Shown here: piece after piece, positions 1-64,000 of the stretch
How the letters are laid out: every line of letters begins with the position of its first letter
Position numbering within the stretch: position 1 is the stretch's first letter
Sequence record: PQ462667.1
DNA length: 64,000 nucleotides
Reading direction: 5' to 3' (one strand)
From: Escherichia phage HMD-P3
The notes under the pieces: model-generated
What the model saw: only the letters and a program-made list of their open reading frames with translations
What the model was told of the DNA's origin: nothing
Databases searched by the model: none
Made by a program: the position numbers and the translations under genes

Positions 1-225
1 TACAGCCAGGCGCCGTCGCCACTGAGCCAATCCCCCATATTTGAATGAAAAGTAAGTCGGTTAAACTCAAGGTGGAATATTTCAGGATTTCCTGACTTTA
101 CCCCTAAAGGCAACTCGCCTAATTACTTCTCATTCAGATATGTTTCCAAATTAGATAAATATTATATCAAGTTTTATAGTATTGGGCAAGTCAAATTTTA
201 AAGAACTTGCCCAATGCTGTATTAG

Positions 226-501
226 TTAGTCGAACTTAGGAGTGACAGTTAAGGAGAACGGAAGTTCAAAAACTTCTTCGCCCTCATCACTAACAGTGAT
301 TACACGACCTTTAAGTTCAGACATTGAAATATCAATATCAGCTTTTGCATCTGGAGCCATGCCAGCTTCAACACATTTAGCTTTAATTTCCGGCAGAAGT
401 TCTACATCGTAGAAATAAAGCCATTCAATCTCACCTTCCCAGCCTTCCCAGGATTTACAGATTGCACTTTCAATACCAGCTGCTATAACACGATTTTGCA
501 T
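226..501 (-). CDS. hypothetical protein (91 aa)
   Basis: Intact ORF in the minus-strand early block; no recognisable motif. Confidence 0.45.
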   Translation of the reverse strand: MQNRVIAAGIESAICKSWEGWEGEIEWLYFYDVELLPEIKAKCVEAGMAPDAKADIDISMSELKGRVITVSDEGEEVFELPFSLTVTPKFD

Positions 502-591
502 TCGTTAACTCCTTCATCAATTTATACAACTATTATACCAGAAATTTAAAGCAAAAGGCAAGTACATTTTTAAAAATTCTGTTTGGAGGAG

Positions 592-798
592 CTAAACTCC
601 AGATTCTTCAGCCAAGTCTAGACTAATAAGAGATATAGCCATAATTGCCGCTCCATGTTCTTTTTCTCCAGTCTCTTTAGCTAGAGTTATAATGTCAAGA
701 AATTGCTTATGAAAATCTGCAACCTCTTGAGTTATACCTGCCTCAGCAATCATGCCTTTAAGCATGAAACGTTGTGCTGTAATTTCAGGATTAGCCAT
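592..798 (-). CDS. hypothetical protein (68 aa)
   Basis: ORF co-oriented with neighbours; start overlaps the stop of a possible small upstream ORF (TAATG-type coupling). Confidence 0.4.
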   Translation of the reverse strand: MANPEITAQRFMLKGMIAEAGITQEVADFHKQFLDIITLAKETGEKEHGAAIMAISLISLDLAEESGV

Positions 799-973
799 GT
801 TGTTTCTCCAGTTTCATCTTTAATAATCTACAAATAAAATCAATGTCTTCATCCGTGCCTAGATCTCTGTCTTCAAGAGTTGCCTTGAAGTTTTTAGTCA
901 ATTCCATGAGGATAACTTCCCTAGAACGACGTGTTGGCGGAGGTGGATGTCTATACATCTTATTTCCTTAATT

Positions 974-1050
974 TGGTAGGGGTGGTGGGATTCGAACCCA
1001 CAAAACCTGAATTTTAAGTCCAGTACCTATGCCAATTCGATTACACCCCC
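974..1050 (-). tRNA. tRNA, anticodon loop CUUAAAA (anticodon possibly UAA, isotype uncertain)
   Basis: Minus-strand sense GGGGGTG...GTGGGTTCGAATCCCAC...CACCCCTACCA: acceptor stem, T-arm with GGTTCGAATCC, encoded CCA, 5-bp anticodon stem CTGGA/TTCAG. Confidence 0.7.
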
Positions 1051-1151
1051 ATGTAATCAGTTTATTAGTTGATACATATTATAGCCTAGTGAAAATCCTA
1101 CTACTAGTCCTACAAACCAACCAATATAATAATCTTTTAGTTTCACAGGTA

Positions 1152-1337
1152 TTATCCTCGTTCAATATCTAGGGAAATACCGCAGTTAGGATTAATACCT
1201 GTACCCTTGCAATTTGGGCAAACCCAGATATTGCAAAAAGTATCTCCTGCTTCTGCATCAGAACTTTCACCAATTCCCCTACACTCAGGGCAGGCACATT
1301 CTTCTAGCTCTTGCTTGAGTTCTTGAAACTTAGACAT
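1152..1337 (-). CDS. small DnaJ-type zinc-finger protein (61 aa)
   Basis: Two CxxCxGxG motifs (CPECRGIG, CPNCKGTG) plus further Cys pairs. Confidence 0.45.
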   Translation of the reverse strand: MSKFQELKQELEECACPECRGIGESSDAEAGDTFCNIWVCPNCKGTGINPNCGISLDIERG

Positions 1338-1346
1338 AAAGTCTCC

Positions 1347-1535
1347 TTAGTCAATTACTTTTGAGGCTTCAAGGTAGTCGATATAGTGTACGTTTTCTAC
1401 CGTAATCATATAATCAGCCACTTTATCCATAGCTTGGGCTTCAGAGGTAGCTCTGGCTAACCTATATCCTTTTTTATATTCATCCGGGTATTCTCTATCT
1501 TGAATAAACACAACATAAACTATATATAGATCCAT
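1347..1535 (-). CDS. hypothetical protein (62 aa)
   Basis: ORF between tRNA genes, co-oriented; no motif. Confidence 0.35.
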   Translation of the reverse strand: MDLYIVYVVFIQDREYPDEYKKGYRLARATSEAQAMDKVADYMITVENVHYIDYLEASKVID

Positions 1536-1553
1536 TTGTGACCTCTATTTAAT

Positions 1554-1631
1554 TGGTGGCTCCCCGAGGATTCGAACCTACGTACCTTCCGGTTATGAGC
1601 CGGGTGCTCATACCATATGAGCTTGAGAACC
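1554..1631 (-). tRNA. tRNA-Met/Ile2-like (anticodon CAT)
   Basis: Sense GGTTCTC...CCGG-CTCATAA-CCGG...GGTTCGAATCC...GGGAGCC-A-CCA; anticodon loop CUCAUAA; acceptor pairs with two G-U wobbles; T-stem has one bulge. Confidence 0.7.
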
Positions 1632-1637
1632 AAAATC

Positions 1638-1726
1638 TGGCGGAAGAAGTGGGAATCGAACCCACAAGGCTATATTTCAAACCGACAGATTAGCAATCTG
1701 CTGCAATACCGTTATGCTATTCTTCC
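1638..1726 (-). tRNA. tRNA-Ser (anticodon GCT), type II with long variable arm
   Basis: Sense GGAAGAA...GCAGA-TTGCTAA-TCTGT, long variable arm GGTTTGAAATATAGCC, T-arm GTGGGTTCGATTCCCAC, acceptor TTCTTCC-G-CCA. Confidence 0.8.
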
Positions 1727-1747
1727 GAATTTATAAGATATATTATA

Positions 1748-2317
1748 TTAGAAATTTAGCTTCATAGCAAGAAAATTTTTCAAGTTTTCGGTAGACATCT
1801 CATCCACATCTACAGGAGAAACAAATCCATTTAATTGTCTAGCAAACTTTTCACCAGCAGGATCGTTGTCCCCAACAGCTACTAATTTGAAAGGTAATAA
1901 TTTCAGTTGCTTTAATAACGCTTTTCCTGGAGAAGAACCCAGCATTGCCAGGGCTGGATAACCAGCATTATGTAATGCAACTGCCTTAAATACAGATTCA
2001 GCAATCAATACTACTTTTTCATCTCCATTGAGAGTTTCTAGTCCCCATACACACTGTGTAGTGGAGTAGGTAAAATATTTAGCCTCAAAGGGGCACTTAC
2101 CATGCCCTTTTGGAGCAGAAGGATTATACGTCTGATAGCCCCGCAACATCCCAGAGAAGTCATACAATGGGACTGTTAGCCACCCTTCCGGGCTTAACCA
2201 GCAATGATATTTATCTGTATCAAATCCTCTAGATAAGAGGTGCTGTGTTAGCTCATCAACATTCATATTTGGTTCCTCTCTCAAATTTATAGATATATTA
2301 TACAGAGAATTTAGCAT
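1748..2317 (-). CDS. Toprim-domain protein (189 aa)
   Basis: C-terminal half VVLIAESVFKAVALHNAGYPALAMLGSSPG...KLVAVGDNDPAGEKFA matches the Toprim E...DxD pattern of DnaG-type primases; no zinc-binding or helicase-interaction region. Confidence 0.55.
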   Translation of the reverse strand: MLNSLYNISINLREEPNMNVDELTQHLLSRGFDTDKYHCWLSPEGWLTVPLYDFSGMLRGYQTYNPSAPKGHGKCPFEAKYFTYSTTQCVWGLETLNGDEKVVLIAESVFKAVALHNAGYPALAMLGSSPGKALLKQLKLLPFKLVAVGDNDPAGEKFARQLNGFVSPVDVDEMSTENLKNFLAMKLNF

Positions 2318-2340
2318 TCAAGCAATCAAATTTTTTAACT
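2283..2340 (-). promoter_or_regulatory. T5-type early promoter (minus strand)
   Basis: Reverse complement carries the recurring ...tttgattgcttgaatgctaaattctctgtataatatatctataaattt... architecture shared with about 10 other intergenic copies. Confidence 0.55.
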
Positions 2341-2441
2341 TTTTAGAGGAAAATCATAGGGCACTTAAGGGTAGCAGATAAGTGGTGAGGACCAAAATTT
2401 GTGACTCCACTAAAAATCCGGGGGCAATTTTTAAAGACCCC

Positions 2442-2470
2442 TTGACATTTTTGTTGGGGTAGTGTAAAGT
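2442..2470 (+). promoter_or_regulatory. sigma70-type promoter (TTGACA, 17-bp spacer, TG-extended TAAAGT)
   Basis: cTTGACAtttttgttggggtagTGTAAAGTat directly upstream of the plus-strand cassette; differs from the T5 early promoter family used elsewhere. Confidence 0.55.
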
Positions 2471-2532
2471 ATATGTTATGGATGAGTGATCAAAGAGACA
2501 CACATTTTCTATATACTAGGAGGTGTCAAAAA

Positions 2533-3525
2533 ATGACAGAAGAAGTAGCTAAGAGTCCTGAGACCGTCGCTAGCGTTGCAGCAGAACTGCACCGTCACGA
2601 GGAATCAGATAAGAAAAAGTGGGAGAAGGTCAGAGCCTACGAAGAAAAACATCGTGAACACGATGAAGATGATGAAGAAGATGACGATGATGAACATTGT
2701 CATAAATATGGAAAACATAAAATGCAAGAACCAGTAAACGTATTCACTAGTGGCTTCCCTGGCCTAATGGGCGGTTACCCAGCAAACGCAGGTGCTTTTG
2801 GTGGTGAAGGTATGGGTCTATTCGGAGCTATCCTAATCGGTGCTCTATTAACAGGCGGATTCGGTGGTTTCGGTGGATTCGGTGGACGTGGTGTAGTTGG
2901 TGATGGTAGCGCAGTTGATGCAGTGCTTCAGAATCAAGATACCGCTAGTATTCTAGCAGCTATTAACACTACTCGTACAGAAGCTAATCAGGGTACTGGA
3001 GCTGTTTTAAGCGCAGTTAATAATGGTTTTAGCCAGACATCCCAAAACCAGAGCCGTGATACTCAGTCTGTACTAACTACGATCTATGGTACGGGTGCTA
3101 ATCTGTCTAATCAAATCTGCCAGGAAACTCGCAACGTTATTCAGGGTCAGTTCGATCTTTCTCGCCAGATTGATCAATCTTTCGCAGCTAACCAGATAGC
3201 TCGTGCACAAGATAAGTTTGATTCTGCACAGATCGCTTTCCAGCAGACTTTACAAACTAATAACCAGTTTGCAGCTGTTCAGGCTCAGATGTGTGCTAAC
3301 CAGAACTCTCTGGAACGTCAGATCGCTGAATGTTGCTGTGAACTTCAGACTGCGATCGCTGGTGTAACTACTGCACGTATCCAGGACGAGTTAGACGCAT
3401 GTCGCCTACGTGAAGCAATCGCTGCGGGTAGTGGTGCTAACGGTCAGGTAATTAATCAAATCGCTTTAAGTCTTGGTGCTATCACTCAGACTCTGGCTGG
3501 TCTGCAGGCTAAACTGCCGGCTTAA
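2533..3525 (+). CDS. low-complexity protein: acidic/His-rich N-terminus, glycine-zipper hydrophobic segment, Q/N/A-rich C-terminal domain (about 330 aa from the RBS-supported start)
   Basis: Strong RBS (AGGAGG) 7 nt before ATG at 2533 (the track ORF begins at 2473 without an RBS); segment GLFGAILIGALLTGGFGGFGGFGGRG; CCC and further Cys in the C-terminal part. Confidence 0.55.
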   Translation: MTEEVAKSPETVASVAAELHRHEESDKKKWEKVRAYEEKHREHDEDDEEDDDDEHCHKYGKHKMQEPVNVFTSGFPGLMGGYPANAGAFGGEGMGLFGAILIGALLTGGFGGFGGFGGRGVVGDGSAVDAVLQNQDTASILAAINTTRTEANQGTGAVLSAVNNGFSQTSQNQSRDTQSVLTTIYGTGANLSNQICQETRNVIQGQFDLSRQIDQSFAANQIARAQDKFDSAQIAFQQTLQTNNQFAAVQAQMCANQNSLERQIAECCCELQTAIAGVTTARIQDELDACRLREAIAAGSGANGQVINQIALSLGAITQTLAGLQAKLPA

Positions 3526-3546
3526 TATTAAGGGGAGGAGCCCATT

Positions 3547-3963
3547 ATGAGTAAATATGGTTTTGTAAATAACGGACTTAATCAAAGTATGGGCTCCCAG
3601 CAGCCCATTCCAGGTCTGGATAACCCCTACTTACAACAGTTGCAACAGCGTTTAGCAGAAGCGCAACAGATGCAGCAACAACTCCAGCAAAATCCTAGAA
3701 GTGTGAGTCCTATACAAATGATGCAGCAAATGAGCGGGCAGTCGCAAATGCCTCAACAAATGCAGCAACAGATGCCGCAGCAGCAAGTTCAGCAACAAAC
3801 CCAACAACCGCAGGTTTCTGCGGAAGGACAGGCAGTACTAGCCCTTTTCGAAGACTTCGCAAAGACAGAGGATGGGAAGCAGCTTGTATCACTTATGGGT
3901 AAGTTTAATAGCTTCTGCCAAAGCCAAATTGCAAAAGCTCAAAATAGCGGTGATAACTCCTAA
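3547..3963 (+). CDS. glutamine-rich low-complexity protein (138 aa)
   Basis: RBS GGGGAGG upstream; about 35% Q in the central region (QQMQQQLQQ..., PQQMQQQMPQQQVQQQTQQPQ). Confidence 0.5.
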   Translation: MSKYGFVNNGLNQSMGSQQPIPGLDNPYLQQLQQRLAEAQQMQQQLQQNPRSVSPIQMMQQMSGQSQMPQQMQQQMPQQQVQQQTQQPQVSAEGQAVLALFEDFAKTEDGKQLVSLMGKFNSFCQSQIAKAQNSGDNS

Positions 3964-3972
3964 GGAGGAATT

Positions 3973-4167
3973 ATGTGTTGCAGAAAATCTGTTTCGTGCT
4001 GCCCAATGCCTGTAGCACGTTGTTGCTCTCCAGCAATGTTTACGCAAATACCGGCGTTCAATCCGTTTGCCTTTAAGCCTACTCTTATCCTGCCCCCTAG
4101 AGTAGATTTTCAGTCAAGATTGGCCTCCCGTATGGGTGGTTGCTGTACACCGAGAGTGTGGTTCTAA
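3973..4167 (+). CDS. small cysteine-pair-rich protein (64 aa)
   Basis: RBS AAGGAGG upstream; four CC dipeptides (MCC, SCC, RCC, GCC). Confidence 0.4.
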   Translation: MCCRKSVSCCPMPVARCCSPAMFTQIPAFNPFAFKPTLILPPRVDFQSRLASRMGGCCTPRVWF

Positions 4168-4180
4168 ACCAAAAAACAAA

Positions 4181-4215
4181 AGCCCCTGCCGAAAGGTAAG
4201 GGGCTTTTTCTTTTG
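4181..4215 (+). terminator. rho-independent terminator
   Basis: Stem agcccct/aggggct with 11-nt loop followed by tttttctttt. Confidence 0.65.
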
Positions 4216-4219
4216 CCTT

Positions 4220-4259
4220 AAATACAGAAAAGCCCGCGCTCTCAGAGGAAACGCGGGCT
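4220..4259 (-). terminator. rho-independent terminator for the SPFH gene
   Basis: Perfect 8-bp stem agcccgcg/cgcgggct; on the minus strand it is followed by a U-run (revcomp of acagaaa). Confidence 0.6.
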
Positions 4260-4283
4260 TGGTTAGAAGATTACGTGTAACTA

Positions 4284-5231
4284 TTACTTGTTACGCATAT
4301 CCATGATCATTTGACCATCGTAGCCAGTACCTACCACAGTCTGAGGCACACCACCTTGATACTTCTGAGCACGAATCATTTCAACTTCCAGTTGCTTCCA
4401 GCGAATCATCTCAGGAGTAATGGTACGTTGCAATGCGGCGTTAGCTTCAGCTTCTTTTTTAGCTGCGTACAGTTTAGCATCTGCGTCACGTTCATTAGCA
4501 ATAGCTTGGTTGTTGCGAGCTTCACGATCTGCTTCTGCTTGTTTAACTTTTTGCTGTGCTTCCTGTTCAACGCGGGCAAGTTCAGCTTTCGCAGCGTTAA
4601 CTTGCTCTTCACGAACTTTGGTATTCTGTACCTGTTCCATGATTACCGGTGGCAAAGTAATATCCTGAAGAAACACCTGCTTAACTGTGTAACCATATGG
4701 GCGTGCATACTCTTCAACTTCCTGTTGAATTGCAGTTTGCAATTGAGCCTGAATTTTAGCATCAAACAAATCTTGTGCTTTAGGTACAGACTTACCAAAC
4801 TCACGAATAGTAGACAGTAATTTTTCAGTTACATATTTGTCTAATGCTTGATCCTGGGTACCTGCATTAATACGGTTAATCGGTGCCTTAGAACCATCAA
4901 ACTGCAACATAACAGTCAGGTCAACAGTGGATTTAAACTTATCCTGACTAGGAACCTGAAGTTTATCTAATTTTAGAGCAATATCTTTAGTACTAAAAGT
5001 ATCGAAAGAAGCAAAAGGATTTACAATATGAAAGCCGGGTAATACTGGGCTAGGGTCAACTTTACCCAGGAAAGTCTGGGTTTTAACAGTACCGTCTTGG
5101 ACAACAGTATAAGAGTTAAGAGCCAGAACTAAACCTACCAAACCAACTGCAGCACCAATACCCCAACGTTTGATATTACGCATTAATTTTTGCTCATAAG
5201 TCAGTTCTTTAGTGTTTTTAGTAGCAAACAT
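4284..5231 (-). CDS. SPFH/band-7 (prohibitin/HflK/C-like) membrane protein
   Basis: N-terminal TM helix (WGIGAAVGLVGLVLAL), central SPFH-like region, C-terminal charged coiled coil (EQVNAAKAELARVEQEAQQKVKQAEADREARN...). Confidence 0.65.
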   Translation of the reverse strand: MFATKNTKELTYEQKLMRNIKRWGIGAAVGLVGLVLALNSYTVVQDGTVKTQTFLGKVDPSPVLPGFHIVNPFASFDTFSTKDIALKLDKLQVPSQDKFKSTVDLTVMLQFDGSKAPINRINAGTQDQALDKYVTEKLLSTIREFGKSVPKAQDLFDAKIQAQLQTAIQQEVEEYARPYGYTVKQVFLQDITLPPVIMEQVQNTKVREEQVNAAKAELARVEQEAQQKVKQAEADREARNNQAIANERDADAKLYAAKKEAEANAALQRTITPEMIRWKQLEVEMIRAQKYQGGVPQTVVGTGYDGQMIMDMRNK

Positions 5232-5265
5232 ATATTTCCTTTGTTTTAGTTACAGTTAATAAAAT

Positions 5266-5340
5266 TGGCCGAGGTGACAGGATTCGAACCTGCATAAAGG
5301 AATTTAGAAGACTCCTGCCTCTCCCTTAGACTACACCTCG
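5266..5340 (-). tRNA. tRNA-Arg (anticodon TCT)
   Basis: Sense CGAGGTG...GGAGT-CTTCTAA-ATTCC...GCAGGTTCGAATCCTGT-CACCTCG-G-CCA; anticodon loop CUUCUAA. Confidence 0.8.
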
Positions 5341-5832
5341 TTTAAGTATTTTTAAGAACTCTCGTAAAAACTCTTAAAAATACAGACGATACCGGGAGAG
5401 TCATAAGTCTCACTCATTAAGTATTTCAAGACAAAATACGGTAACGTCTACTATTTTCCAGTTTAAGTCAGGGTGACTTAGTGGTTATGTCCTGCGGTAT
5501 ATTGAGGACTCGGTTAGGCTCGGGGTCATGACTTCCCGCCTTTTGCTGCTACTCAACAGGAGTTATCGCGAATTACCTGTGCTATTGTGCACCATTAGTG
5601 ACATCTCTCATGCCAGCATTTCCCACTTTGTGGATAGCTTGAAAAACTACTCCGATATGGAGAAAGAACTTCACTATCCTAGAATACCTTCTAAAGTTCT
5701 TCTTTAGCCTGGACATAGTTAAATCGTAATAAAACTATTCAGCAGACTGGTTGGTTAGTCTGGAACCAACTACCGCGTGGTTTAGGCAGTGCGCAACTAA
5801 CCTCGGAAGCTTTTACTTTAAAAGCATCAGTT

Positions 5833-5914
5833 ATCCAGTTCTTACCGACCATAGGATTCGAACCTACATCTTCCACCAGTTACGGCTTGATAATACCAAT
5901 TATACTAGGACGGC
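5833..5914 (-). tRNA. tRNA-like element (perfect T-arm, imperfect acceptor, anticodon arm not resolved)
   Basis: Sense contains GTAGGTTCGAATCCTAT and acceptor-like GCCGTCC/GGTCGGT with one mismatch; no clean cloverleaf by eye. Could be a divergent or degenerate tRNA. Confidence 0.4.
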
Positions 5915-6129
5915 AGTGTTACTACATAAGTGATTTCCACACCCCACTATTTATAAATTAGAGAAGAGTTTAGGGGAGAGGTTTCAGACGCCTCATTTTA
6001 CACGTTCTAGCCACTAACCGGGATTGCCGCCCCCTGTGTACTAGTTTTACAACTAACCCACCGACTCTATTCAATGCGCTTCGGTTGGGATTATGCATTC
6101 AGCGTAATCGGCTCGCTGTTCCCTAATTT

Positions 6130-6178
6130 ATGAATATATTATACAGAATTTAAAGGCATTTAGCAAATAAATTTTTAA
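6130..6178 (-). promoter_or_regulatory. T5-type early promoter (minus strand) upstream of the tRNA-containing transcription unit
   Basis: Reverse complement aaaatttatttgctaaatgcctttaaattctgtataatatattcataaatt closely resembles T5 PN25 (-35 TTGCTa, -10 TATAAT, A/T-rich upstream). Confidence 0.6.
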
Positions 6179-6618
6179 TTAAATTCGCCAGCAATCTGAG
6201 CAGCAGTACCACCATCATAACGCCCAGGAAATTCTTCCTTAATCGCTTTCATCAGCATACCTTTTGTAATTCCAGGGTTTAGCTTAACTAATTCTGCAAA
6301 GTATTTACGAATCTCAGTATCAGATAACTGAGGAGGCAGATACTCCTGCAACCACTTATTTAGAATGTATTCATACTGAGCAGACTGCAAGCTATAGCTA
6401 TCAAGATCTTGACCATGAAGTTTAGCTTTCATCTGGTTAATGCTTTTTAGTTGAGCTTTGAGATAAGACACAAATTGTTCAGAAGTGATGAAATCTTTAT
6501 CAATACGCTGAAGATCCCCGATTATGGTCTGATAACTTTTAGCGACTTCTTTATCAGAACCATTAAACTTAGAATCCTGCAAAGCTCTACGCAAAACATC
6601 TAAAATATTCTCTTCCAT
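6175..6618 (-). CDS. GatB/YqeY-domain protein
   Basis: C-terminal YLPPQLSDTEIRKYFAELVKLNPGITKGMLMKAIKEEFPGRYDGGTAAQIAGEF matches the GatB/YqeY pattern. Confidence 0.6.
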   Translation of the reverse strand: MEENILDVLRRALQDSKFNGSDKEVAKSYQTIIGDLQRIDKDFITSEQFVSYLKAQLKSINQMKAKLHGQDLDSYSLQSAQYEYILNKWLQEYLPPQLSDTEIRKYFAELVKLNPGITKGMLMKAIKEEFPGRYDGGTAAQIAGEFN

Positions 6619-6788
6619 TATTTCATTCCTAGCGCTTGGTTAAAAGATTGTTCTGTCATAACTGCTGAGACTTTGGCGAAATCAAACTTTTTAGGGTTCG
6701 TAGTGATTTCAGCAACGTTAGAAGTTTTAACAGTTTTCGTAGTACGAATACCGCGAGTGTTAACACCAATAATTACAACTGATTTCAT
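6618..6788 (-). CDS. possible small ORF (56 aa), translationally coupled to the GatB/YqeY gene
   Basis: ATG preceded by GAGAGG; stop overlaps the downstream start (ATGAAATAATG); below the 60-aa track cutoff. Confidence 0.3.
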   Translation of the reverse strand: MKSVVIIGVNTRGIRTTKTVKTSNVAEITTNPKKFDFAKVSAVMTEQSFNQALGMK

Positions 6789-6807
6789 ACTTCGCTTCCT
6801 CTCATTA

Positions 6808-6862
6808 ATTTATGGAAGTATTATACGGAAATTTAAGTAGTTAAGCAAGTAAATTTTTAAGT
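6808..6862 (-). promoter_or_regulatory. T5-type early promoter (minus strand)
   Basis: Reverse complement cttaaaaatttacttgcttaactacttaaatttccgtataatacttccataa. Confidence 0.55.
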
Positions 6863-7324
6863 TTTAGTGACAACAGGTTTATAGAATGTATGTCCCTTAA
6901 TTTTAGTTGTTTTCTTAAATTTCTTTGTCCAGTAAGGTTTATCTTTACCACTATGGAAGTATAGTGCTCCATGTGTAGGATCTTGTGGTAAATCAACGTA
7001 GTATATCACTCTAGCTAAATTCTTAGCGGTTTGCCAAGCCTCATCAGTTTTATCAACTTTTGGTCTCTTAGATACCCAAGAGAACTGGTTAGACTGATAT
7101 ACTACTTTACAGTAGGAATCTGGGAATTTACCGGAGTTTACACGGTTTTTAGTAACATGTGCAATCGCCGTCATTCCCTTTATGCCCTCACCACGACTTT
7201 CGAAATAGATATTTTTAGCAATGCAATCTATTTCTTTTGCATCGTGCGATGCCTGACTACTAAAGCTGAAGGTAAGGGCAGCTACTAAAAGCAAAGCTGC
7301 CTTCATTCTTTTTACTCCTGCCAA
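6857..7324 (-). CDS. secreted cell-wall hydrolase, SleB-like
   Basis: N-terminal signal peptide (MKAALLLVAALTFSFSSQA); core IAKNIYFESRGEGIKGMTAIAHVTKNRV...VVYQSNQFSW matches the SleB-type cell-wall hydrolase signature. Confidence 0.65.
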   Translation of the reverse strand: MAGVKRMKAALLLVAALTFSFSSQASHDAKEIDCIAKNIYFESRGEGIKGMTAIAHVTKNRVNSGKFPDSYCKVVYQSNQFSWVSKRPKVDKTDEAWQTAKNLARVIYYVDLPQDPTHGALYFHSGKDKPYWTKKFKKTTKIKGHTFYKPVVTKT

Positions 7325-7629
7325 TCATATTCAACACGATTGGGATTTTCTTTATACCCTAAGTCAAGCAAATCATTACGCATATTTTGCTTAGCTACTG
7401 GGTTCGAGGTTACTAGTACCACTTTCTTTGGTCTCTGCCCAAATTCTAATAGTAAACGAAGAATTTGATAACCTTCCATACCATCTACAGCCAAGTCATT
7501 ATCCATATAAACGAAATGGCCTGTGGTATCAGTTTTATTCAGAAACTCTACAGCGGCTTCTGGGGTTCGAATGATAATGTCCATTCCGTGAAGATTACGC
7601 ACATCATCAATCAAAATATGAAAAGTCAT
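7312..7629 (-). CDS. hypothetical protein, possibly receiver (REC)-like fold (105 aa)
   Basis: Acidic motifs in REC-like spacing (ILIDDVR, VYMDNDL, VLVTSNP); weak, by eye only. Confidence 0.35.
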   Translation of the reverse strand: MTFHILIDDVRNLHGMDIIIRTPEAAVEFLNKTDTTGHFVYMDNDLAVDGMEGYQILRLLLEFGQRPKKVVLVTSNPVAKQNMRNDLLDLGYKENPNRVEYDWQE

Positions 7630-7647
7630 AATAGCCTCGTTTCATCA

Positions 7648-7705
7648 ATTTAAAAATATATTATACATATAATTTAGTAGATTAGCAAATACATTTTTAA
7701 ATTGT
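7648..7705 (-). promoter_or_regulatory. T5-type early promoter (minus strand)
   Basis: Reverse complement aaaaatgtatttgctaatctactaaattatatgtataatatattttt. Confidence 0.55.
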
Positions 7706-8071
7706 GAAACTAGTAAACCGATAAACAGCCTAGAGGCGCCACAGGCCATACCTTATGAGCCATGTACCTTTGATCTAGGGTTTTAATCATCAACGAATAC
7801 TTTGCATCTTTTAGCTTTAGAAGTTTAGAAGTTTGAGTTCTTTAAACTTTTCAGCTTTCATACTTAAATGTTGATCTTTGAAGTTGTGTCGGTAATATCA
7901 ACGACGCTTTGTTTTTACGTGTCAGCTTAAAAGGCTGGTGTAATAAACATAATCTCCAATAGATTATACTTTATAGTATGGTCAGCGGTCCTATTTAACC
8001 TCGTATTTCAACCGCTGCTGCGAGGTAAGATGCTTGGGCTTTCGTCTACCGATTTACTAGCTTTTAAATTA

Positions 8072-8710
8072 TTACTCTACTTCAATGAAGGTAGAGGCGT
8101 TAGACTCGGACAGAACAAAGTCAACATTTGTTGCAAAGTCCTGATATTCCTCGTCATGCTGCTTAATCAGCTTTTCCAGTTCCAGCGGATCAATCAAGAA
8201 TGGAGTATTCTTGAGTTCCAGCAGGTTGAGCTGCATTTTAACTTCATCTTCGGAAGTTTTCTTATCGCGAGTAGCCATGCTATCCTGCAAACGCTCATAT
8301 TTAGCATCAAACTGTGCTTTCTGCGTATTAAACTTAACCGTAGCGGCATGGAACTGCTTACGCATGTTAGCAAGCAGTTGAGCTTTAAGTTCCATAGAAC
8401 GCTTAGCTTCAATTGCTTCCGCAACAGTCATCTTACGAGAGCCAATCTCAACGATTGTTTCTGCATTGCTCTTAATCAGAGCAGATTTGATACTATCACG
8501 CTTAGACATCATATCCAGCAGAGACTGGAAATCAGTCTTAATACGAGTAGACAGATCGGCTACTTCGATTGCAGCGCCAACTACAACCTGGTTTTTATCC
8601 TTACCTTCACCAACAGCGATCAGAAGCTGCTGTTCAGTAGCTTTACGGATTTTAGCTTCCAGAGATTTGATAGTTGCCAGAGCACGAGTTTTAGAAATAC
8701 GAGTAGTCAT
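8072..8710 (-). CDS. hypothetical protein (212 aa)
   Basis: ORF with RBS; overlapping plus-strand ORFs are shadow frames; followed by a roughly 440-bp non-coding tail. Confidence 0.55.
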   Translation of the reverse strand: MTTRISKTRALATIKSLEAKIRKATEQQLLIAVGEGKDKNQVVVGAAIEVADLSTRIKTDFQSLLDMMSKRDSIKSALIKSNAETIVEIGSRKMTVAEAIEAKRSMELKAQLLANMRKQFHAATVKFNTQKAQFDAKYERLQDSMATRDKKTSEDEVKMQLNLLELKNTPFLIDPLELEKLIKQHDEEYQDFATNVDFVLSESNASTFIEVE

Positions 8711-8763
8711 TATTTGCTTCCTTATATGAAGTTTGAGATTTGAATTTGTTTGAATTTGGTCTA

Positions 8764-8946
8764 TTACAGACCAATTGCCAGCAGAGTGCGCAGAACAGTA
8801 TCGTTACTGTTATCAATTTTAGGATTAGCACGATTTAGTAGATTAAAGATTTTCTGGATACCTGATTGACGTTCAGCCATACGACGGATACCCAGATTAC
8901 GAGTAGCTTTCTTACCATTTTTACGAACATTTTTAGATACTGGCAT
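8764..8946 (-). CDS. small basic protein (60 aa)
   Basis: Lys/Arg-rich N-terminus; T5-type promoter immediately upstream (8962-9018). Confidence 0.4.
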   Translation of the reverse strand: MPVSKNVRKNGKKATRNLGIRRMAERQSGIQKIFNLLNRANPKIDNSNDTVLRTLLAIGL

Positions 8947-9016
8947 ATTTGTTTTCCTTTTATTGTTTTCTCAAATTTATGAATATATTATACAGAATTT
9001 TGGAGCCGGAAGCAAA

Positions 9017-9718
9017 TCAAATTTTCATTTTTTCGATCATAGCTGCAACACAATAGCTCTCAACTAAGGCATCAAATGCAGGATCATGCTTAACCGGATA
9101 AATCCCATAACGAATAGTGTCCATCTTCTCCATTTTAGCTATTGCCCAGCTAATACCTTCGGTCTCTAGAGCTTTATAACTGTATCCAGCTTGCATCCAG
9201 AGATTACGAAGAGATCGAACATTGCCCAAATTCCAGAATTTCCACGGAACTACTTCTTCATTGGTTCCAGCATGGAACGTGTTTGCAGAGTAGATAGTCA
9301 TATCAAACTCTGGGCCATTGCCATAATACAAAGCATTTTCGCCTAGAGCCAACTCCATAATATTTTTAGCCATAGAGAAGGCAGCATAGTTTGAGCCAAG
9401 TTTATTAGTGCAATGATGTTTACCATTTTGGAAGGCAATCAGTTTTGGATTACGCTCGTTCATAGCTTCCATAATGTGGATAGCAGACGGGCTATTTTTA
9501 GCTTGATCCATCCAGAATGCTAGAGTAGATGCTGTAACTTTGGCACCAGAATTAAGTTGATCTTGCACATCCAAAGTAACAAATACTAGATCAGGGTCTT
9601 TATCAATCCCATGCATAGCTACAAAAGCGAAAGAAGGCATTGCGATATGAGTAGTACCACAATCTCCTGGAGTTCCTAGAGATTCAATATCTAGCATACC
9701 AAATGGTTTTACTTTCAT
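9017..9718 (-). CDS. putative DnaQ-like (DEDDh) 3'-5' exonuclease
   Basis: N-terminal Exo I-like GMLDIESLGT and C-terminal Exo III-like HDPAFDAL (H-x4-D-A); middle motif not clearly seen. Confidence 0.45.
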   Translation of the reverse strand: MKVKPFGMLDIESLGTPGDCGTTHIAMPSFAFVAMHGIDKDPDLVFVTLDVQDQLNSGAKVTASTLAFWMDQAKNSPSAIHIMEAMNERNPKLIAFQNGKHHCTNKLGSNYAAFSMAKNIMELALGENALYYGNGPEFDMTIYSANTFHAGTNEEVVPWKFWNLGNVRSLRNLWMQAGYSYKALETEGISWAIAKMEKMDTIRYGIYPVKHDPAFDALVESYCVAAMIEKMKI

Positions 9719-9746
9719 AAGTTATCCTTTATTGTGTAGAAAACTA

Positions 9747-9968
9747 TTAAAGAGCTGTCTCTTTAATAGACTCCCACTTCTTGGGGTCTTTAAAACCAGG
9801 GAGCATATCCTCACTGACATCCCAGTTCTCCTCCATATAGAGGTCATCTAAGTCTAACTCACCCACTGCTAAATCCATTACCTCATGACTAGAAAGTCGT
9901 GTATAATCCCTAGCGGACTTATGAGTGCTAGCACGGTTAAAATCATTCTTTGCTACAAAATTACGCAT
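9747..9968 (-). CDS. hypothetical protein (73 aa)
   Basis: ORF co-oriented in the operon; no motif. Confidence 0.4.
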   Translation of the reverse strand: MRNFVAKNDFNRASTHKSARDYTRLSSHEVMDLAVGELDLDDLYMEENWDVSEDMLPGFKDPKKWESIKETAL

Positions 9969-10009
9969 AGTTTCTCCGATTAAGAGGGGCTTTCGCCCCT
10001 ATTTATCTA

Positions 10010-10525
10010 TTACTTCGCTTTACGCTTGCGAGCTGGTTTAGCAGATTTACGAGCAGAATCACCCGTGAACTTAATGCCTACACCGTAACACAGAGCACGA
10101 ACATTATCTTTACTATACTCTACACCAAAGATATTTGGCTTAACAGAACCAAACTGTCCACGAGTATCACGCAATACATCTGCTGTTGGTTTACGCTTCT
10201 GGTTAACTGCCTTCTCATAGTCTTTCATAGACATACCATTACGAGAGAACAATTCAGCCCCAGCGTTGAAGCTCAGGGAAACTGGGACAGATTTGTGGCC
10301 GTAATTTTCTACATACATAACCATTTTGTAGGATTTACGGGTGGCATTTTTAGCTTTAGGCTTCTGACGAATCGGAGCCGGATTATTCAGTGCTTGCGCA
10401 GCCTGAGCATCGGTAGGATGCTTACGCAGGTGACGTTCCAGACGAGCTTTGCGATTAGCCTCAGTCTTCGGGAAAGTTTTAACTGCCGGAGCTGCTTGAG
10501 TTTTTGCGTTTTTCTGCTTAGCCAT
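10010..10525 (-). CDS. hypothetical basic protein (171 aa)
   Basis: Lys/Arg-rich termini; T5-type promoter upstream (about 10548-10606). Confidence 0.5.
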   Translation of the reverse strand: MAKQKNAKTQAAPAVKTFPKTEANRKARLERHLRKHPTDAQAAQALNNPAPIRQKPKAKNATRKSYKMVMYVENYGHKSVPVSLSFNAGAELFSRNGMSMKDYEKAVNQKRKPTADVLRDTRGQFGSVKPNIFGVEYSKDNVRALCYGVGIKFTGDSARKSAKPARKRKAK

Positions 10526-10608
10526 TATTTGTTTTCCTTTTTGTTTATCAATTTATGAAGTATATTATACGAGAATTTGAAGCGTTTAGCAAATGAATTT
10601 TTTAAAAA

Positions 10609-10887
10609 TTATCTACCAACCATCTTAGCTTGTTCGGCATCTGAGACATATTGATACGCCCCTTTATTATACGCTGGAGCAGTACACATTTTCTTACGCT
10701 CAATCTCTTCTTGAGCTTTTCTTTCGCGTTCAGCTAACTCTTCGTCCAGATAAACTAAACGTTGCTCTGGAGGAGGTGGAAGACGTGTTTCTGGCTCACC
10801 AATATTAGCCTTTCTTATTTGACGAGGTGATTGTGCACGTTTTCTCAATGGCTTAAATCCTAATGAATTTGAGTTATAAATCCGCAT
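10609..10887 (-). CDS. hypothetical protein (92 aa)
   Basis: ORF with T5-type promoter upstream (about 10900-10960). Confidence 0.45.
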   Translation of the reverse strand: MRIYNSNSLGFKPLRKRAQSPRQIRKANIGEPETRLPPPPEQRLVYLDEELAERERKAQEEIERKKMCTAPAYNKGAYQYVSDAEQAKMVGR

Positions 10888-10963
10888 AAAGCCCTCCTCA
10901 CTTTCAATATGAATATTATACTAAATTAGAGGGCTTTAAGCAAGTGAATTTTTAATTTATTTA

Positions 10964-11440
10964 TTACATCTCAGCCATTTCAGCTTCAGTAATAACTGTA
11001 TTACACAATGCATCTACAGCTTCATTACCACTAATACCAGAATGTCCTTTGACCTTAATAAAGGTAGGGTTAGTGTTATGAAAGTTGATATACTGCTGTG
11101 TTAATTTAAATGCTTCCTGCCAAAGTTCTAGATTAAGAGGAACTTCACCATCTGCTTTCTTCCATCCTTTCCTTTGCCAAGAAAACATCCAACTTTCCAT
11201 GCCATTTTTGCAATAAGCAGAGTCAGTATAGATAGCAATTGGTCTATTATCTTTTTTAACAGACCAACGTAGAGCTTCTACAATAGCTGTGAGTTCCATC
11301 TCATTATTTGTAGTTTTAGGATTATAACCAGATTTAGAACCTAAACGATCGTCGTTATCATCATAGACAATAAAACCCCAAGCACCTGGACCTGGATTAG
11401 ACTTACAAGCACCATCTGTGTAAATGTGGAAAACGCTCAC
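10964..11440 (-). CDS. rnhA: ribonuclease HI
   Basis: N-terminal IYTDGACKSNPGPGAWG and downstream TNNEMELTAI...IYTDSAY...GHSGISGNEAVDAL match the RNase H fold motifs. Confidence 0.85.
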   Translation of the reverse strand: MSVFHIYTDGACKSNPGPGAWGFIVYDDNDDRLGSKSGYNPKTTNNEMELTAIVEALRWSVKKDNRPIAIYTDSAYCKNGMESWMFSWQRKGWKKADGEVPLNLELWQEAFKLTQQYINFHNTNPTFIKVKGHSGISGNEAVDALCNTVITEAEMAEM

Positions 11441-11985
11441 TTATTAAGTTCCTCTACTGGTGGGTAATAGTTGGTATAGAAATCTTCTATAACTGCTTCG
11501 CTACCATGAAGTGTTTTTCTTAGTTCATTAGCCTTTATGACCGCACTTTCTAGATCTAAGTAGTCAAAAACACCCCCGTAAATATTTTTACCATTATTAT
11601 CAATTACCTGTACTTGCCATTTCTGTAGTTGTTTGTTCCAGTGTACACCTAGATATCCAGATTTACTCGATGCGGTACAATTTCTATTATTAGACTGGCT
11701 TGTAGCTTCTCTTAGATTTATCCACCTATTATCTGACCTAATTCTATTTTTGTGGTCTATTAAATCAGGTATTGATCCTGTCATGTATAGAAAGGCTAAC
11801 CTATGTGCTAAATAATCTATTTTATCTATCTTAATAGTTATATAGCCATCTTTTCTTAGGTATCCAGCGGGCGAACCTGCTTTTCCTCCCCTACCACGAC
11901 TCACCTTATTAGTAAATATACCAGTATCTGGATCATAGATTAGTATTTCTTTTAATCTTTCTTGGCTAGGTAGCTTTTTACTCAT
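11437..11985 (-). CDS. HNH homing endonuclease with AP2-type DNA-binding domain
   Basis: HNH motif DHKNRIRSDNRWINLREATSQSNNRN; C-terminal GYLGVHWNKQLQKWQVQV...GGVFDYLDLESAVIKANE resembles an AP2 domain; free-standing between rnhA and the next gene. Confidence 0.75.
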   Translation of the reverse strand: MSKKLPSQERLKEILIYDPDTGIFTNKVSRGRGGKAGSPAGYLRKDGYITIKIDKIDYLAHRLAFLYMTGSIPDLIDHKNRIRSDNRWINLREATSQSNNRNCTASSKSGYLGVHWNKQLQKWQVQVIDNNGKNIYGGVFDYLDLESAVIKANELRKTLHGSEAVIEDFYTNYYPPVEELNK

Positions 11986-12361
11986 CTAACCATCCTATGT
12001 CTATACTAAGTAGTGCTTTTATTCCTGTAATACCTGTACCATAAGTATTATATCGAATAGCACTTCTGCTCTTTACTTCAAGTATATTTTCATGCTCTGT
12101 ATTTTCTAGAATTTCTGTAGATATACCTAAATATCCTAATTGATCTTCCTCGTCCCAACCCATATCTTCTAGAAGATTTAGACGTAACTCTACCTTCTCA
12201 TCTCCATTTCCTACAGAGTAGTGGTCTTCTAAAGTCCTGAATTTAGAAGTGATAGAATCTAGTATTAATAATACCTGTTCCTTAGTAATAGTTTCTTTAT
12301 CACCCTGTAAGTAATTGGAGTAATTCAGAAGGGCTTGTTCTAATTCAATTTCTTTACTCAT
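11978..12361 (-). CDS. hypothetical acidic protein (127 aa)
   Basis: ORF overlapping the HNH gene start by 8 nt; promoter with a palindrome upstream. Confidence 0.5.
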   Translation of the reverse strand: MSKEIELEQALLNYSNYLQGDKETITKEQVLLILDSITSKFRTLEDHYSVGNGDEKVELRLNLLEDMGWDEEDQLGYLGISTEILENTEHENILEVKSRSAIRYNTYGTGITGIKALLSIDIGWLDE

Positions 12362-12387
12362 TTTATTATCCTTTTGTACTTATTGAG

Positions 12388-12440
12388 TATATTATATTTG
12401 AAATTGTACTCAATAAGCGAGTACAATTTCAAATATAATA
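12388..12440. promoter_or_regulatory. perfect 17-bp inverted repeat (7-bp spacer) overlapping a promoter
   Basis: tatttgaaattgtactc-aataagc-gagtacaatttcaaata; the right arm runs into a TATAAT element on the minus strand. Confidence 0.5.
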
Positions 12441-12460
12441 GCCCCGAAGGGCTACTTAAG

Positions 12461-13300
12461 TTAAGAGGACATCTTAGCTTTAAGAGCTGGATGTGGATCA
12501 TATCCTTCCAGCTTGAAAGACCAGGCCGCAGTATTATTCTCTAATAAATCATAAAGATCTACAAATTCTGGCATTACTAGAGCTGGCAAAGGACGTGGTT
12601 TACGTTTCAATTGCTCCTCTACTTGCCCTATATGATCACTATAAATATGTGTATCTCCACCACTAAAGATGAGATAACGAGGTTTTAATCCAGTCAGTTT
12701 TGCTAGGATATGTGTTAGTAAAGCATAACTAGCAATATTGAAAGGTAGACCTAGAAAACAGTCTACAGAACGTTGTGTCCATTTAAGATCTAAGTATCCA
12801 TCATTACTTACGTAACATTGGAAACCATAGTGACACGGTGGTAATGCCATCTTATCCAGTTCAGCTACGTTCCATGCAGATACTAGGTGTCTACGACCAT
12901 GTGGATTATTCTTGAGACCCTCAATGAGTTCTAGGATCTGATCTCGTCCACCAAAGTTGCGCCATTGTTTACCATATACTGGCCCCAGATTACCTCTGTC
13001 ATAACCCATGCTTATGGCTTGGTCTTCATAATTTGGAGTCCAGATAGTCCACTGTCCTTCGTCACGCCCAAATGTGAATACTCGTAGATCATGGAGATTT
13101 GTAGATCCAGATAAAAACCATAGGAGTTCTCCAACTACCGATTTCCAAGCTAGACGTTTAGTGGTTACAGCTGGAAATCCTTCACGTAGATCGAACTTAG
13201 CATAGGAATCGAAAATCGAAACTGTGCCTGTCCCCGTACGATCGTTACGTGGTTCACCTAGTAAAATTACATCTGTTAGAATTTTTAAATATTGTTGCAT
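12461..13300 (-). CDS. thyA: thymidylate synthase
   Basis: Catalytic region ALPPCHYGFQCYV plus conserved TGTGT and WxxW motifs; 279 aa. Confidence 0.9.
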   Translation of the reverse strand: MQQYLKILTDVILLGEPRNDRTGTGTVSIFDSYAKFDLREGFPAVTTKRLAWKSVVGELLWFLSGSTNLHDLRVFTFGRDEGQWTIWTPNYEDQAISMGYDRGNLGPVYGKQWRNFGGRDQILELIEGLKNNPHGRRHLVSAWNVAELDKMALPPCHYGFQCYVSNDGYLDLKWTQRSVDCFLGLPFNIASYALLTHILAKLTGLKPRYLIFSGGDTHIYSDHIGQVEEQLKRKPRPLPALVMPEFVDLYDLLENNTAAWSFKLEGYDPHPALKAKMSS

Positions 13301-13833
13301 TAATAAGTAACCAATTCCTGTACAAATCGCAGGCTGTTATCACTGTTTGCGCCAGTTGCGTAAACTAAACGAGTAGATTCATAGTTGTAATCTAGAATCG
13401 TATTATCCAGATGTACATCTGCCTCTAGTTTTTGATTACTAAAGATTGTGGATACGAAAGCACTTTCAATATGACCATGAATATACATTTCGTACAGTAA
13501 TGTTGCGCCACCTAAAACCACTGTCTGTTGATCTTTTAAGAATGTAGGTAATGTATCCCCAATCTTAGAAATTGGAGTGTAAATACCATGTTTAATATCA
13601 TCAGGCAGAGGACGATCCGCACGAATAAAGAGGTCAGATTCTCCAATCATACGTTGCCGAACAACTTCTGGAAGTGCTAAATAAGTACCCGCACCAATGA
13701 TGATGTTATCTGGGTTCAACACGTCCAGTTGAGAGTAGAAAGCATCTAGTTCTTCTTTGAAGGAACCCCATGGAAGTTTACCTCGGAGGCCGAACTCCCC
13801 ATTCGGCCCAACTGCATATAATGCCGTTATCAT
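13300..13833 (-). CDS. frd: dihydrofolate reductase
   Basis: N-terminal MITALYAVGPNGEFGLRGKLPW and VVLGGATLLYEM fit the DHFR pattern; ATGA overlap with thyA. Confidence 0.8.
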   Translation of the reverse strand: MITALYAVGPNGEFGLRGKLPWGSFKEELDAFYSQLDVLNPDNIIIGAGTYLALPEVVRQRMIGESDLFIRADRPLPDDIKHGIYTPISKIGDTLPTFLKDQQTVVLGGATLLYEMYIHGHIESAFVSTIFSNQKLEADVHLDNTILDYNYESTRLVYATGANSDNSLRFVQELVTY

Positions 13834-14975
13834 AAGAAATCTCCAAATTCATTGCCCAGATCTTTCAGAGTATCAGTAGAGGTCTCAGTTACCTGACCTA
13901 CACGGTATGCTGCACCAATCTGGATTTCTTGTGGAGCAGGCTGTAGAGAAGTAGTATCCAACCAGTTCATGATCCACGGAATAGGGTTTTTGGTAATTAC
14001 TGGTAAGTGACTAGGCCATTCTACACCAATGTGCATAAATGCGTTACGTCCCACAAAGTACAAATACTCTTCTAGAAGTTCTGCGTTCAAACCAATCAGG
14101 CTACGACCTTTGAAAATGAAATGACCCCATTCAATTTCAGTTTTCAGAGTTTTCAGGAGCTGTGCTGGTGCTTTAGCCACTGCTTCATCTACCAGATCTT
14201 TGTCAAATTGCTGAAACATAATCTGGATGATTGCTTTGGACATCTGAGTATGCAGAGCTTCATCTTTAGCGATTAATTGCAGATTTTTAGCAATACCTTG
14301 CAGAATATCGTTCTCTGCTAATGCAAAGGTACATGCAAAGGATGCGTAAAACTGCATTGCTTCCAGACCATAGATCGCAAAGTAAGCGTCTAATAGTTTA
14401 GCCTGAGTTTCACGTTTAACTTCAGGGAACTCAGTTTCTGGGTATGTATTGTCGCCACGATGATCGCGTACTGCGATGAAATACTGACCTAACTGGTACA
14501 GTTCATCGAATAGTTCAACAGAATCAGCGATGCGTGCGAATGCTTCTTGGTTTTTGGTTACAGAATCAATAAATTCTGCTGGATCAGTTAACACATTACG
14601 AATAATATTGCTATAAGCACGACTATGCAGATCTTCAAAATAGCTCCACTGCTTGAGCATACCTTCCAATTCTGGACGACTTACAAGCGGCATAATAGCT
14701 GCTTCAGGAGCACGACTGATAAAGGAGTCGGTTTGGGTTTGCCATGCTAAGTTCAGGAGTGTAATTTCCTGAATTTCACGCGGAAGGTTAGGCCATTGTT
14801 TCTTATCTGCTTCCAGACTGATTTCAGTTTCAGTCCAAAATTGAGAGCGTTGCAGTAGTGCCAGACGTTCTAGTTCTGGATGTGCTACACGTACGTAATC
14901 TGCGATACCGAGAGAATCTCCCAGGAAAAGGTCAGCGTTAGTATGATCCCAATTCAGGTTTAGTAAAGTAGTCAT
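13830..14975 (-). CDS. nrdB: ribonucleotide reductase class Ia, small (beta) subunit
   Basis: 381-aa ORF immediately downstream of nrdA, acidic/aromatic C-terminal tail; call rests mainly on context and length. Confidence 0.8.
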   Translation of the reverse strand: MTTLLNLNWDHTNADLFLGDSLGIADYVRVAHPELERLALLQRSQFWTETEISLEADKKQWPNLPREIQEITLLNLAWQTQTDSFISRAPEAAIMPLVSRPELEGMLKQWSYFEDLHSRAYSNIIRNVLTDPAEFIDSVTKNQEAFARIADSVELFDELYQLGQYFIAVRDHRGDNTYPETEFPEVKRETQAKLLDAYFAIYGLEAMQFYASFACTFALAENDILQGIAKNLQLIAKDEALHTQMSKAIIQIMFQQFDKDLVDEAVAKAPAQLLKTLKTEIEWGHFIFKGRSLIGLNAELLEEYLYFVGRNAFMHIGVEWPSHLPVITKNPIPWIMNWLDTTSLQPAPQEIQIGAAYRVGQVTETSTDTLKDLGNEFGDFL

Positions 14976-14989
14976 TGATTTTCCTCTTT

Positions 14990-15050
14990 CTCACTATTTC
15001 AGGAATATTATAGCAAATCTGGTAGAGATTAGCAAGTAAAATTTCAAAGA
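14990..15050 (-). promoter_or_regulatory. T5-type early promoter for nrdB
   Basis: Reverse complement ...ttttacTTGCTAatctctaccagatttgcTATAATattcc (17-bp spacer). Confidence 0.55.
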
Positions 15051-15081
15051 AAAAGGAGACCCGAAGATCTCCTTGTTTTTA
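15041..15081 (-). terminator. hairpin terminator downstream of nrdA
   Basis: Stem aaggaga/tctcctt with 8-nt loop, flanked by A/T runs on both sides. Confidence 0.5.
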
Positions 15082-17517
15082 TTAAATAGTACAACCACCG
15101 GATGCACAACCGGCTGCTTCTTCTCCAGCACCTCCACCATTTGCGGTATTGAAGTTAGCATAATACCAAGTTTTCCACCCATACTTAACAGCAGTCATGA
15201 AATCACGAACTACTACTGGGCCAGGAATGATTTCATTCTCAAACTTGGTGTAGTCATAGTACATATTCGTACTGATAGACTGACTGAAGAATTTCTGCAT
15301 AGTTGCTACCCATTTGATCCACTCGATACGATCTACATCATAAGCCAGTTTATAGCTCATTAACGTTTCCCAATCGGTTGCGCCTGGAGCAATTGCAATT
15401 ACTTTATTTACTGCACTACCTTTAATAGATACAATCTTACGGGGTGGTTCGATAGAGTTAGTAACACCTAACAGAACAGAAGAACTTTCCCCTGGCATCT
15501 GAGCAGTCAGAACAGAGTTACGCATACCATATTTCAGAATATCTGCACGCAGAGACTCCCAATCCATTTCTAGACCTACGGATACCAGTTCATCAACAGT
15601 TTTCTTGTACGTGTCGATTACCAGAATTCCTTTAGATGGTTTAGTACGATCAAACCACTCACATGCACCCTGTTCTTTAGCTAGGCGTACAGAGGCTTTA
15701 TGCAGGAAGTAAGACAGTTTTTCAGCTTCACGGTGAATCCAGTTACGGGCTTCAATACCTTCATAAGCCAGACCTTCTGCCGCCATTGCACCTGCTGCGT
15801 TCATCAGGCCAATACCAACATTACGACGTTTCTTAGCCGTATATTCCATAGTTGGGAACGGATAATCCTGAATTTCAATAATTGTATCAACGAATTTCAG
15901 GAGGATGTAGCAAGTTTTTTCCCACTCAGCCAAAGATTCCATGCGCCCAAGTACAACACCACCTAAGTTACACAGAGATACTTCACCAATATCCTCCGGC
16001 TTCATTTGATCAAGCTGCTCTTTTGTCTTGTACAGCTCTGTAATGTGATGGAACGGGCGTGTAGGCTGAGTAATTTCAACACAAAGGTTTGTCATACGGA
16101 TCGGATCAAGGAAGTTACCGTGACGATTAGATTCCCCGATGTGATGAGCATACATACGTCCTGTTTCCATTCGGATACGTAGCCAAGTATCTAGGATTTC
16201 TTTTGCAGAGACTTTAGGAGCTGCTGGAACTGTTTTTCCTTCGTGGTCGATCTTTGTAAGAGATGCCACACGTTTCTCCGCTGCCACGTAGATTTCTTCA
16301 AATTTAGCCTCGTCATCACTATAAAACGCTTCATGAACTTCTGGAGCATAGAAGTATGACATTAGCGTAATATCTTCGTTTTTCAGATAACGTTTTAACA
16401 AAAGATTGTTGAAGCTCAGAGAGTAATCCATCTTATCGATTTTATTCTCATCTGTAGCACGTTGTTGCTTAACCTGCATCAATTGAATGATTTCAGGGTC
16501 GAAGTATGGATAAGACACTGTAGCAGAACCACCACGAGTTTGCTGAGTATTGGCCTTTACTGAGCGGTCAATGTGTCGATAATATGGCAGTTTTCCGGAA
16601 TGCGGGAATGCCCCATTTCGCACCGGATCAGCAATTGATCGGCTTTCAAGATGATACCCGATTCCCGCTCTGGCTGCGACCATTTTGAAGACGATGTGCT
16701 CGGCGGTGTCGATTGAATCCAACGTGTCAGTGGAATCCACGAGGCAGCAACTAGCAAATCCACGGTCACTAGAGCGCAGACCAACCAGTGGCGGCGTAGG
16801 AACGTTAATTTTGTGGAGCGACATTGCGTTGTAGAGGTCGATTGCATCTAGAATTGTCCAGTTAGGTTGAGATAGCATCGCCATTGCCATACCCATGTAG
16901 GCAAACTGCGGAGTTTCATAAATTTCACCAGTGGCTATGTTACGGCGGGAATACTTATCAAAGAACTGCTTCAGCCCACCACTAGTAAAAAGACGGTCAC
17001 GATCATGGTCGATAACCTGATTCAGAGCTTCAAATTGCTCATCGGTAATCCATGCACTCATGTCTTCCCATGCACCTACGCTAACCATATGGTCATGGAA
17101 GAAACGCAGAGAAGGCGGTTCGAAGGAATCATAAAGGCGTTTACGCATTTGCGCAAGACGTAATTCCTTTGCTGGCACATCATATGCTGGATTATCTTTG
17201 ATAAGACTTTCAGCAGCTTTAATTAATGCATCCATCAGAGTGTCGGAATCTACAACCCCTTTAGGCAGAGTTTTTTGAGCAGCCATAGTAATGGCTGACC
17301 AACTTACATCAACTGTTTTGCAACCATACTCTGCCCAACCATTGATTTTTTCAGGAGCAAAGTCTTCTACAGTACCGTCACGTTTAATTACTTTTTCAAT
17401 GCGATGGCTCATTTGGCTTTCCTTTTTATAGTTATCAGGATTTAAGGAATATTCTACTTTATTATCGGTCATTAGGCAAATAAAATTTTCTGATAGAAAA
17501 GGCCCGAGTATTTTCAT
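15082..17517 (-). CDS. nrdA: ribonucleotide reductase class Ia, large (alpha) subunit
   Basis: 811 aa; N-terminal ATP-cone-like region (VIKRDGTVEDFAPEKI), C-terminal redox Cys pair (CASGGCTI). Confidence 0.9.
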   Translation of the reverse strand: MKILGPFLSENFICLMTDNKVEYSLNPDNYKKESQMSHRIEKVIKRDGTVEDFAPEKINGWAEYGCKTVDVSWSAITMAAQKTLPKGVVDSDTLMDALIKAAESLIKDNPAYDVPAKELRLAQMRKRLYDSFEPPSLRFFHDHMVSVGAWEDMSAWITDEQFEALNQVIDHDRDRLFTSGGLKQFFDKYSRRNIATGEIYETPQFAYMGMAMAMLSQPNWTILDAIDLYNAMSLHKINVPTPPLVGLRSSDRGFASCCLVDSTDTLDSIDTAEHIVFKMVAARAGIGYHLESRSIADPVRNGAFPHSGKLPYYRHIDRSVKANTQQTRGGSATVSYPYFDPEIIQLMQVKQQRATDENKIDKMDYSLSFNNLLLKRYLKNEDITLMSYFYAPEVHEAFYSDDEAKFEEIYVAAEKRVASLTKIDHEGKTVPAAPKVSAKEILDTWLRIRMETGRMYAHHIGESNRHGNFLDPIRMTNLCVEITQPTRPFHHITELYKTKEQLDQMKPEDIGEVSLCNLGGVVLGRMESLAEWEKTCYILLKFVDTIIEIQDYPFPTMEYTAKKRRNVGIGLMNAAGAMAAEGLAYEGIEARNWIHREAEKLSYFLHKASVRLAKEQGACEWFDRTKPSKGILVIDTYKKTVDELVSVGLEMDWESLRADILKYGMRNSVLTAQMPGESSSVLLGVTNSIEPPRKIVSIKGSAVNKVIAIAPGATDWETLMSYKLAYDVDRIEWIKWVATMQKFFSQSISTNMYYDYTKFENEIIPGPVVVRDFMTAVKYGWKTWYYANFNTANGGGAGEEAAGCASGGCTI

Positions 17518-17562
17518 ACCCAGGCCCTATATATTACCAGTCTAGCTTTTTAGCTTATTCAA

Positions 17563-17778
17563 TTACTTTAGCTCTCTAGCTACTTCTTTTAATAGAATAT
17601 CTATGGAGGTGCTCAGCTCGTTATAATTGAATGGTTTATTTGGATTTGAGGTTACAATTTTCCACGCTAGGGTTGTCTTAGGACTTTCTTCCCCTTCCTT
17701 ACGTGTAATCATATTAGCAGCACTCAGTGAAGTACGATGTATTTTAGTTTTACGGCTCAGATGAACGACGTTTCCCAT
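17563..17778 (-). CDS. hypothetical protein (about 71 aa from the internal ATG)
   Basis: Track ORF 17563-17847 overlaps the phoH 3' end; an in-frame ATG in a TAATATG arrangement with RBS GGGGAAGG gives a coupled start. Confidence 0.35.
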   Translation of the reverse strand: MGNVVHLSRKTKIHRTSLSAANMITRKEGEESPKTTLAWKIVTSNPNKPFNYNELSTSIDILLKEVARELK

Positions 17779-17779
17779 A

Positions 17780-18541
17780 TTACACCTTCCCCATGTCTTT
17801 AAAAATATCATAGAATGCTTTAGACTCAACAGAACGAACGTTATCAATCAATTCGATCATTGAGAATGGGGCATTTTCGTATTTCTCATAGACTTCCATA
17901 AGGAGCGCTAGACCTGAGTCACCTTTAATGTCTTTCTGAGCTATATCTCCGCAGATAATTAAACGGCAGTCTTGCCCTACACGAGTTAGGAGACAAATCA
18001 TTGCCTCAACGGAAATATTCTGAGCTTCATCGACAATTACATAGGAGTTGTTGAAAGTTCTGCCACGAGCATGTTCGATAGCCAAAAATTTAATTTTCTG
18101 ACGTTCGACATATCCTTTATATGCATGATCGCCGATGGCCCATTTCATACCATCAGCTATTGGCTCCAACCAAGGCTCTAGCTTTTCCGCTAGATCACCA
18201 GGAAGCATACCAAGAGACTTACCTAGAGGTTCATTAGGACGTACGAGGATCACTTGCTCAATATCTGAGTGAATGTCTACGAGTTCCTGAGCTGCAAGAA
18301 CGGACGGAATAAAGGTTTTACCAGTACCTGGCTCACCTATACCTACAGTCACTGTGTTGTTCTTGATCATATTGATATATGATTTTTGCTCGCGGTTTTT
18401 ACCTACTAGGGATTTAGCAACTGGGTTAGCGTAATCAGTAGAAAAATCAGCCTGAATTACGTTATTCTCATATTTGTTGCCACGCTTTCTTGAACCATTG
18501 CGGTTCTCTCTTTTTTGACGTGCTTTTCCCATAAATAACAC
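17780..18541 (-). CDS. phoH: PhoH-like ATPase
   Basis: Walker A GEPGTGKTF and Walker B-like VIVDEAQN; track start is GTG. Confidence 0.85.
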   Translation of the reverse strand: MLFMGKARQKRENRNGSRKRGNKYENNVIQADFSTDYANPVAKSLVGKNREQKSYINMIKNNTVTVGIGEPGTGKTFIPSVLAAQELVDIHSDIEQVILVRPNEPLGKSLGMLPGDLAEKLEPWLEPIADGMKWAIGDHAYKGYVERQKIKFLAIEHARGRTFNNSYVIVDEAQNISVEAMICLLTRVGQDCRLIICGDIAQKDIKGDSGLALLMEVYEKYENAPFSMIELIDNVRSVESKAFYDIFKDMGKV

Positions 18542-18826
18542 TCCTATAGTGTACTTCGCTAACAGAGGATCAACAAAAAGATCTTGTTTATCAACTTACA
18601 AATATATTATACCAATATATACAGTAAAAAGCAACTACAATTTTAAATAAGCCTATGATATTGCATTTAAATAAAAAATTTGCTTGCTTTTAACGTGAGA
18701 TGTGTGATACTAGATAATCATTTTATATCGCGTGCACGAGTGCGTGATTATACAATTTTTAATAGAGATTGGCAAATAAAATTTTTTGACTCAGATCATG
18801 TTACAGAACTTTATAGTAAAATATTG

Positions 18827-18855
18827 TTGACATCCGCCCTCGAATGAGTTATAAT
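18827..18855 (+). promoter_or_regulatory. consensus sigma70 promoter (TTGACA-17-TATAAT) for nrdD
   Basis: TTGACAtccgccctcgaatgagtTATAAT, then RBS GAAGGAGAG and ATG at 18885; lies in a divergent promoter region with further candidate -10 elements. Confidence 0.65.
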
Positions 18856-18884
18856 AGTAGTCTTAGTTAGAGAAGGAGAGTATA

Positions 18885-20759
18885 ATGAATCGCAATGAAG
18901 AACTAAAGTATAAAGAAATGCAGGCGTTAATTAGAAACTGCAAAGAGATTATCGAAGGGTCAGCAGATGAAGAGCTGCTGTTTAATAATGCTAATAAACC
19001 CTCAGAACGTTTCCCTACACAAAGGGATATGCTTGCAGGTGAATTGAGTAAGTATCTGATTCTAGAAGAAATGCCAATTCAGATTCGAAATGCTCATATG
19101 ATTGGGGATATTCATTTCCATGATGCTGATTATGCTGCATTAGGCATGACTAACTGTTGTCTGGTAGCTCTGGAAGATATGCTGAAGAATGGTATGAAGG
19201 TTGGTAATGCTGAAATTAGCACTCCAAACTCTATCACTACTGCGGCGGCTATTACTGCTCAGATTATCACTCAGGTTAGCTCTCATCAGTATGGTGGTAC
19301 TTCTGTAGATCGCCTTGATGAAGTATTAGCCCCTTATGTTCGTAAATCCTATGACAAAAATCATGCGTTTGCAAAACGTTGGACTAAGGATGAAGCCAAA
19401 GCATCAGTAATGGCTACGGAGATGACTGAAAAGGAAGTCTATGATGCCTGTCAGGGTCTAGAGTATGAAATCAATACGATGTTCAACTCTAACGGTCAGA
19501 GTCCATTTATTACCTTTGGTTTTGGTCTAGGAACTTCTTGGGAAGCACGTCTAGTACAGAAAGCAATACTGAAAGTACGCATGGATGGTTTAGGTATCAA
19601 TAAACGTACAGCTATCTTCCCGAAACTGGTATTTGTACTTCGTGATGGAGTAAATATGAAACCAGGAGATGTTAATTATGACATCAAGAAGTTAGCTATG
19701 AAATGTACTGCTGAACGTATGTATCCAGACTATATCAGCTATGATAAGGTTGTGGAAGTTACTGGGGACTACAAAGTTTCTATGGGTTGTCGTTCATTCC
19801 TAGCTGCTACAGAAGATGGTGAAACTGCCGGTCGTAATAACTTAGGTGTTGTTTCTGTAAACTTGCCTAGAATTGCTATCGAAGCTGAAGGAAATATTGA
19901 CCTATTCTTTGATTTGCTTGAGCTACGTGTAGATACAGCGTTAAAAGCGTTGGAGTGGAGAGTTGATCGCTTAAAATACATTCAAGCTAAAGCTGCACCC
20001 ATCCTGTATATGTCAGGAGCCTTTGGACTGCGCTTGGAGCCTGATGAATATGTATTCGATCATTTCTATAACCGTGCTTCTGTATCTCTAGGGTATATTG
20101 GTTGCCATGAAATGCTACAGTTTATGTTTGGCAAAGATGTAGACACAATGTCCGAGACCTGCATCAAGTTTGTTCAGCGTGTATTGCAGTACATGCGGGA
20201 TAGAGTCGATCAGAAGAAGGAAGAAACTAAATTAGGTTATAGCCTGTATGCTACACCATCAGAATCCCTATGTGACCGTTTTTGTCGTCTAGACCGTGAA
20301 TATTTCCCAGAGCATGAAGATATTCTGTCCAAAGGATACTACACTAACTCGCACCACCTTGATGTAGAACGTAAAGTTGCTCCCAATGTGAAATTTGATT
20401 ATGAATCTAACTTTACTCCGATTGCTTCTGGTGGGTGCATTTCCTATGTAGAACTACCGGATATGAAACGATTCCCAGATGCACTGGAATGGGTTATTAA
20501 TTATGCTGCTAGTAAGGTTCATTACTTCGGTATTAATACCCCAGTGGATTCTTGTGGTAAATGTGGATTCTTAGGTGAAACAATAGCATCCGAAGATGGA
20601 TTTAAGTGCCCTATCTGTGGTAATCATGACCCCGAAACTCTTGAAGTAACTCGTCGAGTTTGTGGGTATCTTGGAAATCCGGGTGCTCGTCCATTTAACC
20701 CCGGCAAACAGCACGAGGTGATGGGCAGAGTGAAGCATCAGGATATTCGAGCTAAGTAA
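18885..20759 (+). CDS. nrdD: anaerobic ribonucleoside-triphosphate reductase (class III)
   Basis: C-terminal glycyl-radical motif TRRVCGYLG; C-terminal Zn-ribbon Cys pairs (CGKC...CPIC); 624 aa. Confidence 0.9.
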   Translation: MNRNEELKYKEMQALIRNCKEIIEGSADEELLFNNANKPSERFPTQRDMLAGELSKYLILEEMPIQIRNAHMIGDIHFHDADYAALGMTNCCLVALEDMLKNGMKVGNAEISTPNSITTAAAITAQIITQVSSHQYGGTSVDRLDEVLAPYVRKSYDKNHAFAKRWTKDEAKASVMATEMTEKEVYDACQGLEYEINTMFNSNGQSPFITFGFGLGTSWEARLVQKAILKVRMDGLGINKRTAIFPKLVFVLRDGVNMKPGDVNYDIKKLAMKCTAERMYPDYISYDKVVEVTGDYKVSMGCRSFLAATEDGETAGRNNLGVVSVNLPRIAIEAEGNIDLFFDLLELRVDTALKALEWRVDRLKYIQAKAAPILYMSGAFGLRLEPDEYVFDHFYNRASVSLGYIGCHEMLQFMFGKDVDTMSETCIKFVQRVLQYMRDRVDQKKEETKLGYSLYATPSESLCDRFCRLDREYFPEHEDILSKGYYTNSHHLDVERKVAPNVKFDYESNFTPIASGGCISYVELPDMKRFPDALEWVINYAASKVHYFGINTPVDSCGKCGFLGETIASEDGFKCPICGNHDPETLEVTRRVCGYLGNPGARPFNPGKQHEVMGRVKHQDIRAK

Positions 20760-20794
20760 GCTAATCAGCCGGGTTGCTAGTCGACCTGGCTTTT

Positions 20795-20858
20795 ATTTTA
20801 TTTGCTTTCAGCCAAAAATTTATATATAATAGATTTATAAATTTGAGAGGAGAAAGAT
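20795..20858 (+). promoter_or_regulatory. T5-type early promoter
   Basis: tttatttgctttcagccaaaaatttatatataatagatttataaatttgagaggag, PN25-like. Confidence 0.6.
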
Positions 20859-21239
20859 ATGGAATTAAAGCCCTATATAGTTGAATCTACATGTGGTAGT
20901 TTCCATCTGGGTGTGGATAATATTGCTGAGGCTGTCTTTGCTGCTACAGGTGATTACTCGCATATAGAGGGTGTTGCATACCCTACCATTATTGGCGATT
21001 GGGTGGGAACAAATCTAGATGTATCGCCTTATAACCCATATTGCTTGTTTGATGAAGACAGAGATGAAGTAAAATGTAATCTTGAATTTGTGTATAATAG
21101 AGTGTTAAAAGTGTACCAACGTAGCCCCAATGGGTACGAAGATATTACTTGGAGTATTAAACAGTATCTTAAAGATATATACTCTAGTTTTTCTGACGAA
21201 GACCTAGAAACAGTTGCAGTGGAGTTTAATAATGACTAA
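20859..21239 (+). CDS. hypothetical protein (126 aa)
   Basis: First gene of the operon after the promoter; no CxxxCxxC, so not NrdG. Confidence 0.5.
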   Translation: MELKPYIVESTCGSFHLGVDNIAEAVFAATGDYSHIEGVAYPTIIGDWVGTNLDVSPYNPYCLFDEDRDEVKCNLEFVYNRVLKVYQRSPNGYEDITWSIKQYLKDIYSSFSDEDLETVAVEFNND

Positions 21240-21438
21240 GAATGTGAAACACCTTAAATATCGCTTAATTTACAACGGACGTATGGAAACAGAAGATCTG
21301 GCCCAGTTAGCTATTAATTCTAATGAGGTTACAGTACGCGCGCTGGCAATTGAAAAGTTGCGTGCCTCTTATGAAAATCGTGTTATGGAACTAGAGGAGA
21401 AACTTTATGGCATTCTCGAAGCCGATGCTACCAGATAA
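21214..21438 (+). CDS. hypothetical protein (74 aa)
   Basis: Overlapping start/stop with neighbours. Confidence 0.4.
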   Translation: MQWSLIMTKNVKHLKYRLIYNGRMETEDLAQLAINSNEVTVRALAIEKLRASYENRVMELEEKLYGILEADATR

Positions 21439-21628
21439 GGGTTTAAACGCCGCTTTGGAAAACGCATTAATGCAGCGCTGGGAAACTGGCTATAAGGATG
21501 GTGTTGAATCCTGCGCTACTATGCTAGAAGTTATTGCTAATACCTTAATGGAGAAAGGCAATAAAGAATTAGCTGAGCTATTAGACAGTATTGGGCAAAA
21601 CTTCAGAGAACAGGTGAAAAATGCGTAG
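21407..21628 (+). CDS. hypothetical protein (73 aa)
   Basis: Overlapping start/stop with neighbours. Confidence 0.4.
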   Translation: MAFSKPMLPDKGLNAALENALMQRWETGYKDGVESCATMLEVIANTLMEKGNKELAELLDSIGQNFREQVKNA

Positions 21629-22436
21629 ATTAATTATTATTAGTGGTGCAGGTTTGAGTGTTGAAAGTGGTGTACGAGCTTTTCGTACTGATACTGCTAG
21701 CGGTAAAGCATTGTGGGATGATTATGATCTAGAAGAAGTATGTAATATTCATGCCTTTCGCGGTAATTTTTATCATAAAACCCATATGTTTTACAACAAG
21801 CGTCGTGAAGAACTAAAAACTGTTGAACCCAATCTTGCGCATTTGCGTATTGGTGAATGGTATAAACAATATCCAGGTCAAATAGTAAACTTGACTACCA
21901 ATGTTGATGACCTTATTGAGCGTGCTGGCGTTCCACATAGTGACATTCTGCACATTCACGGATATTTAAAAGAGGTTGTTGTAGCTGATAACTACAATAG
22001 TAGCAATAAACGGATTATTGATGTAGGATACAATTCTATTGATCCAGATGATTATAAATGGGTTAAACCTAATGTAATCTTCTTTGGAGAGCATGCTCCA
22101 GCATATGCGGAGATGTACAATGTTTTTGATGGTATTACCAGTCAAGATATGATCATTGTGGTTGGTTGCTCCAACCAAGTAATTAACTTCTACTGGGAAT
22201 TATTTCCTGTTCTTAATTTGACTGCTGCTAAGCTAATGGTTGTTAACTACTATGATAGTGCCCTAGCGGTGGAACCGGGCTATCAAGGTATGACTCGTAG
22301 TGAGATGTATCAACTGGAAGAACGTGGTATCCCTTACTGGAGTAAAGGTGCGGTAGATGCTTTCAGTGATCCTGATTTTATTGCTCGTGTAGAAGCTCAT
22401 TTAGGGGGTAGACCTTATGTATCAGGAACTAAGTAA
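21621..22436 (+). CDS. Sir2-family NAD-dependent deacylase/ADP-ribosyltransferase-like protein lacking the zinc ribbon
   Basis: Sirtuin motifs in order: GAGLSVESGVRAFR, TTNVDDLIERAG, HIHG, VIFFGE, IIVVGCSNQV; the CxxC...CxxC zinc motif is absent. Confidence 0.8.
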   Translation: MRRLIIISGAGLSVESGVRAFRTDTASGKALWDDYDLEEVCNIHAFRGNFYHKTHMFYNKRREELKTVEPNLAHLRIGEWYKQYPGQIVNLTTNVDDLIERAGVPHSDILHIHGYLKEVVVADNYNSSNKRIIDVGYNSIDPDDYKWVKPNVIFFGEHAPAYAEMYNVFDGITSQDMIIVVGCSNQVINFYWELFPVLNLTAAKLMVVNYYDSALAVEPGYQGMTRSEMYQLEERGIPYWSKGAVDAFSDPDFIARVEAHLGGRPYVSGTK

Positions 22437-22929
22437 TACTCCAATTATTTTTCTAGACATTGATGGGGTGCTCAATTCGAGCATCTCCCACCATCATGCA
22501 CCTGATAATGAAAAGATTTTCTTTGGAAGTGACTGGGTTTTCAAACCGCTTCTCAAGGCTTTTCAGGACTTTATTCGTCCTTCTCCAATAATGATTGTTG
22601 GAGTATCATCTTGGTTCTCTGTCAGAAATGAGATGGAGAACGTTCAGATTATGACCGGATTAGGTCTTATCGATCGCTTTCTTGGTACAACGGATTTTAC
22701 TGGTGGTGGATTATCTAGGGGTAATTCTGTTCTTCGTTTCGTCGAAAAGCATAAGCTCAAACATTGGTGTGTACTTGATGATGCGGGTGCTATGATGTAT
22801 CAGTATCCAACGGTTATAGTCAACGGTAGAACTGGGATAAATCTTCAAGATTTAAAAGCTGTTAGCTATATGCTAGAATTTAGCCCAGATCTTGAAATGT
22901 GTAAATCCTTACAACAATTTAAGGTGTAA
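22417..22929 (+). CDS. HAD-superfamily phosphatase-like protein
   Basis: HAD motif I FLDIDGVLN near the N-terminus and a late acidic motif WCVLDDAG. Confidence 0.5.
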   Translation: MYQELSNTPIIFLDIDGVLNSSISHHHAPDNEKIFFGSDWVFKPLLKAFQDFIRPSPIMIVGVSSWFSVRNEMENVQIMTGLGLIDRFLGTTDFTGGGLSRGNSVLRFVEKHKLKHWCVLDDAGAMMYQYPTVIVNGRTGINLQDLKAVSYMLEFSPDLEMCKSLQQFKV

Positions 22930-22931
22930 AT

Positions 22932-23360
22932 ATGTTCAATAATGTATTCTCTAAAGAAGCTAACCCAATTTTGGTTAACTTTTGGCGTACTCTCCCGGCT
23001 AGCCTGTATAATGAGGCTATTAACTCCTTGAAAATATGGTGTGAGAATAACGAAATCTCTTTTGCTTTTAAAGATGATGTTGATGAGGCCCCTTGTATTG
23101 GTTTAAGTGTGCAGGTAGAGGAGGGTCTTGAAGAGATTGTCGGCTGGAAAGAGTTAGATGAAATGGGCTTAGTTTTTGCGTTAAACTATAAGCTGTTTAT
23201 GCCTGCTAAGCATCGCCTCGTTGTTAACTATAAAACTAGTGAATCTCCTGGTTTTCAGGTTAATGAACGTTATGGTTGGTCTTACTCACCGGAAGAAGTA
23301 AATGAGGGGATTCAGAAACTTCGACGTTTCGGGTATATAATCCCAGGTTTAACTGCTTAA
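22932..23360 (+). CDS. hypothetical protein, paralog A of a tandem pair
   Basis: Shares ...SF-F...D-PCIG...W-EL...GL--ALN...F-P...W-Y-P...L-R-G...PGL with the next ORF. Confidence 0.5.
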   Translation: MFNNVFSKEANPILVNFWRTLPASLYNEAINSLKIWCENNEISFAFKDDVDEAPCIGLSVQVEEGLEEIVGWKELDEMGLVFALNYKLFMPAKHRLVVNYKTSESPGFQVNERYGWSYSPEEVNEGIQKLRRFGYIIPGLTA

Positions 23361-23369
23361 GGAGGCAGA

Positions 23370-23759
23370 ATGGAACAAGTATATTGGCGTCAGATTGACC
23401 CTAGTTTGGTGAAACGTGCGGAGAAGCTGCTACAACGTTGGTTGGGGGTAAGACAAGCCTCCTTTACTTTTCCGGAACAGCAAATAGATGACCCCTGCAT
23501 TGGTGTTTTCCTGTCTGGATATGCCGGGGAATGGGAATTGGATTGGAATGAATTGTCTGCTATGGGCTTGATTGTTGCCCTAAACTTCTCTATATTCCAT
23601 CCACGTGGTTTGGCCATATGTCGTGTGCCGGATGATGGTTGTTCGCCCCATCTTTTACAGGTGGAAGATGATATTTGGGAGTACACTCCAGATATTCTCA
23701 AAGAAGCTAAAGAACAATTAAACCGTGTTGGGATCTATGTTCCGGGGTTAAGTGACTAA
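23370..23759 (+). CDS. hypothetical protein, paralog B of a tandem pair
   Basis: Paralogous to 22932-23360 (conserved PCIG, MGL-ALN, VPGL motifs); hairpin plus T-run downstream. Confidence 0.5.
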   Translation: MEQVYWRQIDPSLVKRAEKLLQRWLGVRQASFTFPEQQIDDPCIGVFLSGYAGEWELDWNELSAMGLIVALNFSIFHPRGLAICRVPDDGCSPHLLQVEDDIWEYTPDILKEAKEQLNRVGIYVPGLSD

Positions 23760-24380
23760 TGATTTTTATTAGCTGAACTCTGATTACCGAGTCATTTTGG
23801 CTCGGTTTTCTCTATGCTCAAGGACACTGATAGCACCTTTGGGAAAATTTTACTTGCAGGATGCCCAAAATCTTGATATAATATTTATATTGAATTGAGA
23901 GACATTAGTAAAAATTGATTTTGCTAATTTTTCTTGTTTACAATCCGCGATACGGAACAGTTAGGCTGCCCCATTAAGGGTTGTTTTAACTGTTACGTGT
24001 TAGTTTTTAAACAAATAATTAATAGAATACTTAGCGATCTACATCCCGTAGGAACCCTGGTAAGGCCTCGAAGCAACCTAGTGTGAGGTGGTTGTGAAGT
24101 GAGACGGGAAGAGTGAAAAACTCTGAGAAGTGATGACGTAAGGTATACTGCATCTAGTATGAGCTAGTATATGAAGCATTAGGTGAGCAAATCTGGCTTA
24201 GCGGCCATCCTCAAGGATTTGTGCGGTATAGTGAAGCGGCAGTGTAGCGTGAAAGGGGAAGTTGCCACCCCCCTTCAGTATTTGCGATTAATTGTTGAGA
24301 AATTGACAGTAACAGTTGTTCTATTCTTTCTGAATAGTCCTAAAGAAAACTTATTTCATTTCCAACACAGGAGTATTGTT

Positions 24381-27170
24381 GTGTTCTCAATCCTACAAGG
24401 TCATGCAGGATTTCATCGCGATTTAGCCACAGGCAATTGGCGGGAAGTTAAAGCAGAAAACTATCTTTTTGCTAAAAGATTTTCCTCAAAGCATCCTGAA
24501 GGTAAACCAGCTTCAATGCCCTTCAAGTTTGATGTAATTGATGAAGTTGATCCTCAAACCCTAGTAGAAATGCTCCCTCTTATGAGACGTTTAACGTCTG
24601 ACCCTCATATCGTTGCGGTACGAGGTCGATGTCTTGCACCTAAAAATAATGTGCGACGTAAGAAGGGCAACTTTAATGTATCTAACCCAAGTCATATAAT
24701 TGCAATGGACGTGGATGGTATTGTAGATACAGGTGGTTGTAACAAGTTTGATCTTGTTGGCATGGCTCGACATATTATTAGAATGTTAAATAGTATTAGT
24801 GAGGATATGTTTCCTCTTGATGCAGGGTTTATCGCTCATGCATCGTCTTCGGCTGGGCTAAAACCAGGTATCCGAATGCACTTAATACTAGAATCTAATG
24901 TTAAAGTAACTCAGGGTCAAATCAAATTCTTATTTACATCTATCAACGAAAGTAGTAGACAAAAGTATGGCTTTGATATTGCCGACTTAGCTTATTACTC
25001 TTCCGTACAGCTCCATTATTTTGCAGATCCGTTATTTACTGATGGTATAGTAGATCCGTTTAAAGCGGAGGGTGCTTCACGTCTGGTATTTGTTAAGGGT
25101 TCTAAGGTAAACTTACCCAATAATCTGGTTGATTATGAAACAACTAGAGGTGAGTTTAAAGAGGAGTTTTACTCTTTACTCGACCAAATTAAGGGTAAAA
25201 AAGCTGCCTCTGATAAAGTAGAGGAAACTATCAGCGAACTAGAAGAAGCTGAGGATGGAGTGTACCTACGTATCATACCTAAACTCTATCACAGAGCTTT
25301 AGAGGATGGTGTTGATTTTGCGTGGCTAGAAAAAGAAATCCGTCCAGCCTTATCAGAATATATTGCAACTAAAGATAATAGTCGTAATATTCAAGATTAC
25401 TTTAATAACGGTCGTAAACAGGCTCTGAAAGCGTTTGTTAATAATTCTAAACGCGATATACCTGATGTTTTAAAAGGTATTCCACTTAAAAAGCTAGAAA
25501 CTAATTCTTTAGAAACTGATAACTTCTTGAAATTAAATACTGTACCACCAGAAGGTTATATGACTTTTGTAAAAGCAAGTCTAGGTACAGGTAAAACTAC
25601 GGCGGTTGTGCGTTGGTTAGATTCAGGAGTTATTAAGGGTAATTTCTTAGCAATTACCAATACTCGAGCACTGGTATCTTCAAATGCTAAGAAATTTAGT
25701 GCAGGACAATATGATAAGTCTGTAGATATGCTTAATTTTAAGCGTGGCGCTATTGACCGTATGTCCACAACTATTCACTCTTTGCATAAGTTCAAGAGTT
25801 TTATTGGTCAAATCGATGCAATCTTTATCGATGAATGTGATGCTGTAATGAATGACCTATTATTCGCCCCGGTTGTTAAACAACGTCGTGAATGTATTCA
25901 GGTTCTTCGGGATATTCTTGCAACTGCAAAAATCATTATATTATCTGATGGGGATATTAGTGCTGAAACAATTGAAGCATATGGTTCTTTGATTGAGTTT
26001 GATAAACCGGTTGCATTTTATAATCACCACCGTAAGATGCTGTCAAAAGCTCATGCTTATGAATTCCCTGATGAATCCAGTATTTGGGTTGCACTTCAGA
26101 CTTCTCTAGAGATGGGTGAGAAGTCTATCCTAGTATCTGACTGTGGTCCAGATGAACTGAATGAGAAGGGTATGGCATTGCGTCGTAATACGGGTGCGTT
26201 AGTTAAGGAAATCCACTCAAACTCTACGTCTGATGTAGATATTCGACGTATTCTGGATTACACAACTAATGAGCTAATTGACCAACAAATTGATTGCTTA
26301 TTATGTAGTCCATCCGTAACGAGTGGTGTTGACTTTAACTATTTTGATAACGTATTCGTTATCACTAGAACCTCAAACCAAGCGCCAAACATGCGTTTTC
26401 AAGCAATCAGGCGCGACCGTGGCGCTCAGAACATTTATTATTTTATTGATAAATCTACGAGTGGATTCTCCGCAGGTTCTGAACAATATAACATTGATGA
26501 AGGTTGGCTGGAGTTAGCACAGCAATTATACGCACGTCGTAGGGAGCTGGAATCTAGGAACTATACTAGTACTTTACGTTATTACTTGCTTGATCAGGGT
26601 GCAACTATTGATATTTTCAGTGAAAGCTGGGGAACTATCGAAGGTGCAGGAAAAGAGTATACGGAAGAGCGAATCAAAGCTATTTTGTATTCAACTCCTG
26701 ATTATTGTGCTCCACGCCATGCAGATGCGTATGAGGCTAAACTACTTCTTGTTCGCTATTATCATCTTGAGTCTATTAAAGATGTAACAGTTGAGCACGT
26801 TGAACAATATATCAAGGATAAACCGAATGATCGAGCTGCATTCTTCCATAAGATGCACGAGATGTTCTGGGAAGATATTAAGAAGTGTTCAAATGTCACT
26901 ATCAAACCATTCATAGAAGCTCTGAAAGGTAAGAAGAAAGATTTCTTCCTTAAAACAGGTCAGAGTGCTAACCCAAAATATGCAAGAATGTATCTTGGTA
27001 TGATGGGTATTGGTAAGGATATGAACACTGAAAATATTGTAGACTGGTACAGAACCTATTGTAAAATCGAGTGTATGCCAATCCCGTATAAGTTTATGAC
27101 TGATGAGGAGAAACATATGCATGATGAAGCAATGGCAGAGCTAGGTGCTAGAAATGACAGTGAAGAATAA
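24381..27170 (+). CDS. putative replication initiator / origin-binding P-loop NTPase (helicase-like), about 929 aa
   Basis: Walker A FVKASLGTGKTTAV and Walker B IFIDECDAV in the central region. The track ORF begins at 24183, but the first 66 codons have atypical codon usage and no RBS; an in-frame GTG at 24381 follows ACAGGAG by 8 nt. Start is uncertain. Confidence 0.55.
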   Translation: MFSILQGHAGFHRDLATGNWREVKAENYLFAKRFSSKHPEGKPASMPFKFDVIDEVDPQTLVEMLPLMRRLTSDPHIVAVRGRCLAPKNNVRRKKGNFNVSNPSHIIAMDVDGIVDTGGCNKFDLVGMARHIIRMLNSISEDMFPLDAGFIAHASSSAGLKPGIRMHLILESNVKVTQGQIKFLFTSINESSRQKYGFDIADLAYYSSVQLHYFADPLFTDGIVDPFKAEGASRLVFVKGSKVNLPNNLVDYETTRGEFKEEFYSLLDQIKGKKAASDKVEETISELEEAEDGVYLRIIPKLYHRALEDGVDFAWLEKEIRPALSEYIATKDNSRNIQDYFNNGRKQALKAFVNNSKRDIPDVLKGIPLKKLETNSLETDNFLKLNTVPPEGYMTFVKASLGTGKTTAVVRWLDSGVIKGNFLAITNTRALVSSNAKKFSAGQYDKSVDMLNFKRGAIDRMSTTIHSLHKFKSFIGQIDAIFIDECDAVMNDLLFAPVVKQRRECIQVLRDILATAKIIILSDGDISAETIEAYGSLIEFDKPVAFYNHHRKMLSKAHAYEFPDESSIWVALQTSLEMGEKSILVSDCGPDELNEKGMALRRNTGALVKEIHSNSTSDVDIRRILDYTTNELIDQQIDCLLCSPSVTSGVDFNYFDNVFVITRTSNQAPNMRFQAIRRDRGAQNIYYFIDKSTSGFSAGSEQYNIDEGWLELAQQLYARRRELESRNYTSTLRYYLLDQGATIDIFSESWGTIEGAGKEYTEERIKAILYSTPDYCAPRHADAYEAKLLLVRYYHLESIKDVTVEHVEQYIKDKPNDRAAFFHKMHEMFWEDIKKCSNVTIKPFIEALKGKKKDFFLKTGQSANPKYARMYLGMMGIGKDMNTENIVDWYRTYCKIECMPIPYKFMTDEEKHMHDEAMAELGARNDSEE

Positions 27171-27387
27171 AAAATGGGAAACAAGGAAGTTCCCAGTAAA
27201 AGAACGTAAAGTTCCTGTTTACGACACTTCGGAAAAGCTATGTAGGGTGGTACCGCATAGATTAGTTGGCATCCCTAACATATCCGAGTGGTTACTTAAA
27301 CAACGGAAAACAAACGTGTCTCTTCGCATCGGCTTTGAGTTAGATAAAGTCTATGCTGAACTTGCTTCTTTGCTCAAGGAATCGTAA
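27145..27387 (+). CDS. hypothetical small protein (80 aa)
   Basis: ORF overlapping the end of the preceding gene; weak. Confidence 0.3.
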   Translation: MLEMTVKNKKWETRKFPVKERKVPVYDTSEKLCRVVPHRLVGIPNISEWLLKQRKTNVSLRIGFELDKVYAELASLLKES

Positions 27388-27452
27388 AAATTTATTTGCT
27401 TTCAGGAAAATTTTTCTGTATAATAGATTTATAAATTTGAGAGAGGAGTTTA
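27383..27452 (+). promoter_or_regulatory. T5 early promoter, near-identical to PN25
   Basis: aaaatttatttgctttcaggaaaatttttctgtataatagatttataaatttgagagaggagtt matches my recollection of T5 PN25 with very few differences. Confidence 0.75.
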
Positions 27453-27455
27453 AAT

Positions 27456-28160
27456 ATGGCTGGTTCTCGTAGAAAGAAACACATTCATGAAATCCCGGAT
27501 GAAGTCTTTAAAAAGGTTATAGAGCATCTGGAGAACGGTGGTACTAAGAAAGCAGCATGTGAAATGCTCGGCGTATCGTCCAATCCAACTATGGAAAGGA
27601 TGATTGAAGAATGGCAAGACCGCCAGATCCAAGTTGCCGAAATGAAGAAAAAGAAACGTGGCACACTTATTGAAGGCATCGAGTTAGCTAACGTTATTGA
27701 GCAGTATTTATCTGGTGATTCTTTTGAAGAAATTGCCGATCGTAATTATCGCTCTGTAGCAATGGTTAAATCTGTTCTGGAACGATACGGTGCTCTACTT
27801 CGTTTGAATGATATTGTAGATCCATTGAATCCTCCGATTATTCCTGATGATGCTGTAGCAGAAGAATTTGCAGTTGGTGAACTTGTTTGGGTTCCTGGAT
27901 ACCAGTGTATCGGTGAAATCAAAAAAGCAATGGATAATCCTGTTGGTTGCTACCGTGTATGGCTTCTATCAGAAGGCAAACAACAGAACGTCCATTATAT
28001 GAATTACGAGCTGGCTTCTGTTAAACATCTGGAAAAGTTAGGGGTAGACGTAAAATCTCTGGGGTATAAATGGACTCGTGAAGAAATTATTACGTTGATT
28101 AACGAAGCTGTTAAGGCTGCCCTGAAACTTGATAAAGAAAAAGGAAAACGCCGTGAGTAA
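27456..28160 (+). CDS. DNA-binding protein with N-terminal HTH (possibly T5 D5-like)
   Basis: N-terminal IEHLENGGTKKAACEMLGVSSNPTMERMIEEW resembles an HTH; downstream of the PN25-like promoter. Confidence 0.5.
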   Translation: MAGSRRKKHIHEIPDEVFKKVIEHLENGGTKKAACEMLGVSSNPTMERMIEEWQDRQIQVAEMKKKKRGTLIEGIELANVIEQYLSGDSFEEIADRNYRSVAMVKSVLERYGALLRLNDIVDPLNPPIIPDDAVAEEFAVGELVWVPGYQCIGEIKKAMDNPVGCYRVWLLSEGKQQNVHYMNYELASVKHLEKLGVDVKSLGYKWTREEIITLINEAVKAALKLDKEKGKRRE

Positions 28161-28383
28161 ACTAACAGATTTGCTTAAAGATGGAGATGTAAAATATCTC
28201 CAGCGTGATAGTTGGGAAAATAATAAATACTTTACAGTGGTTTTAGAATTTAACGTAGGGCAGGGTACAGTGACCGAACATGTGTGGGAGAACGGTATGG
28301 AATCCCCACTTATCCGTCAAGTAAACCTTACCCTAGACGAGGCTCTGGCCGACGATTGGGAGATCATTGAGCTAGATGTGTAG
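28129..28383 (+). CDS. hypothetical protein (84 aa)
   Basis: ORF overlapping the previous stop. Confidence 0.4.
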   Translation: MIKKKENAVSKLTDLLKDGDVKYLQRDSWENNKYFTVVLEFNVGQGTVTEHVWENGMESPLIRQVNLTLDEALADDWEIIELDV

Positions 28384-28489
28384 CAATTACAGAAAAATTT
28401 CAGTTGCTTAATCCTATAATTCTTGATATAATATTCTCATAGTTTGAAAGAACTATTCTGTTTAATTCTTAATTAAGGAAATATAAAAT

Positions 28490-28900
28490 ATGACTACTCC
28501 AACTCAGTGGACTGATGAACTGTTCGAAAAAATGTCTTCCGAATACGTTGCTCGTATGGAGCAATTCCCAGAGGATGAACGTCCGGGTGTTAGCATGGAA
28601 ATTGTTAGCGAAATTGCCCAGGAAAATGGTGTAACTCCGAACGGTTTTCGTATGAAGCTGACTAAAGCAGGTTTGTATATCAAGAAAGCTGCTGGCTCTG
28701 CTTCTAAATCTAGCGCATCTACTGGAGAAAAAGCTTCTGGTGGTTCTCGTACTTCCAAAGCCCAGGCGCATGCAGATCTTCGTTCAGCGTTCTCTGATGC
28801 TGGCCTAGCACCAGATTTTCTGGATGATGCAATTATCGACAAACTGACCGGTAAAGCGGCTGCTCATCTGGCAGAAGCAATCCGAGCTATCACTAAGTAA
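28490..28900 (+). CDS. hypothetical protein (136 aa)
   Basis: ORF with RBS (AAGGAAA) and its own promoter-like element (cttgatataatattctcat) upstream. Confidence 0.5.
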   Translation: MTTPTQWTDELFEKMSSEYVARMEQFPEDERPGVSMEIVSEIAQENGVTPNGFRMKLTKAGLYIKKAAGSASKSSASTGEKASGGSRTSKAQAHADLRSAFSDAGLAPDFLDDAIIDKLTGKAAAHLAEAIRAITK

Positions 28901-28936
28901 TTTTTAGATAAATCCACCAACAAAAGGAACACAGTT

Positions 28937-29233
28937 ATGACCAAAGCTGAAATTATCGCACAATGTGAAAAATTTGGTGAGTTTTATCTTCATTACGAGA
29001 AACTTCGTCAGAAAGGAACCACGTACCTTCAGGGTACGATGGAATTTGATCCAGCCCAAGATAAATATCTGGCTGAGCGTATTAAACGTGAACGTATTCG
29101 TAAAGCGAAAGATGATGAAATCCTTGTCTTCTCTCGTACTAATGATAGCTTCCGTTTTATTCCTGTCGAGAAAGTCCGTCGTGTGACTAGCCTCCAATCA
29201 GAGTTAGATCGTGCTTCTCCAGTAGGCCGATAA
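28937..29233 (+). CDS. hypothetical protein (98 aa)
   Basis: ORF with RBS AAGGAAC. Confidence 0.45.
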   Translation: MTKAEIIAQCEKFGEFYLHYEKLRQKGTTYLQGTMEFDPAQDKYLAERIKRERIRKAKDDEILVFSRTNDSFRFIPVEKVRRVTSLQSELDRASPVGR

Positions 29234-29283
29234 GAAACCAATTAGCCCCTATATGGGGCTTTTTGTGTATTTGGGATATGTAA

Positions 29284-29592
29284 ATGAGCGAACAGGTAAA
29301 TCAAAACTATGAAGGACACGTTGATGACCAGTCCATCATACTTTGGGAGAAGGAGGGAGAACAAGTAAGATTAACAGTATCTGAATTTCGTGGGAATCTA
29401 TACATGGGTATTCGTTACTGGCTTCTTGATATTAATGATGAATGGTTTCCAACGAAATCTGGCTTCTCTTTTCCTTACACCCTAGAAACAACATCACAGC
29501 TTTTCTATGCGTTTACACAGATTCTTAGCGAATCTGAGGTTTTACATGAAGTACAGAAACGAGCTGAAGAACTCAAAGCCAAGAATGCCTAG
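29284..29592 (+). CDS. PC4/Sub1-like ssDNA-binding protein
   Basis: VRLTVSEFRGNLYMGIRYW fits the PC4 C-terminal domain signature; a PC4-like protein is documented for T5. Confidence 0.55.
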   Translation: MSEQVNQNYEGHVDDQSIILWEKEGEQVRLTVSEFRGNLYMGIRYWLLDINDEWFPTKSGFSFPYTLETTSQLFYAFTQILSESEVLHEVQKRAEELKAKNA

Positions 29593-29604
29593 TTCTTGGC
29601 TTTT

Positions 29605-29676
29605 TCTTTATAAATGTATTTGCTTTCAACTCAGTTTTGTTATATAATATTTATATAAATTGATGAGAGGATCAAT
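29605..29676 (+). promoter_or_regulatory. T5-type early promoter
   Basis: tgtatttgctttcaactcagttttgttatataatatttatataaattgatgagagg. Confidence 0.55.
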
Positions 29677-29866
29677 TATGAACATAACACTTCCAAAAAT
29701 TCAAGCAAAGTTAAACCTAGTATCAACTGCTAGAAATAACTATCTAGATAACTTTGGTGGAATCAACGATAAAGCGTACAAAGATGCGTGGTTGAAAGAA
29801 GCGCAAGAGTTAGCCGATCTCACTACTCAGTATAGTAAAGAACTACAGGTAGAAATGAATGACTAA
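29660..29866 (+). CDS. hypothetical protein (68 aa)
   Basis: ORF immediately upstream of, and overlapping, the ligase N-fragment. Confidence 0.4.
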   Translation: MMRGSIMNITLPKIQAKLNLVSTARNNYLDNFGGINDKAYKDAWLKEAQELADLTTQYSKELQVEMND

Positions 29867-30830
29867 TGTAAAAGACTTTATTAAACGTTGTCAAGAAGCA
29901 TATTACCAGGGAATGTCTTTAATCTCTGACGAAGAATATGATCGTCTGATTAAAAGATTTCCGTTAGAAGAAGAGATCGGGCCTAAGGGTGATATTCCAC
30001 ATCTGTATCGTATGTATTCTTTACAGAAAGTTTATTATAATCGTGGAGATAAACCTCCGTTTAACCCATTAGGTCAGGTAGAAACTGATAAGTTAGATGG
30101 TTGTGCGATTTCTCTGTTATATATTAATGGCGAATTTGTTCAAGCACTAACTCGTGGTAATGGTATTCTAGGGAACGATGTCACAAGCAACGTAAGATTG
30201 CTGAACATTCCTAAAAAGATTTCCCAAAAAGTACCTACTCAAATCACTGGTGAAGTTCTAATTACAAAAGAAGTAGAAAATAAACGTAACTTTGCCTCTG
30301 GTGCTATTAACCTCAAAGATAGTGATGATTTCGTACAGCGTATCGGAGAAGGTGGTTTAATCTTCGTTGCATACGGTATCCAGTGTTCTGGTGAATCTGT
30401 AGGTATTACAGAAACGTATTTAAAAGATATGCTTTGGCTAGAGAATGAGAACTTCTTAACAGTTGTTAATGTGCGTTCCTTCTTTAAGTGGATTCCAACG
30501 GATGGTAAAGTTGTTCGTATTAATGACAACAACAAATTCTTCCGAGAAGGCTGGACTAATAAATTTCCTCGTGGAGCATTCGCTATTAAAGAGGATGAAG
30601 AAGGTGAGATTACTACTCTTACTAAAGTTGAATGGCAGGTAGGGGCTTCTGGTAAAGTAACTCCAGTTGGTTATTTCGAACCGGTAATTATTGATGATGC
30701 TACAATTGTTAAGGCGACTCTTAATAACGTTGATTATATTAACTCTCTCGATCTAGAGATCGGTTGCCAGATTCGAGTAATTCGTGCTGGTGGTGTAATC
30801 CCGTGCATAGTAGAGCGAGTATACGATTAA
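29859..30830 (+). CDS. ligA: NAD-dependent DNA ligase, N-terminal fragment (adenylation + OB domains)
   Basis: EEYDRLIKRF, adenylation lysine motif KLDGCAISLLY, TRGNGILGNDVTSNV and an OB-domain tail align to bacterial LigA. Confidence 0.85.
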   Translation: MTNVKDFIKRCQEAYYQGMSLISDEEYDRLIKRFPLEEEIGPKGDIPHLYRMYSLQKVYYNRGDKPPFNPLGQVETDKLDGCAISLLYINGEFVQALTRGNGILGNDVTSNVRLLNIPKKISQKVPTQITGEVLITKEVENKRNFASGAINLKDSDDFVQRIGEGGLIFVAYGIQCSGESVGITETYLKDMLWLENENFLTVVNVRSFFKWIPTDGKVVRINDNNKFFREGWTNKFPRGAFAIKEDEEGEITTLTKVEWQVGASGKVTPVGYFEPVIIDDATIVKATLNNVDYINSLDLEIGCQIRVIRAGGVIPCIVERVYD

Positions 30831-31029
30831 TACATAACCCTTTGCTACCCATCTACCATATCGGAATTATAAAGTGGTTATTGACATTTTCGCCGCTTAG
30901 GTATATACTATTATCATTCAGTTGAGGGATAGAAAGTTATGGCGAGGGTAAGCAAAGTTAGTTAAAATTGTAGTTGCTAAATGCTTAAATACTTGCTATA
31001 ATATTTATATAAATTGATAAGGAAGAAAT

Positions 31030-31812
31030 TTGATGAAAATCGAAATTCCAATACAATGTCCCTCTTGTGGTTCTAAGCTAGATCTTGTCAACGGACAATT
31101 ATTCTGTCGGAATAAGTCCAACTGTCCAGCGCAATCAAGTAAGTTAATTGAGAACTTCTGTACAAAAATGAAGTTAAAGGGCTTTGGCCCAAAAACTATT
31201 GAGAAGCTGGAGCTGACGAAGATTTCAGAACTATTCTACCTAACCGAAGAAGATTTGGTTAGAGCCGTGGGTAGCAAGGTTGCCGCTAAATTAATTAGCG
31301 AATTAAATACTAAAGTTCGCGGAGACATTGACTTTGGTTCAGTTCTCGGTTCTTTAGGAATCCCTCTAATTGGAGAGGTTGCAGCAAAGAAATTATCCCA
31401 AAATTGCACTAGCTTCCACGATGTGAAGGCTGACGGCAAGGCTGGAGAAAACTATAAAACCTGGCTAAATTCCCCACAAGGCAAGGATGTTATTGAATTA
31501 CCGTGGAAATTCTCAACTGGTATCAGAGGTGCAAAAGCTAATATTATCATTACAGATGAATTAGTTGCCCAGCCAAACGGAATCGCGGTATGTATTACCG
31601 GATCTTTGCAAGATTTTGCAAATCGAACGGATGCAACAAACTATTTAGAAAGTCTAGGATATACGGTTAAGAAATCCGTTACCAAAGACGTCAAATACCT
31701 AATCTGTGAGGATGAATCAAAACGTTCTTCCTCATCTTATAAGAAAGCCGAAACGAATGGGATAGAAATCCTGTCGATTAAAGAACTATTGGAGAAAAAT
31801 AATAATGTCTAA
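31030..31812 (+). CDS. ligB: NAD-dependent DNA ligase, C-terminal fragment (Zn finger, HhH, BRCT)
   Basis: CPSCGSKLDLVNGQLFCRNKSNCPAQ (LigA Cys4 zinc finger), helix-hairpin-helix segment, BRCT-like ICITGSL...; separated from the N-fragment by a 199-bp gap carrying promoters. Confidence 0.85.
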   Translation: MMKIEIPIQCPSCGSKLDLVNGQLFCRNKSNCPAQSSKLIENFCTKMKLKGFGPKTIEKLELTKISELFYLTEEDLVRAVGSKVAAKLISELNTKVRGDIDFGSVLGSLGIPLIGEVAAKKLSQNCTSFHDVKADGKAGENYKTWLNSPQGKDVIELPWKFSTGIRGAKANIIITDELVAQPNGIAVCITGSLQDFANRTDATNYLESLGYTVKKSVTKDVKYLICEDESKRSSSSYKKAETNGIEILSIKELLEKNNNV

Positions 31813-32572
31813 ACTGAACTGGAACGTAGAAGGTGTAACCGAGTCTCTGAAAGCAAAAGCCACTGCTCTGGGTGTTGCTGTAATCTCTCAAGAACAAGTA
31901 GCTGCTATCGCTGCTGAACTGGCTGCTGAAACTGGCAAAGACGTTACAGCTCGCTCTGTCGGCTCTAAACTGCGTAAAGAAGGTTTTGAAGTACAGAAAG
32001 CTAACGAAGTACAGAAATCCCCGTGGACTCCTGAGCAGGAAGCTGAACTGGTTGATTTCCTGAACGCTCATGCTGGTCAGTACACCTATGCTGAAATCGC
32101 TGCTGCTGTAGCTGGTGGTCAGTTCGGTGCTAAACAGGTACAGGGTAAGATCCTGAGTCTGGAAATGACCGCTTCTGTTAAGCCAACCGAAAAAGCTGCT
32201 GCTGTTCGTTCCTTTACTCCAGATGAAGAAACTGATTTTGTTAATCAGGTTGTTGCTGGTGCTACTATTGAAGCTATCGCTGCTCACTTCGGTCGTAATA
32301 TCAAGCAGATCCGTGGTAAAGCTCTGAGCCTGCTTCGTGAAGGTCGTATCGCTGCTATGCCGGTACAGGAAACTTCAAGTGCTAAAACTCGTGAAGATCT
32401 GTTAGAAGGTCTGGATCTGGTTAACATGACTGTTGCTGAGATCGCTGAGAAAACTGGTAAGTCTGAGCGCGGTGTTAAATCTATGCTGTCTCGTCGTGGT
32501 CTGGTTGCTAAGGACTATGATGGTGCCGCTAAGCGTGCTAAACTGGATGCAAAAGCTGCGGCTGCTGAATAA
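31805..32572 (+). CDS. protein with three tandem ~50-aa alpha-helical repeats
   Basis: Three repeats of the form (T)PE/DE..E.V.F.N...G.T..EIAA..G.....V.GK.LSL...; the third continues ...MTVAEIAEKTGKSERGVKSMLSRRGL (HTH/SAP-like); terminator downstream. Confidence 0.55.
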   Translation: MSKLNWNVEGVTESLKAKATALGVAVISQEQVAAIAAELAAETGKDVTARSVGSKLRKEGFEVQKANEVQKSPWTPEQEAELVDFLNAHAGQYTYAEIAAAVAGGQFGAKQVQGKILSLEMTASVKPTEKAAAVRSFTPDEETDFVNQVVAGATIEAIAAHFGRNIKQIRGKALSLLREGRIAAMPVQETSSAKTREDLLEGLDLVNMTVAEIAEKTGKSERGVKSMLSRRGLVAKDYDGAAKRAKLDAKAAAAE

Positions 32573-32588
32573 TCTGGTAAATTAAACC

Positions 32589-32622
32589 TAAGGGGAGGGG
32601 GCTATGCTCCTTCCCCTTTTTG
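32589..32622 (+). terminator. rho-independent terminator
   Basis: aaggggagggggctatgctccttcccctttttg: G/C-rich stem with T-run; the track ORF start at 32604 lies inside it. Confidence 0.6.
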
Positions 32623-32654
32623 CATTTAGAAGGCACGAAAGCGTGCAAAGGAGA

Positions 32655-34127
32655 ATGACCTTGTTTAACGTGCAAGCTGTAGTGTTGAAGATGCTTCTCG
32701 CTTCTGAACAGAAGCAAATAGCATTGGAAACATTCTCAAAACTGCATAAAGATCATTTTAATGACGCTTTCTCCTCAATTTACCAAGCCGTCCAGAATTA
32801 TTATAAAAAATATAACACAATGCCGTCCATTGACGCACTTATGCTTGAAGCTAATAGGAACGCCCGCCTTTCTCAAGCTCTAGTCGTCTTAGCTAACACT
32901 CAAATTCCAGAAGTGAGCATGGAACAGGCACTTGAAGTCCTAGAGGCTGAATATACACAGGATTTATTCCTGAAGCTTCTAGAAACAGACGTGCTTCAAG
33001 ATTTAACAATGCTGGATCAGGGAGAAATTCTCAACCGAGTTGCCTCCCTTCACTTAAAATTAGAAGAGAAAGTAACGAATACTGGAAAAGTATTCAACGC
33101 AGATAACATGCGTATTTTCCAGAGAGAAGAAGATACCAAACTGAACTTAATCGCTCTTGGTATTTGTAATGAGTTCGACGCTCAAATTGGTTTAGCTCGC
33201 ACAGAAACGTTACTGCTTGGTGGTTGGCGTGGTACTGGTAAATCCATTATCTGTTCAAACATACAGGTTCAGCAATATTTGAATGGAGATATTGCTCCAT
33301 ACTTCTCAATTGAGATGAAAGAACATGAAGTATTTAGACGTAATCTAGCCATGTTAGCAGGTGTATCAGCACTAGCAATGCGTAATAATACTCTAGAAGG
33401 TGCAGCTCTGTTGAGATTAGCCAGAACTAGAGCTAGAATGTTTAATGGTGGTGAAGAGCTTTTTGATAACTTCGTTAAACAGTACACAATGGCTAAGATG
33501 AGTGATTTCTACGATATGGAGAGTAAGCTAATAGAAGGATATGAGCTACATACTCCTATGATTATTGTTTATGACCCTGAGCTGTCTATTACAACAGTTG
33601 ACGTAGAACTAAATAAATTAGTTGCTAGATATGGAGATAAAGTTACAGTAGCTTTACTGGACTATATTAACCAAACCCGACTTCCAGATTCTAAAACCAT
33701 TGATATGTATGACTGGAAAGAACAGATGGTTGTTAGCTCGTCTTTCAAATCTATCTGCCAGAAACATAACGTGGCTGGTGTAGCTCCTTACCAGATCGAT
33801 CAAGATGGTAGAACACGTATGTCAAAGGGGATTCTTGATTCCGCGGATATGGCTGCTAATCTTAATGCTGCAAAAGCTGATAATGGTCAAGGTGCTATTA
33901 TGTTTGACTTCGTTAAGACTCGTTCTTCTGATAGCGTGAAGTTTATGCCTAAGATGAACTGGGAAACTCTGCGAATGGATAACACTACCAACCTAGCAAT
34001 GGAAGACATATCTCAAATGGAAGCTGAGTTCGTTATCCCTATTGAGAAGGATAAGCCGGCTCAACCTAAACGTGCTAAGAAAGACAAAGCTGAAAATTCA
34101 ACAGGTGAACAGGCCAGCGATATATGA
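32655..34127 (+). CDS. DnaB-like / RecA-fold replicative helicase
   Basis: Walker A LLGGWRGTGKS and Walker B-like VALLDYINQ; start set to ATG 32655 (RBS AAGGAGA; a TTG at 32661 is an alternative) rather than the track start inside the terminator. Confidence 0.6.
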   Translation: MTLFNVQAVVLKMLLASEQKQIALETFSKLHKDHFNDAFSSIYQAVQNYYKKYNTMPSIDALMLEANRNARLSQALVVLANTQIPEVSMEQALEVLEAEYTQDLFLKLLETDVLQDLTMLDQGEILNRVASLHLKLEEKVTNTGKVFNADNMRIFQREEDTKLNLIALGICNEFDAQIGLARTETLLLGGWRGTGKSIICSNIQVQQYLNGDIAPYFSIEMKEHEVFRRNLAMLAGVSALAMRNNTLEGAALLRLARTRARMFNGGEELFDNFVKQYTMAKMSDFYDMESKLIEGYELHTPMIIVYDPELSITTVDVELNKLVARYGDKVTVALLDYINQTRLPDSKTIDMYDWKEQMVVSSSFKSICQKHNVAGVAPYQIDQDGRTRMSKGILDSADMAANLNAAKADNGQGAIMFDFVKTRSSDSVKFMPKMNWETLRMDNTTNLAMEDISQMEAEFVIPIEKDKPAQPKRAKKDKAENSTGEQASDI

Positions 34128-35014
34128 GTAGAATAACAGAACTACTTGATCTGAAAGGCATTGAATATAAAGACACAGGTGGGGACATCCTCATCTGTTG
34201 TCTCAATCCAGATCATGACGATAAACACCCAAGTTTGCGTATTGATCCTGAAACAGGTATTATGCACTGCTTGAGTTGTGGCTTCGGTAAAGGTATACCG
34301 AGCATTTACCATTATTTTAATGAGACTCAGTACCGACAGTCCCCAAGGCTATCGCAAGTACGCAAAAAGATTTCAGAGATTAGGAATGGATCAACGAATC
34401 TTGCAATTCCTGAATCTGCTTACCTTTTCGAAGGTGATTTCCGAGGTATAAGTTCTAAGACCTTGAAGAAATATTTTGCTTTCCAACACCAAGCAGACTG
34501 GGAAGGCAGAATTGTATTCCCAATCACAGATGCTGTTGGACGCAATATCCTATTTTTGGGTCGTTCTATAAACAGTTCTGCCCCTCCTAAATACTTAGTA
34601 AAACCAAAACAAGTTTCACCACCGATTTTCCCTGTACGATATAATACTCCAGTTCTTATTCTAGTTGAAGGTATCTTTGATATGCTGAACCTAGAGGATA
34701 ATGGTATAGACTATGCTTCTTGCTGCTTTGGTACACATCAGTTTACTTCGGATAACATTGCAGATAAGTTCAGTCCTTATATTATTGCGGGTGTAAAAGT
34801 TGTTGTTATCTTACTAGATAATGATGCTTCTGGTAATAAGGCTGCACAAGCATTGGCCAAATTAATTCGTACAAAAACGCGTTTAACACCTGTAGTGGCT
34901 AACTTTCTTCTGCCTGAGGGTAAAGATCCTGGTGAGTTAAACAAAGATGAAATTGATATGTTAGCAAAACGTATTGAAATTTTAGTTGCTGAATCGCTTA
35001 AAGATTTGGTATAA
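34124..35014 (+). CDS. DnaG-type DNA primase
   Basis: N-terminal zinc-binding CCLNPDHDDKHPSLRIDPETGIMHCLSCG; Toprim VLILVEG...VVILLDNDASGNKAA. Confidence 0.8.
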   Translation: MSRITELLDLKGIEYKDTGGDILICCLNPDHDDKHPSLRIDPETGIMHCLSCGFGKGIPSIYHYFNETQYRQSPRLSQVRKKISEIRNGSTNLAIPESAYLFEGDFRGISSKTLKKYFAFQHQADWEGRIVFPITDAVGRNILFLGRSINSSAPPKYLVKPKQVSPPIFPVRYNTPVLILVEGIFDMLNLEDNGIDYASCCFGTHQFTSDNIADKFSPYIIAGVKVVVILLDNDASGNKAAQALAKLIRTKTRLTPVVANFLLPEGKDPGELNKDEIDMLAKRIEILVAESLKDLV

Positions 35015-35076
35015 TATATTGGTAAGTTAGAGAAGAAACACTGAAGTTATACTTACTTACCAAGAGGAGATTAAAT

Positions 35077-37644
35077 TTGAAAATCGCAGTAGTTGATAAA
35101 GCTCTAAATAACACTCGTTACGATAAACATTTCCAGCTATACGGCGAGGAAGTTGATGTATTCCATATGTGTAACGAGAAGTTATCTGGTCGTTTGCTTA
35201 AAAAGCATATTACTATTGGAACACCAGAAAACCCATTCGATCCGAATGATTATGATTTTGTTATACTAGTAGGTGCTGAACCTTTCCTGTACTTTGCAGG
35301 TAAGAAAGGTATTGGTGACTATACTGGTAAACGTGTAGAGTATAATGGATATGCTAACTGGATTGCGAGTATCAGCCCAGCCCAGTTACACTTTAAGCCC
35401 GAAATGAAACCAGTTTTTGATGCAACAGTAGATAATATCCACGATATTATCAATGGTCGTGAGAAGATTGCAAAAGCTGGTGATTACCGTCCTATTACTG
35501 ACCCTGACGAGGCGGAAGAATATATCAAGATGGTGTATAATATGGTTATCGGACCTGTCGCATTCGACTCCGAAACCTCAGCACTATACTGTCGAGATGG
35601 TTATCTGCTTGGTGTTTCTATGTCTCACCAAGAGTATCAGGGTGTATATATCGATTCTGATTGTCTCACAGAGGTTGCAGTATATTATCTCCAGAAAATT
35701 CTGGATAGTGAAAACCACACTATTGTTTTTCACAACCTGAAGTTTGATATGCACTTTTATAAGTACCATCTGGGACTTACTTTTGATAAAGCACATAAAG
35801 AACGCAGGCTCCATGATACTATGTTGCAGCATTATGTCCTAGATGAGCGTCGTGGTACTCATGGCTTGAAATCTCTAGCAATGAAGTATACCGATATGGG
35901 TGACTATGACTTTGAACTAGATAAGTTCAAGGAGGATTACTGCAAAGCACATAAAATCAAGAAAGAAGATTTCACCTATGATTTAATTCCGTTTGATATT
36001 ATGTGGCCTTACGCTGCAAAAGATACCGATGCCACCATACGTTTACACAACTTCTTCTTACCAAAAATTGAGAAGAACGAAAAGCTTTGCAGTCTGTATT
36101 ATGATGTTTTGATGCCTGGTTGTGTATTTCTCCAGCGTGTTGAGGATCGTGGTGTACCTATTTCTATTGATCGTTTAAAAGAAGCTCAGTACCAGTTAAC
36201 TCATAATCTGAATAAAGCTCGTGAAAAGCTGTATACTTATCCAGAAGTAGTTCAGCTAGAGAAAGATCAGAATGAAGCGTTTAACCCAAACTCTGTTAAA
36301 CAACTCCGTGTTCTTCTGTTTGACTATGTTGGCTTAACTCCAACAGGTAAATTGACGGATACTGGAGCAGACTCTACAGATGCAGAAGCTCTGAACGAAT
36401 TGTCTACGCAGCATCCAATTGCTAAGACTCTACTAGAGATTCGTAAGCTGACTAAGCTGATCTCTACTTACGTTGAAAAAATTCTTCTGAGTATTGATGC
36501 AGATGGTTGCATTCGTACTGGTTTCCACGAACATATGACTACTTCTGGTCGTCTGAGTTCTTCTGGTAAACTGAACCTGCAACAGTTACCTCGTGATGAA
36601 TCTATTATCAAGGGCTGTGTAGTAGCTCCTCCTGGGTATCGTGTAATTGCTTGGGACTTAACAACTGCGGAAGTTTATTATGCTGCTGTTCTATCTGGGG
36701 ATAGAAATATGCAACAAGTATTTATCAACATGAGAAATGAACCTGATAAATACCCTGACTTCCACTCTAACATCGCACACATGGTATTTAAGCTCCAATG
36801 CGAGCCTCGTGATGTTAAAAAGTTATTCCCAGCTCTGCGTCAAGCAGCTAAAGCAATCACCTTTGGTATTCTGTATGGTTCTGGCCCAGCTAAAGTAGCT
36901 CATTCTGTTAACGAAGCTCTTCTGGAACAGGCTGGTAAGACAGGCGAACCGTTTGTAGAGTGTACTGTTGCAGATGCTAAAGAGTACATTGAAACTTACT
37001 TCGGTCAGTTCCCACAGCTTAAGCGTTGGATTGATAAGTGTCACGACCAGATCAAGAACCATGGATTTATCTATAGTCACTTTGGTCGTAAACGTCGTCT
37101 GCATAATATCCACTCCGAAGACCGTGGTGTTCAGGGTGAAGAAATCCGTTCTGGATTTAACGCAATCATTCAGTCTGCTTCTTCTGATAGTCTCCTTTTA
37201 GGTGCTGTAGATGCAGATAATGAGATCATTTCTCTTGGCCTAGAACAAGAGATGAAGATTGTTATGCTGGTTCATGACTCCGTAGTTGCTATTGTTCGTG
37301 AAGACTTGATCGACCAATACAATGAAATCCTGATTCGTAATATCCAAAAAGACCGTGGTATCAGTATTCCTGGCTGTCCGATTGGTATTGATTCTGATTC
37401 TGAAGCTGGAGGTTCTCGTGACTACTCTTGTGGTAAGATGAAGAAGCAACATCCATCAATCGCTTGTATTGATGATGATGAATATACTCGTTATGTTAAG
37501 GGTGTATTACTTGACGCAGAGTTCGAGTATAAGAAACTAGCTGCAATGGATAAAGAGCATCCAGATCATAGCAAATACAAGGATGATAAGTTTATTGCTG
37601 TATGTAAAGATTTGGATAACGTGAAAAGGATTCTCGGTGCTTGA
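35077..37644 (+). CDS. DNA polymerase, family A, with 3'-5' exonuclease domain
   Basis: 855 aa, matching the T5 DNA polymerase length; exonuclease motif VAFDSETSALY; C-terminal polymerase region with RQAAKAITFGILYGSG (motif B-like) and VMLVHDSVV (motif C). Confidence 0.9.
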   Translation: MKIAVVDKALNNTRYDKHFQLYGEEVDVFHMCNEKLSGRLLKKHITIGTPENPFDPNDYDFVILVGAEPFLYFAGKKGIGDYTGKRVEYNGYANWIASISPAQLHFKPEMKPVFDATVDNIHDIINGREKIAKAGDYRPITDPDEAEEYIKMVYNMVIGPVAFDSETSALYCRDGYLLGVSMSHQEYQGVYIDSDCLTEVAVYYLQKILDSENHTIVFHNLKFDMHFYKYHLGLTFDKAHKERRLHDTMLQHYVLDERRGTHGLKSLAMKYTDMGDYDFELDKFKEDYCKAHKIKKEDFTYDLIPFDIMWPYAAKDTDATIRLHNFFLPKIEKNEKLCSLYYDVLMPGCVFLQRVEDRGVPISIDRLKEAQYQLTHNLNKAREKLYTYPEVVQLEKDQNEAFNPNSVKQLRVLLFDYVGLTPTGKLTDTGADSTDAEALNELSTQHPIAKTLLEIRKLTKLISTYVEKILLSIDADGCIRTGFHEHMTTSGRLSSSGKLNLQQLPRDESIIKGCVVAPPGYRVIAWDLTTAEVYYAAVLSGDRNMQQVFINMRNEPDKYPDFHSNIAHMVFKLQCEPRDVKKLFPALRQAAKAITFGILYGSGPAKVAHSVNEALLEQAGKTGEPFVECTVADAKEYIETYFGQFPQLKRWIDKCHDQIKNHGFIYSHFGRKRRLHNIHSEDRGVQGEEIRSGFNAIIQSASSDSLLLGAVDADNEIISLGLEQEMKIVMLVHDSVVAIVREDLIDQYNEILIRNIQKDRGISIPGCPIGIDSDSEAGGSRDYSCGKMKKQHPSIACIDDDEYTRYVKGVLLDAEFEYKKLAAMDKEHPDHSKYKDDKFIAVCKDLDNVKRILGA

Positions 37645-38134
37645 TTTCAAATTGCCCGTATATGCTTTACGGGCGTTTGTATCAATTGAGCAGGAAGGTG
37701 ATTATTCCGTAATTACAACAAGATATAATAAATATGTGCTAGATAACAGGAAGTTGCCTGGCACTTTTTCTCAACGTAGACTTATTCTATTTGAGAAACG
37801 GAAAGAATTACCGTACAAGCTCTACCCTATTAGAGGTAGAATATCAATGTTGTCTCAATTAGTTGGGTCAAAGCGTAGCCAATTTATAGATTCTGATGGA
37901 AATCTTATTAACTGGAAGAAAACTACGTTCTATGATGTTGTCACCTCTAAAGTTTTGCATTCAGCTAGAATTTATAACGGAAAATACCAATGCTATGTAG
38001 CTAAAGTTCCATATCCATTTGTATTATCCTATGTTCCAGCTTATATAAGCTATATTCTGGTAAATAATAGCCCTGTTATTTATCAAGTCCATCAAGAGGA
38101 GCCTGAAATTCCTAGACTTAGAATAAAATTATGA
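37637..38134 (+). CDS. hypothetical protein with atypical codon usage (165 aa)
   Basis: Sits between polymerase and helicase with ATGA-type overlaps at both ends; rich in AGA/AGG/ATA/CTA codons that are rare in flanking genes. Confidence 0.45.
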   Translation: MLDFKLPVYALRAFVSIEQEGDYSVITTRYNKYVLDNRKLPGTFSQRRLILFEKRKELPYKLYPIRGRISMLSQLVGSKRSQFIDSDGNLINWKKTTFYDVVTSKVLHSARIYNGKYQCYVAKVPYPFVLSYVPAYISYILVNNSPVIYQVHQEEPEIPRLRIKL

Positions 38135-39483
38135 AGGTTGTTATATCTAATAAAGCCTATTTCAAGCCCGATGATGAACTTTGGGATTATTGTAGTAAAC
38201 AAACCACTTATCACATAGAGACAATGACTAGTAAATACCCTATTATGTATAAGAATAGTGGTGTTGTTGCCAAAGAGATTAAGTGGATTCCTATTACGCG
38301 TCTGGATTTACTAGATGCTAAAGGAGTAAAATACGAATTAGTCGATAAACGTACATTAGCTCCTGTAGATATACCAAAACCTAAGTTCAAGCTGCGTGAA
38401 GAAGATCAGCTTCCAATATACGAAGAATGCGATGATACCTGTATTATTAATGGTAAGCCTGGATTTGGTAAAACTATCCTAGCCCTTGCACTTGCGTATA
38501 AATTTGGCCAGAAAACTTTGGTAATTTGTACCAACACATCTATTCGTGAAATGTGGGCTGCAGAAGTTCGTAAATGGTTTGGGTTTGAACCGGGTATCAT
38601 AGGTTCTGGGAAATACAATATTGATCCACCAATTGTGGTCAGTAATATTCAAACAGTGAATAAACATGCGAATAATCTGTCTAAAGTATTCGGTACTGTT
38701 ATAGTTGATGAAGTTCACCATTGTGTGGCCACAACTTTCACTAACTTCCTAGAAATATCATGTGCTCGCTATAAGATTGGACTATCTGGAACATTAAAAC
38801 GTAAAGATGGTCTACAAGTTATGTTCAAAGATTTCTTTGGATATAAGGTCTTTAGCCCACCGGTTAATAATACTGTTGCACCTACAATCCATAGGTACTC
38901 CGTGCCTGTTGAGTTATCAGGAAACCAAAACGTACCGTGGGCATTACGTGCTAATGATGTGTACAACCATCCTGAATATCGAGAGACTATTATAAATCTA
39001 GCACATTTATACGTGAACATGGGACATAAAGTACTCATTGTAAGTGACAGAACAGAGTTAATCCAAACAGTACTAGAAGCTCTTGCACAGCGTGGTGTTA
39101 CAACATATGAAATTATAGGGGCAACCCACTTAGATGACCGATTAAAAATTCAGGAAGATATAGCAAAAGGTGGACCTTGTGTACTTGCAGCAGCTCAAAG
39201 TATCTTCTCTGAGGGTATTTCTCTAAATGAGTTGTCTTGTTTAATAATGGGAAGTCTCATTAATAATGAATCTCTCATTGAACAGCTTGCAGGACGTGTT
39301 CAACGTATTGTCGATGGTAAACTCGACCCTATTGTTGTAGATTTAATTATGAAAGGCGGCACTGGACTAAGACAGGCTTCTGGACGTATGGCAGTATATC
39401 GTAATAACGGGTGGAAAACTATTACTATGACTCCGGAGAAAGCAGTTCAATTAGCTAAAATTGCATTTGGCAACAGCTCATAA
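38131..39483 (+). CDS. SF2 DEAD/DEAH-box helicase (T5 D10-like)
   Basis: Walker A GKPGFGKT, DEVH box VIVDEVHHC, helicase C-terminal domain; 450 aa. Confidence 0.8.
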   Translation: MKVVISNKAYFKPDDELWDYCSKQTTYHIETMTSKYPIMYKNSGVVAKEIKWIPITRLDLLDAKGVKYELVDKRTLAPVDIPKPKFKLREEDQLPIYEECDDTCIINGKPGFGKTILALALAYKFGQKTLVICTNTSIREMWAAEVRKWFGFEPGIIGSGKYNIDPPIVVSNIQTVNKHANNLSKVFGTVIVDEVHHCVATTFTNFLEISCARYKIGLSGTLKRKDGLQVMFKDFFGYKVFSPPVNNTVAPTIHRYSVPVELSGNQNVPWALRANDVYNHPEYRETIINLAHLYVNMGHKVLIVSDRTELIQTVLEALAQRGVTTYEIIGATHLDDRLKIQEDIAKGGPCVLAAAQSIFSEGISLNELSCLIMGSLINNESLIEQLAGRVQRIVDGKLDPIVVDLIMKGGTGLRQASGRMAVYRNNGWKTITMTPEKAVQLAKIAFGNSS

Positions 39484-39489
39484 ATGATG

Positions 39490-39625
39490 TATAATATATA
39501 CATAAATTTGAGAGAGAAAGTTTCGGATTGATAAGAAAGTCCGAAGCAGAAAAATAAAAATTTTAGTTGCTAAATTCTCTCGAAATCTAGTATAATATAT
39601 ACATAAATTCGAGGAGAAAACAAAA
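39490..39625 (+). promoter_or_regulatory. two tandem T5-type early promoters
   Basis: tataatatatacataaatttgagagag and tagtataatatatacataaattcgaggag about 100 bp apart, separated by a small hairpin. Confidence 0.5.
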
Positions 39626-39703
39626 ATTAAATTCTTCGATTATGAAAAGCTATACTTACTAGCTAGAGGAAATTCCGACCTAATTATTAAGCTATTCAAA
39701 AGA

Positions 39704-39988
39704 ATGCTTACAGAGCCTGATGCTCACCAATTATTGGTCGGTTCCTCATTCATTTTGAATGAATCAACAATAGTTGATAATCCAAATAAATTGTCTAATA
39801 GACAACTGGCAGAATATCTAGGAATTTTAAGTCTACGAAATTATGCCGAATACAAGTTTACAAACGATCCTAGTTTGGACATACAATATGTTCCAGTATG
39901 GATACCACGTTTAGTAATCGACACTAACCCACTAATCGCAATTAACAAATCGAAATTAATCTTTAAAGAGGAAATAAAATATGGCTAA
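39704..39988 (+). CDS. hypothetical protein (94 aa)
   Basis: ORF overlapping the next start. Confidence 0.4.
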   Translation: MLTEPDAHQLLVGSSFILNESTIVDNPNKLSNRQLAEYLGILSLRNYAEYKFTNDPSLDIQYVPVWIPRLVIDTNPLIAINKSKLIFKEEIKYG

Positions 39989-40754
39989 GTCTTGGGGCGA
40001 AACTACTGGCGGTTCTAACGATAAAATCGAATTCCTGAAGTTCAACAACGGTATCACTCGTGTTCGTATCGTTTCTGGTGTTCTTCCACGTTATGTCTAT
40101 TGGCTGACTAATAAAGATGGTAACGCAGCTCCTTTCGAATGTCTCCGTTTTAACCGTGACAAAGAGAGTTTTGTTCGTGGTAAAGCTGATCCGGTTCATG
40201 AGATGGGCTTCTTCGAGAAAGAGCTGGATAAAGATGGTAATCGTGTTCCGCTGAAACCGAAGAAAAACTATATAGCTTTTGTTATCGACCGTTCTGATAA
40301 CAAACTGAAAGTAATGGAAGTCAAGGCTACTATTCTGAAAGGCATCCAGTCTATCATGAAGCAGTTGAATCTGGCAACTCCGTTTGATATTGATATTTCT
40401 ATCGAGAAAAAAGGTAAAGGTTTCGATACTGAGTATGATGTACAGCAGATTGCTGCTATGCAGTTCCAGATTAAGCTGCAAGATCCTAACAGTGCGGAAT
40501 CTAAGCAATATGCTGCGGATGTAGATCTGATCGGTGAAGCTATGTGTGACGAAGATGGCGACATCATTAAGTTCGAAAAAGTTCCTTCTCTGGAACAAAC
40601 CTATCCGGTTCCTACCTATGAAGAGCAGAAAGAAGCAATTCAAGCCTTCATGGAGGGGCGTGAGAATAAAGATGATGATGCCAAATCTGGTAATAGCAAT
40701 GCAGGTTCCCAGAAAGGTATTGACTCAGAAGCTGCAAGCGATCTGGACGACTAA
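39981..40754 (+). CDS. putative ssDNA-binding protein
   Basis: Position in the replication module; Gly/Ser-rich linker and acidic C-terminal tail (SEAASDLDD) typical of phage SSBs; codon usage of a highly expressed gene. By analogy only. Confidence 0.5.
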   Translation: MAKSWGETTGGSNDKIEFLKFNNGITRVRIVSGVLPRYVYWLTNKDGNAAPFECLRFNRDKESFVRGKADPVHEMGFFEKELDKDGNRVPLKPKKNYIAFVIDRSDNKLKVMEVKATILKGIQSIMKQLNLATPFDIDISIEKKGKGFDTEYDVQQIAAMQFQIKLQDPNSAESKQYAADVDLIGEAMCDEDGDIIKFEKVPSLEQTYPVPTYEEQKEAIQAFMEGRENKDDDAKSGNSNAGSQKGIDSEAASDLDD

Positions 40755-40790
40755 TAAATAGAGGGGCTTCGGCCCCTTTCTTTTTAACCA

Positions 40791-41768
40791 ATGAGAATAT
40801 TATTTAGTGCTGATCATCATATCAAACTAGGACAAGATAAGGTTCCAAAGGAATGGCAGAAGCGTCGCTTCCTGATGCTAGGAGAACGGTTAAATGATAT
40901 ATTCCATAATCATAACTGTGATCTTCATATTGCTGGTGGTGATATACTTGATATTGCCGACCCGTCGTCAGAAGAAATAGAACTGCTTGAACAGTTCATG
41001 TCAAGACTTGACCATCCAGGCAAAATCTTTACTGGAAATCATGAAATGTTAACTAAAACCATTTCATGCCTATATCATTATGCAGGAGTTATTAATAAAG
41101 TAACGAGCGGGAAGTGGGAAGTAATTACCAAACCATATCGTTCCCCTGAATTTGATATTGTTCCGTATGATGAGATCCATAAGTCTAAGTGGAAACCATC
41201 TGAATCAAAACTATGTTTCACGCATGTTCGTGGTGAAATCCCTCCACATGTAAAACCAGAAATTGATCTAACTAAGTACAACTGTTATGATACTGTAATT
41301 GCTGGCGATTTACATTCTTATACTAATAGCCAGACTATCGGATCTACTAGACTCCTCTACCCAGGCTCTCCATTAACTACATCGTTCCATAGAGAACGCA
41401 CAAAAGGTACAAATGGTTGCTTTATCATTGATACCGATACATTAAAAGTAGAATGGATTGAACTTGGTGATTTGCCACAACTGATTCGTAAAACAATCGG
41501 AGCTGGTGAAGAGATGGAACCTAGCGATTATGATCGTGTAGTCTATGAAGTTACTGGTGACGTTGTTCAATTAAAGTCTATCAAAGACTCTGATTTATTA
41601 GATAAGAAGATTAACCATCGAGTTACTAAAGACGCTAAGTTAAATCTTGTTGATCTTGATATGTTAGGTGAACTTGAACTTTACTTCCGTGAAGTCGAGA
41701 AGCTATCTCAAGGCGACATTGATAGAATCTTGGCTAGAGCTGCGAAATATGTCAAAGATTACAATTAA
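40791..41768 (+). CDS. SbcD/Mre11-like nuclease (calcineurin-like phosphoesterase)
   Basis: N-terminal ILFSADHH and later GGDILD, GNHE phosphoesterase motifs; paired with the downstream SbcC-like ATPase. Confidence 0.75.
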   Translation: MRILFSADHHIKLGQDKVPKEWQKRRFLMLGERLNDIFHNHNCDLHIAGGDILDIADPSSEEIELLEQFMSRLDHPGKIFTGNHEMLTKTISCLYHYAGVINKVTSGKWEVITKPYRSPEFDIVPYDEIHKSKWKPSESKLCFTHVRGEIPPHVKPEIDLTKYNCYDTVIAGDLHSYTNSQTIGSTRLLYPGSPLTTSFHRERTKGTNGCFIIDTDTLKVEWIELGDLPQLIRKTIGAGEEMEPSDYDRVVYEVTGDVVQLKSIKDSDLLDKKINHRVTKDAKLNLVDLDMLGELELYFREVEKLSQGDIDRILARAAKYVKDYN

Positions 41769-43587
41769 GACACTAAAATTTAGTAACGTTATGTCTTACG
41801 GTAAGGACATCGTAATTCATTTCGATAAGAATCCAGTTACTCAACTAATTGGTGGCAATGGGCTAGGGAAATCCACTATTGCTACTGTTATTGAAGAACT
41901 ATTCTATAATAAGAACTCACGCGGTATTAAGAAGGATGCCCTGTTCTCTTGGTCTTCTCCGAAGAAAGAGTATGATATGCATGCTTACTTCTCAAAAGAT
42001 GAAGATGAGTATGAATTGCATAAAGTAGTTAAATCAACTGCTAAAGTAACTCTTATTAAGAATGGAGAAGATATTAGTGGCCACACGGCAACTCAAACAT
42101 ACAAGATGATTGAAGAGATTATGGGTGGTGACTTCCAAACATTCACCAAACTGATTTATCAATCAGTGGGTTCCAATCTAGACTTTCTAAAAGCAACAGA
42201 CGCAACACGTAAGGCTTTTCTTGTTAACTTGTTCAATCAAGAACAGTACAAAGAAATGTCAGAAACTATTAAGGCTGACCGTAAAGAAATAGCAAATACC
42301 TTAAATAATTTGCAGGGCCAAATGGCTGTAATTACGAAAATCCTTAATGGAAAGAATAACCTGGGAACTTTGCAAGAACCAGTCGAAGTGCCTGAGTTTG
42401 ATGAAGAGCCATTAGCACAAGAACTTACTGAATCGAAAATTAAGGCGGCATTAGCCAAGTCTCAAGAGGCTAATATTACTAAATTGCGTAATTTGGACAA
42501 AGCTGTACAAGTTGCCGAACAATCTTTCGAGCCTTTCAAAAATTTACCCGCGCCCACTGACCAAAATGAAGAGATCTCGAGTGTTACGCGTGACCTAACG
42601 ATTGTGACCTCACGTGCGGGCGAAGTCAAGAAACGTTATCAGAAGTTCAAGCAAGAAGCTTCAAATACTAAATGTCCTACTTGTGGTACTCATCTGGATA
42701 CAACTGCTGCTCAAAAAGCAATGGATATGGCCAGAATAGAATATGACCCACTGTTCAAAGAGAAGCAATCTCTTGAAGCTAAGCTAGAACAGTTGAAGAA
42801 AGAACAACTTGAGTACGTTGCGTATACTAGAGCAAAGGATGCTTTGGATAAAGCAGTAGCAGCTAGAGATGAGTTCAAAAACTCAATGAGTGATGCTTCT
42901 TTTGAAGAACTCAATGTGCAAATCCTACAGGTGCAAATCCGACAATTAGAACAGGAAATCGCTGATGGCCGTTCTAAAGTTGCAATTGCCAAAGAGCATA
43001 ATGCAAATGTCGAATTAGCCAATGCAAAATATAAAGCGAAACTAGAACAGATTGAGAAAGCTGAGGCAGAAATGTCTGAGATTACTTCCAAACTGGATGG
43101 AGTATCAGAAGCTGTTGCTGATCTCGATATTCTGATCGCCGCATTGAAAAATCTGGTAGGGTATAAACTAGAACATAGTGTGAAAGTATTTGAAGAACTA
43201 ATTAATAAATACCTTTCTATTATGACTGGTGGTAAGTTCGCACTTGGATTTGAACTTGATGAAACGAAATTACAAGTAGTAATCTTCAATGATGGAAACC
43301 GTACTAGTATGGAGAACTGCTCTACTGGTCAGCAAAGTCGAATTAATCTAGCAACTCTGTTAGCTATTCGGATGCTACTAACATCTATTAGTAAAGTTAA
43401 TATTAATCTTCTATTCCTTGATGAAGTAATTAGCTTTATTGATACGAAAGGACTTGACACTCTTGTTGAATTATTAAATGAGGAAGAAAGTCTAAATTCT
43501 ATCATTGTTTCTCATGGGCATACGCATCCATTGGCCCATAAGATTACTGTCAAAAAAGATGCAGAAGGATTTTCCTACTTAGAATAA
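41749..43587 (+). CDS. SbcC/Rad50-like recombination ATPase
   Basis: Walker A GGNGLGKST, long coiled coil with zinc-hook CPTCG, Walker B LLFLDEV; start set at the RBS-proximal ATG 41749 (track start 41668). Confidence 0.8.
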   Translation: MSKITIKTLKFSNVMSYGKDIVIHFDKNPVTQLIGGNGLGKSTIATVIEELFYNKNSRGIKKDALFSWSSPKKEYDMHAYFSKDEDEYELHKVVKSTAKVTLIKNGEDISGHTATQTYKMIEEIMGGDFQTFTKLIYQSVGSNLDFLKATDATRKAFLVNLFNQEQYKEMSETIKADRKEIANTLNNLQGQMAVITKILNGKNNLGTLQEPVEVPEFDEEPLAQELTESKIKAALAKSQEANITKLRNLDKAVQVAEQSFEPFKNLPAPTDQNEEISSVTRDLTIVTSRAGEVKKRYQKFKQEASNTKCPTCGTHLDTTAAQKAMDMARIEYDPLFKEKQSLEAKLEQLKKEQLEYVAYTRAKDALDKAVAARDEFKNSMSDASFEELNVQILQVQIRQLEQEIADGRSKVAIAKEHNANVELANAKYKAKLEQIEKAEAEMSEITSKLDGVSEAVADLDILIAALKNLVGYKLEHSVKVFEELINKYLSIMTGGKFALGFELDETKLQVVIFNDGNRTSMENCSTGQQSRINLATLLAIRMLLTSISKVNINLLFLDEVISFIDTKGLDTLVELLNEEESLNSIIVSHGHTHPLAHKITVKKDAEGFSYLE

Positions 43588-43590
43588 AAC

Positions 43591-44073
43591 ATGGCTGTAG
43601 ATAGTAGAGAGAAAGGTAAACGCGGTGAATATCAGGTAAGAGATATTCTACGTGAGCGTACAGGTCTTGAGTGGGAACGTGTTCCTGGCTCTGGTGCTTT
43701 TGGCCAGAGCCACGGACTGAAAGGTGACATCTACCTTCCACCACAAAGCGGACACATTAGTAAATACTGCTTCGAAGTTAAGTGGTATAAAGATGATAAT
43801 ATATCAAGTAATTTATTTAATGTTGGTGAATCCACTCTAGAGAAGTGGTGGCAGCAGTGCTCACGTGAAGGTGAGCAGATGAACTCCAAACCTGCATTAA
43901 TATTCAAAAAAGACAGAGGACAGTGGTTAATAGCTTTGGATAGCTCAGACCCGATGGTTGACAACTTAATGAGTCGTACCCATATGGTGTTAAATAAGAA
44001 AGACATGGAAATCGTAATTGGTTTATTTGAGCCGTGGCTACATCATGCATCTGTTGAGGACTTAATTAAATAA
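43591..44073 (+). CDS. putative PD-(D/E)xK-type nuclease / resolvase-like protein
   Basis: Motif arrangement E...GDIY...FEVKWYK compatible with a PD-(D/E)xK core; weak. Confidence 0.4.
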   Translation: MAVDSREKGKRGEYQVRDILRERTGLEWERVPGSGAFGQSHGLKGDIYLPPQSGHISKYCFEVKWYKDDNISSNLFNVGESTLEKWWQQCSREGEQMNSKPALIFKKDRGQWLIALDSSDPMVDNLMSRTHMVLNKKDMEIVIGLFEPWLHHASVEDLIK

Positions 44074-44948
44074 TGAGTAAATCCTGGGGAAAATTTATTG
44101 AAGAAGAGGAAGCTGAAATGGCTTCCCGTCGTAACCTAATGATTGTTGATGGAACTAACTTAGGCTTTCGCTTCAAGCATAATAACAGTAAAAAACCATT
44201 TGCCTCAAGTTATGTTTCCACTATTCAGTCTCTAGCAAAATCTTATTCCGCTAGAACTACAATAGTTTTAGGAGATAAAGGGAAGTCTGCATTCCGCTTA
44301 GAGCATCTCCCTGAGTATAAAGGGAATCGAGATGAGAAATACTCGCAGCGTACGGAAGAGGAGAAAGCGTTAGATGAGCAGTTCTTCGAGTATTTGAAAG
44401 ATGCTTTCGAACTATGTGAAACTACATTCCCAACATTCACTATTCGTGGTGTAGAAGCAGATGATATGGCGGCTTATATCGTTAAACTCATTGGACATCT
44501 TTATGATCATGTTTGGCTAATTTCTACCGATGGTGACTGGGATACTTTATTAACTGATAAAGTTTCTCGCTTCTCTTTCACAACACGTCGTGAATATCAT
44601 CTTCGTGATATGTATGAGCATCATAATGTTGACGATGTAGAGCAGTTTATCTCTCTGAAAGCAATTATGGGTGATTTAGGAGATAATATCCGAGGTGTTG
44701 AAGGTATTGGGGCAAAACGCGGATATAATATTATTCGTGAATTTGGTAATGTTCTGGATATTATTGATCAGCTTCCATTGCCTGGAAAACAGAAATATAT
44801 ACAGAATTTAAATGCTTCGGAAGAATTGCTTTATCGAAACCTAATTCTGGTTGATTTACCTACCTACTGTGTGGATGCTATTGCTGCTGTAGGTCAAGAT
44901 GTATTAGATAAGTTTACAAAAGATATTTTGGAGATTGCAGAACAATGA
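44073..44948 (+). CDS. flap endonuclease / 5'-3' exonuclease (T5 D15-like)
   Basis: N-terminal NLMIVDGTNLGFRF and downstream acidic clusters typical of the 5' nuclease family; 291 aa matches T5 D15. Confidence 0.9.
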   Translation: MSKSWGKFIEEEEAEMASRRNLMIVDGTNLGFRFKHNNSKKPFASSYVSTIQSLAKSYSARTTIVLGDKGKSAFRLEHLPEYKGNRDEKYSQRTEEEKALDEQFFEYLKDAFELCETTFPTFTIRGVEADDMAAYIVKLIGHLYDHVWLISTDGDWDTLLTDKVSRFSFTTRREYHLRDMYEHHNVDDVEQFISLKAIMGDLGDNIRGVEGIGAKRGYNIIREFGNVLDIIDQLPLPGKQKYIQNLNASEELLYRNLILVDLPTYCVDAIAAVGQDVLDKFTKDILEIAEQ

Positions 44949-45391
44949 TTAAAATTAAATTAACTCATCCAGATTGTATGCCTAAGATTGGTTCCGAAGA
45001 CGCCGCAGGTATGGATCTGCGTGCATTCTTTGGTACTAACCCTGCTGCAGATTTACGTGCTATTGCACCAGGTAAATCCCTAATGATTGACACCGGTGTC
45101 GCGGTGGAAATTCCGCGAGGTTGGTTCGGTTTGGTAGTTCCTCGCAGCTCTCTAGGTAAGCGTCATCTGATGATCGCAAATACCGCAGGAGTGATCGACT
45201 CAGACTATCGTGGAACTATTAAGATGAACCTTTATAACTACGGTTCTGAAATTCAAACTCTGGAAAATTTTGAAAGACTTTGCCAGTTGGTAGTAGTACC
45301 ACACTACTCAACACATAATTTTGAAATTGTTGATGAACTAGGAGAAACTGATCGTGGAGAAGGTGGATTTGGAAGTTCAGGAAGTAAATAA
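44945..45391 (+). CDS. dut: dUTP diphosphatase
   Basis: dUTPase motifs AAGMDLRA, PRSSLG, GVIDSDYRG, GDRGEGGFGSSG. Confidence 0.9.
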   Translation: MIKIKLTHPDCMPKIGSEDAAGMDLRAFFGTNPAADLRAIAPGKSLMIDTGVAVEIPRGWFGLVVPRSSLGKRHLMIANTAGVIDSDYRGTIKMNLYNYGSEIQTLENFERLCQLVVVPHYSTHNFEIVDELGETDRGEGGFGSSGSK

Positions 45392-45412
45392 TCTACATAT
45401 CAAATAAATAAT

Positions 45413-45450
45413 AAACCCCAATGGACAAAATCCATTGGGGTTTTCTTTTA
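45413..45450. terminator. bidirectional rho-independent terminator between convergent dut and tail-fibre genes
   Basis: Perfect 10-bp stem ccccaatgga/tccattgggg, 5-nt loop, T-run on plus and A-run upstream. Confidence 0.75.
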
Positions 45451-47604
45451 TTGTGATACTAGTTGTACCTTTAATTGCTCAAGCTCTTTCTCCAGATCTT
45501 CAATCCTTTTAATAAGATCTTGCACAACATGCATAGTGTCAAGAAGCATTGGAGTTGTATCTAATTCCTTTTGTTCCTGCTCTACTCCGTCATCATTATA
45601 GAATCTTCTGGTCTTTACATAGAGGGGCTCTATAGTCTCTACTTGCTGCGCAATAACCCCACGTCGGATACGAGATTTTTCATCGTTATTATATATAAAG
45701 GACTGGAATTCTAATCCTTTTAATACCTCGATGGACTTAGTTGCATCTATAGCTTTAATATCATGCTTTAAACGAGAATCAGATATAGCATTTAACTGCA
45801 GAGTATACGTTGCTGCGCCATTGGGCCACCAAGAATAGAAATAAATACTATTATTGTTTGGCTGAATTTTTAAACGTACACCATATTTGTTATCCGCGTC
45901 TCCCGATACGTGCCAGCAAGAATCAGCAAAGGAACCCAAGTCATTATGAATTAATCCAAAATGTGCAGATGTTTTATACCCCGCAGTAGAATACTGGGAA
46001 CCACTCAAAATACTATTAAAATTAAATGTACTGCCTATATTCGCTTCGCTCTGAGAAAAAGTACCTTGTACCCAGCCTGTCTGAGACCACGCCATACCAG
46101 TTACTAGTCTAGCTTCAAAACGATCCGCTACAAAATTCCCAGTATCTACAAGCTGGGCGGAACTCGATTTACCAGTAGATTTATTTTCTATTAGTAGCTC
46201 AGTAGAGTAGTTGCCATCAATAGTAGCTTTAGCACGTAATGTACTTACAGCTTCACTACTAGTACCTACTTTATACTCAGATAGTACACTCCCGCCATAA
46301 ACAGTAGTACTAGCAGAAGGTTTGACAGCATCGCCATTAATGACACTCCACGAGGTATTCGCAGCCACGAATCCACCAGAAGCACGGATTACCCATACAC
46401 CGACAAAGTTTCGTGTAAGGATTTCGTCCTGTGCTGCACCGTAGATAGGGCTTGAGTGTGAGGCGTCAAAATTTAATGTATTATAGCGCCCAGTTAATGC
46501 AATATTTCCTGTACTGGGGATCGCATCCCCATCCCCATTAGGAAAAATCCCATTATTAACAAAGAATGCACCGGCAGCAGCAGACCCAAATACCTGAGCG
46601 TAGCTAGTACTTGAGTAGCTAGGAACAGTACCTGTTATATTAGGCGCAGCTGATTCAAATAGCTGACCATTTGCACTACTATTCCCACCATCACCACGAC
46701 CGTAAAGAGCACGTATTGATCCTTGTTGCACACCGTTCCGATCTGGCACACGGAAAGTAGTTGTGCCATCACCCAAGGAGTATCTGCCACGCTGAAATTT
46801 ATCTGCTAACCAAACTGAATCATCTATGGCCCCAACCATTTGTGCATATGCCCAAAGTTCAGGCCAATCAGCCCTATTAAGGAGCTGTCCGTCAGAAACG
46901 ACTTCGTATGGCTGAATATACGCACGACTATCTCGGAGGTGAAAATCACCAACACCGTAGTTCATAACACCATTCATGGTAGGTCCAACTGTACCAGTGT
47001 TAATCTTATTCTCTACCCAACGCTTAGTAACAGCATCATAATCATTAACGGGATCTCCAGCAAGTGGAGTAGACCCAATAGGGCGTACATTTAGCCACGC
47101 AGCGGCTCGGTCTGCTAAATCTGATAAATTATTTTCAGATAATAGACTTTCGTCTTTTGTTGGCACATTATAACTTTGTCTAAAAGCTTCTTTTGATACT
47201 ACTCCAGTACCTCCTTGTTCTATAGAAAGTGCAGTGGTTAAACCTGTTAAAGATTTAATAGTTGAGTTGGCACCATCCATGTCTATACTAGCAAATCTTG
47301 ACCATGCAGTCCATGAATTGTAAAAAGATCTACTATATATCTCATTACTATTATAAGGTAAGTAAATTTGAGTACAAGAAGTTGATAAACTGCTTGCATT
47401 ATTTTTTAAGACTAGTAATGTACCTGCAGCTGCAACAGGATAGTTAAGAGAAGTAGGAGAGTTAGCATTTCCAGATTGCCAGTACTTTCCATACACCCTT
47501 CCATCAAGTGTATTTAAATCTGTTCCTGCAGTAATTAAACCATATACAGGTAATGCGGCTACATCAGTAGCCTTTAAGTTAATTTTATCAATTCTAAGAG
47601 CCAT
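45448..47604 (-). CDS. tail fibre protein with C-terminal intramolecular chaperone (S74-type autoproteolytic) domain
   Basis: C-terminal SDSRLKHDIKAI...GVIAQQVETIEP...LEKELEQLK is the hallmark of the tail-fibre/endosialidase intramolecular chaperone; the upstream part is Gly/Ser/Thr/Asn-rich. Confidence 0.75.
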   Translation of the reverse strand: MALRIDKINLKATDVAALPVYGLITAGTDLNTLDGRVYGKYWQSGNANSPTSLNYPVAAAGTLLVLKNNASSLSTSCTQIYLPYNSNEIYSRSFYNSWTAWSRFASIDMDGANSTIKSLTGLTTALSIEQGGTGVVSKEAFRQSYNVPTKDESLLSENNLSDLADRAAAWLNVRPIGSTPLAGDPVNDYDAVTKRWVENKINTGTVGPTMNGVMNYGVGDFHLRDSRAYIQPYEVVSDGQLLNRADWPELWAYAQMVGAIDDSVWLADKFQRGRYSLGDGTTTFRVPDRNGVQQGSIRALYGRGDGGNSSANGQLFESAAPNITGTVPSYSSTSYAQVFGSAAAGAFFVNNGIFPNGDGDAIPSTGNIALTGRYNTLNFDASHSSPIYGAAQDEILTRNFVGVWVIRASGGFVAANTSWSVINGDAVKPSASTTVYGGSVLSEYKVGTSSEAVSTLRAKATIDGNYSTELLIENKSTGKSSSAQLVDTGNFVADRFEARLVTGMAWSQTGWVQGTFSQSEANIGSTFNFNSILSGSQYSTAGYKTSAHFGLIHNDLGSFADSCWHVSGDADNKYGVRLKIQPNNNSIYFYSWWPNGAATYTLQLNAISDSRLKHDIKAIDATKSIEVLKGLEFQSFIYNNDEKSRIRRGVIAQQVETIEPLYVKTRRFYNDDGVEQEQKELDTTPMLLDTMHVVQDLIKRIEDLEKELEQLKVQLVSQ
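45451..45795 (-). other. intramolecular chaperone domain (predicted autocleavage near SDSRLK)
   Basis: Domain limits estimated from the last ~115 residues of the fibre ORF. Confidence 0.6.
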
Positions 47605-47613
47605 TTTAATTCC

Positions 47614-47919
47614 TCATGCCCACATGCGAACAGGTGTTTCTGGGTTTACTATAAACTTATCTAGTATAGAGAGATCAAAATCATCAATATTCATAATACG
47701 CAGATTAACGTGATATCCTTCTTGCACTACATACTCAATATCTTCTATATTTTGATACTCTGTTAAGGGTTTTACAGGCTGACTAATAATACCTATAAAA
47801 TCAATACTAACATTTTCACAGTATAAACTACCTGTTTCTTCATCTAAACTAAAGCCAAATTTTATCAAATTAATTTTCATTTCATCAGCATTAGTAAATT
47901 TTAGATATAAATCTTTCAT
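47614..47919 (-). CDS. hypothetical protein (101 aa) between the two fibre genes
   Basis: Stop lies 9 nt upstream of the next start; AT-rich. Confidence 0.45.
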   Translation of the reverse strand: MKDLYLKFTNADEMKINLIKFGFSLDEETGSLYCENVSIDFIGIISQPVKPLTEYQNIEDIEYVVQEGYHVNLRIMNIDDFDLSILDKFIVNPETPVRMWA

Positions 47920-47964
47920 TATAGGATCCTTAATTTATGGGAGCATTATATAATGCTCCTGTAC

Positions 47965-50060
47965 TTACCGTAAGCCATTAATCTGATCATTATTTAAGGC
48001 CCTATACCATACTCGGAAATTCTTAATATGATATACAAATTTAGAAACGGTATAAGGTGGTGGTGTACCTAACCTAGACGGAGTACCTGTCAAACTCACG
48101 GGAGTACTAGTAGATTTAGCAGTTTTACCATTAAAATAGTTGCTTATTTCATCTCCAACTATTTTTTGGACATAGGTCATAGGAGGTAAACTTTCTATAT
48201 CTGGAATAGATAAGGTTGGCCCACCACTAGATCTATATGTTATTATAGTGGCACTATCACTGCTATTACAGCGGCAGATAATGTCATTCCTAGAGCCTCT
48301 TACTTGCATAACTTCTACATAACTAGTATAAGGCCGTACTTTACAATTAAATTCAAAAGATACTGTACGCTCAAAGTAGTCCGCTAGGGTTCTATAGCCG
48401 GCATTATCTGGTATACACCACCATTCATCTGCTGTTCTAGTAGTAGTGGTATCAGTGCTATTACGGATGTAAGAAGTTGGAGCTATGCCTTCCTCAACCT
48501 GTATACCCCAGATGTAGAAACCAGAAACACCATCCCCCGGATAGACGGTAACACCAGTAGTTTTAGCCATCTGGAGTCTAAATATAGTATCTTTACTTGT
48601 AGTGGCAGCAAAAGAAAGCCAAATTCTATATATACCTCCAGTTAGTCTCTCATATCCCCCTCTAATATTACTAGCAGAACCACTTGTAGTAACAGTTTCA
48701 TTTTTAATATCAAAAAACATGCCCGCTGTTGTACCGGAAGCTACACGTAGGTATACTAAACGATTTGCAGTATCATCTTTAACATAAGCAGAATAGCAAT
48801 AAAAAGTATCAGCAGTCAAAGATATAAATTTATCTTTGGAATAATGCTCGCTGTCATTGGTATTCTCGGTAAACTTAGTCATTAACATTTCGCCAGTCGG
48901 ACAAGCCGAAGCATTAGGAGTTGTAATAACTGTACTACTTCCAGTAATTTCTTCTGAATTAGTATATAAATTAGTGCACTGGGACTCCATTAATAAACCT
49001 TGCTTTTCAAATCTAGGTTCATTAATATCTGCAAAACACATTTTACCACTTTTATCTATATAACTGGCGGTAGTTGAGCGAGTAAAATTTGCAGATTTTG
49101 TTGGTAATTCCAGAGTTACATCATTAATTGTTGCTAAATCGTAAGGGGCCATACCAGATAATAATCTCATATCATCAGTTAAAGGTACCCAAACATCCGG
49201 ATAGGGGACAGGTTCATATATAATAATACTAGCAGCAGAGGCAGCAGCAGCGGCTTCAGAAGCTTTAGCATTAATTTCAGAAGCTTTAGCATTAGTCTCT
49301 GAAGCTTTAGCATTAGTCTCAGAAGTTTTTGCTGCTGTTTGTGAAGCTGCTGCTGCATTTTTACTTGCTAATGCATCAGCGGCACTTCAATTTAATGATA
49401 CGGCGACCACCGAGATCTACACCTGAGGAAACACTCTTTCCCTACACGACGCTCTTCCGATCTAGCTGCCGCTAATTCGGAAGCTTTAGCATTAGTTTCA
49501 GAAGTCTTAGCATTAGTCTCAGAAGTTTTTGCTGCTGTTTGTGAAGCTGCTGCTGCATTTTTACTTGCTAATGCATTAGTCTCACTAGTTTTAGCATTAG
49601 TCTCGGAGGCTTTAGCTTTTGTTTCACTAGTCTTAGCATTAGTTTCTGATACTTTTGCATTAGTCTCTGAGGTTTTAGCCTTAGTTTCACTAGCTTTCGC
49701 ATTAGTCTCAGATACTTTAGCTGCTGCGGCTGATTCTGCAGATCTATCCGCTGATGCAGCAGATTGAGTAGCAGATGTAGCGGACTGAGTAGCAGAAGTT
49801 TCAGAAGCTCCAGCAGAAATAGCTGCTTCCTGTTCAGAGTTCTTAGCGTTAAGCTCCGAAGTTTTAGCCGCTATCTCAGAATCTTTTGCAGCTGCAGCAG
49901 ACTTAGCTGCTGCTTCAATAGAAGATACTAACTCACTTGCAGTAATAGAGCTAATAGAATTACCTAGAGTTACTGTATATCTAGGAAACTTACTAGCAGT
50001 AGCTTTAGTATCATCAATATTTAATATTTGTTGTACAATAATTTTAGTAGTTACTGCCAT
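47965..50060 (-). CDS. L-shaped tail fibre protein (LtfA/pb1-like), frame interrupted in this assembly by an adapter-derived insertion
   Basis: N-terminal part (49392-50060) has SETNAK-type fibre repeats. The frame of the 401-aa ORF 47965-49170 is open upstream through 49171-49380 and encodes the same repeat sequence, so the two track ORFs are fragments of one gene split by the artefact at about 49377-49463. Confidence 0.55.
49394..49463. other. Illumina TruSeq-type universal (P5/i5) adapter sequence (contamination / assembly artefact)
   Basis: AATGATACGGCGACCACCGAGATCTACAC + 8-nt index CTGAGGAA + ACACTCTTTCCCTACACGACGCTCTTCCGATCT; its translation gives the ORF tail ...RVGKECFLRCRSRWSPYH; flanked by duplicated sequence. 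Confidence 0.95.
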
Positions 50061-50482
50061 TATTTAGTTACCCCATCACTGATAAATACTTTACCCTCCA
50101 TTATACGAAAGGAGCTAATTGCAGATCCTATAATATCTCTAGTCATAATTATATCATAGTATCCCGCAAATCTCTGACGAGGATTATATTTATCTCTATC
50201 TTTAGATGCCTTAGCTCCTATATTTTCCACAGATTCTACTGGCAAACTTATAGCTACAGCCCCCTGAGCAGCATCAATAATATTAGTAGTAAAGGATGCT
50301 AATATCTCCGCATTCTCATCTAGGCTATTTTTTATAGTACCCCTTAGAGAGTACCCAGTTAAGTTAACAGGGGTATTTGTAGGTGGATAAGTACTATCAT
50401 CAACATCTAAGAACTGCATCATTAAACCATAAGGTACTTTTTCATCTATTACTAAGTCTATAACTCTATTTTCAGTACTCAT
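50060..50482 (-). CDS. putative collar protein (T5 p132-like, 140 aa)
   Basis: 140-aa ORF directly upstream of the fibre gene, the position and size of T5 p132; call by synteny. Confidence 0.5.
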
Positions 50483-50485
50483 TAT

Positions 50486-52558
50486 TTACCTTATATGAAT
50501 GTACCCGTTTTGCAGGTCTATCTTCATTCTGTAATAGGCTTCCGGGTTAGATGATAGTGCGGCCGCACGATCATATATAATATTCACACCAATTTGAGAT
50601 AAGAAAGCATTACCAGCAACTATTTTACTAGCGGTTACAGTACCATTAACTATCATATCTCCGTGTAAGACCATAGCAGGACTAACCCATGCCGAACCAT
50701 TCCATTGTCTAGTAAATGCTGTTTGCGGAGCATTACTATTAAACTCAGTTAATACATCGTATTTAACAGGTGGGGAACCAAAATTACTTTGGAAGAAGGA
50801 GTTAGCACGACTATCGTCCCATCCTCCTAATCCGGCCACTCCAAGAGAATACATGCCCGGGCCTCTCTGGCCATCCGCACCAATAGTACCTTCAGTACCA
50901 CTCCACTGAACAACGTCTGCCCAGCTAGTACCTTCTAGTAACTTATTAGTAACAGGGTCTAGAGTACCAGTTGTAGCATAAATATTCTGAGTCATATCAG
51001 TACGGTTAGGCGGTGTTTTAGACCAGCCAGGTGGTGGGTAATCCTGCTCCAATGGTTTTGCTGGTAAACTTTTACCAAGTTTATAAACAAATACTGTTTG
51101 TTTACCTTGCATACCAGTTCCAATATCTACGTCACCATTAGGAGTTCCAATAACAACCCCGCTAGAAATACGAAGAGTATCCCCATCATAACGTATCCAC
51201 TGAGTAGCATTACCTATATCTAACTTTGGCTTAGCAGAAGTGTTATCCATTCCCATCCAGATACCAGATTTTGTATCTCCCCAAGTTTTACCTTGAGTAT
51301 AGATTGCCGGATTATCTTGGCCAGTTAGATTAGTCATTACAAAGTTAGCAGCATTGATAGTTTTAGTTATAACACTACCATCAACGTTAACTATCTTTTT
51401 AATAGGATCGAAAGATATTGGTGCTTTTCCTTCGGCATCTAGGAGGCCTATATTAATAGCACCAGTAGTAGCATCGATTAAAAATGTTTGCTTCCACGTG
51501 GAGCCATCTTTAATCTTACCTTTAATATACGCATAGTTTACTTCTATACCAGTTTCATTAACAAAACTATTGTCAAGAGGGGTATCCTCATTTAGTATAA
51601 AAGTCTGTACTACAGAATCTGTTACATCTTGAGCATTTGGCCCCCACGCTATAGAGGAGACTTTAAATTTATGCTCAATTTTCCACGGGAACGATATAAT
51701 AGTTGCCGCTTGTGCAGCACCTACGTTAATTTTTTGGGCCTTAGTCCATCCAGTTCTTGCAAATTCTGCGGAGTCTATATAAGACACGACAAATTCACGA
51801 ACATTTGCTCCAGATCCCTTATTCCAATCCCATTGCACACGTAAATCATAACGTTCTTTACCATCTGCAATTCTTGCAGCCTTGAAGGTAATATTGCTAG
51901 GAGCAGTGGGTGGTACAAAGTTATATTCTACAGTAAGAAATTTAGAAAACTCAAAGTATCCAGAGGAATCTACAGTTACACCATCAGGCATAGTAACTTG
52001 CCCTGATATACGTACTTTATAATCTCCAATAGGAACACCACCAAATCTAATAGTCGGAGATAGTGGGCCTATATAATACTTTATCCATGGGCTATTTGAA
52101 GGTTGAGTACTTTTTAACTCAATAGTACAATAACTAGCTTCTCCTGTAGTTTCTATAACTACTATAGGAGCACCTACGCCCACATCTACTGGATCAGCTT
52201 CTGATCTAGCGGCAGTAATAATAGGTTTTCTCTTAGTACTAAAGGTAGTTTTATTGGATAAGTTTATACCAATTTTAGCCTCTAGTAATTCAGAATCTAT
52301 AATAGAATCATAAAAAGCCCCTTGAACTTCATAAGAGGTTGAAGGGGTTAGATTATTAATCATTACGAAGAAAGTATCTATACCAGTATAATCACGTCTA
52401 TCTATACTTTCTCCTAACTTTAGCCAAAAAGATCTACCAATAACATCATAGTCAGTATATATAGAGTGCTGGACATACGCCATTGTATATCCAGTCATTA
52501 TACTATTTAAGACCATTTTGGCTGGTGCATTATTCGAAATCATTAAATGGATGCCCAC
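50486..52558 (-). CDS. tail/baseplate protein (T5 pb4-like, 690 aa)
   Basis: Large beta-rich Gly/Thr/Ser-rich protein between the hub-like protein and the collar; by synteny and length. Confidence 0.55.
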   Translation of the reverse strand: MGIHLMISNNAPAKMVLNSIMTGYTMAYVQHSIYTDYDVIGRSFWLKLGESIDRRDYTGIDTFFVMINNLTPSTSYEVQGAFYDSIIDSELLEAKIGINLSNKTTFSTKRKPIITAARSEADPVDVGVGAPIVVIETTGEASYCTIELKSTQPSNSPWIKYYIGPLSPTIRFGGVPIGDYKVRISGQVTMPDGVTVDSSGYFEFSKFLTVEYNFVPPTAPSNITFKAARIADGKERYDLRVQWDWNKGSGANVREFVVSYIDSAEFARTGWTKAQKINVGAAQAATIISFPWKIEHKFKVSSIAWGPNAQDVTDSVVQTFILNEDTPLDNSFVNETGIEVNYAYIKGKIKDGSTWKQTFLIDATTGAINIGLLDAEGKAPISFDPIKKIVNVDGSVITKTINAANFVMTNLTGQDNPAIYTQGKTWGDTKSGIWMGMDNTSAKPKLDIGNATQWIRYDGDTLRISSGVVIGTPNGDVDIGTGMQGKQTVFVYKLGKSLPAKPLEQDYPPPGWSKTPPNRTDMTQNIYATTGTLDPVTNKLLEGTSWADVVQWSGTEGTIGADGQRGPGMYSLGVAGLGGWDDSRANSFFQSNFGSPPVKYDVLTEFNSNAPQTAFTRQWNGSAWVSPAMVLHGDMIVNGTVTASKIVAGNAFLSQIGVNIIYDRAAALSSNPEAYYRMKIDLQNGYIHIR

Positions 52559-55392
52559 TCCACAGACTGTTCTCCATCATCTCCTTCTGCTCTAATACGA
52601 AAATATAGTTTTCTATTGATCCCTAGAGCACCACTGTTATGAAGAGCAAAATCTGCCTTATTATACATTAATAAATAGTCATAAGTATACTGATTTTCAA
52701 TACGTACACTTCTTAGCATTCTATTCTGAGAATCATAGATCTCCAGAGTATAGAATATACTTTCTATTATATCTTCTTCTGGTATCCTATCCCAAGCTAG
52801 TCTTACATCTGGGCCTACAAACTCAGTTACATCCCCAGAAGCCATATTAGTTACCCTAAAATTAGATACTACACTTAGGTTTTTAGCAGAGTTAAGTTCT
52901 ATAGATAATGTTACTGGAGAACTTCTTCTACCGTTTATATCCACGGCCCTTATTTCAAATATTGCTAAACCTGCAGGCTCTCCAATTATCTCTTGGACCA
53001 TGCGTTCATTGGGATTTGTTTCTAGTTGCTGCACGATATAGGGTTCAGCATGACCTGAATGCACGATAGAGTAATAAACTACGTTATTAGTTAAACTTGG
53101 AAGCCAAGATAGCTCACCATTTTTTCCTATAGAGCCAACTAAACCACCGGGTGTAGGGGTATATTTAAAATCTCTAGGAGGAAGAACATTGTTACTAATA
53201 TCTGGTATATCATTACCACTATTATCTACTTGATCAGAGTTGATAAATACATCTTCCCCATACTCTTGTAGAGTAACATTTATCTTTCCTTCCCTAGAGT
53301 TTTCGACTTCATCTACTAAAAAGTATTTCTTATCCCATCCGTAACGGTCGTATGTAAATGCAATGGCATCGTTAGGTTCAATACCAATGAATTGATATGG
53401 TAAAGAAAAAGAAAGGGTTCTAGAATACCTAGATTTCTTAAGTTCTCTGTCTGCAAAACTTCTAGCAGTATAGTAGTTAGTTATATTTGCAAAAGATAAT
53501 TGTAATTTTTTGTCTAAATTTTTATCTTGCTCTTTATATCTAGAGTTATAAAAGGTAATAGAGTTAGTTTTCCAGCTAAGAGCTGGGTCTACGATGGATG
53601 CTTGAACTGAGTTGAACTTATTTCTACCAGTAGTATCTGATAGCTCTAAATCACCATAAGTATCCAGAAAATTAATCTCTAATGGAGTATTAGAATACTT
53701 TTCCACAGTAATTCTATACTGACCAGATAAGTTGTTAATAGCTCCACCATAGGACTCTAGCAAACCTTGCACATTTTTGAATACTGATTCAGATGTATCT
53801 AGAATAGTATTCATTTGTACTATTTGTCTATTTTCTGCTAATGGATCAGTCCACCCAATGTACCTCCAGTACGGCTGCCAGGATACTTGGTAAGATTCAT
53901 CTATAATATCTAGGATAGCAGCTTCCTGTATCAATTGTTGAAGAGGGAATTGATCAATAGTAATATTAGCACCGTATCTATCTGAAGTTAAGTAATCAAG
54001 TGTTTGCCAGATACCATTTAAACTAGTGCTATTAGCAGTTACTCTACCATCAGAGTGGTAGATTTTTACCTTCTTACCCTGAATCTCAGCACTAACTTCT
54101 GGAATCTCAGTTCTATTTTCATTAATAGTAAAGCGCACTACCGCATAAGCAGTATCTAATAGTTTATATCTAGCATCCCAGTACTCAGGCCCATTACCGT
54201 TCATACTTTGAAGATAGAACCCACGCTCCTTCGCTATATTTACTAATACTTCAGAAGCCGTTTGATCGGCTTTTCCATGATAAGTCCAAATCCTTATATC
54301 ACCATTACCATCGTTATATTTATATTCCTGGCCATGCACAGAAGGACTACTAGAAGATATTCCTGATGCTATTCTTTGCATGGTGTCTCCTGCTACTTTT
54401 TTAACACCGAAGCAGGTTCTAGCAGAGCTATCATTAGAGTCCATACAAATCATAGGATTATCACCAAAGGAAAAGTCAAGAAAACCGTCTATCTCTCCTT
54501 CAGCAAAAGCATATACTACATAAACTATATTAGGATTGTGTAATTCCGTATCCGCAAAAATAGGTATTCCCGGTATTTTCTGTACACCATAAACTACTGG
54601 TATATACTTAGCAGCAAGGTTAAAATCTATATCTACTTCTTTAGTAACAGTCTCATAATACTTTTTAAGACTATAACTTCTAGATAGTCCAAATAGCTTT
54701 TTCTTAGATTTTAGCTTGTATCTTTCTTCCTGTACCTGATACTTTGCTAGAATAGAGATACTTTTATTGGCATGAAAGAAACCGTAATCTTCTTGGTACT
54801 CAAGTCTTTTAGCCCCGTTAGATGGAAGTAATTGCCCTGCTACAACTTCAAGCCCTCTATGAGAAGCATCATCAGTAAATCTACCATTAACCCTATCAAA
54901 ATCATAGAATTGGTTAGAACAATTCCAAGTAATTGTGGAGGTTCCAACTCCCGAAGTACTAATATTATCCTTAATACCTCCACCAGTAATTCTACCTCTA
55001 AAGTATAATAAAGGCCCGTTTGTGTCTGGGTCTACAGGTAAAATAGAACCATCCTCTGTAATAATTGCTTGGTGGATTGATACTGTTCTATCTAAAAAGG
55101 ACACACCATTCTGCACTAATTTCAGTACTTCATCCTGCGCTGTACCCGTAATAGTAAAAGATAGACTGCCAATAGATAAATCTCTGTTTTGTTTATGTGC
55201 GCTAATAGATTTAACTTTACCAGCCTGATACAAAATACCATTATATAGTACATCTCTAAAATAATCAGTTAAATAAATAAAAGCAGTACTAGTACCAGTA
55301 GAGCTAGGCAACTCTAGAGAAATTAGACTAGCAGTTTTTATTCTGCTATTATTTTTTAAGTAGTTTCTAGCACTATCTAATATTTTTTTCAT
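52543..55392 (-). CDS. baseplate hub / tail tip protein (T5 pb3-like, 949 aa)
   Basis: 949-aa ORF immediately downstream of the Dit-like gene; by synteny and length. Confidence 0.6.
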   Translation of the reverse strand: MKKILDSARNYLKNNSRIKTASLISLELPSSTGTSTAFIYLTDYFRDVLYNGILYQAGKVKSISAHKQNRDLSIGSLSFTITGTAQDEVLKLVQNGVSFLDRTVSIHQAIITEDGSILPVDPDTNGPLLYFRGRITGGGIKDNISTSGVGTSTITWNCSNQFYDFDRVNGRFTDDASHRGLEVVAGQLLPSNGAKRLEYQEDYGFFHANKSISILAKYQVQEERYKLKSKKKLFGLSRSYSLKKYYETVTKEVDIDFNLAAKYIPVVYGVQKIPGIPIFADTELHNPNIVYVVYAFAEGEIDGFLDFSFGDNPMICMDSNDSSARTCFGVKKVAGDTMQRIASGISSSSPSVHGQEYKYNDGNGDIRIWTYHGKADQTASEVLVNIAKERGFYLQSMNGNGPEYWDARYKLLDTAYAVVRFTINENRTEIPEVSAEIQGKKVKIYHSDGRVTANSTSLNGIWQTLDYLTSDRYGANITIDQFPLQQLIQEAAILDIIDESYQVSWQPYWRYIGWTDPLAENRQIVQMNTILDTSESVFKNVQGLLESYGGAINNLSGQYRITVEKYSNTPLEINFLDTYGDLELSDTTGRNKFNSVQASIVDPALSWKTNSITFYNSRYKEQDKNLDKKLQLSFANITNYYTARSFADRELKKSRYSRTLSFSLPYQFIGIEPNDAIAFTYDRYGWDKKYFLVDEVENSREGKINVTLQEYGEDVFINSDQVDNSGNDIPDISNNVLPPRDFKYTPTPGGLVGSIGKNGELSWLPSLTNNVVYYSIVHSGHAEPYIVQQLETNPNERMVQEIIGEPAGLAIFEIRAVDINGRRSSPVTLSIELNSAKNLSVVSNFRVTNMASGDVTEFVGPDVRLAWDRIPEEDIIESIFYTLEIYDSQNRMLRSVRIENQYTYDYLLMYNKADFALHNSGALGINRKLYFRIRAEGDDGEQSVEWASI

Positions 55393-56003
55393 AGACTTTC
55401 CCGTAAATTTAATGAGATGTTGGAATATGTTCCGTTATTATTTAGTGTAGACCCAAAAGCATCACCATTCATGAGTTTTGTTCTAAATAGTATTCCATTA
55501 AATACTGGCTTCTCCGCTCCAGTAGTAGTTATAAATAAATCAGGGTATAAGTTTATAGACCATGTATTACCTGATTTGTTAAATGATGTTATTTTATATA
55601 CTTTTGGGTGGTTAGACAGCTTAAATAGATCCCCCGGTTTTGGAGTACCTGTAAGAAGTCCTTTTGTATCCATAGTTATATTAGAACCCTTCTGTCCAGC
55701 GGGTATACTTACTAGACTAGTATTACCTCTAACTCTAAAAGCTTCGTATTGTGGTAGTATAACATCAATATAACCACCAGTCCTTTTGTATTCTAGAATA
55801 AAAGCATCTAGAACACTATATTCATCTGGAAATAATTCTGGATAAGAAATATTTATACCCCAGTATTGAGCAGATACCTTAACTTCGTTAACTTTACCAT
55901 TTGGTAACTCATCACGAATTACTGGGTCATTATCAATCAGGTTAACACTTTCGAATCCTAAGCCTGAAAGTTCTGGATTCGTGTATGGGTCTGGTAATCT
56001 CAT
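55389..56003 (-). CDS. distal tail protein (Dit, T5 pb9-like, 204 aa)
   Basis: 204-aa ORF directly downstream of the tape measure gene. Confidence 0.6.
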   Translation of the reverse strand: MRLPDPYTNPELSGLGFESVNLIDNDPVIRDELPNGKVNEVKVSAQYWGINISYPELFPDEYSVLDAFILEYKRTGGYIDVILPQYEAFRVRGNTSLVSIPAGQKGSNITMDTKGLLTGTPKPGDLFKLSNHPKVYKITSFNKSGNTWSINLYPDLFITTTGAEKPVFNGILFRTKLMNGDAFGSTLNNNGTYSNISLNLRESL

Positions 56004-56070
56004 AGTTAATTTCTCCTCTTTAATAACAATATTATAATAGTATTAGAAAATTTTATCAAGAAATTTTTAT

Positions 56071-56106
56071 TTTTCCATAAAGAAAAGGAGGACTCAAAGT
56101 CCTCCT
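56071..56106 (-). terminator. hairpin terminator/attenuator downstream of the tape measure gene
   Basis: 8-bp stem aggaggac/gtcctcct, 4-nt loop, followed on the minus strand by a U-rich run. Confidence 0.5.
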
Positions 56107-56112
56107 CCAGTT

Positions 56113-59100
56113 TTAAGAATTTCCTAATGTTTTCAGACTAGCACCGTTCTCATTCAGAGCTAATTCTACTGCGTCTCTCAGAGCACCACTATTACTAGAA
56201 GCAAACTCTCTAAAACTTGCAGCATCCATAGCACTAATATTCAGGATGATAGGTCTTCCTGAAGTTGAGTTAGATGAAGTTTTTAGCTCATCATTAGGTG
56301 TAGATTTCATAGGAACCATAGGGGTAACTACTTCTGTACCATGTTCACCCATTTGATAACTAACCCCAGGGTACATATTACCACCCTCAGCACGAGGAAC
56401 GAAAGAATTAGCACCACCTATACCTTTATCGCCTCTGATATAAGATAATTCACCAGCATTAGCAGACATAGACACATCTATATTCTTCTGACGCTCTCCT
56501 AAGGTTAGGTAACTAGTTGTATTTGCTCCAGAATCCACAGAGGGTATAGAGGATGCACCAGAAGCAGCGGCTAAGGATAGTGCGCCTGCAGCAGCCGCAG
56601 TGGCCATCATCGTTAACCCTAATGGTAAGAACGGACGGGTAGCTGCAGCGTTCATCATAGCTACGGCTGTAGATATGATTATTTGCTTTTTAGCTTCTCG
56701 CTGTTGTATCTTAGTCTTTTCTGCCTCCAACTTCTTGATTTTAGCTTTAGATTCCTCAGACTTACCATCACGCTTCTGTTCTGCTGCAATAGCCTGGTCT
56801 ATTGCACTTATTTGCTGGTTAGCGGAATATGCCATCATCTGTCCCACCATCTGCATACCTGCAGATATGGTTGTTATACTATCCAAGCTATCTTGTGCAT
56901 TAGCCACCACTGCTAAGGAGAAATTACCTATGCTGTTAGCCAATGCTGTAGAAGCAGAATCCACTTCTGACATCTTAGCTATAGCCTGATCATACATAGA
57001 CATTCTATTCTCAAAATCAGCAAACTCCTTATCAGCACCAGATAATCCATAGGTAGGAGTGAAGGTACCCCCTAGTGAGGATACGACTGATTTGTACTTT
57101 TGATCCTCTCTTTGCTTTTTAAGCTGTTCTAAGGCTGCTGAAGTTTTATAAATCTCATTACGATATTTAATTTCTTCTTCAGTATTATCTTTAGACAGCT
57201 CCAGCTGCTGCTGCAGAATAGATAACCTTTCAGTGAGAATCTGTGACTGACCAGTGACATTTCTCTGCGTTTGGCTAACCTCTAAGGCATCCATAAGGGC
57301 GGATACATGAGTAGCAGTAGCTTGCTTTTCTGCTTCCCACTTCTCTCTCTCTAGCTGTGCCTGTGCACGTCTAGATTGTTCCAGTTTAACCTGGCTATCA
57401 GCCTGTTTAGCGTATAGCTTAGTTTTTTTCCCCTCTAACTCTAGTTCAAGATCTAACTGTGCTAGACGATACTGAGTATCAGTCATAGTACGGTTATTTA
57501 AAAGGGCTATTTCTTCGTCAATGCCAAGAATTTTATCTGTTTGATCCTTAACCTTTTTAGCGGTTTCAAATCCTTGAGCTTTAGTGTTGAGAATTTCCGT
57601 TTCTATTTTAGCTACTTGTTTTAATGCTTCAGGATCATTTGGATTTATAGCTAATAGTGTTTTTGCTGCACTAAGCTGTTCCTGTTGTTGACGCAGTAAT
57701 ACTTCCCTAGCTGCTGCCTCTGCCTTAGCCTTGTCCTTAGTCTGAGCGTAAACCTCATCCTTACGTTTAGCTACCTCTAGTGCATTCTGCTCAGTTTTAT
57801 CCATAGCAGTTACATATTCTGCTAGGCCTTTCTGAGCATTCTTAATTTGATCTAGGCTTGTGAAACCTAGATTTAGATCCTTAACTAGAGTATCTGCACT
57901 TTGCCCAGTTATTTTAGAAGTATCTTCTATTGCCTTTACAACACTGTTTAGGTCACTAGAGGCTTTCTTAGCGTTAGTAATACTACTTGCCGCCATTTTT
58001 ATGTTATTTGCAGTATCACTAGAACTTTTCTTCAGGAAGTCAAAGTTCTTCTGTATCTCTGCGGCAGCTTTGAGGTTCTTAGGATCAATTTCGAATACTC
58101 CTTTTTCTCCCGGGATAGCAGTGGCAGCATACTTCATTTTAGCTCCTAACTGCTCAGCCAGATTGCCATTACGTAACAGAGCTTCCCCGGTATCCTGTAC
58201 CGCCTGTCTTAGAACCTTCTCGGTTTTGGCTCGTTCTTCTATTTCTTTGTTTTGACGAGCCAACTCATTAGTAAGCTGTACTACTAACAGATTACTCTCA
58301 TCTGTAGGAAGACCACCAAAAGCAGTCAATGCATTGACAAAAGGAGCAGTAAATGATTGTTTTGCTTTAATATCATCCAATTGCTGTTTAATCTCTTGAG
58401 CTTTCTTAATACGTTCTTCACTTTCTTTAAGATATGTATCTAGGTCTTCTTGAGCCCCTACAGCATTCCCTATTAAAGCTGTAACGTTTTCAGATGGAGT
58501 AATTTTAGCGGATGCACTACGTGCCATTGCAGAAACTCTTGATTGAGAAGCCTTAGTTTGGTATAAGAAAGTATTAAGTGTATCCATAACAGGATTTAAG
58601 TATGTAGCAGCACTTTGTTGTAAACTTCTTAGAGCTGAGTTAGCATTGGCAGCAAATTGTTCCCAAGAGGTTGCCTTAAGAGCATCATCCAGGTATCCAA
58701 ATCTACGAGTAGACTCTGCAATAACCTCATTTGCATATGCTTGTTGTCTCTGGTAGGTAGTCAGGCTATCTACAGTATATTTAATGCCGGTACTAGTAGC
58801 ATTTAACTGTTTAACATAATTTGCATACGCATCGTTAAGACGAATAGTAACACCAAGTTCATCCAGAAGTTCAATTTCTTGTTTTGATACACCCTTAATT
58901 ACACGGTTAAGTGCATCAGTCATATCAACACCAAGAACAGCAGCAGCACGACGTGCTACTAAACCAAACTGCTCCAATTGTTCACTGTCAAATCCATAAG
59001 CGGAAGCAGTAGATGCTTGGCGCATAGCTTCTTCAAAGGATATAGCACCATTAGTAGCGTTTTGTAGTGATAAAGCTAGTGTCTGTACAGGTGTACCTGT

Positions 59101-59775
59101 TATGGTACCAACAATAGTGCCAAACTGCTCTAACCTGTTTAGCTGATCACCTACTTTTAGGTTCTCAAAAGCAGTCTGTAGGACGTATACGTTAGAAGCA
59201 AAGGCTGCGTATAGTATAGGTAGACGACCACCGATCTTAGCCATTGCCGCAAAATCACGAGTAGCTCCGCGTGCTGAACCGGAAGTATTACCTAAAGCTC
59301 TAGAAGCCCTACCAGCAGCACCAGCAGTATCATTAAAACCTCTAGATGTACCACCTAAAGCTCTATTAGTATCGTATAGCCTATCTTGAACTTTCTCTGT
59401 TGCAGCTGCAACATCATTACCCATTGCTTTAACAGATCTAGAGACTCCATTAAACCCAACCTCTAGTTTATCCGCTACTTCGATCATTGCAATAGCTAGA
59501 TCATCTAACTTAACACCAATACTATCAATGGATTTAGTGATACCAGCCATACCCCTACTAGCTTGCATTTTAGTAAGACTTTTTGCTGCTCTATCCGCTG
59601 CCCTCTCAATGGAGTAAAGGGTTTTGGGCATTTTACCTAACTGCTCGTTTGTCAGTTCGGAAGCAGCAGCAGCGTTTTCTAACGCATCAGATACGTTTTC
59701 AATAGACTTTGCAGTACGAGTTGCCCCCTTCTGCTTAACGTCTATTAGTAATTCTCGTATTAGCTTATCAGTCAT
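56113..59775 (-). CDS. tail tape measure protein (T5 pb2-like, 1220 aa)
   Basis: Very long Ala/Gln/Lys/Glu-rich coiled-coil protein with C-terminal hydrophobic and Gly-rich segments; located between the chaperone pair and Dit. Confidence 0.85.
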   Translation of the reverse strand: MTDKLIRELLIDVKQKGATRTAKSIENVSDALENAAAASELTNEQLGKMPKTLYSIERAADRAAKSLTKMQASRGMAGITKSIDSIGVKLDDLAIAMIEVADKLEVGFNGVSRSVKAMGNDVAAATEKVQDRLYDTNRALGGTSRGFNDTAGAAGRASRALGNTSGSARGATRDFAAMAKIGGRLPILYAAFASNVYVLQTAFENLKVGDQLNRLEQFGTIVGTITGTPVQTLALSLQNATNGAISFEEAMRQASTASAYGFDSEQLEQFGLVARRAAAVLGVDMTDALNRVIKGVSKQEIELLDELGVTIRLNDAYANYVKQLNATSTGIKYTVDSLTTYQRQQAYANEVIAESTRRFGYLDDALKATSWEQFAANANSALRSLQQSAATYLNPVMDTLNTFLYQTKASQSRVSAMARSASAKITPSENVTALIGNAVGAQEDLDTYLKESEERIKKAQEIKQQLDDIKAKQSFTAPFVNALTAFGGLPTDESNLLVVQLTNELARQNKEIEERAKTEKVLRQAVQDTGEALLRNGNLAEQLGAKMKYAATAIPGEKGVFEIDPKNLKAAAEIQKNFDFLKKSSSDTANNIKMAASSITNAKKASSDLNSVVKAIEDTSKITGQSADTLVKDLNLGFTSLDQIKNAQKGLAEYVTAMDKTEQNALEVAKRKDEVYAQTKDKAKAEAAAREVLLRQQQEQLSAAKTLLAINPNDPEALKQVAKIETEILNTKAQGFETAKKVKDQTDKILGIDEEIALLNNRTMTDTQYRLAQLDLELELEGKKTKLYAKQADSQVKLEQSRRAQAQLEREKWEAEKQATATHVSALMDALEVSQTQRNVTGQSQILTERLSILQQQLELSKDNTEEEIKYRNEIYKTSAALEQLKKQREDQKYKSVVSSLGGTFTPTYGLSGADKEFADFENRMSMYDQAIAKMSEVDSASTALANSIGNFSLAVVANAQDSLDSITTISAGMQMVGQMMAYSANQQISAIDQAIAAEQKRDGKSEESKAKIKKLEAEKTKIQQREAKKQIIISTAVAMMNAAATRPFLPLGLTMMATAAAAGALSLAAASGASSIPSVDSGANTTSYLTLGERQKNIDVSMSANAGELSYIRGDKGIGGANSFVPRAEGGNMYPGVSYQMGEHGTEVVTPMVPMKSTPNDELKTSSNSTSGRPIILNISAMDAASFREFASSNSGALRDAVELALNENGASLKTLGNS

Positions 59776-59787
59776 ATTTTATTTTTC

Positions 59788-59823
59788 CCAATAAAAAAGG
59801 CTCTGGGCAAATCACCCAGAGCC
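59788..59823 (-). terminator. hairpin terminator/attenuator immediately upstream of the tape measure start
   Basis: Perfect 9-bp stem ggctctggg/cccagagcc, 7-nt loop, followed on the minus strand by TTTTTTATT. Confidence 0.55.
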
Positions 59824-59858
59824 AAGCCTCATCGTGGAACGCCCATTGGAGGAAACTT

Positions 59859-60227
59859 TTACCGTGCTCGAGATCTAGCATGTGGCTTAACGTTAGGAAT
59901 CCTTCCGTTTTGCGGTTTATGCTTCTCAGCACGTTTACGTGCAGCATCTACAGCTTTAGCATCAAATATATTGATAATGTGTAGAACAAATTCTTTTTCT
60001 ATAGGATCAGTAATCCCATAAATATCAAATAAAACACCTAATGCAGCCTTATCCTTACCTATAAAAATAGGAAAGTCACCTGGTATAAAGCAGTCAATTA
60101 GACTGTTATAAATATTCATACTAACAGATACAATAGGCGGAAAATCTTCGAGTTCAACGGGCATAGCCTTAGGATCAGGTTCTATACCCATGGACTCGCA
60201 AAGTATTAAATATTGTTGTTTAGTCAT
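59859..60227 (-). CDS. tail assembly chaperone, downstream ORF (T-like)
   Basis: 122-aa ORF just upstream of the tape measure gene; no obvious SD before its ATG; its frame is open for 29 codons upstream, overlapping the end of the preceding ORF. Confidence 0.45.
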   Translation of the reverse strand: MTKQQYLILCESMGIEPDPKAMPVELEDFPPIVSVSMNIYNSLIDCFIPGDFPIFIGKDKAALGVLFDIYGITDPIEKEFVLHIINIFDAKAVDAARKRAEKHKPQNGRIPNVKPHARSRAR

Positions 60228-60288
60228 TTTAGATGCTGAGCTTTTAATGCACTTATCAGCAAAGTCAGCAACAGCATCTAGGAGTTCT

Positions 60289-60693
60289 TTACGCTTTTGG
60301 GCTACGAAAAGTGTCTAAGTGGAACACTGTCTGGTTGATCCAAGAATCAAACGCAGCAGAGTTCTGCATAAGCATTACAGCATTATCACGACTGAATGGA
60401 ACTTCAGTAGCAGGATCAGCATCTGTTTCAATCAGCATCAGTTTTTCAACGTCACCTACAGTCAAACCAGTCCAACCTTTAATAGCTGCATCAACAAAGG
60501 CTTCAATGAACTTATCATCATCCTGTACCTGAACCAAAGTACCGTTAACCCATTCATCGCGTTTAGCAGAAGAAATAACACGTTTAGAGGTAGCACGAGA
60601 CATATAGTTAAGTTCTAGTTTAAAGTTCGGCATACCTGGGTAGGAAAGAGTAATAGTACGAGTATCAAGAGTAATATCTTTTAAATTAATCAT
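60289..60693 (-). CDS. tail assembly chaperone, upstream ORF (G-like)
   Basis: 134-aa ORF at the conserved chaperone position; ATGA-type overlap with the upstream gene. Confidence 0.45.
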   Translation of the reverse strand: MINLKDITLDTRTITLSYPGMPNFKLELNYMSRATSKRVISSAKRDEWVNGTLVQVQDDDKFIEAFVDAAIKGWTGLTVGDVEKLMLIETDADPATEVPFSRDNAVMLMQNSAAFDSWINQTVFHLDTFRSPKA

Positions 60694-61589
60694 TTTTTAA
60701 TTTCTCCAAAGAAATCTATTCTCACTGGGTCTGAAGAAGCAGTAGGTATAATATCCCACTCAACTCTATACACATCTGAGAACTCTAGGCGTTTTGTAAT
60801 ACGTGCTGAAGGAAAATCTATAGAAATATTATTATTTCTTATCGTTAAAGGTACATCTATCTCCGGTTCTATATTATAAACCATATCTCCTGCAAAACGT
60901 TTTAAGTAGTACAGAGAAATGGTTGCCGAAGCATTCATTTCAGTTACATAGGCTCTTTTATTATTATAAATTTTATTTATATCAAAAACACTCTTATCCT
61001 CTCTCCAGGAGCACTGCTGTTGGAAAGATAAAGAGGCAGAAATAAGACCGGGTAAGATGCTGCCATTAGTAGAAGCTATTACTGGGCTGTAAGACATTAC
61101 TTCACCCTGTATAATAGAAGCTGCTTCTCTATACGTAGATACTTCTGAGAATTTCCCAGACTCAATACCAACATTAAGAATTGGTATATTCTTATCTAAA
61201 GAAAAATCTACCGTAGATACATAGCAGTTTTCAAAATATACACAGTTATTATCTTTATTTACTATATAGATATTGAACATAATAGGTTCAATATTACTAC
61301 TATATAGTGGTAGTAAGAAAGTATTACCTTTTCTATCAAAACCTAACCATTCAAAGAAGTTAGCCTCAGTAAGAGTATTACTGAAATTTACTGCTAGAGA
61401 GATAGAAGAGGGGGTTTGAGCATTTATAATAGAGTCTGCATAGTTAGTTCTACGATGAACAGTCCTACGAAGAGTCTTGAATTCCTCGTAGGAAGTCTGT
61501 ATATCATAGTTTGATAGGGCATCAAAATGAAATGCCCTACCATCATACTCAACTATAACTTTTGACTCTCTCATTAGAGAGTAATACAT
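60690..61589 (-). CDS. tail protein (299 aa)
   Basis: ORF between the major tail tube gene and the chaperone pair; by synteny. Confidence 0.5.
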   Translation of the reverse strand: MYYSLMRESKVIVEYDGRAFHFDALSNYDIQTSYEEFKTLRRTVHRRTNYADSIINAQTPSSISLAVNFSNTLTEANFFEWLGFDRKGNTFLLPLYSSNIEPIMFNIYIVNKDNNCVYFENCYVSTVDFSLDKNIPILNVGIESGKFSEVSTYREAASIIQGEVMSYSPVIASTNGSILPGLISASLSFQQQCSWREDKSVFDINKIYNNKRAYVTEMNASATISLYYLKRFAGDMVYNIEPEIDVPLTIRNNNISIDFPSARITKRLEFSDVYRVEWDIIPTASSDPVRIDFFGEIKK

Positions 61590-61593
61590 TTAA

Positions 61594-63003
61594 TTAGCCA
61601 CCAGAACCGGTAACTGTAATGCTCTTAGTACCTTCTACACCAGAACCGTCTTTAGCTACAGCTTTAACAGTAACTTCTCCAGTCTTAGTAGTGTCCGCAG
61701 TTAATAGACCAGATTCTGGATCAATTGTAGCTGCATCACCACTAGAAATAGACCAAGTTACAGCACTATTAGTAGCATCTGAAGGAGTTACTTCAACAGA
61801 CATTTGTAGAGTATTGCTATTCTCCACTGAAGCTGCATCACCAGCAGATTTAACTGTGATTGATTCAACTAGTTTTGGTGGAGTTTTAGCGCCATCTCCT
61901 GTAGCAATCAGATTAGCCACAGTGGTTTTAGTATACTTGTTAGAGAAACCAAGATAACCCTCATCACCAGTATCCAAATCTGTAGGAATAGCTTTAAACT
62001 CTACTGAAGTACCAAGTACATCATCAGTCTCAATAGTAGGAATGTTAACGTGTGCCTGTTTAGCAACCAACACAGCTGCCGGGCGTTCATCATCATACTC
62101 ACCACCAAGGATAAGTGCAATTTCAAACTTGTTAACTACCTTCAAGGTTTTGATAAGATCTTTATACAGTTCCATAGAACCAAGAGATTTATCATTTAGA
62201 TAGGCAGTTAGTGAACCAGTTAATTCAAATGCACCCGTAAATGAACCAATCGGAATATTTACACGGGACATAATATTCGGGGTTAGGTACGTGATGTTGT
62301 TATTAATGGTGAAAGTACCGCCAGTAATAGGGATATCATATGCCTTATCAGAATCCATATCCTTAATCTTCAGGATAGTCAGTTTGTTCTTAATATAAGA
62401 ACTCTGAATAGTCATATAAGTTTCATCATCAATACCTACAGTATCAGGATCAAATGGTTGCTCATCCAGAGGAATAAGCTGAGTACCATTACCAGACCAA
62501 GTTACACGACCAATATCCTCAATATCAACGTTAACTTCTGCCTGATTAATCTGACAGGAATCGATATAACTCCATGCTTTGTCAGTCAGGATGTAGATAT
62601 GCAGCATTGCCAGCTCGTGGTACGCATTATCTTTAAAGTTAACCATAAAATTGGTTTCGTTATTATGTGCTCCTGTATCACCTTCCAGGTTCAGAGCTTT
62701 ACCACTAGAAAGAGCGTGCCATAACATATAGTCAGGAACAATCTGTTTATTAGTAGTTTTATCTTTGTATGGCAGGATATAAGTAGAGAAACTCCACTCA
62801 GCCGCGTTTAAAGAGTCATTAAAACGTTTAGAACCACGAGTTGGACGCGGACCAGCTTCATTAACAGTAATATCTGTTGAGTTACTGTCCTGACCCCAAG
62901 AAATATCATCCTGAACTAGAATCTCTTGCGTGTTGGTCTTATTATGACCAGTCTTAACCGTAGACACGAAGATTCGAGTATTACGTAATAGTTGTAAAGA
63001 CAT
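61594..63003 (-). CDS. major tail tube protein with C-terminal Ig-like (Big_2-type) domain (T5 pb6-like)
   Basis: 469 aa; C-terminal ~90 aa (ITVKSAGDAASVENSNTLQMSVEVTPSDATNSAVTWS...VTVKAVAKDGSG) resembles a bacterial Ig-like decoration domain. Confidence 0.75.
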   Translation of the reverse strand: MSLQLLRNTRIFVSTVKTGHNKTNTQEILVQDDISWGQDSNSTDITVNEAGPRPTRGSKRFNDSLNAAEWSFSTYILPYKDKTTNKQIVPDYMLWHALSSGKALNLEGDTGAHNNETNFMVNFKDNAYHELAMLHIYILTDKAWSYIDSCQINQAEVNVDIEDIGRVTWSGNGTQLIPLDEQPFDPDTVGIDDETYMTIQSSYIKNKLTILKIKDMDSDKAYDIPITGGTFTINNNITYLTPNIMSRVNIPIGSFTGAFELTGSLTAYLNDKSLGSMELYKDLIKTLKVVNKFEIALILGGEYDDERPAAVLVAKQAHVNIPTIETDDVLGTSVEFKAIPTDLDTGDEGYLGFSNKYTKTTVANLIATGDGAKTPPKLVESITVKSAGDAASVENSNTLQMSVEVTPSDATNSAVTWSISSGDAATIDPESGLLTADTTKTGEVTVKAVAKDGSGVEGTKSITVTGSGG

Positions 63004-63029
63004 TTAATTATTTTCTCCTAATCTGTAAC

Positions 63030-63515
63030 TTATCTGCGAAGTGACCTACGTGGAGGCTGATACCTCACTGTTACATTTATTTCTGCTAAACCATATGGGG
63101 CCAGTAGACCCTCATCTGTACTAACTGATGTAATGATCATATCAGTTGCCTCACATGGGAAGGTCGATCCATTAGGTTTACTAACAGTATATTCTAAATT
63201 TCCACCTGTGTCAATAACGGTTTTTATATCCGCTACGAGTTTTTCAAGTTGCTCTTGAATGTCTGTTTTCTCTTTATCGTACACCAGGATTGGAAGTTCT
63301 AAAAACATCCACTGTTGGCCCGAAGGAAGATACTGCCCAGTTTCAGTTCCGATATGAACTGCCACATAAGGAAACTCTCGTATTTCCTCAAATTTATAAG
63401 TTTGACGAGAAACGTTTCCATATAGGTTATTAAAATATTCGTCAGGTTGAGAACCATCCAACTGTTTAGATATACGGTCAACCAGAGCTTGTGCAATACT
63501 TGTTCTATGATCCAT
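63030..63515 (-). CDS. tail completion / head-tail joining protein (161 aa)
   Basis: ORF upstream of the major tail gene; by synteny. Confidence 0.45.
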   Translation of the reverse strand: MDHRTSIAQALVDRISKQLDGSQPDEYFNNLYGNVSRQTYKFEEIREFPYVAVHIGTETGQYLPSGQQWMFLELPILVYDKEKTDIQEQLEKLVADIKTVIDTGGNLEYTVSKPNGSTFPCEATDMIITSVSTDEGLLAPYGLAEINVTVRYQPPRRSLRR

Positions 63516-63518
63516 TTA

Positions 63519-64000
63519 TTATGTTCCTTGATTAACCTTGATTTTATATCTAGAGTGAATCAGGTCTCTTGCAGCTTTTGCTATAGCCTCTCCAATAAGT
63601 TTTTGGGGGTTTCTAGCACCAGGATAAGGTCGTAGAGATAGTCTCCTGTAGGTAGATACTGCAGGGTTGAACACAGAATATGGACGAGTCATATAATTAT
63701 ATGTTACGTTCAATTCAGGGGAGCCTTTACTAGCATCAGAATCGCGGAGCATAACATCCTTAATTTTTAAAGAGTTTGCAAAGCGACCAGTTCTATATTT
63801 TAGTGGTGCTCCTGTCTTCTTCATATCCTTTATTAAGTACTCTTTAGCAACTATCTCTAATATAGCCTTCATATTGCTATTAGACACAAAACGTCCGGAA
63901 GCACCTGTTATTGCACCTGAGTATCCATCCTCTACGTCTCTAGGATCACCAAAGTTTACATCTACTCTGCCTGTAGAACGTTTTTTACCTACCGCAGATT
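63519..64000 (-). CDS. structural protein, partial (runs off the window end)
   Basis: The frame of track ORF 63519-63887 (GTG start) stays open on the minus strand through position 64000, so the true start is probably outside the window. Confidence 0.45.
   Translation of the reverse strand, partial: SAVGKKRSTGRVDVNFGDPRDVEDGYSGAITGASGRFVSNSNMKAILEIVAKEYLIKDMKKTGAPLKYRTGRFANSLKIKDVMLRDSDASKGSPELNVTYNYMTRPYSVFNPAVSTYRRLSLRPYPGARNPQKLIGEAIAKAARDLIHSRYKIKVNQGT

Follow-up and report, generated by a model that had tools for sequence, protein, structure and literature searches.

The gene at 6175..6618 on the minus strand of Escherichia phage HMD-P3 is the ortholog of phage T5 gene T5.081, and its 147-amino-acid (aa) product is a complete, stand-alone protein of the YqeY family, not merely a C-terminal domain. 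Positions are given within the window, the whole 64,000-nt stretch of record PQ462667.1 that was analyzed. Comparative gene context supports a tRNA-related accessory role as the best-supported reading of the protein's function, since YqeY genes in unrelated large phages lie repeatedly beside tRNA arrays or genes for RNA-acting enzymes. The analysis leans toward a free-standing RNA- or tRNA-binding module that, together with its neighbor DUF7616, would serve the phage tRNA and stable-RNA pool. YqeY proteins are widespread, and their structure has been known since 2003. The feature itself is also already known: 100% identical proteins are annotated in public phage genomes, the family assignment is present in databases, and a link between phage YqeY and tRNA has been voiced before. 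What is added here is the full-length fold assignment, the promoter layout, the allelic nature of the N-terminal domain, grounds for discarding the amidotransferase and exonuclease names given to the gene, and evidence that YqeY genes of phages are repeatedly linked to tRNA arrays and to RtcB, Rnl1/PNK, RlmN-like, and aaRS-like genes.

An earlier note on this DNA proposed the same open reading frame and assigned its product to the GatB/YqeY domain. The reading frame is real, with an ATG start on the minus strand and 147 codons for amino acids, and the peptide quoted in the note corresponds to residues 93-146. The domain assignment holds in part. Membership of the YqeY family is supported by Pfam YqeY (PF09424) and by a profile built from 31 orthologs in T5-like phages, while GatB_Yqey (PF02637), searched for in Pfam, gave no match in the 147-aa protein at E<=1. 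As a single sequence, the protein matches PF09424 over residues 90-142 with E=1.7e-5 and 25.4 bits, slightly short of the gathering score (27); for several close orthologs, a PF09424 match is already on record. Beyond YqeY, the Pfam search at E<=1 returned nothing except a chance-level match to EbsA. PHROG 1460 matches the phage protein from end to end (E=3e-47), and no NCBIfam model fits YqeY, DUF7616, cREC, or the aaRS-like protein of phage PaulScherrer that is described below.

Homology spans the whole protein, as judged from profile alignment, from the length of the homologs, and from structure prediction. The best PDB match of the 31-ortholog profile is B. subtilis YqeY (1NG6, E=0.0056), with an alignment that is collinear and nearly full length, pairing profile positions 9-138 with chain positions 7-141. 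A search of 1.84 billion representative proteins with the profile gave 769 matches at E<=1e-3, and of the best 150 almost all are 130-155 aa long and are matched over most of their length. In an alignment of the query and its top matches, 60 sequences in all, 53 matched PF09424, the best at 3.5e-27. The AlphaFold model of the phage protein has a pLDDT of 87.7 and eight helices, and its top Foldseek matches are YqeY structures only (8XJE, 1NG6, and 8XJG). The two-domain all-alpha fold of ~145 aa, with an N-terminal helical bundle and a C-terminal tail, is present in full. The N-terminal helical domain (aa 1-94) is encoded at 6337..6618 and includes a conserved motif, TIIGDLQRIDKD, at aa 31-42; the C-terminal YqeY tail domain (aa 95-147), the site of the Pfam match, is encoded at 6178..6336, both on the minus strand. 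All nine signature residues (P95, Q97, G120, M123, K127, Y134-D135-G136, and A139) are found in the phage protein, and each shows a conservation of at least 90% in an alignment of 60 distant homologs.

Bacterial stand-alone YqeY proteins, represented by those of B. subtilis (1NG6), C. jejuni (8XJE), and V. parahaemolyticus (8XJG), are the same size as the phage protein (about 145 aa) and have the same C-terminal signature, (Y/F)LPxQ(L/M)(S/T) ... G..M..K ... YDG..A, with a sequence identity of only 14-20%. Unlike its bacterial counterparts, the phage gene belongs to a virulent phage whose hosts have no yqeY, is partnered by DUF7616 instead of rpsU, and has an N-terminal domain that falls into divergent allele classes.

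The locus is typical of T5-like phages (Demerecviridae, Markadamsvirinae), with 98.4-99.0% identity to many of them across the 2.5 kb around the YqeY gene; these near-identical relatives include Salmonella phages L6jm, Th1, and Spc35. Transcription runs on the minus strand from a cREC_REC gene at 7312..7629, the T5.084 ortholog (Pfam PF20274, E=3.8e-15; two genes upstream of YqeY), through a SleB-type cell-wall hydrolase gene at 6857..7324, the T5.083 ortholog and a syntenic neighbor (Pfam Hydrolase_2, E=2.4e-25), to DUF7616 and YqeY. The same order was found in 7 of the 7 T5-like loci examined, one of them from a divergent metagenomic relative. Read in the order of transcription, the T5 record has T5.084, T5.083 (the SleB-type hydrolase), promoter P-D/E 33, T5.082, T5.081, and promoter P16-17, followed by RNAX, tRNA-Arg, T5.080 (an SPFH lipoprotein), and then a bidirectional terminator. 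The main tRNA array of T5 appears only beyond a divergent three-gene cassette.

The small coupled gene that the earlier note placed ahead of YqeY was confirmed. Located at 6618..6788 on the minus strand, it is the ortholog of T5.082 and encodes a small basic protein of 56 aa with a pI of 10.4 (Pfam DUF7616, E=4.7e-33). It precedes YqeY with a one-base overlap: the A at 6618 is both the last base of the DUF7616 stop codon TAA (6620-6618) and the first base of the YqeY ATG, giving TAATG at 6620-6616. An AGGA sequence at 6630-6627 lies 8 nt upstream of the YqeY start. Judged from this sequence arrangement, DUF7616 and YqeY are translationally coupled. DUF7616 is present in 438 phage records, which make up the same phage set as for YqeY. 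The protein is predicted to fold as beta-beta-alpha-beta-alpha, and a comparison of the predicted fold with the PDB gave no match at E<0.5. The partnership with rpsU (bS21) that is typical of yqeY is absent here, DUF7616 being the coupled upstream gene.

Two sigma-70-type promoters frame the DUF7616-YqeY pair, and they are nearly identical to each other. The promoter of the pair, at 6820..6848 on the minus strand (TTGCTT, 17-nt spacer, TATAAT), has the position of T5 P-D/E 33, and the T5 record has a promoter annotated at the matching position between T5.083 and T5.082. The promoter of RNAX and tRNA-Arg, at 6138..6166 on the minus strand (TTGCTA, 17-nt spacer, TATAAT), has the position of T5 P16-17; it starts 9 nt past the YqeY stop codon and has 10/12 matches in a promoter scan. 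Downstream of it, still on the minus strand, are the homolog of T5 RNAX, a stable RNA, at 5341..6131 (from the T5 and DT57C annotations), and tRNA-Arg (UCU) at 5266..5340 (ARAGORN; Rfam, 51.2 bits), which is the nearest true tRNA gene and lies 835 nt downstream of YqeY. Three further tRNAs are found at 974-1726 on the same strand (ARAGORN and Rfam), and neither program found a tRNA upstream of the YqeY gene in the window. The gene is therefore not inside a tRNA cluster, as had been claimed; it lies at the upstream (5') edge, with all of the window's tRNAs downstream on the same strand. Placement in the same transcription unit as the tRNAs is only partly borne out, since the YqeY pair and RNAX/tRNA-Arg each have their own promoter, and the main tRNA array is set apart by the divergent cassette and the bidirectional terminator. 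Read-through from the YqeY gene into RNAX and tRNA-Arg is possible, given that no terminator-like site was found between the YqeY gene and tRNA-Arg.

RNAX of T5 is 719 nt long and is annotated as a "stable RNA with unknown functions". The HMD-P3 homolog contains a weak tRNA-like element at 5843-5914 on the minus strand (Rfam tRNA, 33.7 bits), and a comparison of 10 phages showed the RNAX core at 5800-5950 to be conserved. The possibility that RNAX is an unusually stable fold was rejected, the z-score of -0.92 not being significant. No co-variation was seen between the variable 5' element of RNAX and the N-domain allele of YqeY.

A tblastn search found phage YqeY in 457 phage records, some of them with a 100% identical copy; for comparison, a T5-type DNA polymerase with at least 90% identity is present in 441 records. 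Sorted by host name, YqeY and polymerase counts are 268 and 270 for Salmonella, and 130 and 132 for Escherichia. Because the record counts of YqeY and DUF7616 match those of the polymerase, the pair is essentially universal in T5-like phages of E. coli and Salmonella. Most Vibrio and Klebsiella records with a T5-type polymerase had no YqeY match. In a Klebsiella T5-like phage, the 16 kb of syntenic sequence examined keeps the hydrolase gene and 21 tRNAs, and YqeY, DUF7616, and cREC are all absent from it. The occurrence of 21 tRNAs in a phage without YqeY at this locus indicates that phage tRNAs can function without YqeY.

Comparison with Spc35 or HMD-P4 revealed zero nonsynonymous changes in YqeY at a dS of 0.06-0.08, and both domains have a dN/dS of 0.05-0.13 when sequences of one allele class are compared. 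By these measures, the YqeY gene is functional and under purifying selection. The two domains differ sharply in divergence, with a mean pairwise identity among the 31 orthologs of 50% (minimum 29%) for the N-domain versus 77% for the C-domain. Nucleotide identity to T5 is reduced to 46-55% only across 6301-6600, against 88-99% in the flanks. At least four discrete N-domain allele classes can be distinguished when the 31-ortholog alignment is read by eye. Intragenic recombination is visible in phage DT57C, whose YqeY has a C-domain of the T5 class joined to an N-domain from a different class. Ongoing positive selection on the N-domain could not be shown, with synonymous sites saturated between classes and low dN/dS within them. 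This combination of within-class purifying selection and between-class saturation suggests, in our reading, that the N-domain pattern reflects old alleles being exchanged.

Evidence bearing on function comes from YqeY-family genes elsewhere, which were found in many large, tRNA-bearing lytic phages. Thirteen contexts in non-T5 phages were inspected, obtained from tblastn on annotated phages and from contigs encoding homologs; two loci were left out, one bacterial and next to ftsZ (L025) and one of unclear origin (L019). A search for related loci in IMG/VR using two single distant YqeY homologs returned none. Eight of the 13 contexts, a small sample that is not fully independent, are linked to tRNAs or RNA-acting enzymes. 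In four of the 13, YqeY lies within 1 kb of tRNA genes: inside a tRNA array in Vibrio phage Chazly21 (gp112), 670 nt after seven tRNAs in Ralstonia phage RSP15 (ORF100), 10 nt ahead of tRNA-Glu in metagenomic L020, where four other tRNAs are close by, and as the sole protein gene within a 20-tRNA array in L023. On the assumption that ~10% of a large phage genome is no more than 1 kb away from a tRNA gene, the binomial probability of this result is about 0.03, a rough hand estimate for lineages that are not fully independent.

Five of the 13 contexts, with RSP15 counted in both groups, adjoin RNA-acting enzymes or are within a few genes of them. An RtcB gene (E=1.8e-119) is located 10 nt upstream of YqeY (gp129) in BcepSauron; in RSP15, YqeY is followed by an HD protein, an AAA_33 (PNK-like) kinase, and an Rnl1-like ligase; and on two separate contigs YqeY comes directly after genes for RlmN/Cfr-like radical-SAM proteins (E about 3e-29). 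In PaulScherrer, YqeY (bas60_0079) directly follows bas60_0080, which encodes a 190-aa protein of a PHROG labeled "histidyl tRNA synthetase". The bas60_0080 protein has no Pfam or PDB sequence match, and its PHROG label and a by-eye motif-2-like TPCYRTEE weakly suggest a class II aaRS-like protein. The remaining five contexts (phiN3, PA5oct, 2.275.O, phi-ST2, and L024) have neither a tRNA nor an RNA-enzyme neighbor. These contexts in unrelated phages lend support to the tRNA role that the earlier note proposed, in the general sense of a tRNA-related one, and so does the cREC_REC gene near YqeY in the T5-like locus; they favor none of the specific roles (charging, quality control, or nuclease protection) over the others. 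The idea is not new: the YqeY protein gp65 of phage pf16 adjoins phage tRNAs, and a role in tRNA charging was speculated for it (PMC5587285).

The YqeY proteins of pf16, Chazly21, RSP15, BcepSauron, and PaulScherrer (PHROG 1460) resemble the T5-like protein in being stand-alone, about 135-156 aa long, and encoded by large lytic tRNA-bearing phages. The T5-like branch is further from bacterial YqeY than are the YqeYs of these other large phages, and it alone has a DUF7616 partner, a cREC neighbor, and a position upstream of RNAX. In contrast to the other large phages, T5-like phages have no ligase, methyltransferase, or aaRS-like gene adjacent to YqeY.

A mechanism for a tRNA-related role can be proposed from these observations. 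The N-terminal helical and C-terminal tail domains of the phage protein correspond to a non-catalytic module with which GatB, GatE, and Deinococcus GlnRS, acting in cis, hold tRNA by the D-loop and elbow. Produced with the coupled DUF7616 from a sigma-70-type promoter, the type of which suggests the early class, YqeY would be supplied to hosts (E. coli and Salmonella) that do not encode one; yqeY is absent from E. coli (PMC13374519). It would then bind tRNA or structured RNA in trans, serving a phage RNA pool of about 25-30 tRNAs and stable RNAs such as RNAX, and may assist or recruit enzymes of tRNA processing, charging, modification, or repair. No function has been assigned to the stand-alone YqeY of bacteria (PMC13374519, PMC2811023), and a literature search turned up no work on what T5.081 or any other phage YqeY does.

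Close parallels are found in YqeY modules that form part of tRNA-acting enzymes. The helical and tail domains at the C termini of GatB and GatE belong to the same protein superfamily as phage YqeY, and the YqeY-like tail has been implicated in recognition of the tRNA D-loop, the region to which the module binds (PMC2811023). Unlike GatB and GatE, phage YqeY has no catalytic cradle, no GatA/GatC partner among the neighboring ORFs scanned, and no KxGKxK insertion, and it would act in trans. In D. radiodurans, GlnRS has a C-terminal YqeY domain that gives the enzyme a higher affinity for tRNA-Gln (PMC1865053), in parallel with the placement of phage YqeY beside RtcB, RlmN-like, and aaRS-like genes. 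The Deinococcus domain is fused and was effective only in cis, not in trans (PMC1865053), whereas phage YqeY is a separate polypeptide.

This cis-only behavior counts against an RNA-binding reading, as does the mildly acidic character of phage YqeY (pI 5.5). The GatB Lys-rich motif is missing, and an Aim41-type YqeY-superfamily subunit of Pichia pastoris complex I is a purely protein-binding bridge between proteins, showing that proteins of this fold can have roles other than binding RNA (PMC12487887). Also counted against this reading were the five unlinked contexts among the 13, the absence from the syntenic region of the Klebsiella phage, the pair's own promoter, and its separation from the main tRNA array. 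A T4 Pnkp/Rnl1-like or RtcB-like tRNA-repair cassette at the HMD-P3 locus was considered and rejected, there being no ligase or end-healing genes apart from the predicted cREC_REC; among the ORFs between 1748 and 12361, no RNA ligase or kinase was found, leaving cREC_REC as the sole RNA-repair candidate. Proteins of the cREC_REC type are predicted to process or resolve 2',3'-cyclic phosphate RNA ends and occur in RNA-repair contexts (PMC7824862, PMC9503650).

Other explanations of the gene must be weighed against a tRNA-related role. Bacterial yqeY and rpsU are often in one operon and co-regulated (PMC13374519, PMC12054373), and phage YqeY is likewise preceded by a coupled basic protein. This led to the consideration of a ribosome- or translation-linked factor that favors phage mRNAs, with DUF7616 as a small basic bS21-like partner. 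A small ORF also precedes YqeY in RSP15 (4 nt upstream) and in Vibrio phage 2.275.O (overlapping the start), but those ORFs are unrelated to DUF7616 and encode acidic proteins. DUF7616 itself was rejected as a phage counterpart of bS21: it has no match to the Ribosomal_S21 profile at E<=1, and nothing in the PDB, bS21 included, significantly matches its beta-rich predicted fold. With ribosomal and translation-factor genes also absent nearby, a ribosomal role is unlikely. We would give no more weight to a protein-binding adaptor or counter-defense function, in which the variable N-domain would target a variable host or defense protein and the adjacency to tRNAs would reflect only an accessory region. 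Among phages with >94% identity in DNA polymerase, the N-domain falls into at least four classes that share only 30-50% identity; this fits such a function, as do the restriction of the change to ~300 nt between flanks of 88-99% identity, the reshuffling of alleles by intragenic recombination, and the dispensability of the gene in the Klebsiella T5-like phage. However, strong purifying selection within classes and saturated synonymous sites between them favor exchanged old alleles over ongoing positive selection, and the repeated links in unrelated phages to tRNA arrays and to four kinds of enzyme are hard to obtain by chance.

The remaining alternative, a true tRNA-dependent amidotransferase subunit resembling GatB, is highly improbable. 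The label of PHROG 1460 and the names propagated from it are all that speak for it, and the protein's domain content contradicts this identity: its 147 aa comprise only the non-catalytic helical and tail module, with no match to the GatB catalytic domain (GatB_N) or to PF02637. Moreover, E. coli and Salmonella form Gln-tRNA and Asn-tRNA directly, via GlnRS and AsnRS. No GatA or GatC homolog was found among the neighboring ORFs scanned, and the Lys-rich KxGKxK tail motif of GatB (defined in PMC2811023) is absent from the phage sequence. The database name "tRNA amidotransferase" is thus an over-annotation. There is no support for a second name in use, "recombination related exonuclease", and "YqeY family protein" would be a better choice than either.

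Within the preferred reading of a tRNA-related accessory role, a more specific version can be formulated. The tRNA set of T5-like phages is already known to neutralize tRNA-cleaving defenses such as PARIS. Phage YqeYs might be trans-acting tRNA-docking adaptors that deliver or shield tRNAs for RtcB, PNK plus Rnl1, RlmN-like, and aaRS-like enzymes, with DUF7616-YqeY countering tRNA-cleaving defenses. In this specific form the proposal is speculative, and we regard it as doubtful. If it were true, DUF7616-YqeY would possibly work with cREC or while bound to RNAX, and adaptation to different partners, host or defense, would account for the discrete N-domain alleles. Given that its hosts lack YqeY, T5 would be a clean, tractable genetic system in which the function of a stand-alone YqeY could be studied.

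The genomic setting of the stand-alone YqeY-family gene in other phages places it repeatedly beside tRNA genes and RNA-acting enzymes. In a metagenomic contig (GCA_013565635.1), the YqeY gene lies amid an array of 20 tRNA genes (locus L023:3068-6636), where it is the sole protein-coding gene, with 16 tRNA genes upstream, the last of which stops 32 nt short of the YqeY start codon, and four downstream. In Ralstonia phage RSP15 (L009:3995-6985), a seven-tRNA cluster is followed in order by genes for YqeY, an HD phosphohydrolase, an AAA_33 (PNK-like) kinase and an Rnl1-like RNA ligase, an arrangement resembling a tRNA-repair cassette headed by YqeY. Burkholderia phage BcepSauron carries a full-length YqeY gene that starts 10 nt downstream of an RtcB RNA ligase gene (L006:3761-5468); NUDIX and phosphoesterase genes are found nearby. 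Two different metagenomic phage contigs (L018:4033-5447 and L021:2496-4051) carry a homolog of RlmN/Cfr-like radical-SAM RNA methyltransferases directly 5' of YqeY; the matches have E-values of ~3e-29 but do not reach the equivalog cut-offs. The corresponding position in Escherichia phage PaulScherrer (L004:4413-4985) is occupied by bas60_0080, a 190-aa member of the "histidyl tRNA synthetase" PHROG that contains the class II motif-2-like sequence TPCYRTEE. No sequence match to bas60_0080 was found in Pfam, NCBIfam or PDB; the protein may represent a minimal aaRS-like enzyme.

In the window, the YqeY gene (6175-6618, minus strand) and tRNA-Arg (5266-5340, minus strand) flank a 790-nt non-coding homolog of the T5 "RNAX" (5341-6131, minus strand), a stable RNA with its own promoter. 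The conserved core of RNAX (5800-5950) contains a tRNA-like element (5843-5914) that scores 33.7 bits against the Rfam tRNA model and is named tRNA-Ser(ACT) or tRNA-Sec in other records; the folding z-score of the whole RNA is only −0.92. The 5' part of RNAX includes an optional element of 150-200 nt (~5960-6110, minus strand) between conserved flanks, GAACAGCGAGCCGATTACGCTGA ... TTGAATAGAGTCGGTGGGTT. T5, DT57C and Shivani lack this element, which occurs in several differing versions among other T5-like phages.

The YqeY gene is itself variable. Identity to T5 falls sharply to 46-55% at the nucleotide level across 6301-6600 (minus strand), compared with 88-99% in the flanks, and the drop is limited to the part encoding the N-domain (aa 1-94). 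There are at least four discrete N-domain allele classes, with no correspondence to the presence of the optional RNAX element, and DT57C is a hybrid produced by intragenic recombination.

Two genes upstream of YqeY lies the T5.084 ortholog (7312-7629, minus strand), which encodes a cREC_REC protein, a receiver domain predicted for cyclic-phosphate processing. A T5-like phage of Klebsiella lacks cREC_REC, YqeY and the 56-aa coupled ORF, DUF7616 (6618-6788, minus strand), in its syntenic region. Further upstream, the T5.087 ortholog (9017-9718, minus strand), annotated as "exonuclease", gives a match (E=3.6e-8) to the Rv2179c-like 3'-5' exoribonuclease domain. Many records wrongly call YqeY a "recombination related exonuclease", a name that may have drifted from a gene like this one.

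Follow-up and report, generated by a model that had tools for sequence, protein, structure and literature searches.

Sec-exported and SAR endolysins of Gram-negative phages include P1 Lyz, R21 of phage 21, and gp61 of N4. Bacteriophage T5 carries a lysis pair, lys (T5.040) and holin (T5.041), and EndoT5 is a biochemically characterised M15 L-alanoyl-D-glutamate peptidase. A SleB-type gene of a T5-like phage has been placed in the early-gene region (PMC3326045). In Salmonella T5-like phages, the holin-adjacent endolysins belong to the M15C peptidases, and the SleB domain is found in those "far from holin" (Guzel et al. 2024; PMC11180984). Hundreds of T5-like annotations and these two papers have already made known the gene, its domain, and its location apart from the holin/endolysin cassette. 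In the literature searched, the hydrolase protein and T5.083 are mentioned at annotation level only, with no enzymatic, localisation, or timing data.

The locus described here matches the T5 reference throughout and carries little weight as a discovery. Its interest is biological: nearly all close T5 relatives keep T5.083, under strong purifying selection, and an exported SleB-type enzyme would be at work in a spore-less setting, the hosts of the orthologue-bearing phages being non-sporulating Enterobacteria.

We analyzed a stretch of 64,000 nucleotides (the window) from a T5-like phage (Tequintavirus), which is collinear with Salmonella phage Spc35 at 96-98% nucleotide identity. The 3.5 kb surrounding the hydrolase gene match 449 phage records, with nucleotide identity reaching about 98.7% in T5-like phages of Salmonella and Escherichia. 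The encoded protein shares 145 of 149 residues (97%) with T5.083 (YP_006911) and is 99-100% identical to proteins of many deposited Tequintavirus and T5-like genomes, where the orthologues are labeled "SleB putative cell wall hydrolase," "spore cortex-lytic enzyme precursor," "cell wall hydrolase," or "endolysin." Judged by sequence, the gene and T5.083 of bacteriophage T5 are orthologues. Its features are these:

6857..7306, minus strand: coding sequence of the SleB-catalytic-domain (Hydrolase_2) protein, T5.083 orthologue, 149 aa including the signal peptide (open reading frame, ATG with Shine-Dalgarno sequence, PF07486).
7315..7319, minus strand: Shine-Dalgarno sequence AGGAG of the hydrolase gene, inside the last codons of the upstream gene and 8 nt upstream of the ATG (read from the sequence).
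7250..7306, minus strand: predicted signal peptide, aa 1-19, MKAALLLVAALTFSFSSQA, with predicted signal peptidase I cleavage after Ala19 (n/h/c layout, hydropathy, conservation).
6860..7249, minus strand: predicted mature domain, aa 20-149, about 14.9 kDa, pI about 9.7, with Glu36, Arg55, Tyr116, His139, and Cys28/Cys66 (alignment, fold).

The maximal open reading frame on the minus strand, 6857..7324, comprises 155 codons and opens with a TTG at 7324; the ATG at 7306 lies six codons inside it. The first-pass annotation gave the gene this full extent. The reading frame is real, and its start should be moved: the ATG at 7306 is likely the true initiation codon rather than the TTG, because AGGAG stands 8 nt upstream of it and because every annotated homologue has 149 aa (450 nt). 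Codon by codon, the gene differs from that of T5 by 14 synonymous and 4 non-synonymous changes (dN/dS 0.067), as is expected of a real protein-coding gene under purifying selection. Retention was counted as records with a protein of at least 80% identity against records with a DNA polymerase of at least 90%: among close T5 relatives the hydrolase is kept in about 435 records versus about 441, and among Klebsiella T5-like phages in about 85 versus about 104. Vibrio T5-like phages yield 357 DNA polymerase matches and are absent from the ten commonest organisms of the hydrolase search; from that absence, most of them appear to be without a detectable homologue.

The hydrolase matches Pfam PF07486 (Hydrolase_2) with an E-value of 2.2e-25 and 89.7 bits (cut-off 27) over profile positions 1-100 of 100, an assignment well clear of chance, and the Pfam search returned no further domain. 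The SleB-type core that had been read from the letters is confirmed; all three of its motifs, NIYFESRGE, HVTKNRV, and QSNQFSW, are present. A match to PHROG 938 (E 5.5e-30) carries the label "endolysin." The only solved relatives found by sequence are the SleB catalytic-domain chains 4F55/4FET (E 2.6e-8). The same chains are the only significant PDB matches in a Foldseek search (E about 2e-5, TM 0.62-0.79, rmsd 2.4-2.9 A) with an AlphaFold2 model built on 30 homologues (pLDDT 91.2). As modeled, the fold is that of the SleB catalytic domain.

Residue conservation was read from 86 aligned homologues, the most distant at about 30% identity. Catalytic Glu36 (in YFESRGE) is kept in all 85 homologues aligned at that position, and the groove residues R55 and H139 are kept in 86/86 and 84/84; Q74 is invariant and Y116 nearly so. 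The groove of Bacillus subtilis SleB is lined by E203, R222, Y278, and H301 (PMC13556211), and the spacing is the same in both proteins: 19 residues for E36-R55 and E203/R222, and 23 for Y116-H139 and Y278/H301. On this alignment the active site looks intact. The designation "SleB orthologue," or SleB proper, was considered and rejected: the NCBIfam SleB equivalog TIGR02869 scores 50.3 bits against a cut-off of 236.5 and is matched at positions 79-201 of 201 only (the C-terminal 123), the N-terminal part being missing. These profile matches indicate that the hydrolase is a stand-alone catalytic domain without the SleB N-terminal part. Pfam and PHROG searches found no YpeB/PepSY protein among the neighbors of the gene.

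The N-terminus of the protein reads MK, AALLLVAALTFSF, and SSQA in succession, with the predicted cut between SSQA and SH. A rule-based call (n/h/c layout, hydropathy) agrees with the signal peptide proposed in the first-pass annotation: there is a positive n-region, a hydrophobic core of 13-15 residues, and a c-region with Ser at -3 and Ala at -1. The core is too short for a membrane helix: Kyte-Doolittle hydropathy stays below 1.6 in every 19-residue window. Small residues at -3 and -1, the three regions, and the lack of a lipobox are the marks of a Sec (signal peptidase I) secretory protein. A lipoprotein was considered and discarded; the lipobox cysteine is absent, and the signal carries no cysteine at all. 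Among the 86 homologues, the N-terminal hydrophobic segment is at threshold in 65 and fainter yet visible in most others, and three have lost it through N-terminal truncation. The aligned -1 column holds Ala in 48 of the 86, and -3 is mostly Ser, Ala, or Val. With regard to the features of SAR endolysins, the core spans 13-15 residues, Ala, Ser, and Thr abound in the segment, and no pinholin lies nearby. Taken together, the N-terminal features favor a cleavable signal peptide over a SAR anchor, and we infer, with good support, that the precursor is exported by Sec and cleaved.

The mature domain carries a pair of cysteines. Of the 86 homologues, 81 have both Cys28 and Cys66, and in the three that have no Cys28 (rV5, SPLA5a, and PAK_P1) Cys66 is replaced as well. 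This joint presence or absence fits a periplasmic disulfide, which the two residues probably form. In the locus of the Seunavirus SPLA5a, a Salmonella phage, the deposited "endolysin" CDS, in the region 2989-3519, starts at an internal Met (position 3136 of the locus) and so leaves out the signal peptide together with the first helix; starting in frame further upstream yields MKIKAIILATACAFSLTTTPVLA...

The transcription context of the gene is defined by three further features:

7660..7688, minus strand: T5-type early sigma-70 promoter, TTGCTA-17-TATAAT, for a two-gene unit (consensus scan, 10/12 matches).
7312..7629, minus strand: T5.084 orthologue, 105 aa, with a cREC_REC receiver-like domain (PF20274 E 3.8e-15, phrog_1479).
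6820..6848, minus strand: next early promoter, TTGCTT-17-TATAAT, homologue of T5 "P-D/E 33" (comparison with the annotated T5 promoter).

The first of these promoters aligns with the annotated promoter upstream of T5.084 (NC_005859) and carries the A-rich upstream block typical of T5 early promoters. The stop codon of the T5.084 orthologue (7312-7314) is 5 nt ahead of the hydrolase ATG; the T5.084-T5.083 order is identical in T5, T5_ev219, and Spc35, and the two genes are probably translationally coupled. The second promoter begins 9 nt past the hydrolase stop codon, and no minus-strand terminator-like site was found in 5200-9100, so none separates the two units. The surrounding minus-strand block holds genes for RNase H, thymidylate synthase, DHFR, and ribonucleotide reductase, together with tRNA genes. 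The hydrolase gene is the second of this two-gene unit, and homology and its published placement support its membership of the early class. The Bas33 RNA-seq data set was set aside, as it covers one time point only and gives no product names. The cREC_REC domain of T5.084 is a "cyclic-phosphate processing receiver" domain, and among the phages compared its pairing with the hydrolase is seen in T5-like phages only; the genes upstream of the hydrolase homologues in rV5, PAK_P1, SPLA5a, and metagenomic phages have no Pfam match.

Several neighboring features of the window deserve a record of their own. Upstream of the cREC_REC gene is an intergenic gap of about 440 nt (7630-8071), for which the T5 annotation shows a promoter at the downstream end only. 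Beyond it, at 8072-8710 (minus strand), lies the 212-aa early-region orthologue of T5.085, to which phrog_1491 gives the label "tail fiber protein"; Pfam finds no domain in it, the structural genes are distant, and the label is probably a propagated misannotation. Two conserved early genes lie on the other side of the hydrolase gene, also on the minus strand: an SPFH/Band-7 membrane protein (4284-5231; T5.080, annotated "lipoprotein") and a YqeY/GatB-like protein that adjoins the tRNA cluster (6175-6618; T5.081, annotated "tRNA amidotransferase"). Between tRNA-Arg and the YqeY-like gene, 834 nt of the minus strand (5341-6174) have no credible ORF; this stretch shares about 91% identity with the T5 "rnaX, stable RNA with unknown functions," and a conserved early promoter precedes it at 6166-6138. 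A weak tRNA-like Rfam match (33.7 bits) lies inside the rnaX region at 5843-5914, where ARAGORN makes no call. Finally, a fourth tRNA found by Rfam (40.3 bits) at 1557-1631 (minus strand) adjoins tRNA-Ser and was missed by ARAGORN.

The position of the lysis genes was taken from Spc35, in which the holin SPC35_0040 and the M15 endolysin SPC35_0039 occupy 19.85-20.9 kb and the SleB-type gene lies at 40.5 kb, on the same strand at a distance of about 20 kb. The first position of the window corresponds to about 34.2 kb in Spc35, and the holin/M15 endolysin cassette falls outside the window. In keeping with this map, tblastn searches of the window with the Spc35 holin, the M15 endolysin, and the two annotated spanins gave no match, and when all ORFs in 1-13 kb were scanned for hydropathy, no real gene near the hydrolase locus showed a holin-like membrane segment. 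The hydrolase has a signal peptide, and the window holds no homologue of a holin, endolysin, or spanin; in both respects it stands apart from a canonical holin-dependent endolysin. Two statements of the first-pass annotation hold up here: that no holin-like neighbor is evident, and that the hydrolase is not the holin-paired main enzyme, a position held in Spc35 and T5 by the M15 peptidase EndoT5. A third, which sets transcription with early genes against transcription with a holin/endolysin pair, is half right. The early promoter is there; the contrast is false, because the T5 pair itself lies in the early region, on the same strand (PMC3326045; Spc35 map).

We consider it moderately probable that the product is an early, Sec-exported, processed, and disulfide-stabilized periplasmic enzyme that acts on glycan strands as an accessory to EndoT5. 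The host RNA polymerase would transcribe the T5.083 orthologue from the T5 early promoter, in a bicistron with the cREC_REC-domain gene. The 149-aa precursor would then be exported by Sec and cut by signal peptidase I after Ala19, giving a basic, single-domain periplasmic enzyme of about 15 kDa, probably stabilized by the Cys28-Cys66 disulfide. By analogy with SleB, the enzyme would most likely be a lytic transglycosylase that cuts peptidoglycan in its glycan strands. From the outer side of the membrane, it would act on the sacculus, weakening or remodeling it, as a complement to EndoT5, whose targets are the peptide stems. An accessory role in lysis or remodeling, as the first-pass annotation suggested, is a reasonable proposal; the idea is already in print (PMC11180984) and is not new.

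Two considerations bear on this mechanism. The first is the substrate. Characterised SleB/CwlJ enzymes need muramic-delta-lactam, and the walls of E. coli and Salmonella are without it (PMC13556211); activity of the hydrolase on ordinary peptidoglycan is therefore an assumption. Single-domain Hydrolase_2 proteins of beetles inhibit vegetative B. subtilis (PMC7807722), so the domain need not require the muramic lactam of the spore cortex. The second is timing: a soluble muralytic enzyme made early might lyse cells prematurely, and some restraint or low activity must therefore be assumed. In the supplements of a CRISPRi-ART screen, T5.083 knock-down is scored "Not Fit," that is, without fitness cost. 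The screen says little about dispensability, because lys, nrdA, and one structural gene received the same score.

Relatives of the hydrolase in other phages bring in a different reading: an early periplasmic role outside lysis, such as superinfection exclusion via peptidoglycan, a change to the envelope or division, or the countering of an envelope-linked defense. The remoter signal-bearing homologues, 34-48% identical, are all on phage-like contigs of 20-100 kb, among genes for Thy1, Metallophos, RNase H, UvdE, or ribonucleotide reductase. In a number of unrelated phages, all large and virulent, signal-bearing Hydrolase_2 genes have early or nucleotide-metabolism genes, rather than lysis genes, as neighbors: they adjoin rIIA/rIIB in rV5 and Seunavirus SPLA5a, DNA ligase and dCMP deaminase in PAK_P1, and Thy1 and Metallophos in uncultured phages of 85-95 kb. 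The gene is also strongly conserved in Markadamsvirinae, though it seems to be dispensable under laboratory conditions. No direct evidence, however, speaks for any of these functions; gene position is a weak guide, given that the T5 holin and endolysin are early-region genes too; and the apparent absence of a homologue from most Vibrio T5-like phages also counts against the reading. We regard this reading as unlikely.

The homologues also lend something to the view that the hydrolase is a second, holin-independent endolysin, which would be delivered by Sec, build up in the periplasm, and lyse the cell alone as a redundant or back-up enzyme or as a timer, in the way of secreted or SAR endolysins of other phages. 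PHROG 938 and many GenBank records say "endolysin." In Chaseviridae phage MLP1, the holin is directly followed by a homologue of 36% identity that has the same Cys pair and a signal-like N-terminus; in the PAK_P1 homologue, the N-terminal segment is longer and resembles an anchor. Since the MLP1 gene is holin-adjacent and the genes elsewhere are orphans, the family serves both as main endolysin and as orphan exported enzyme. T5-like phages, however, already own a holin-adjacent, biochemically characterised endolysin, and the 13-15-residue core followed by a conserved Ala-X-Ala-type site is unlike a SAR anchor. Furthermore, a self-sufficient lysin expressed early would shorten the latent period, and the knock-down result, for the little it weighs, points the same way. 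A lysin of this kind at the T5.083 locus seems to us quite improbable.

A hydrolase that is virion-associated and helps phage DNA across the wall, the "aiding DNA entry" of the first-pass annotation, would surprise us greatly: peptidoglycan hydrolases are common on phage tails and the neighborhood has a "tail fiber protein" among its PHROG labels, but the cleavable Sec signal takes the protein out of the cytoplasm, the site of virion assembly, and routes it to the periplasm of the infected cell rather than into virions; the gene belongs to the early region, at a distance from the structural genes (45-64 kb); first-step injection brings in the terminal 9% of the genome, to which the gene does not belong, so that it cannot be expressed until its own DNA has entered; and a homologue of the tape-measure protein pb2 is encoded in the window at 56113-59775. 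In T5, pb2 is said to supply the muralytic activity at entry, as Boulanger et al. reportedly described in 2008.

The accessory periplasmic enzyme is the reading that we carry forward. If the hydrolase cuts ordinary Gram-negative peptidoglycan from the periplasm, it would offer a small, basic, naturally exported muralytic domain of possible enzybiotic use, and such cleavage would also clarify the organization of T5 lysis. A broader and tentative suggestion, which we think doubtful, is that signal-bearing Hydrolase_2 enzymes form a recurrent and distinct early periplasmic class in large virulent Gram-negative phages, acting before lysis and not as spare endolysins. Such a class could take in T5-like, rV5-like, PAK_P1-like, and uncultured phages of about 90 kb, with the genes among early or nucleotide-metabolism genes. 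Its roles might include, for example, superinfection exclusion by peptidoglycan remodeling, or a holin-independent upper limit on the latent period.

In terms of known systems, the hydrolase can be set beside four groups of proteins. With P1 Lyz, R21, and N4 gp61 it would share a muralytic domain, delivery to the periplasm by host Sec, and freedom from a holin pore. Unlike them, it belongs to another catalytic family, has a short, cleavable-looking signal instead of a releasable membrane anchor, lacks an adjacent pinholin, and has no signal cysteine for control by disulfide caging.

With Bacillus SleB/CwlJ (4F55, 4FET, PF07486) the likeness lies in the fold of the catalytic domain and in the Glu/Arg/Tyr/His groove. 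The phage protein differs in being without the SleB N-terminal part and without a YpeB-type partner nearby. The Cys pair is found only in the phage protein, whereas SleB has Leu and Ser at these positions, and the host wall of the phage is without muramic-delta-lactam, the feature that SleB and CwlJ recognize.

The distant phage homologues rV5 gp002, PAK_P1 gp159c, and MLP1 gp26 resemble the hydrolase in having a single Hydrolase_2 domain behind a signal-like or anchor-like segment, and the first two also in the position of their genes among early-type genes. They differ in that identity is just 35-41%, with the cysteines of rV5 and PAK_P1 at other positions, and in that the gene for MLP1 gp26 is holin-adjacent and likely encodes the main endolysin of MLP1.

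The closest counterparts are T5.083 and its Tequintavirus and Epseptimavirus orthologues, among them SPC35_0073 of Spc35 and ORF81 of AKFV33. From T5.083 itself the hydrolase differs by four conservative substitutions and otherwise by nothing of substance. The likeness extends through the sequence, the flanking early promoters, and the order of the genes, which in T5 and in the window alike is T5.085, T5.084, T5.083, T5.082, T5.081, rnaX, and tRNA-Arg.

Follow-up and report, generated by a model that had tools for sequence, protein, structure and literature searches.

The unit that varies between the rnh and thyA genes of Escherichia phage HMD-P3 and its T5-like relatives consists of two genes, orf127 and an HNH gene, which together span about 950 bp between a palindromic promoter and the rnh start codon. 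The product of the HNH gene combines a nuclease core of the I-HmuI ('HNN') type with a C-terminal AP2 DNA-binding domain, and the gene is free-standing, as a separate open reading frame outside any intron or intein. It is probably a homing-type endonuclease gene, expressed early, whose product would nick or cut the cassette-less allele near the start of rnh, with the cassette then being copied in by repair. The analysis was based on a window of 64,000 nucleotides of the phage genome (PQ462667.1), in which the region includes the following features:

10964-11440, minus strand: rnh (RNase H; Pfam RNase_H, E=2.7e-32), the left border of the cassette
11435-12387: segment of 953 bp with orf127 and the HNH gene and no T5 counterpart, delimited by blastn breakpoints and junction sequences
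11437-11985, minus strand: HNH gene, an open reading frame of 182 amino acids with an ATG start and a TGA stop
11503-11664, minus strand: AP2-type DNA-binding domain of the HNH protein (residues ~108-161), three strands and a long helix
11683-11814, minus strand: HNH_3 (His-Me finger) catalytic core (residues 58-101; Pfam HNH_3), with conserved D77, H78, N86, N90, N99 and N102
11978-12361, minus strand: orf127, an open reading frame for an acidic helical protein (PHROG 26840, unknown function, E=6e-83)
12390-12440: perfect palindrome with 22-bp arms (12390-12411 and 12419-12440) and a 7-nt loop, the right border
12461-13300: thyA (thymidylate synthase)

The original prediction had described an HNH motif with a C-terminal AP2-type domain, and both parts of this description are upheld. 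The motif quoted there, DHKNRIRSDNRWINLREATSQSNNRN, corresponds to residues 77-102 of the HNH protein, which matches the full length (1-46) of the Pfam HNH_3 profile (PF13392) at residues 58-101 with 51.4 bits (E=8.4e-14), exceeding the curated cut-off of 24.8 bits, and also matches PHROG 99, 'HNH endonuclease', with E=3e-64. Across an alignment of 60 homologues, D77, H78, N86, N90, N99 and N102 are invariant. The nuclease domain lacks CxxC and has Asp-His followed by two Asn at the spacing of I-HmuI. A profile of the alignment retrieved I-HmuI (1u3e; E=7.5e-8), whose DH, N and N positions line up with those of the family, and the AlphaFold (AF2) model is confident across both domains (pLDDT 92). 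The predicted fold is of the beta-beta-alpha-metal type and resembles that of I-HmuI. Enzymes of this HNN type nick one DNA strand.

The AP2 domain is less conspicuous in the single sequence. The HNH protein on its own scores 15-17 bits against Pfam AP2, below the cut-off of 33.3, and both Pfam at a relaxed E-value and phmmer against PDB returned sub-threshold matches only; an NCBIfam search gave nothing useful for the HNH protein or orf127. We therefore used the homologue alignment, a profile search and structure instead. Pfam AP2 is detected at E<=1e-3 in 41 of the 60 homologues, and positions 100-169 of the same profile match the AP2 domains of WRI1 (E=3.9e-10) and TEM1 (E=5.6e-5). The AP2 signature and fold, a three-stranded sheet on a helix, are supported for the C-terminal domain, which in both respects matches plant and apicomplexan AP2/ERF domains (AtERF1, 1gcc; TEM1, 7et4; WRI1, 7wq5). 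The AP2/ERF proteins are transcription factors without a nuclease domain, so that the DNA-binding module alone is held in common.

The 2.5 kb around the HNH gene are 98.8% identical to Escherichia phage fp01 (Tequintavirus) and match 314 T5-like records. The window protein is 100% identical to QIE02336.1 of fp01, which carries the annotation 'HNH endonuclease motif containing protein', and public records of fp01, BF23, SSP1 and others already label the gene as an HNH (homing) endonuclease. Among T5 proteins, HegE or F-TflV (AAS77098.1, T5.051) has the same HNN-AP2 architecture and length class with 60% identity over the full length, yet hegE sits elsewhere in that genome, at 25.6 kb near the tRNA region and not between rnh and thy; HegH and HegF are 42% and 27% identical. 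The BF23 gene annotated as hegE (WLW40698.1) is 82% identical and occupies the same locus as the window gene, between a 127-aa ORF and rnh. The window gene is a close paralogue of T5 hegE/F-TflV. The window has no second HNH-family copy and no relatives of T5 hegF, hegH or the GIY-YIG gene. At the nrdB-nrdA junction (~15000-15005), where T5 has the HNH gene hegH (P-TflVIII, 525 bp), the window has nothing and so represents an empty allele for this second endonuclease. Searches of the literature returned no published activity of F-TflV and no papers naming F-TflV, F-TflVI or F-TflVIII.

Outside the T5-like phages, I-HmuI of the Bacillus phage SPO1 (~22% identity) is an intron-encoded HNH nicking endonuclease that lies inside a group I intron and carries C-terminal helical/HTH DNA-binding modules, whereas the window protein is free-standing and has an AP2 domain instead. 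A parallel in organization is seen in the Xanthomonas oryzae Xp10/OP1/Xop411 HNN-AP2 endonucleases, which have the same boxes HRLA, DH, DNR and NLRE followed by AP2, and no CX2C dyads. A protein of Xanthomonas phage L522, from another phage group, is ~46% identical over part of the window protein. Free-standing HNN-AP2 endonucleases are described as scattered and varying between related genomes, in accounts that give no biochemistry (PMC2248197, PMC2993671); a table of homing endonucleases in T4-related phages has an 'HNH-AP2' column (PMC2993671), and the classification of His-Me finger nucleases places the HNH_3/I-HmuI domains with AP2 modules in its group 2 (PMC5714182).

A comparison of the rnhA-thyA interval across T5-like genomes, which had been set beforehand as a test of the insertion, revealed the polymorphism. 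The T5 junction, within the thy-rnh stretch at 46.3-47.1 kb of AY543070, is empty, with 64 bp in place of the 953 bp in the window: homology between the two ends at 11434, two codons into rnh, and restarts at 12388. Phages of the slur09 type have 301 bp with an unrelated 93-aa ORF inside the same borders, an allele present in 115 records. The cassette of orf127 and the HNH gene is found in 36 of 446 rnh-bearing phage records (~8%) and in 6 of 27 T5-like loci from IMG/VR. Elsewhere the interval is filled by an 89-aa ORF, in some cases together with a proteasome-subunit-like ORF, by an ORF of 66-98 aa, or by a DUF3307 membrane protein, and the junction has at least six contents other than the cassette in all. 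One T5-like phage with a 117,842-bp genome has a 257-aa I-TevI-like GIY-YIG/NUMOD3 endonuclease directly after thy (L015:2353-3126), which means that the interval hosts two unrelated endonuclease families.

Several of these alleles have features of their own. The proteasome-subunit-like gene of Epseptimavirus-type alleles (L034:2920-3498, L031:2650-3225) encodes a 192-aa protein of the proteasome subunit family (PF00227, E=1.2e-10), which is unusual for a phage early region. The 93-aa ORF was considered as a diverged orf127, a relationship that BLASTP does not support (E=7); the two have in common a C-terminal 'I-x-W', which resembles a constraint from the downstream ribosome-binding site. The 'empty' T5 junction ends in ...ATTAATTGGAGCAAATAATG (L008:884-947), whose last 13-20 nt are shared with the 3' end of the saus132-type 89-aa ORF, so that T5 seems to have undergone a deletion here and not to represent the pristine site.

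At the left border, the start of rnh separates carriers from non-carriers. It reads ATGTC(G/A)GTT at all 21 non-carrier loci and (G/A)TGAG(C/T) at all 14 carrier loci. In the window, GTG AGC replaces ATG TCG; the GTG start occurs in the allele group of the window, and ATG in its relatives. The second codon switches between the two serine codon families, from TCR to AGY, because the TGA stop of the HNH gene overlaps the rnh start. Over the first 21 nt of rnh, all carriers differ from all non-carriers at 4-10 positions. No other sequence is shared by all non-carriers while differing in every carrier, and we therefore propose the rnh start as the candidate target region, with a nick or cut predicted near ...TAATGTCGGTTTTCCACATTTACACAGATGG... 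in non-carrier alleles.

The palindrome at 12390-12440 forms the right border in every allele of the thy-rnh interval, and homology to all other alleles restarts there. The window has no second palindrome of this kind. Its RNA fold is much better than that of shuffled sequences (z=-9.1), both of its strands bear promoter-like hexamers in mirror image (TTGAAA-18-TACAAT), and it comes immediately after the GC-rich thy terminator hairpin. The element is kept in T5, slur09 and saus132, and the T5 annotation has a promoter at the homologous place. It is a probable early promoter for orf127, the HNH gene and rnh.

The HNH gene is set in the early nucleotide-metabolism block rnh-thy-frd-nrd. It overlaps both neighbours by a few nucleotides, as had been predicted: GTGA is common to its stop (TGA, 11437-11439) and the rnh start (GTG, 11438-11440), and its ATG lies inside the end of the upstream orf127, with an 8-nt overlap (11978-11985). 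Its placement between rnhA and the thyA block is correct on the rnh side and has to be revised on the other, where the upstream neighbour is orf127. Since orf127 always precedes it, the HNH gene does not abut thyA, which is separated from orf127 by the 51-bp palindrome/promoter region. Selfish nuclease genes among thy and nrd genes are also found in T4, with MobE at nrdB and I-TevI in td. MobE belongs to a different HNH group from the window protein (PMC5714182), and I-TevI is a GIY-YIG enzyme.

The pairing of the two cassette genes is strict. In all 36 phage records with orf127, and likewise in all 11 contigs assembled independently, orf127 is followed by an HNH_3 gene of 181-182 aa that overlaps it by the same 8 nt, giving 47 of 47 cases at the rnh-thy locus in which neither gene occurs without the other. 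Correspondingly, no pair of carrier and non-carrier differs by the HNH gene alone, and a one-gene insertion is never seen. The orf127 protein (127 aa, pI 4.4) has zero matches in Pfam and NCBIfam searches, and its AF2 model is predicted to be helical at low confidence (pLDDT 66), with no structural relatives in a Foldseek search against viral structures except its own orthologue. Among 5.8 billion proteins, its relatives make up only 35 protein clusters, all of them T5-like.

Recombination does occur between orf127 and the HNH gene. Relative to the window, BF23 has 97% amino acid identity in orf127 and 82% in HNH, NR01 has 97% and 60% (tblastn 59.8%), and DaisyDussoix has 75% and 81%. The pairing is the sole mildly unexpected point about the HNH gene. 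One possible reading is that the two form an obligate two-gene mobile module in which orf127 is a functional partner of the nuclease and not a hitch-hiker. It might, for instance, inhibit the nuclease or serve in self-protection, act as a subunit for specificity or loading, or be an anti-defence cargo that repays the upkeep of the element. Such a partnership would explain why the pairing at the locus is never broken despite recombination between both genes, but we regard it as a speculative and rather improbable extension.

All carriers have intact HNH alleles of 181-182 aa. Compared with close alleles they have a dN/dS of 0.03-0.09, a level equally low in rnh and frd, in a comparison that leaves out Bf23, H8 and DaisyDussoix, whose dS is saturated against the window, and NR01. 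These values show that the HNH gene evolves under purifying selection. The clade-A HNH alleles are at least 97.8% identical at the amino acid level, yet the thy genes beside them differ by a dS of up to 0.8 or are only 31% identical. The thyA gene at 12461-13300 itself falls into three T5-like allele classes (loci L009-L035) with ~97%, 54% and 30% amino acid identity to the window, and entire thy genes have been exchanged while the frd and rnh flanks stayed nearly identical.

NR01, for which the HNH comparison uses tblastn identity and a 50-nt identity map, is 94-100% identical to the window in the flanks, of which one reaches to the rnh stop and the other begins at the end of orf127. Between these points identity falls to 72-88% in rnh and 50-70% in the HNH gene, a patch that comprises exactly these two genes. 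In addition, a single HNH allele occurs with two different rnh haplotypes, the changeover lying ~30 nt inside rnh. The patch and the rnh crossovers would fit co-conversion around a homing endonuclease gene, although general recombination could give the same result: the whole region is a mosaic, so co-conversion-like patterns are not proof.

The polymorphism could also be explained by ordinary homologous recombination between the palindromic promoter and rnh, with the HNH gene as passive cargo or as a nuclease that serves some other end, for instance by interfering with co-infecting phages or damaging host DNA. All alleles swap between the same two borders, including those without a nuclease (orf93, orf89, the 66-98-aa ORFs, DUF3307 and the proteasome-like gene), and thy and frd next door are as mosaic as the cassette interval. 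The low dN/dS fits a gene that is useful to the phage, and a domesticated gene would also show strong purifying selection; a preprint on T5 describes nine HNH genes without an established role, together with damage to host DNA by hegG (10.64898/2026.04.02.716235). Against the homing reading also stand the constant company of orf127 and the lack of any simple one-gene insertion. However, the HNH family is a classical homing class (PMC5714182, PMC2248197), its absence from ~92% of relatives indicates that the gene is dispensable, and the NR01 patch and rnh crossovers beside it are what co-conversion would leave. We judge this alternative to be unlikely. A decaying or catalytically dead remnant, in which AP2 only binds DNA as a regulator or has no function, would agree with the weak Pfam AP2 score of the window protein and with the degenerating HNN-AP2 genes that are common in other phages (PMC2248197). 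This is very unlikely for a gene that keeps all invariant catalytic columns and its full length in every carrier, has a dN/dS of this order, and yields a model confident over both domains.

It had further been suggested that the HNH enzyme is a candidate nickase for the site-specific single-strand interruptions in virion DNA of T5-like phages, a suggestion that the comparison turns against. One-strand nicking by I-HmuI-type HNN enzymes would suit such a role. T5 and BF23 virion DNA both have site-specific nicks (PMC10644984), and BF23 carries an allele of the HNH gene. The published major-nick consensus, R/GCGCRGG (PMC3517423), occurs as RGCGCRGG four times in the window (4233, 21510, 42547 and 55134), all on the minus strand and none near the HNH gene; nick sites confined to one strand would be expected to lie in this way. 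Four matches are no more than chance, with 1.8 expected and at least four in 13 of 100 shuffles. T5 has nicks but an empty rnh-thy interval, its nearest paralogue being 60% identical and located elsewhere, and only 36 of 446 T5-like records have the HNH gene here. The genes responsible for T5 nicking, sciA and sciB, were mapped to the late region (PMC3517423), while the HNH gene lies among early genes; it is thus neither present in every nicked phage nor late in map position, as would be expected of the T5 virion nicking system (sciA/sciB). We consider a nickase role extremely improbable.

The preferred explanation remains that of a free-standing homing endonuclease. Here the HNN-AP2 class and the polymorphism agree with the original prediction, and the view of a one-gene unit beside thyA does not hold. 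The HNH gene is probably transcribed early, from the palindromic promoter upstream of orf127, and is translationally coupled to orf127 through the 8-nt overlap and to rnh through the GTGA overlap. The I-HmuI-like His-Me finger core (D77-H78...N90...N99) is the predicted catalytic part, and the C-terminal AP2 domain would supply sequence specificity. In a mixed infection with a cassette-less T5-like phage, the enzyme may nick or cut that genome close to where rnh begins; repair by recombination with the carrier genome would then copy orf127 and the HNH gene, often with part or all of rnh, into the recipient. Catalysis by the HNH protein, a nick versus a cut, the target site, and spread by homing over plain recombination are all points that we infer. 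Free-standing homing endonucleases of T4 spread with flanking markers during mixed infection. For SegB of T4, this has been reported specifically (PMC2330249).

Neither the HNH gene nor its family is new, and the part that such genes play in the mosaicism of T5-like phages is likewise known: F-Tfl homing endonucleases have been singled out as the chief source of the differences among T5-like genomes (PMC10644984). The gene therefore has little weight beyond annotation, as its class has been described and the role of homing in these differences recognised. Its dismissal as the long-sought T5 nickase keeps that search aimed at the late region. For cleavage assays, the analysis yields a defined empty allele (T5), a set of alternative alleles and a candidate target at the rnh start; its contribution to the understanding of T5-like phages is that the mobile unit at this locus consists of two genes.

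Follow-up and report, generated by a model that had tools for sequence, protein, structure and literature searches.

An inverted repeat between thyA and the next gene of a T5-like phage

The window analyzed here, 64,000 nucleotides of Escherichia phage HMD-P3 (PQ462667.1), belongs to a Tequintavirus (T5-like phage). The genes around the site are encoded on the minus strand in the order nrdB, frd, thyA, a 127-aa ORF, HNH endonuclease, and rnh. Within 11900–12900, the sequence agrees with Escherichia phage fp01 at 98.8% identity, and matches to this region were found in 142 phage records. thyA (thymidylate synthase; 12461..13300, minus strand), found in the ORF list and annotated in fp01, T5, Bf23, and other phages, terminates with TAA (12463..12461). 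It is separated from the following minus-strand ORF (12361..11978) by a spacer of 99 bp which, read along the minus strand, contains a terminator-type hairpin first and an early promoter second.

A repeat search revealed that this spacer contains an inverted repeat with arms of 22 nt each (12390–12411 and 12419–12440), which are 100% complementary and separated by 7 nt. On the minus strand, the 5′ arm TATTATATTTGAAATTGTACTC (12419..12440) corresponds to approximately −56 to −35 of the promoter, i.e., its A+T-rich upstream region; it is followed by the loop GCTTATT (12412..12418) and by the 3′ arm GAGTACAATTTCAAATATAATA (12390..12411), which contains the promoter spacer and the −10 element. Downstream of the 3′ arm, the minus strand reads ATACTCAATAAG, then the Shine–Dalgarno sequence AAAGGA (12369..12374), 7 nt ahead of the ATG at 12361. 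An earlier note on this DNA had described a perfect palindrome of 17 bp with a 7-bp spacer, located between thyA and the next minus-strand gene. Its location and its spacer are as stated there; its length, in contrast, was underestimated, the 17 bp being only the inner portion of the 22-bp stem.

The 22-bp stem is the longest hairpin in the window and the remaining fp01 genome, where the next perfect ones comprise 13–14 bp. The longest perfect hairpin to arise by chance had 9–13 bp in 64-kb sequences simulated under a Markov-1 model (60 simulations) and, even at 80% A+T, 10–14 bp (40 simulations), compared with the 22 bp observed. A chance origin of the palindrome is thereby excluded. Compared with dinucleotide shuffles, the z-score of the RNA fold was −8 for the thyA spacer and −10.5 for the palindrome alone.

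Two further repeats were encountered. The first, TACTCAATAAG (12379..12389, minus strand), also found by the repeat search, is an inverted copy of the loop together with the top of the 3′ arm (CTTATTGAGTA, 12407–12417) and perfect over 11 nt. Its pairing would join the loop and 3′-arm top to the start of the transcribed region; it is mutually exclusive with the main stem and weaker than it. This pairing exists in the window and in fp01, is degraded in Lindwurm and Bf23, and is absent from the common class of relatives; an attenuator-like switch based on it was considered and dropped, its conservation being limited to the subgroup of the window. The 11-nt repeat may be left over from a template switch that gave rise to the GTAC-type inner stem. 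The second, at 45398–45458, is an inverted repeat of 28 nt whose core of 13 bp is perfect (AAACCCCAATGGA … TCCATTGGGGTTT); with its A-rich and T-rich flanks, it looks like a bidirectional intrinsic terminator.

The palindrome encloses a predicted early promoter

The −35 element of the promoter, TCGCTT (12415..12420, minus strand), spans the boundary between the 5′ arm and the loop; the −10 element, TATAAT (12391..12396), is found 18 bp away inside the 3′ arm. A spacing of 17 ± 1 bp is what is expected for a T5-type promoter. The discriminator, ATACTC, and the inferred start A at 12384 follow (12384..12390); relatives have ATATT or ATACT at this position. The overlap of the palindrome with a TATAAT element, as noted earlier, is thus real, the hexamer being part of the arm (12396..12391).

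With the 99-nt spacer as the query, 426 phage records were retrieved; 25 distinct T5-like variants were gathered, 23 of which were aligned. The −35 element reads TTGCTT in 22 of the 25 variants, the exceptions being the window (TCGCTT) and two deletion variants, and the −10 element TATAAT is invariant among the variants aligned. The T-to-C change in the −35 element is unique to the window; it weakens the −35 element and adds one C-G pair to the stem. The window has ATACT as its discriminator, T5 and the majority of relatives ATATT; according to Klimuk et al (2020, PMC7472727), ATATT downstream of the −10 element is characteristic of T5 early promoters. In the T5 reference record, a promoter feature (46937–47011) covers the homologous element, and the Bf23 record contains a predicted promoter as well. 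Signature and annotation together support the claim of the earlier note that the palindrome overlaps an early promoter, and the site is predicted to be a T5-type early promoter served by the host sigma-70.

The minus strand of the window contains five further early promoters (18611, 10569, 8992, 7665, and 6143), which share an A+T-rich upstream block, TTGCTx, a spacer of 17–18 bp, TATAAT, and an ATAYT discriminator. The same signature characterizes the T5 early promoters described by the Bujard laboratory (P-H207, P25, P26, and others); of these, P-H207 is homologous to the promoter at 10569. The consensus of the family, AAAAATTNATTTGCTN(8-9)AAATTCTNGTATAATATAYT, covers the five minus-strand sites and a plus-strand site at 35010. 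The sequence of the 5′ arm resembles the upstream regions of the promoters at 18611, 7665, and 6143, and the similarity of ∼50 bp among early promoters could itself support promoter–promoter recombination. That no other promoter copy carries the palindrome, as had been claimed, was borne out: the five others fold with −6 to −12 kcal/mol, compared with −34.9 kcal/mol for the thyA spacer promoter, and neither in the window nor in the remaining fp01 genome does any other early promoter lie within a long inverted repeat.

Because of the symmetry of the palindrome, a second promoter-like sequence, TTGAAA-18-TACAAT, is present on both strands (12398–12427 on the plus strand and 12432–12403 on the minus strand). 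In T5, the sense copy reads TTGAAA-18-TATAAT, which results in two overlapping promoter candidates 12 bp apart. An antisense or bidirectional promoter was rejected: in the relatives the mirrored −10 element is not accompanied by a conserved −35 element, and there is no sign of an antisense gene.

A terminator-type hairpin directly abuts the palindrome

Upstream of the palindrome, and without any linker to its 5′ arm, lies a GC hairpin with a UUCG tetraloop (TAGCCC-UUCG-GGGCUA; 12439..12454, minus strand; RNA fold, −11.9 kcal/mol). In the letters of the plus strand, it appears as gccccgaagggc at 12441–12452, which is the hairpin that the earlier note had described next to the palindrome. It is followed by UAUUAUAUUU, with 7 U in 10 nt; the T-rich tract TATTATATTT (12431..12440, minus strand), nearly invariant in the 23 variants, acts as the U-tract of the putative terminator and as the outer part of the 5′ arm at once. 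In Bf23, the corresponding hairpin is a predicted rho-independent terminator (ARNold), and the HdH2 record, too, labels the GC hairpin a terminator. The GC stem is retained through co-insertions, with an extra U·G pair in T5 and an extra G-C pair in NR01. A simple consensus terminator scan of the window did not flag the GC hairpin, we think because the extension of the stem consumes part of the T-tract. Based on annotation and fold, the hairpin is of the intrinsic-terminator type and is the predicted end of the nrdB-frd-thyA unit. The adjacent hairpin of the earlier note turned out to be part of a terminator-type element, and the terminator/antiterminator site that was offered there as an alternative to a repressor/activator operator is closer to the evidence.

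The long hairpin might be a second intrinsic terminator in tandem with the GC hairpin, its U-tract being the discriminator (UAUAUUUU) of most relatives. In the Lindwurm record, the 50-bp palindrome is indeed labeled a terminator, UAUUUUA directly follows the stem in most relatives, and stem-loops over the promoter boxes attenuated transcription in T4-like phages (promoter-early stem-loops [PeSLs]; PMC2839356). In the window, however, the sequence after the stem, UACUCAAUAAG, is not rich in U, and the terminator scan flags none at the long palindrome. Moreover, the base of the stem consists of A-U pairs throughout and the stem contains at most two to three G-C pairs, unlike efficient intrinsic terminators, and the U-rich discriminator is common to early promoters that lack a hairpin. 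A second terminator is therefore regarded as very improbable as an explanation of the element, and a canonical one in this window as unlikely. For annotation, we suggest that the site be labeled terminator plus promoter rather than operator, and that the long palindrome not be called a terminator by default.

Pairing is retained while the sequence changes

In the alignment of the 23 variants, the outer 10 bp of the stem, the loop with TTGCTT, and the −10 element are nearly invariant, whereas the inner stem varies and yet pairs. Column pair 33-51 is U-A in 13 variants, G-C in five, G·U in four, and A-U in one; column pair 34-50 is C-G in 12 and U-A in 11; and column pair 36-48 is U·G in 12, C-G in eight, and U-A in two. 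Double compensatory changes occurred at two pairs, along with series such as C-G/U·G/U-A, and a one-base insertion is found in both arms or in neither. Paired cells amounted to 97.6%, compared with 93.6% in shuffles, and the covariation score was 0.192, compared with 0.115 (none of 500 shuffles as high in either case), significances that are overstated by the shuffle controls because the aligned sequences are related. When the register was slid, only 33–53% of the cells were paired.

The fold of the sense strand is more stable than that of the antisense strand in 20 of the 23 variants (mean −17.9 versus −13.9 kcal/mol), because most non-Watson–Crick states are G·U on the sense strand. Against this stand approximately five independent A·C mismatches of the sense strand (in Gostya9, NR01, SHSML-45, Kenya-K36, and the Epseptimavirus group), and counted by sites, the excess of G·U (∼7–9 versus 5 A·C) is not significant. 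A C-to-T bias of the coding strand could also contribute to it. The evidence for a role of the sense-strand RNA drawn from these sequences is, thus, suggestive but not decisive.

In two variants, EC148 and oldekolle, the central 15 bp are deleted, and with them the tip of the hairpin and the entire −35 element; what is left is a perfect palindrome of 34 bp. In both, at locus positions 640–760 of EC148 and 520–560 of oldekolle, the shortened element is identical (TATTATATTTAAATTTCGAAATTTAAATATAATA) and both flanking genes are different. Either the deletion recurred or the element was moved by recombination. In this deletion, as in the T-to-C change of the window, pairing was retained at the expense of the promoter.

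Structural RNA families and metagenomes were also searched. At a permissive E-value, Rfam yielded only sub-threshold matches to miRNA precursors and no family at the gathering score; the matches are generic hairpin noise. A metagenome scan with GGGGCTATTATAYTT, which proved too short a pattern, gave 120 loci, all of them unrelated, and added no variant. A search of IMG/VR for loci based on ThyA identified 17 close T5-like loci, after which identity dropped to 52%, and the hairpin element was absent from the ThyA loci at 52% identity.

The same layout in other genera of Demerecviridae

Other Demerecviridae were reached via homologues of rnh. In three further genera, Sugarlandvirus, Novosibvirus, and Priunavirus, the same two-hairpin layout is found downstream of thyA: a GC hairpin with a tetraloop is followed, without linker, by a long A-U hairpin with the −35 element in the loop and the −10 element in the 3′ arm. 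The arms are 16 nt with one mismatch in Klebsiella phage IME260 (Sugarlandvirus) and 19 nt with one U·G in Proteus phage 1 (Novosibvirus), where a variant −10 element, GATAAT, lies opposite TTATC; Providencia phage PSTCR5 (Priunavirus) has 17 bp, all perfect. In all three, the inner arms differ from those of T5, yet they stay complementary. A covariance model was derived from the aligned T5-like variants; it found one sense-strand copy per genome and scored the elements of the three other genera at 40–41 bits. In the Vibrio relatives VF16 and phi 3, which have no thyA at this position, terminator and promoter are present, but no palindrome. One operon boundary is, thus, marked by a conserved structured element in phages ranging from those of Escherichia and Salmonella to those of Klebsiella, Proteus, and Providencia. 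Because complementarity persists across genera while the sequence changes, the comparison points to selection that acts on pairing and not on sequence, i.e., to a nucleic-acid hairpin and not to a repressor-binding dyad.

The latter had been the reading of the earlier note, which saw in the palindrome the geometry of an operator. A dimeric phage DNA-binding protein would bind there and repress or activate the overlapping early promoter. The perfect dyad symmetry, centered near −31 and spanning both −35 and −10, would suit such a protein, as would the fact that T5 early genes are shut off by poorly defined phage functions. However, it is the pairing that is conserved, while arm sequence and spacing are not: the arms vary with compensation in T5-like phages and are unrelated in the Proteus and Providencia phages, and the spacing of the half-sites is not fixed, as evident from the one-base indel in both arms, loops of 5–18 nt, and the central deletion of 15 bp. 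When conservation of the palindrome in relatives is taken as the measure, as proposed in the earlier note, the pairing stood and the sequence of the inner arms did not. The hairpin is also single-copy per genome. Further copies of the half-site, for which a search had been suggested, exist neither in the window nor in the remaining fp01 genome, which leaves no regulon; allowing three mismatches, matches were obtained only in upstream regions of other early promoters, among them those at 18633 and 15034. The genes on either side vary, which means that no conserved regulator gene adjoins the element, and the protein at 27456–28160, put forward as a helix-turn-helix candidate for binding it, matches a PHROG annotated as helicase, its match to HTH_28 being below the Pfam cut-off. 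Finally, arms of 22 bp are much longer than known dimer half-sites, and a dyad of 51 bp far exceeds a typical dimer operator. On this evidence, an operator is considered highly improbable.

A T5 nick site or replication origin was rejected as well. No repeated boxes occur at the element, and the nick motif of T5, which we take to be of the GCGC type, is missing from it.

The palindrome might alternatively be a by-product of constraints that act on the two arms separately, on the T-tract and UP element in one and on the A+T-rich spacer and −10 element in the other, with template switching homogenizing the resulting quasi-palindrome. Correction of quasi-palindromes is an established mutational process, and intrastrand template switching, by copying one arm onto the other, can create covariation in a palindrome without selection. 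The resemblance of the 5′ arm to upstream regions of other early promoters (the three-mismatch matches at 18633 and 15034) is in line with this notion, as is the self-complementarity of motifs such as AAATTT and TATA. Yet five early promoters under the same constraints do not have such a hairpin, the architecture recurs in at least four genera with unrelated inner arms, including the matched change opposite a variant −10 element (GATAAT/TTATC), and G·U states persist in many lineages, which indicates that homogenization is not fast. We therefore regard a by-product as an unlikely explanation.

The cassette occupies a mosaic gene junction

Terminator-type hairpin, palindrome, and promoter form a cassette of ∼75 bp that is better conserved than the neighboring genes. 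Upstream of it, relatives have thyA type 1, thyA type 2 (54% amino acid identity), or a homing endonuclease gene; downstream, at least five gene sets occur, namely, the 127-aa ORF plus HNH, a 93-aa ORF, an 84-aa ORF, an HslV-like peptidase, or rnh directly. Identity in the alignment breaks exactly at the stop codon and just past the discriminator. The 127-aa ORF of the window (11978..12361, minus strand; phrog_26840, function unassigned) is part of the variable module, and other genes take its place in relatives.

Several observations illustrate the exchange of genes at this junction. While the two thyA alleles share ∼54% identity at the protein level, the intergenic cassette downstream of them shares ∼83% at the DNA level. 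In Gostya9 (locus 694–1292) and Kenya-K36 (774–1473), a homing endonuclease gene replaces thyA and ends at the same GC hairpin. In the window, the phrog_26840 ORF and an HNH_3 endonuclease gene (11437–12361) lie between the promoter and rnh; T5 has neither, and rnh follows directly after a leader of ∼100 nt. Judged from this distribution, the block of phrog_26840 and HNH_3 looks like a mobile insertion module.

Genes that differ on both sides are also what would be expected of a recombination hotspot, and with this, a role of the element at the level of DNA has to be weighed. A cruciform or DNA hairpin would sequester the −10 element in its stem and expose the −35 element in its loop, which would render the promoter dependent on topology, or it would make the site prone to breakage and recombination. 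The A+T-rich palindrome of 51 bp folds well as DNA (−19 kcal/mol on both strands; z approximately −12), the promoter elements are positioned exactly in loop and stem, and the exact removal of the hairpin tip in EC148 and oldekolle resembles the processing of a DNA hairpin. On the other hand, G·T and A·C mismatches would harm a cruciform equally, which leaves the bias of the sense strand unexplained, and T5 virion DNA is linear and nicked, so that stable negative supercoiling is uncertain. Altogether, a DNA structure appears possible but rather unlikely. A more far-reaching version would be a promoter gated by structure, which its own DNA fold, brought about by replication, transcription-driven supercoiling, or the help of a phage DNA-binding protein, switches off, thereby silencing rnh and the variable genes and contributing to early shut-off throughout the Demerecviridae. 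We consider this proposal improbable; if it were true, the same fold would also make the junction a recombination hotspot.

A hairpin that would act in read-through RNA

The reading we prefer, and to which we assign about an even chance of being correct, is that of a compact terminator–promoter cassette between two early units, in which a selected hairpin acts in read-through RNA. The UUCG hairpin and its U-rich tract would end most nrdB-frd-thyA transcripts, and the sigma-70 promoter would start a new transcript covering the downstream variable genes and rnh. The palindrome would pair the U-tract and upstream region with the promoter spacer and −10 element, leaving the −35 element in the loop. 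A transcript would carry both arms only if it had passed the GC hairpin; since transcripts from the embedded promoter lack the hairpin, a role of the RNA would be limited to read-through molecules. In these, a helix of 20–23 bp, nearly all A-U, would form directly against the GC hairpin.

Most likely, as we infer, the element acts at the level of RNA, in RNase III–type processing or in insulation. Double-stranded RNA that is largely regular over approximately two turns (≥20 bp) is the type of target that E. coli RNase III cuts. The stem comprises 22–23 bp, all perfect, in the window and 20–23 bp in the T5-like variants; the stems of the other genera, with 16–19 bp, are short for RNase III. The host enzyme would cut the A-U helix and thereby split the upstream from the downstream message. 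The upstream message would keep the UUCG hairpin as protection, and the downstream message would receive a 5′ end close to the start of the promoter's own transcript. Perhaps the helix also slows or attenuates read-through. The literature on T5 that was searched (RNase III, palindromes and hairpins, transcription starts, and RNA-seq) contained nothing on this site, and no publication connecting RNase III processing with T5 turned up.

Comparison with known systems

Hairpins processed by RNase III are well known between phage genes, for example, the early and late R sites of T7 and the retroregulation of lambda at sib/tI. Like these, the thyA spacer would encode a long intercistronic RNA helix near a terminator, and as in lambda sib, the full helix would form only in transcripts that pass the terminator. 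In contrast, the R sites of T7 have internal loops and are not made of promoter elements, and the RNase III helix of lambda sib is an extended terminator, whereas here it is a separate hairpin abutting one.

Among systems acting at the DNA level, a promoter is reportedly controlled by cruciform extrusion (work attributed to Horwitz and Loeb, 1988), and attenuation of a cruciform by HlyU is said to operate in Vibrio. Common to them and to the thyA element is an inverted repeat that spans the core promoter, so that extrusion would inactivate the latter. For these cruciforms, extrusion in supercoiled DNA is reported as demonstrated; for the thyA element, in contrast, the G·U bias of the sense strand favors RNA.

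We found no published description of the thyA-spacer element itself; of the systems that have been described, the PeSL of T4-like phages comes nearest to it (Arbiol et al, 2010, PMC2839356; Comeau et al, 2014, PMC4122927). PeSL stem-loops can be located upstream of the −35 box or overlap the −35 or −10 box (PMC2839356). Like a PeSL, the thyA-spacer element is a compact intergenic cassette that unites a strong predicted early promoter of the sigma-70 type, together with its A+T-rich upstream sequence, and a stable stem-loop of the terminator/attenuator kind. PeSLs also mark junctions at which small flanking genes are swapped between relatives, which applies to the thyA cassette as well. They differ from it in being a dispersed family of repeats, the copies of which can recombine with one another, whereas the hairpin of the thyA spacer is single-copy and only the promoter consensus is repeated. 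Moreover, a PeSL consists of one hairpin, whereas there are two here, the GC tetraloop hairpin and an A-U hairpin of 16–23 bp around the whole core promoter, and PeSLs belong to T4-like phages and not to Demerecviridae.

The switching of T5 between its classes of early genes is poorly understood, and the thyA-spacer element may bear on it. It offers a concrete site at which the processing of RNA, or insulation, between early operons of T5 can be studied, and it carries the concept of cassettes that combine promoter and stem-loop at mosaic junctions over from T4-like myoviruses to the Demerecviridae.
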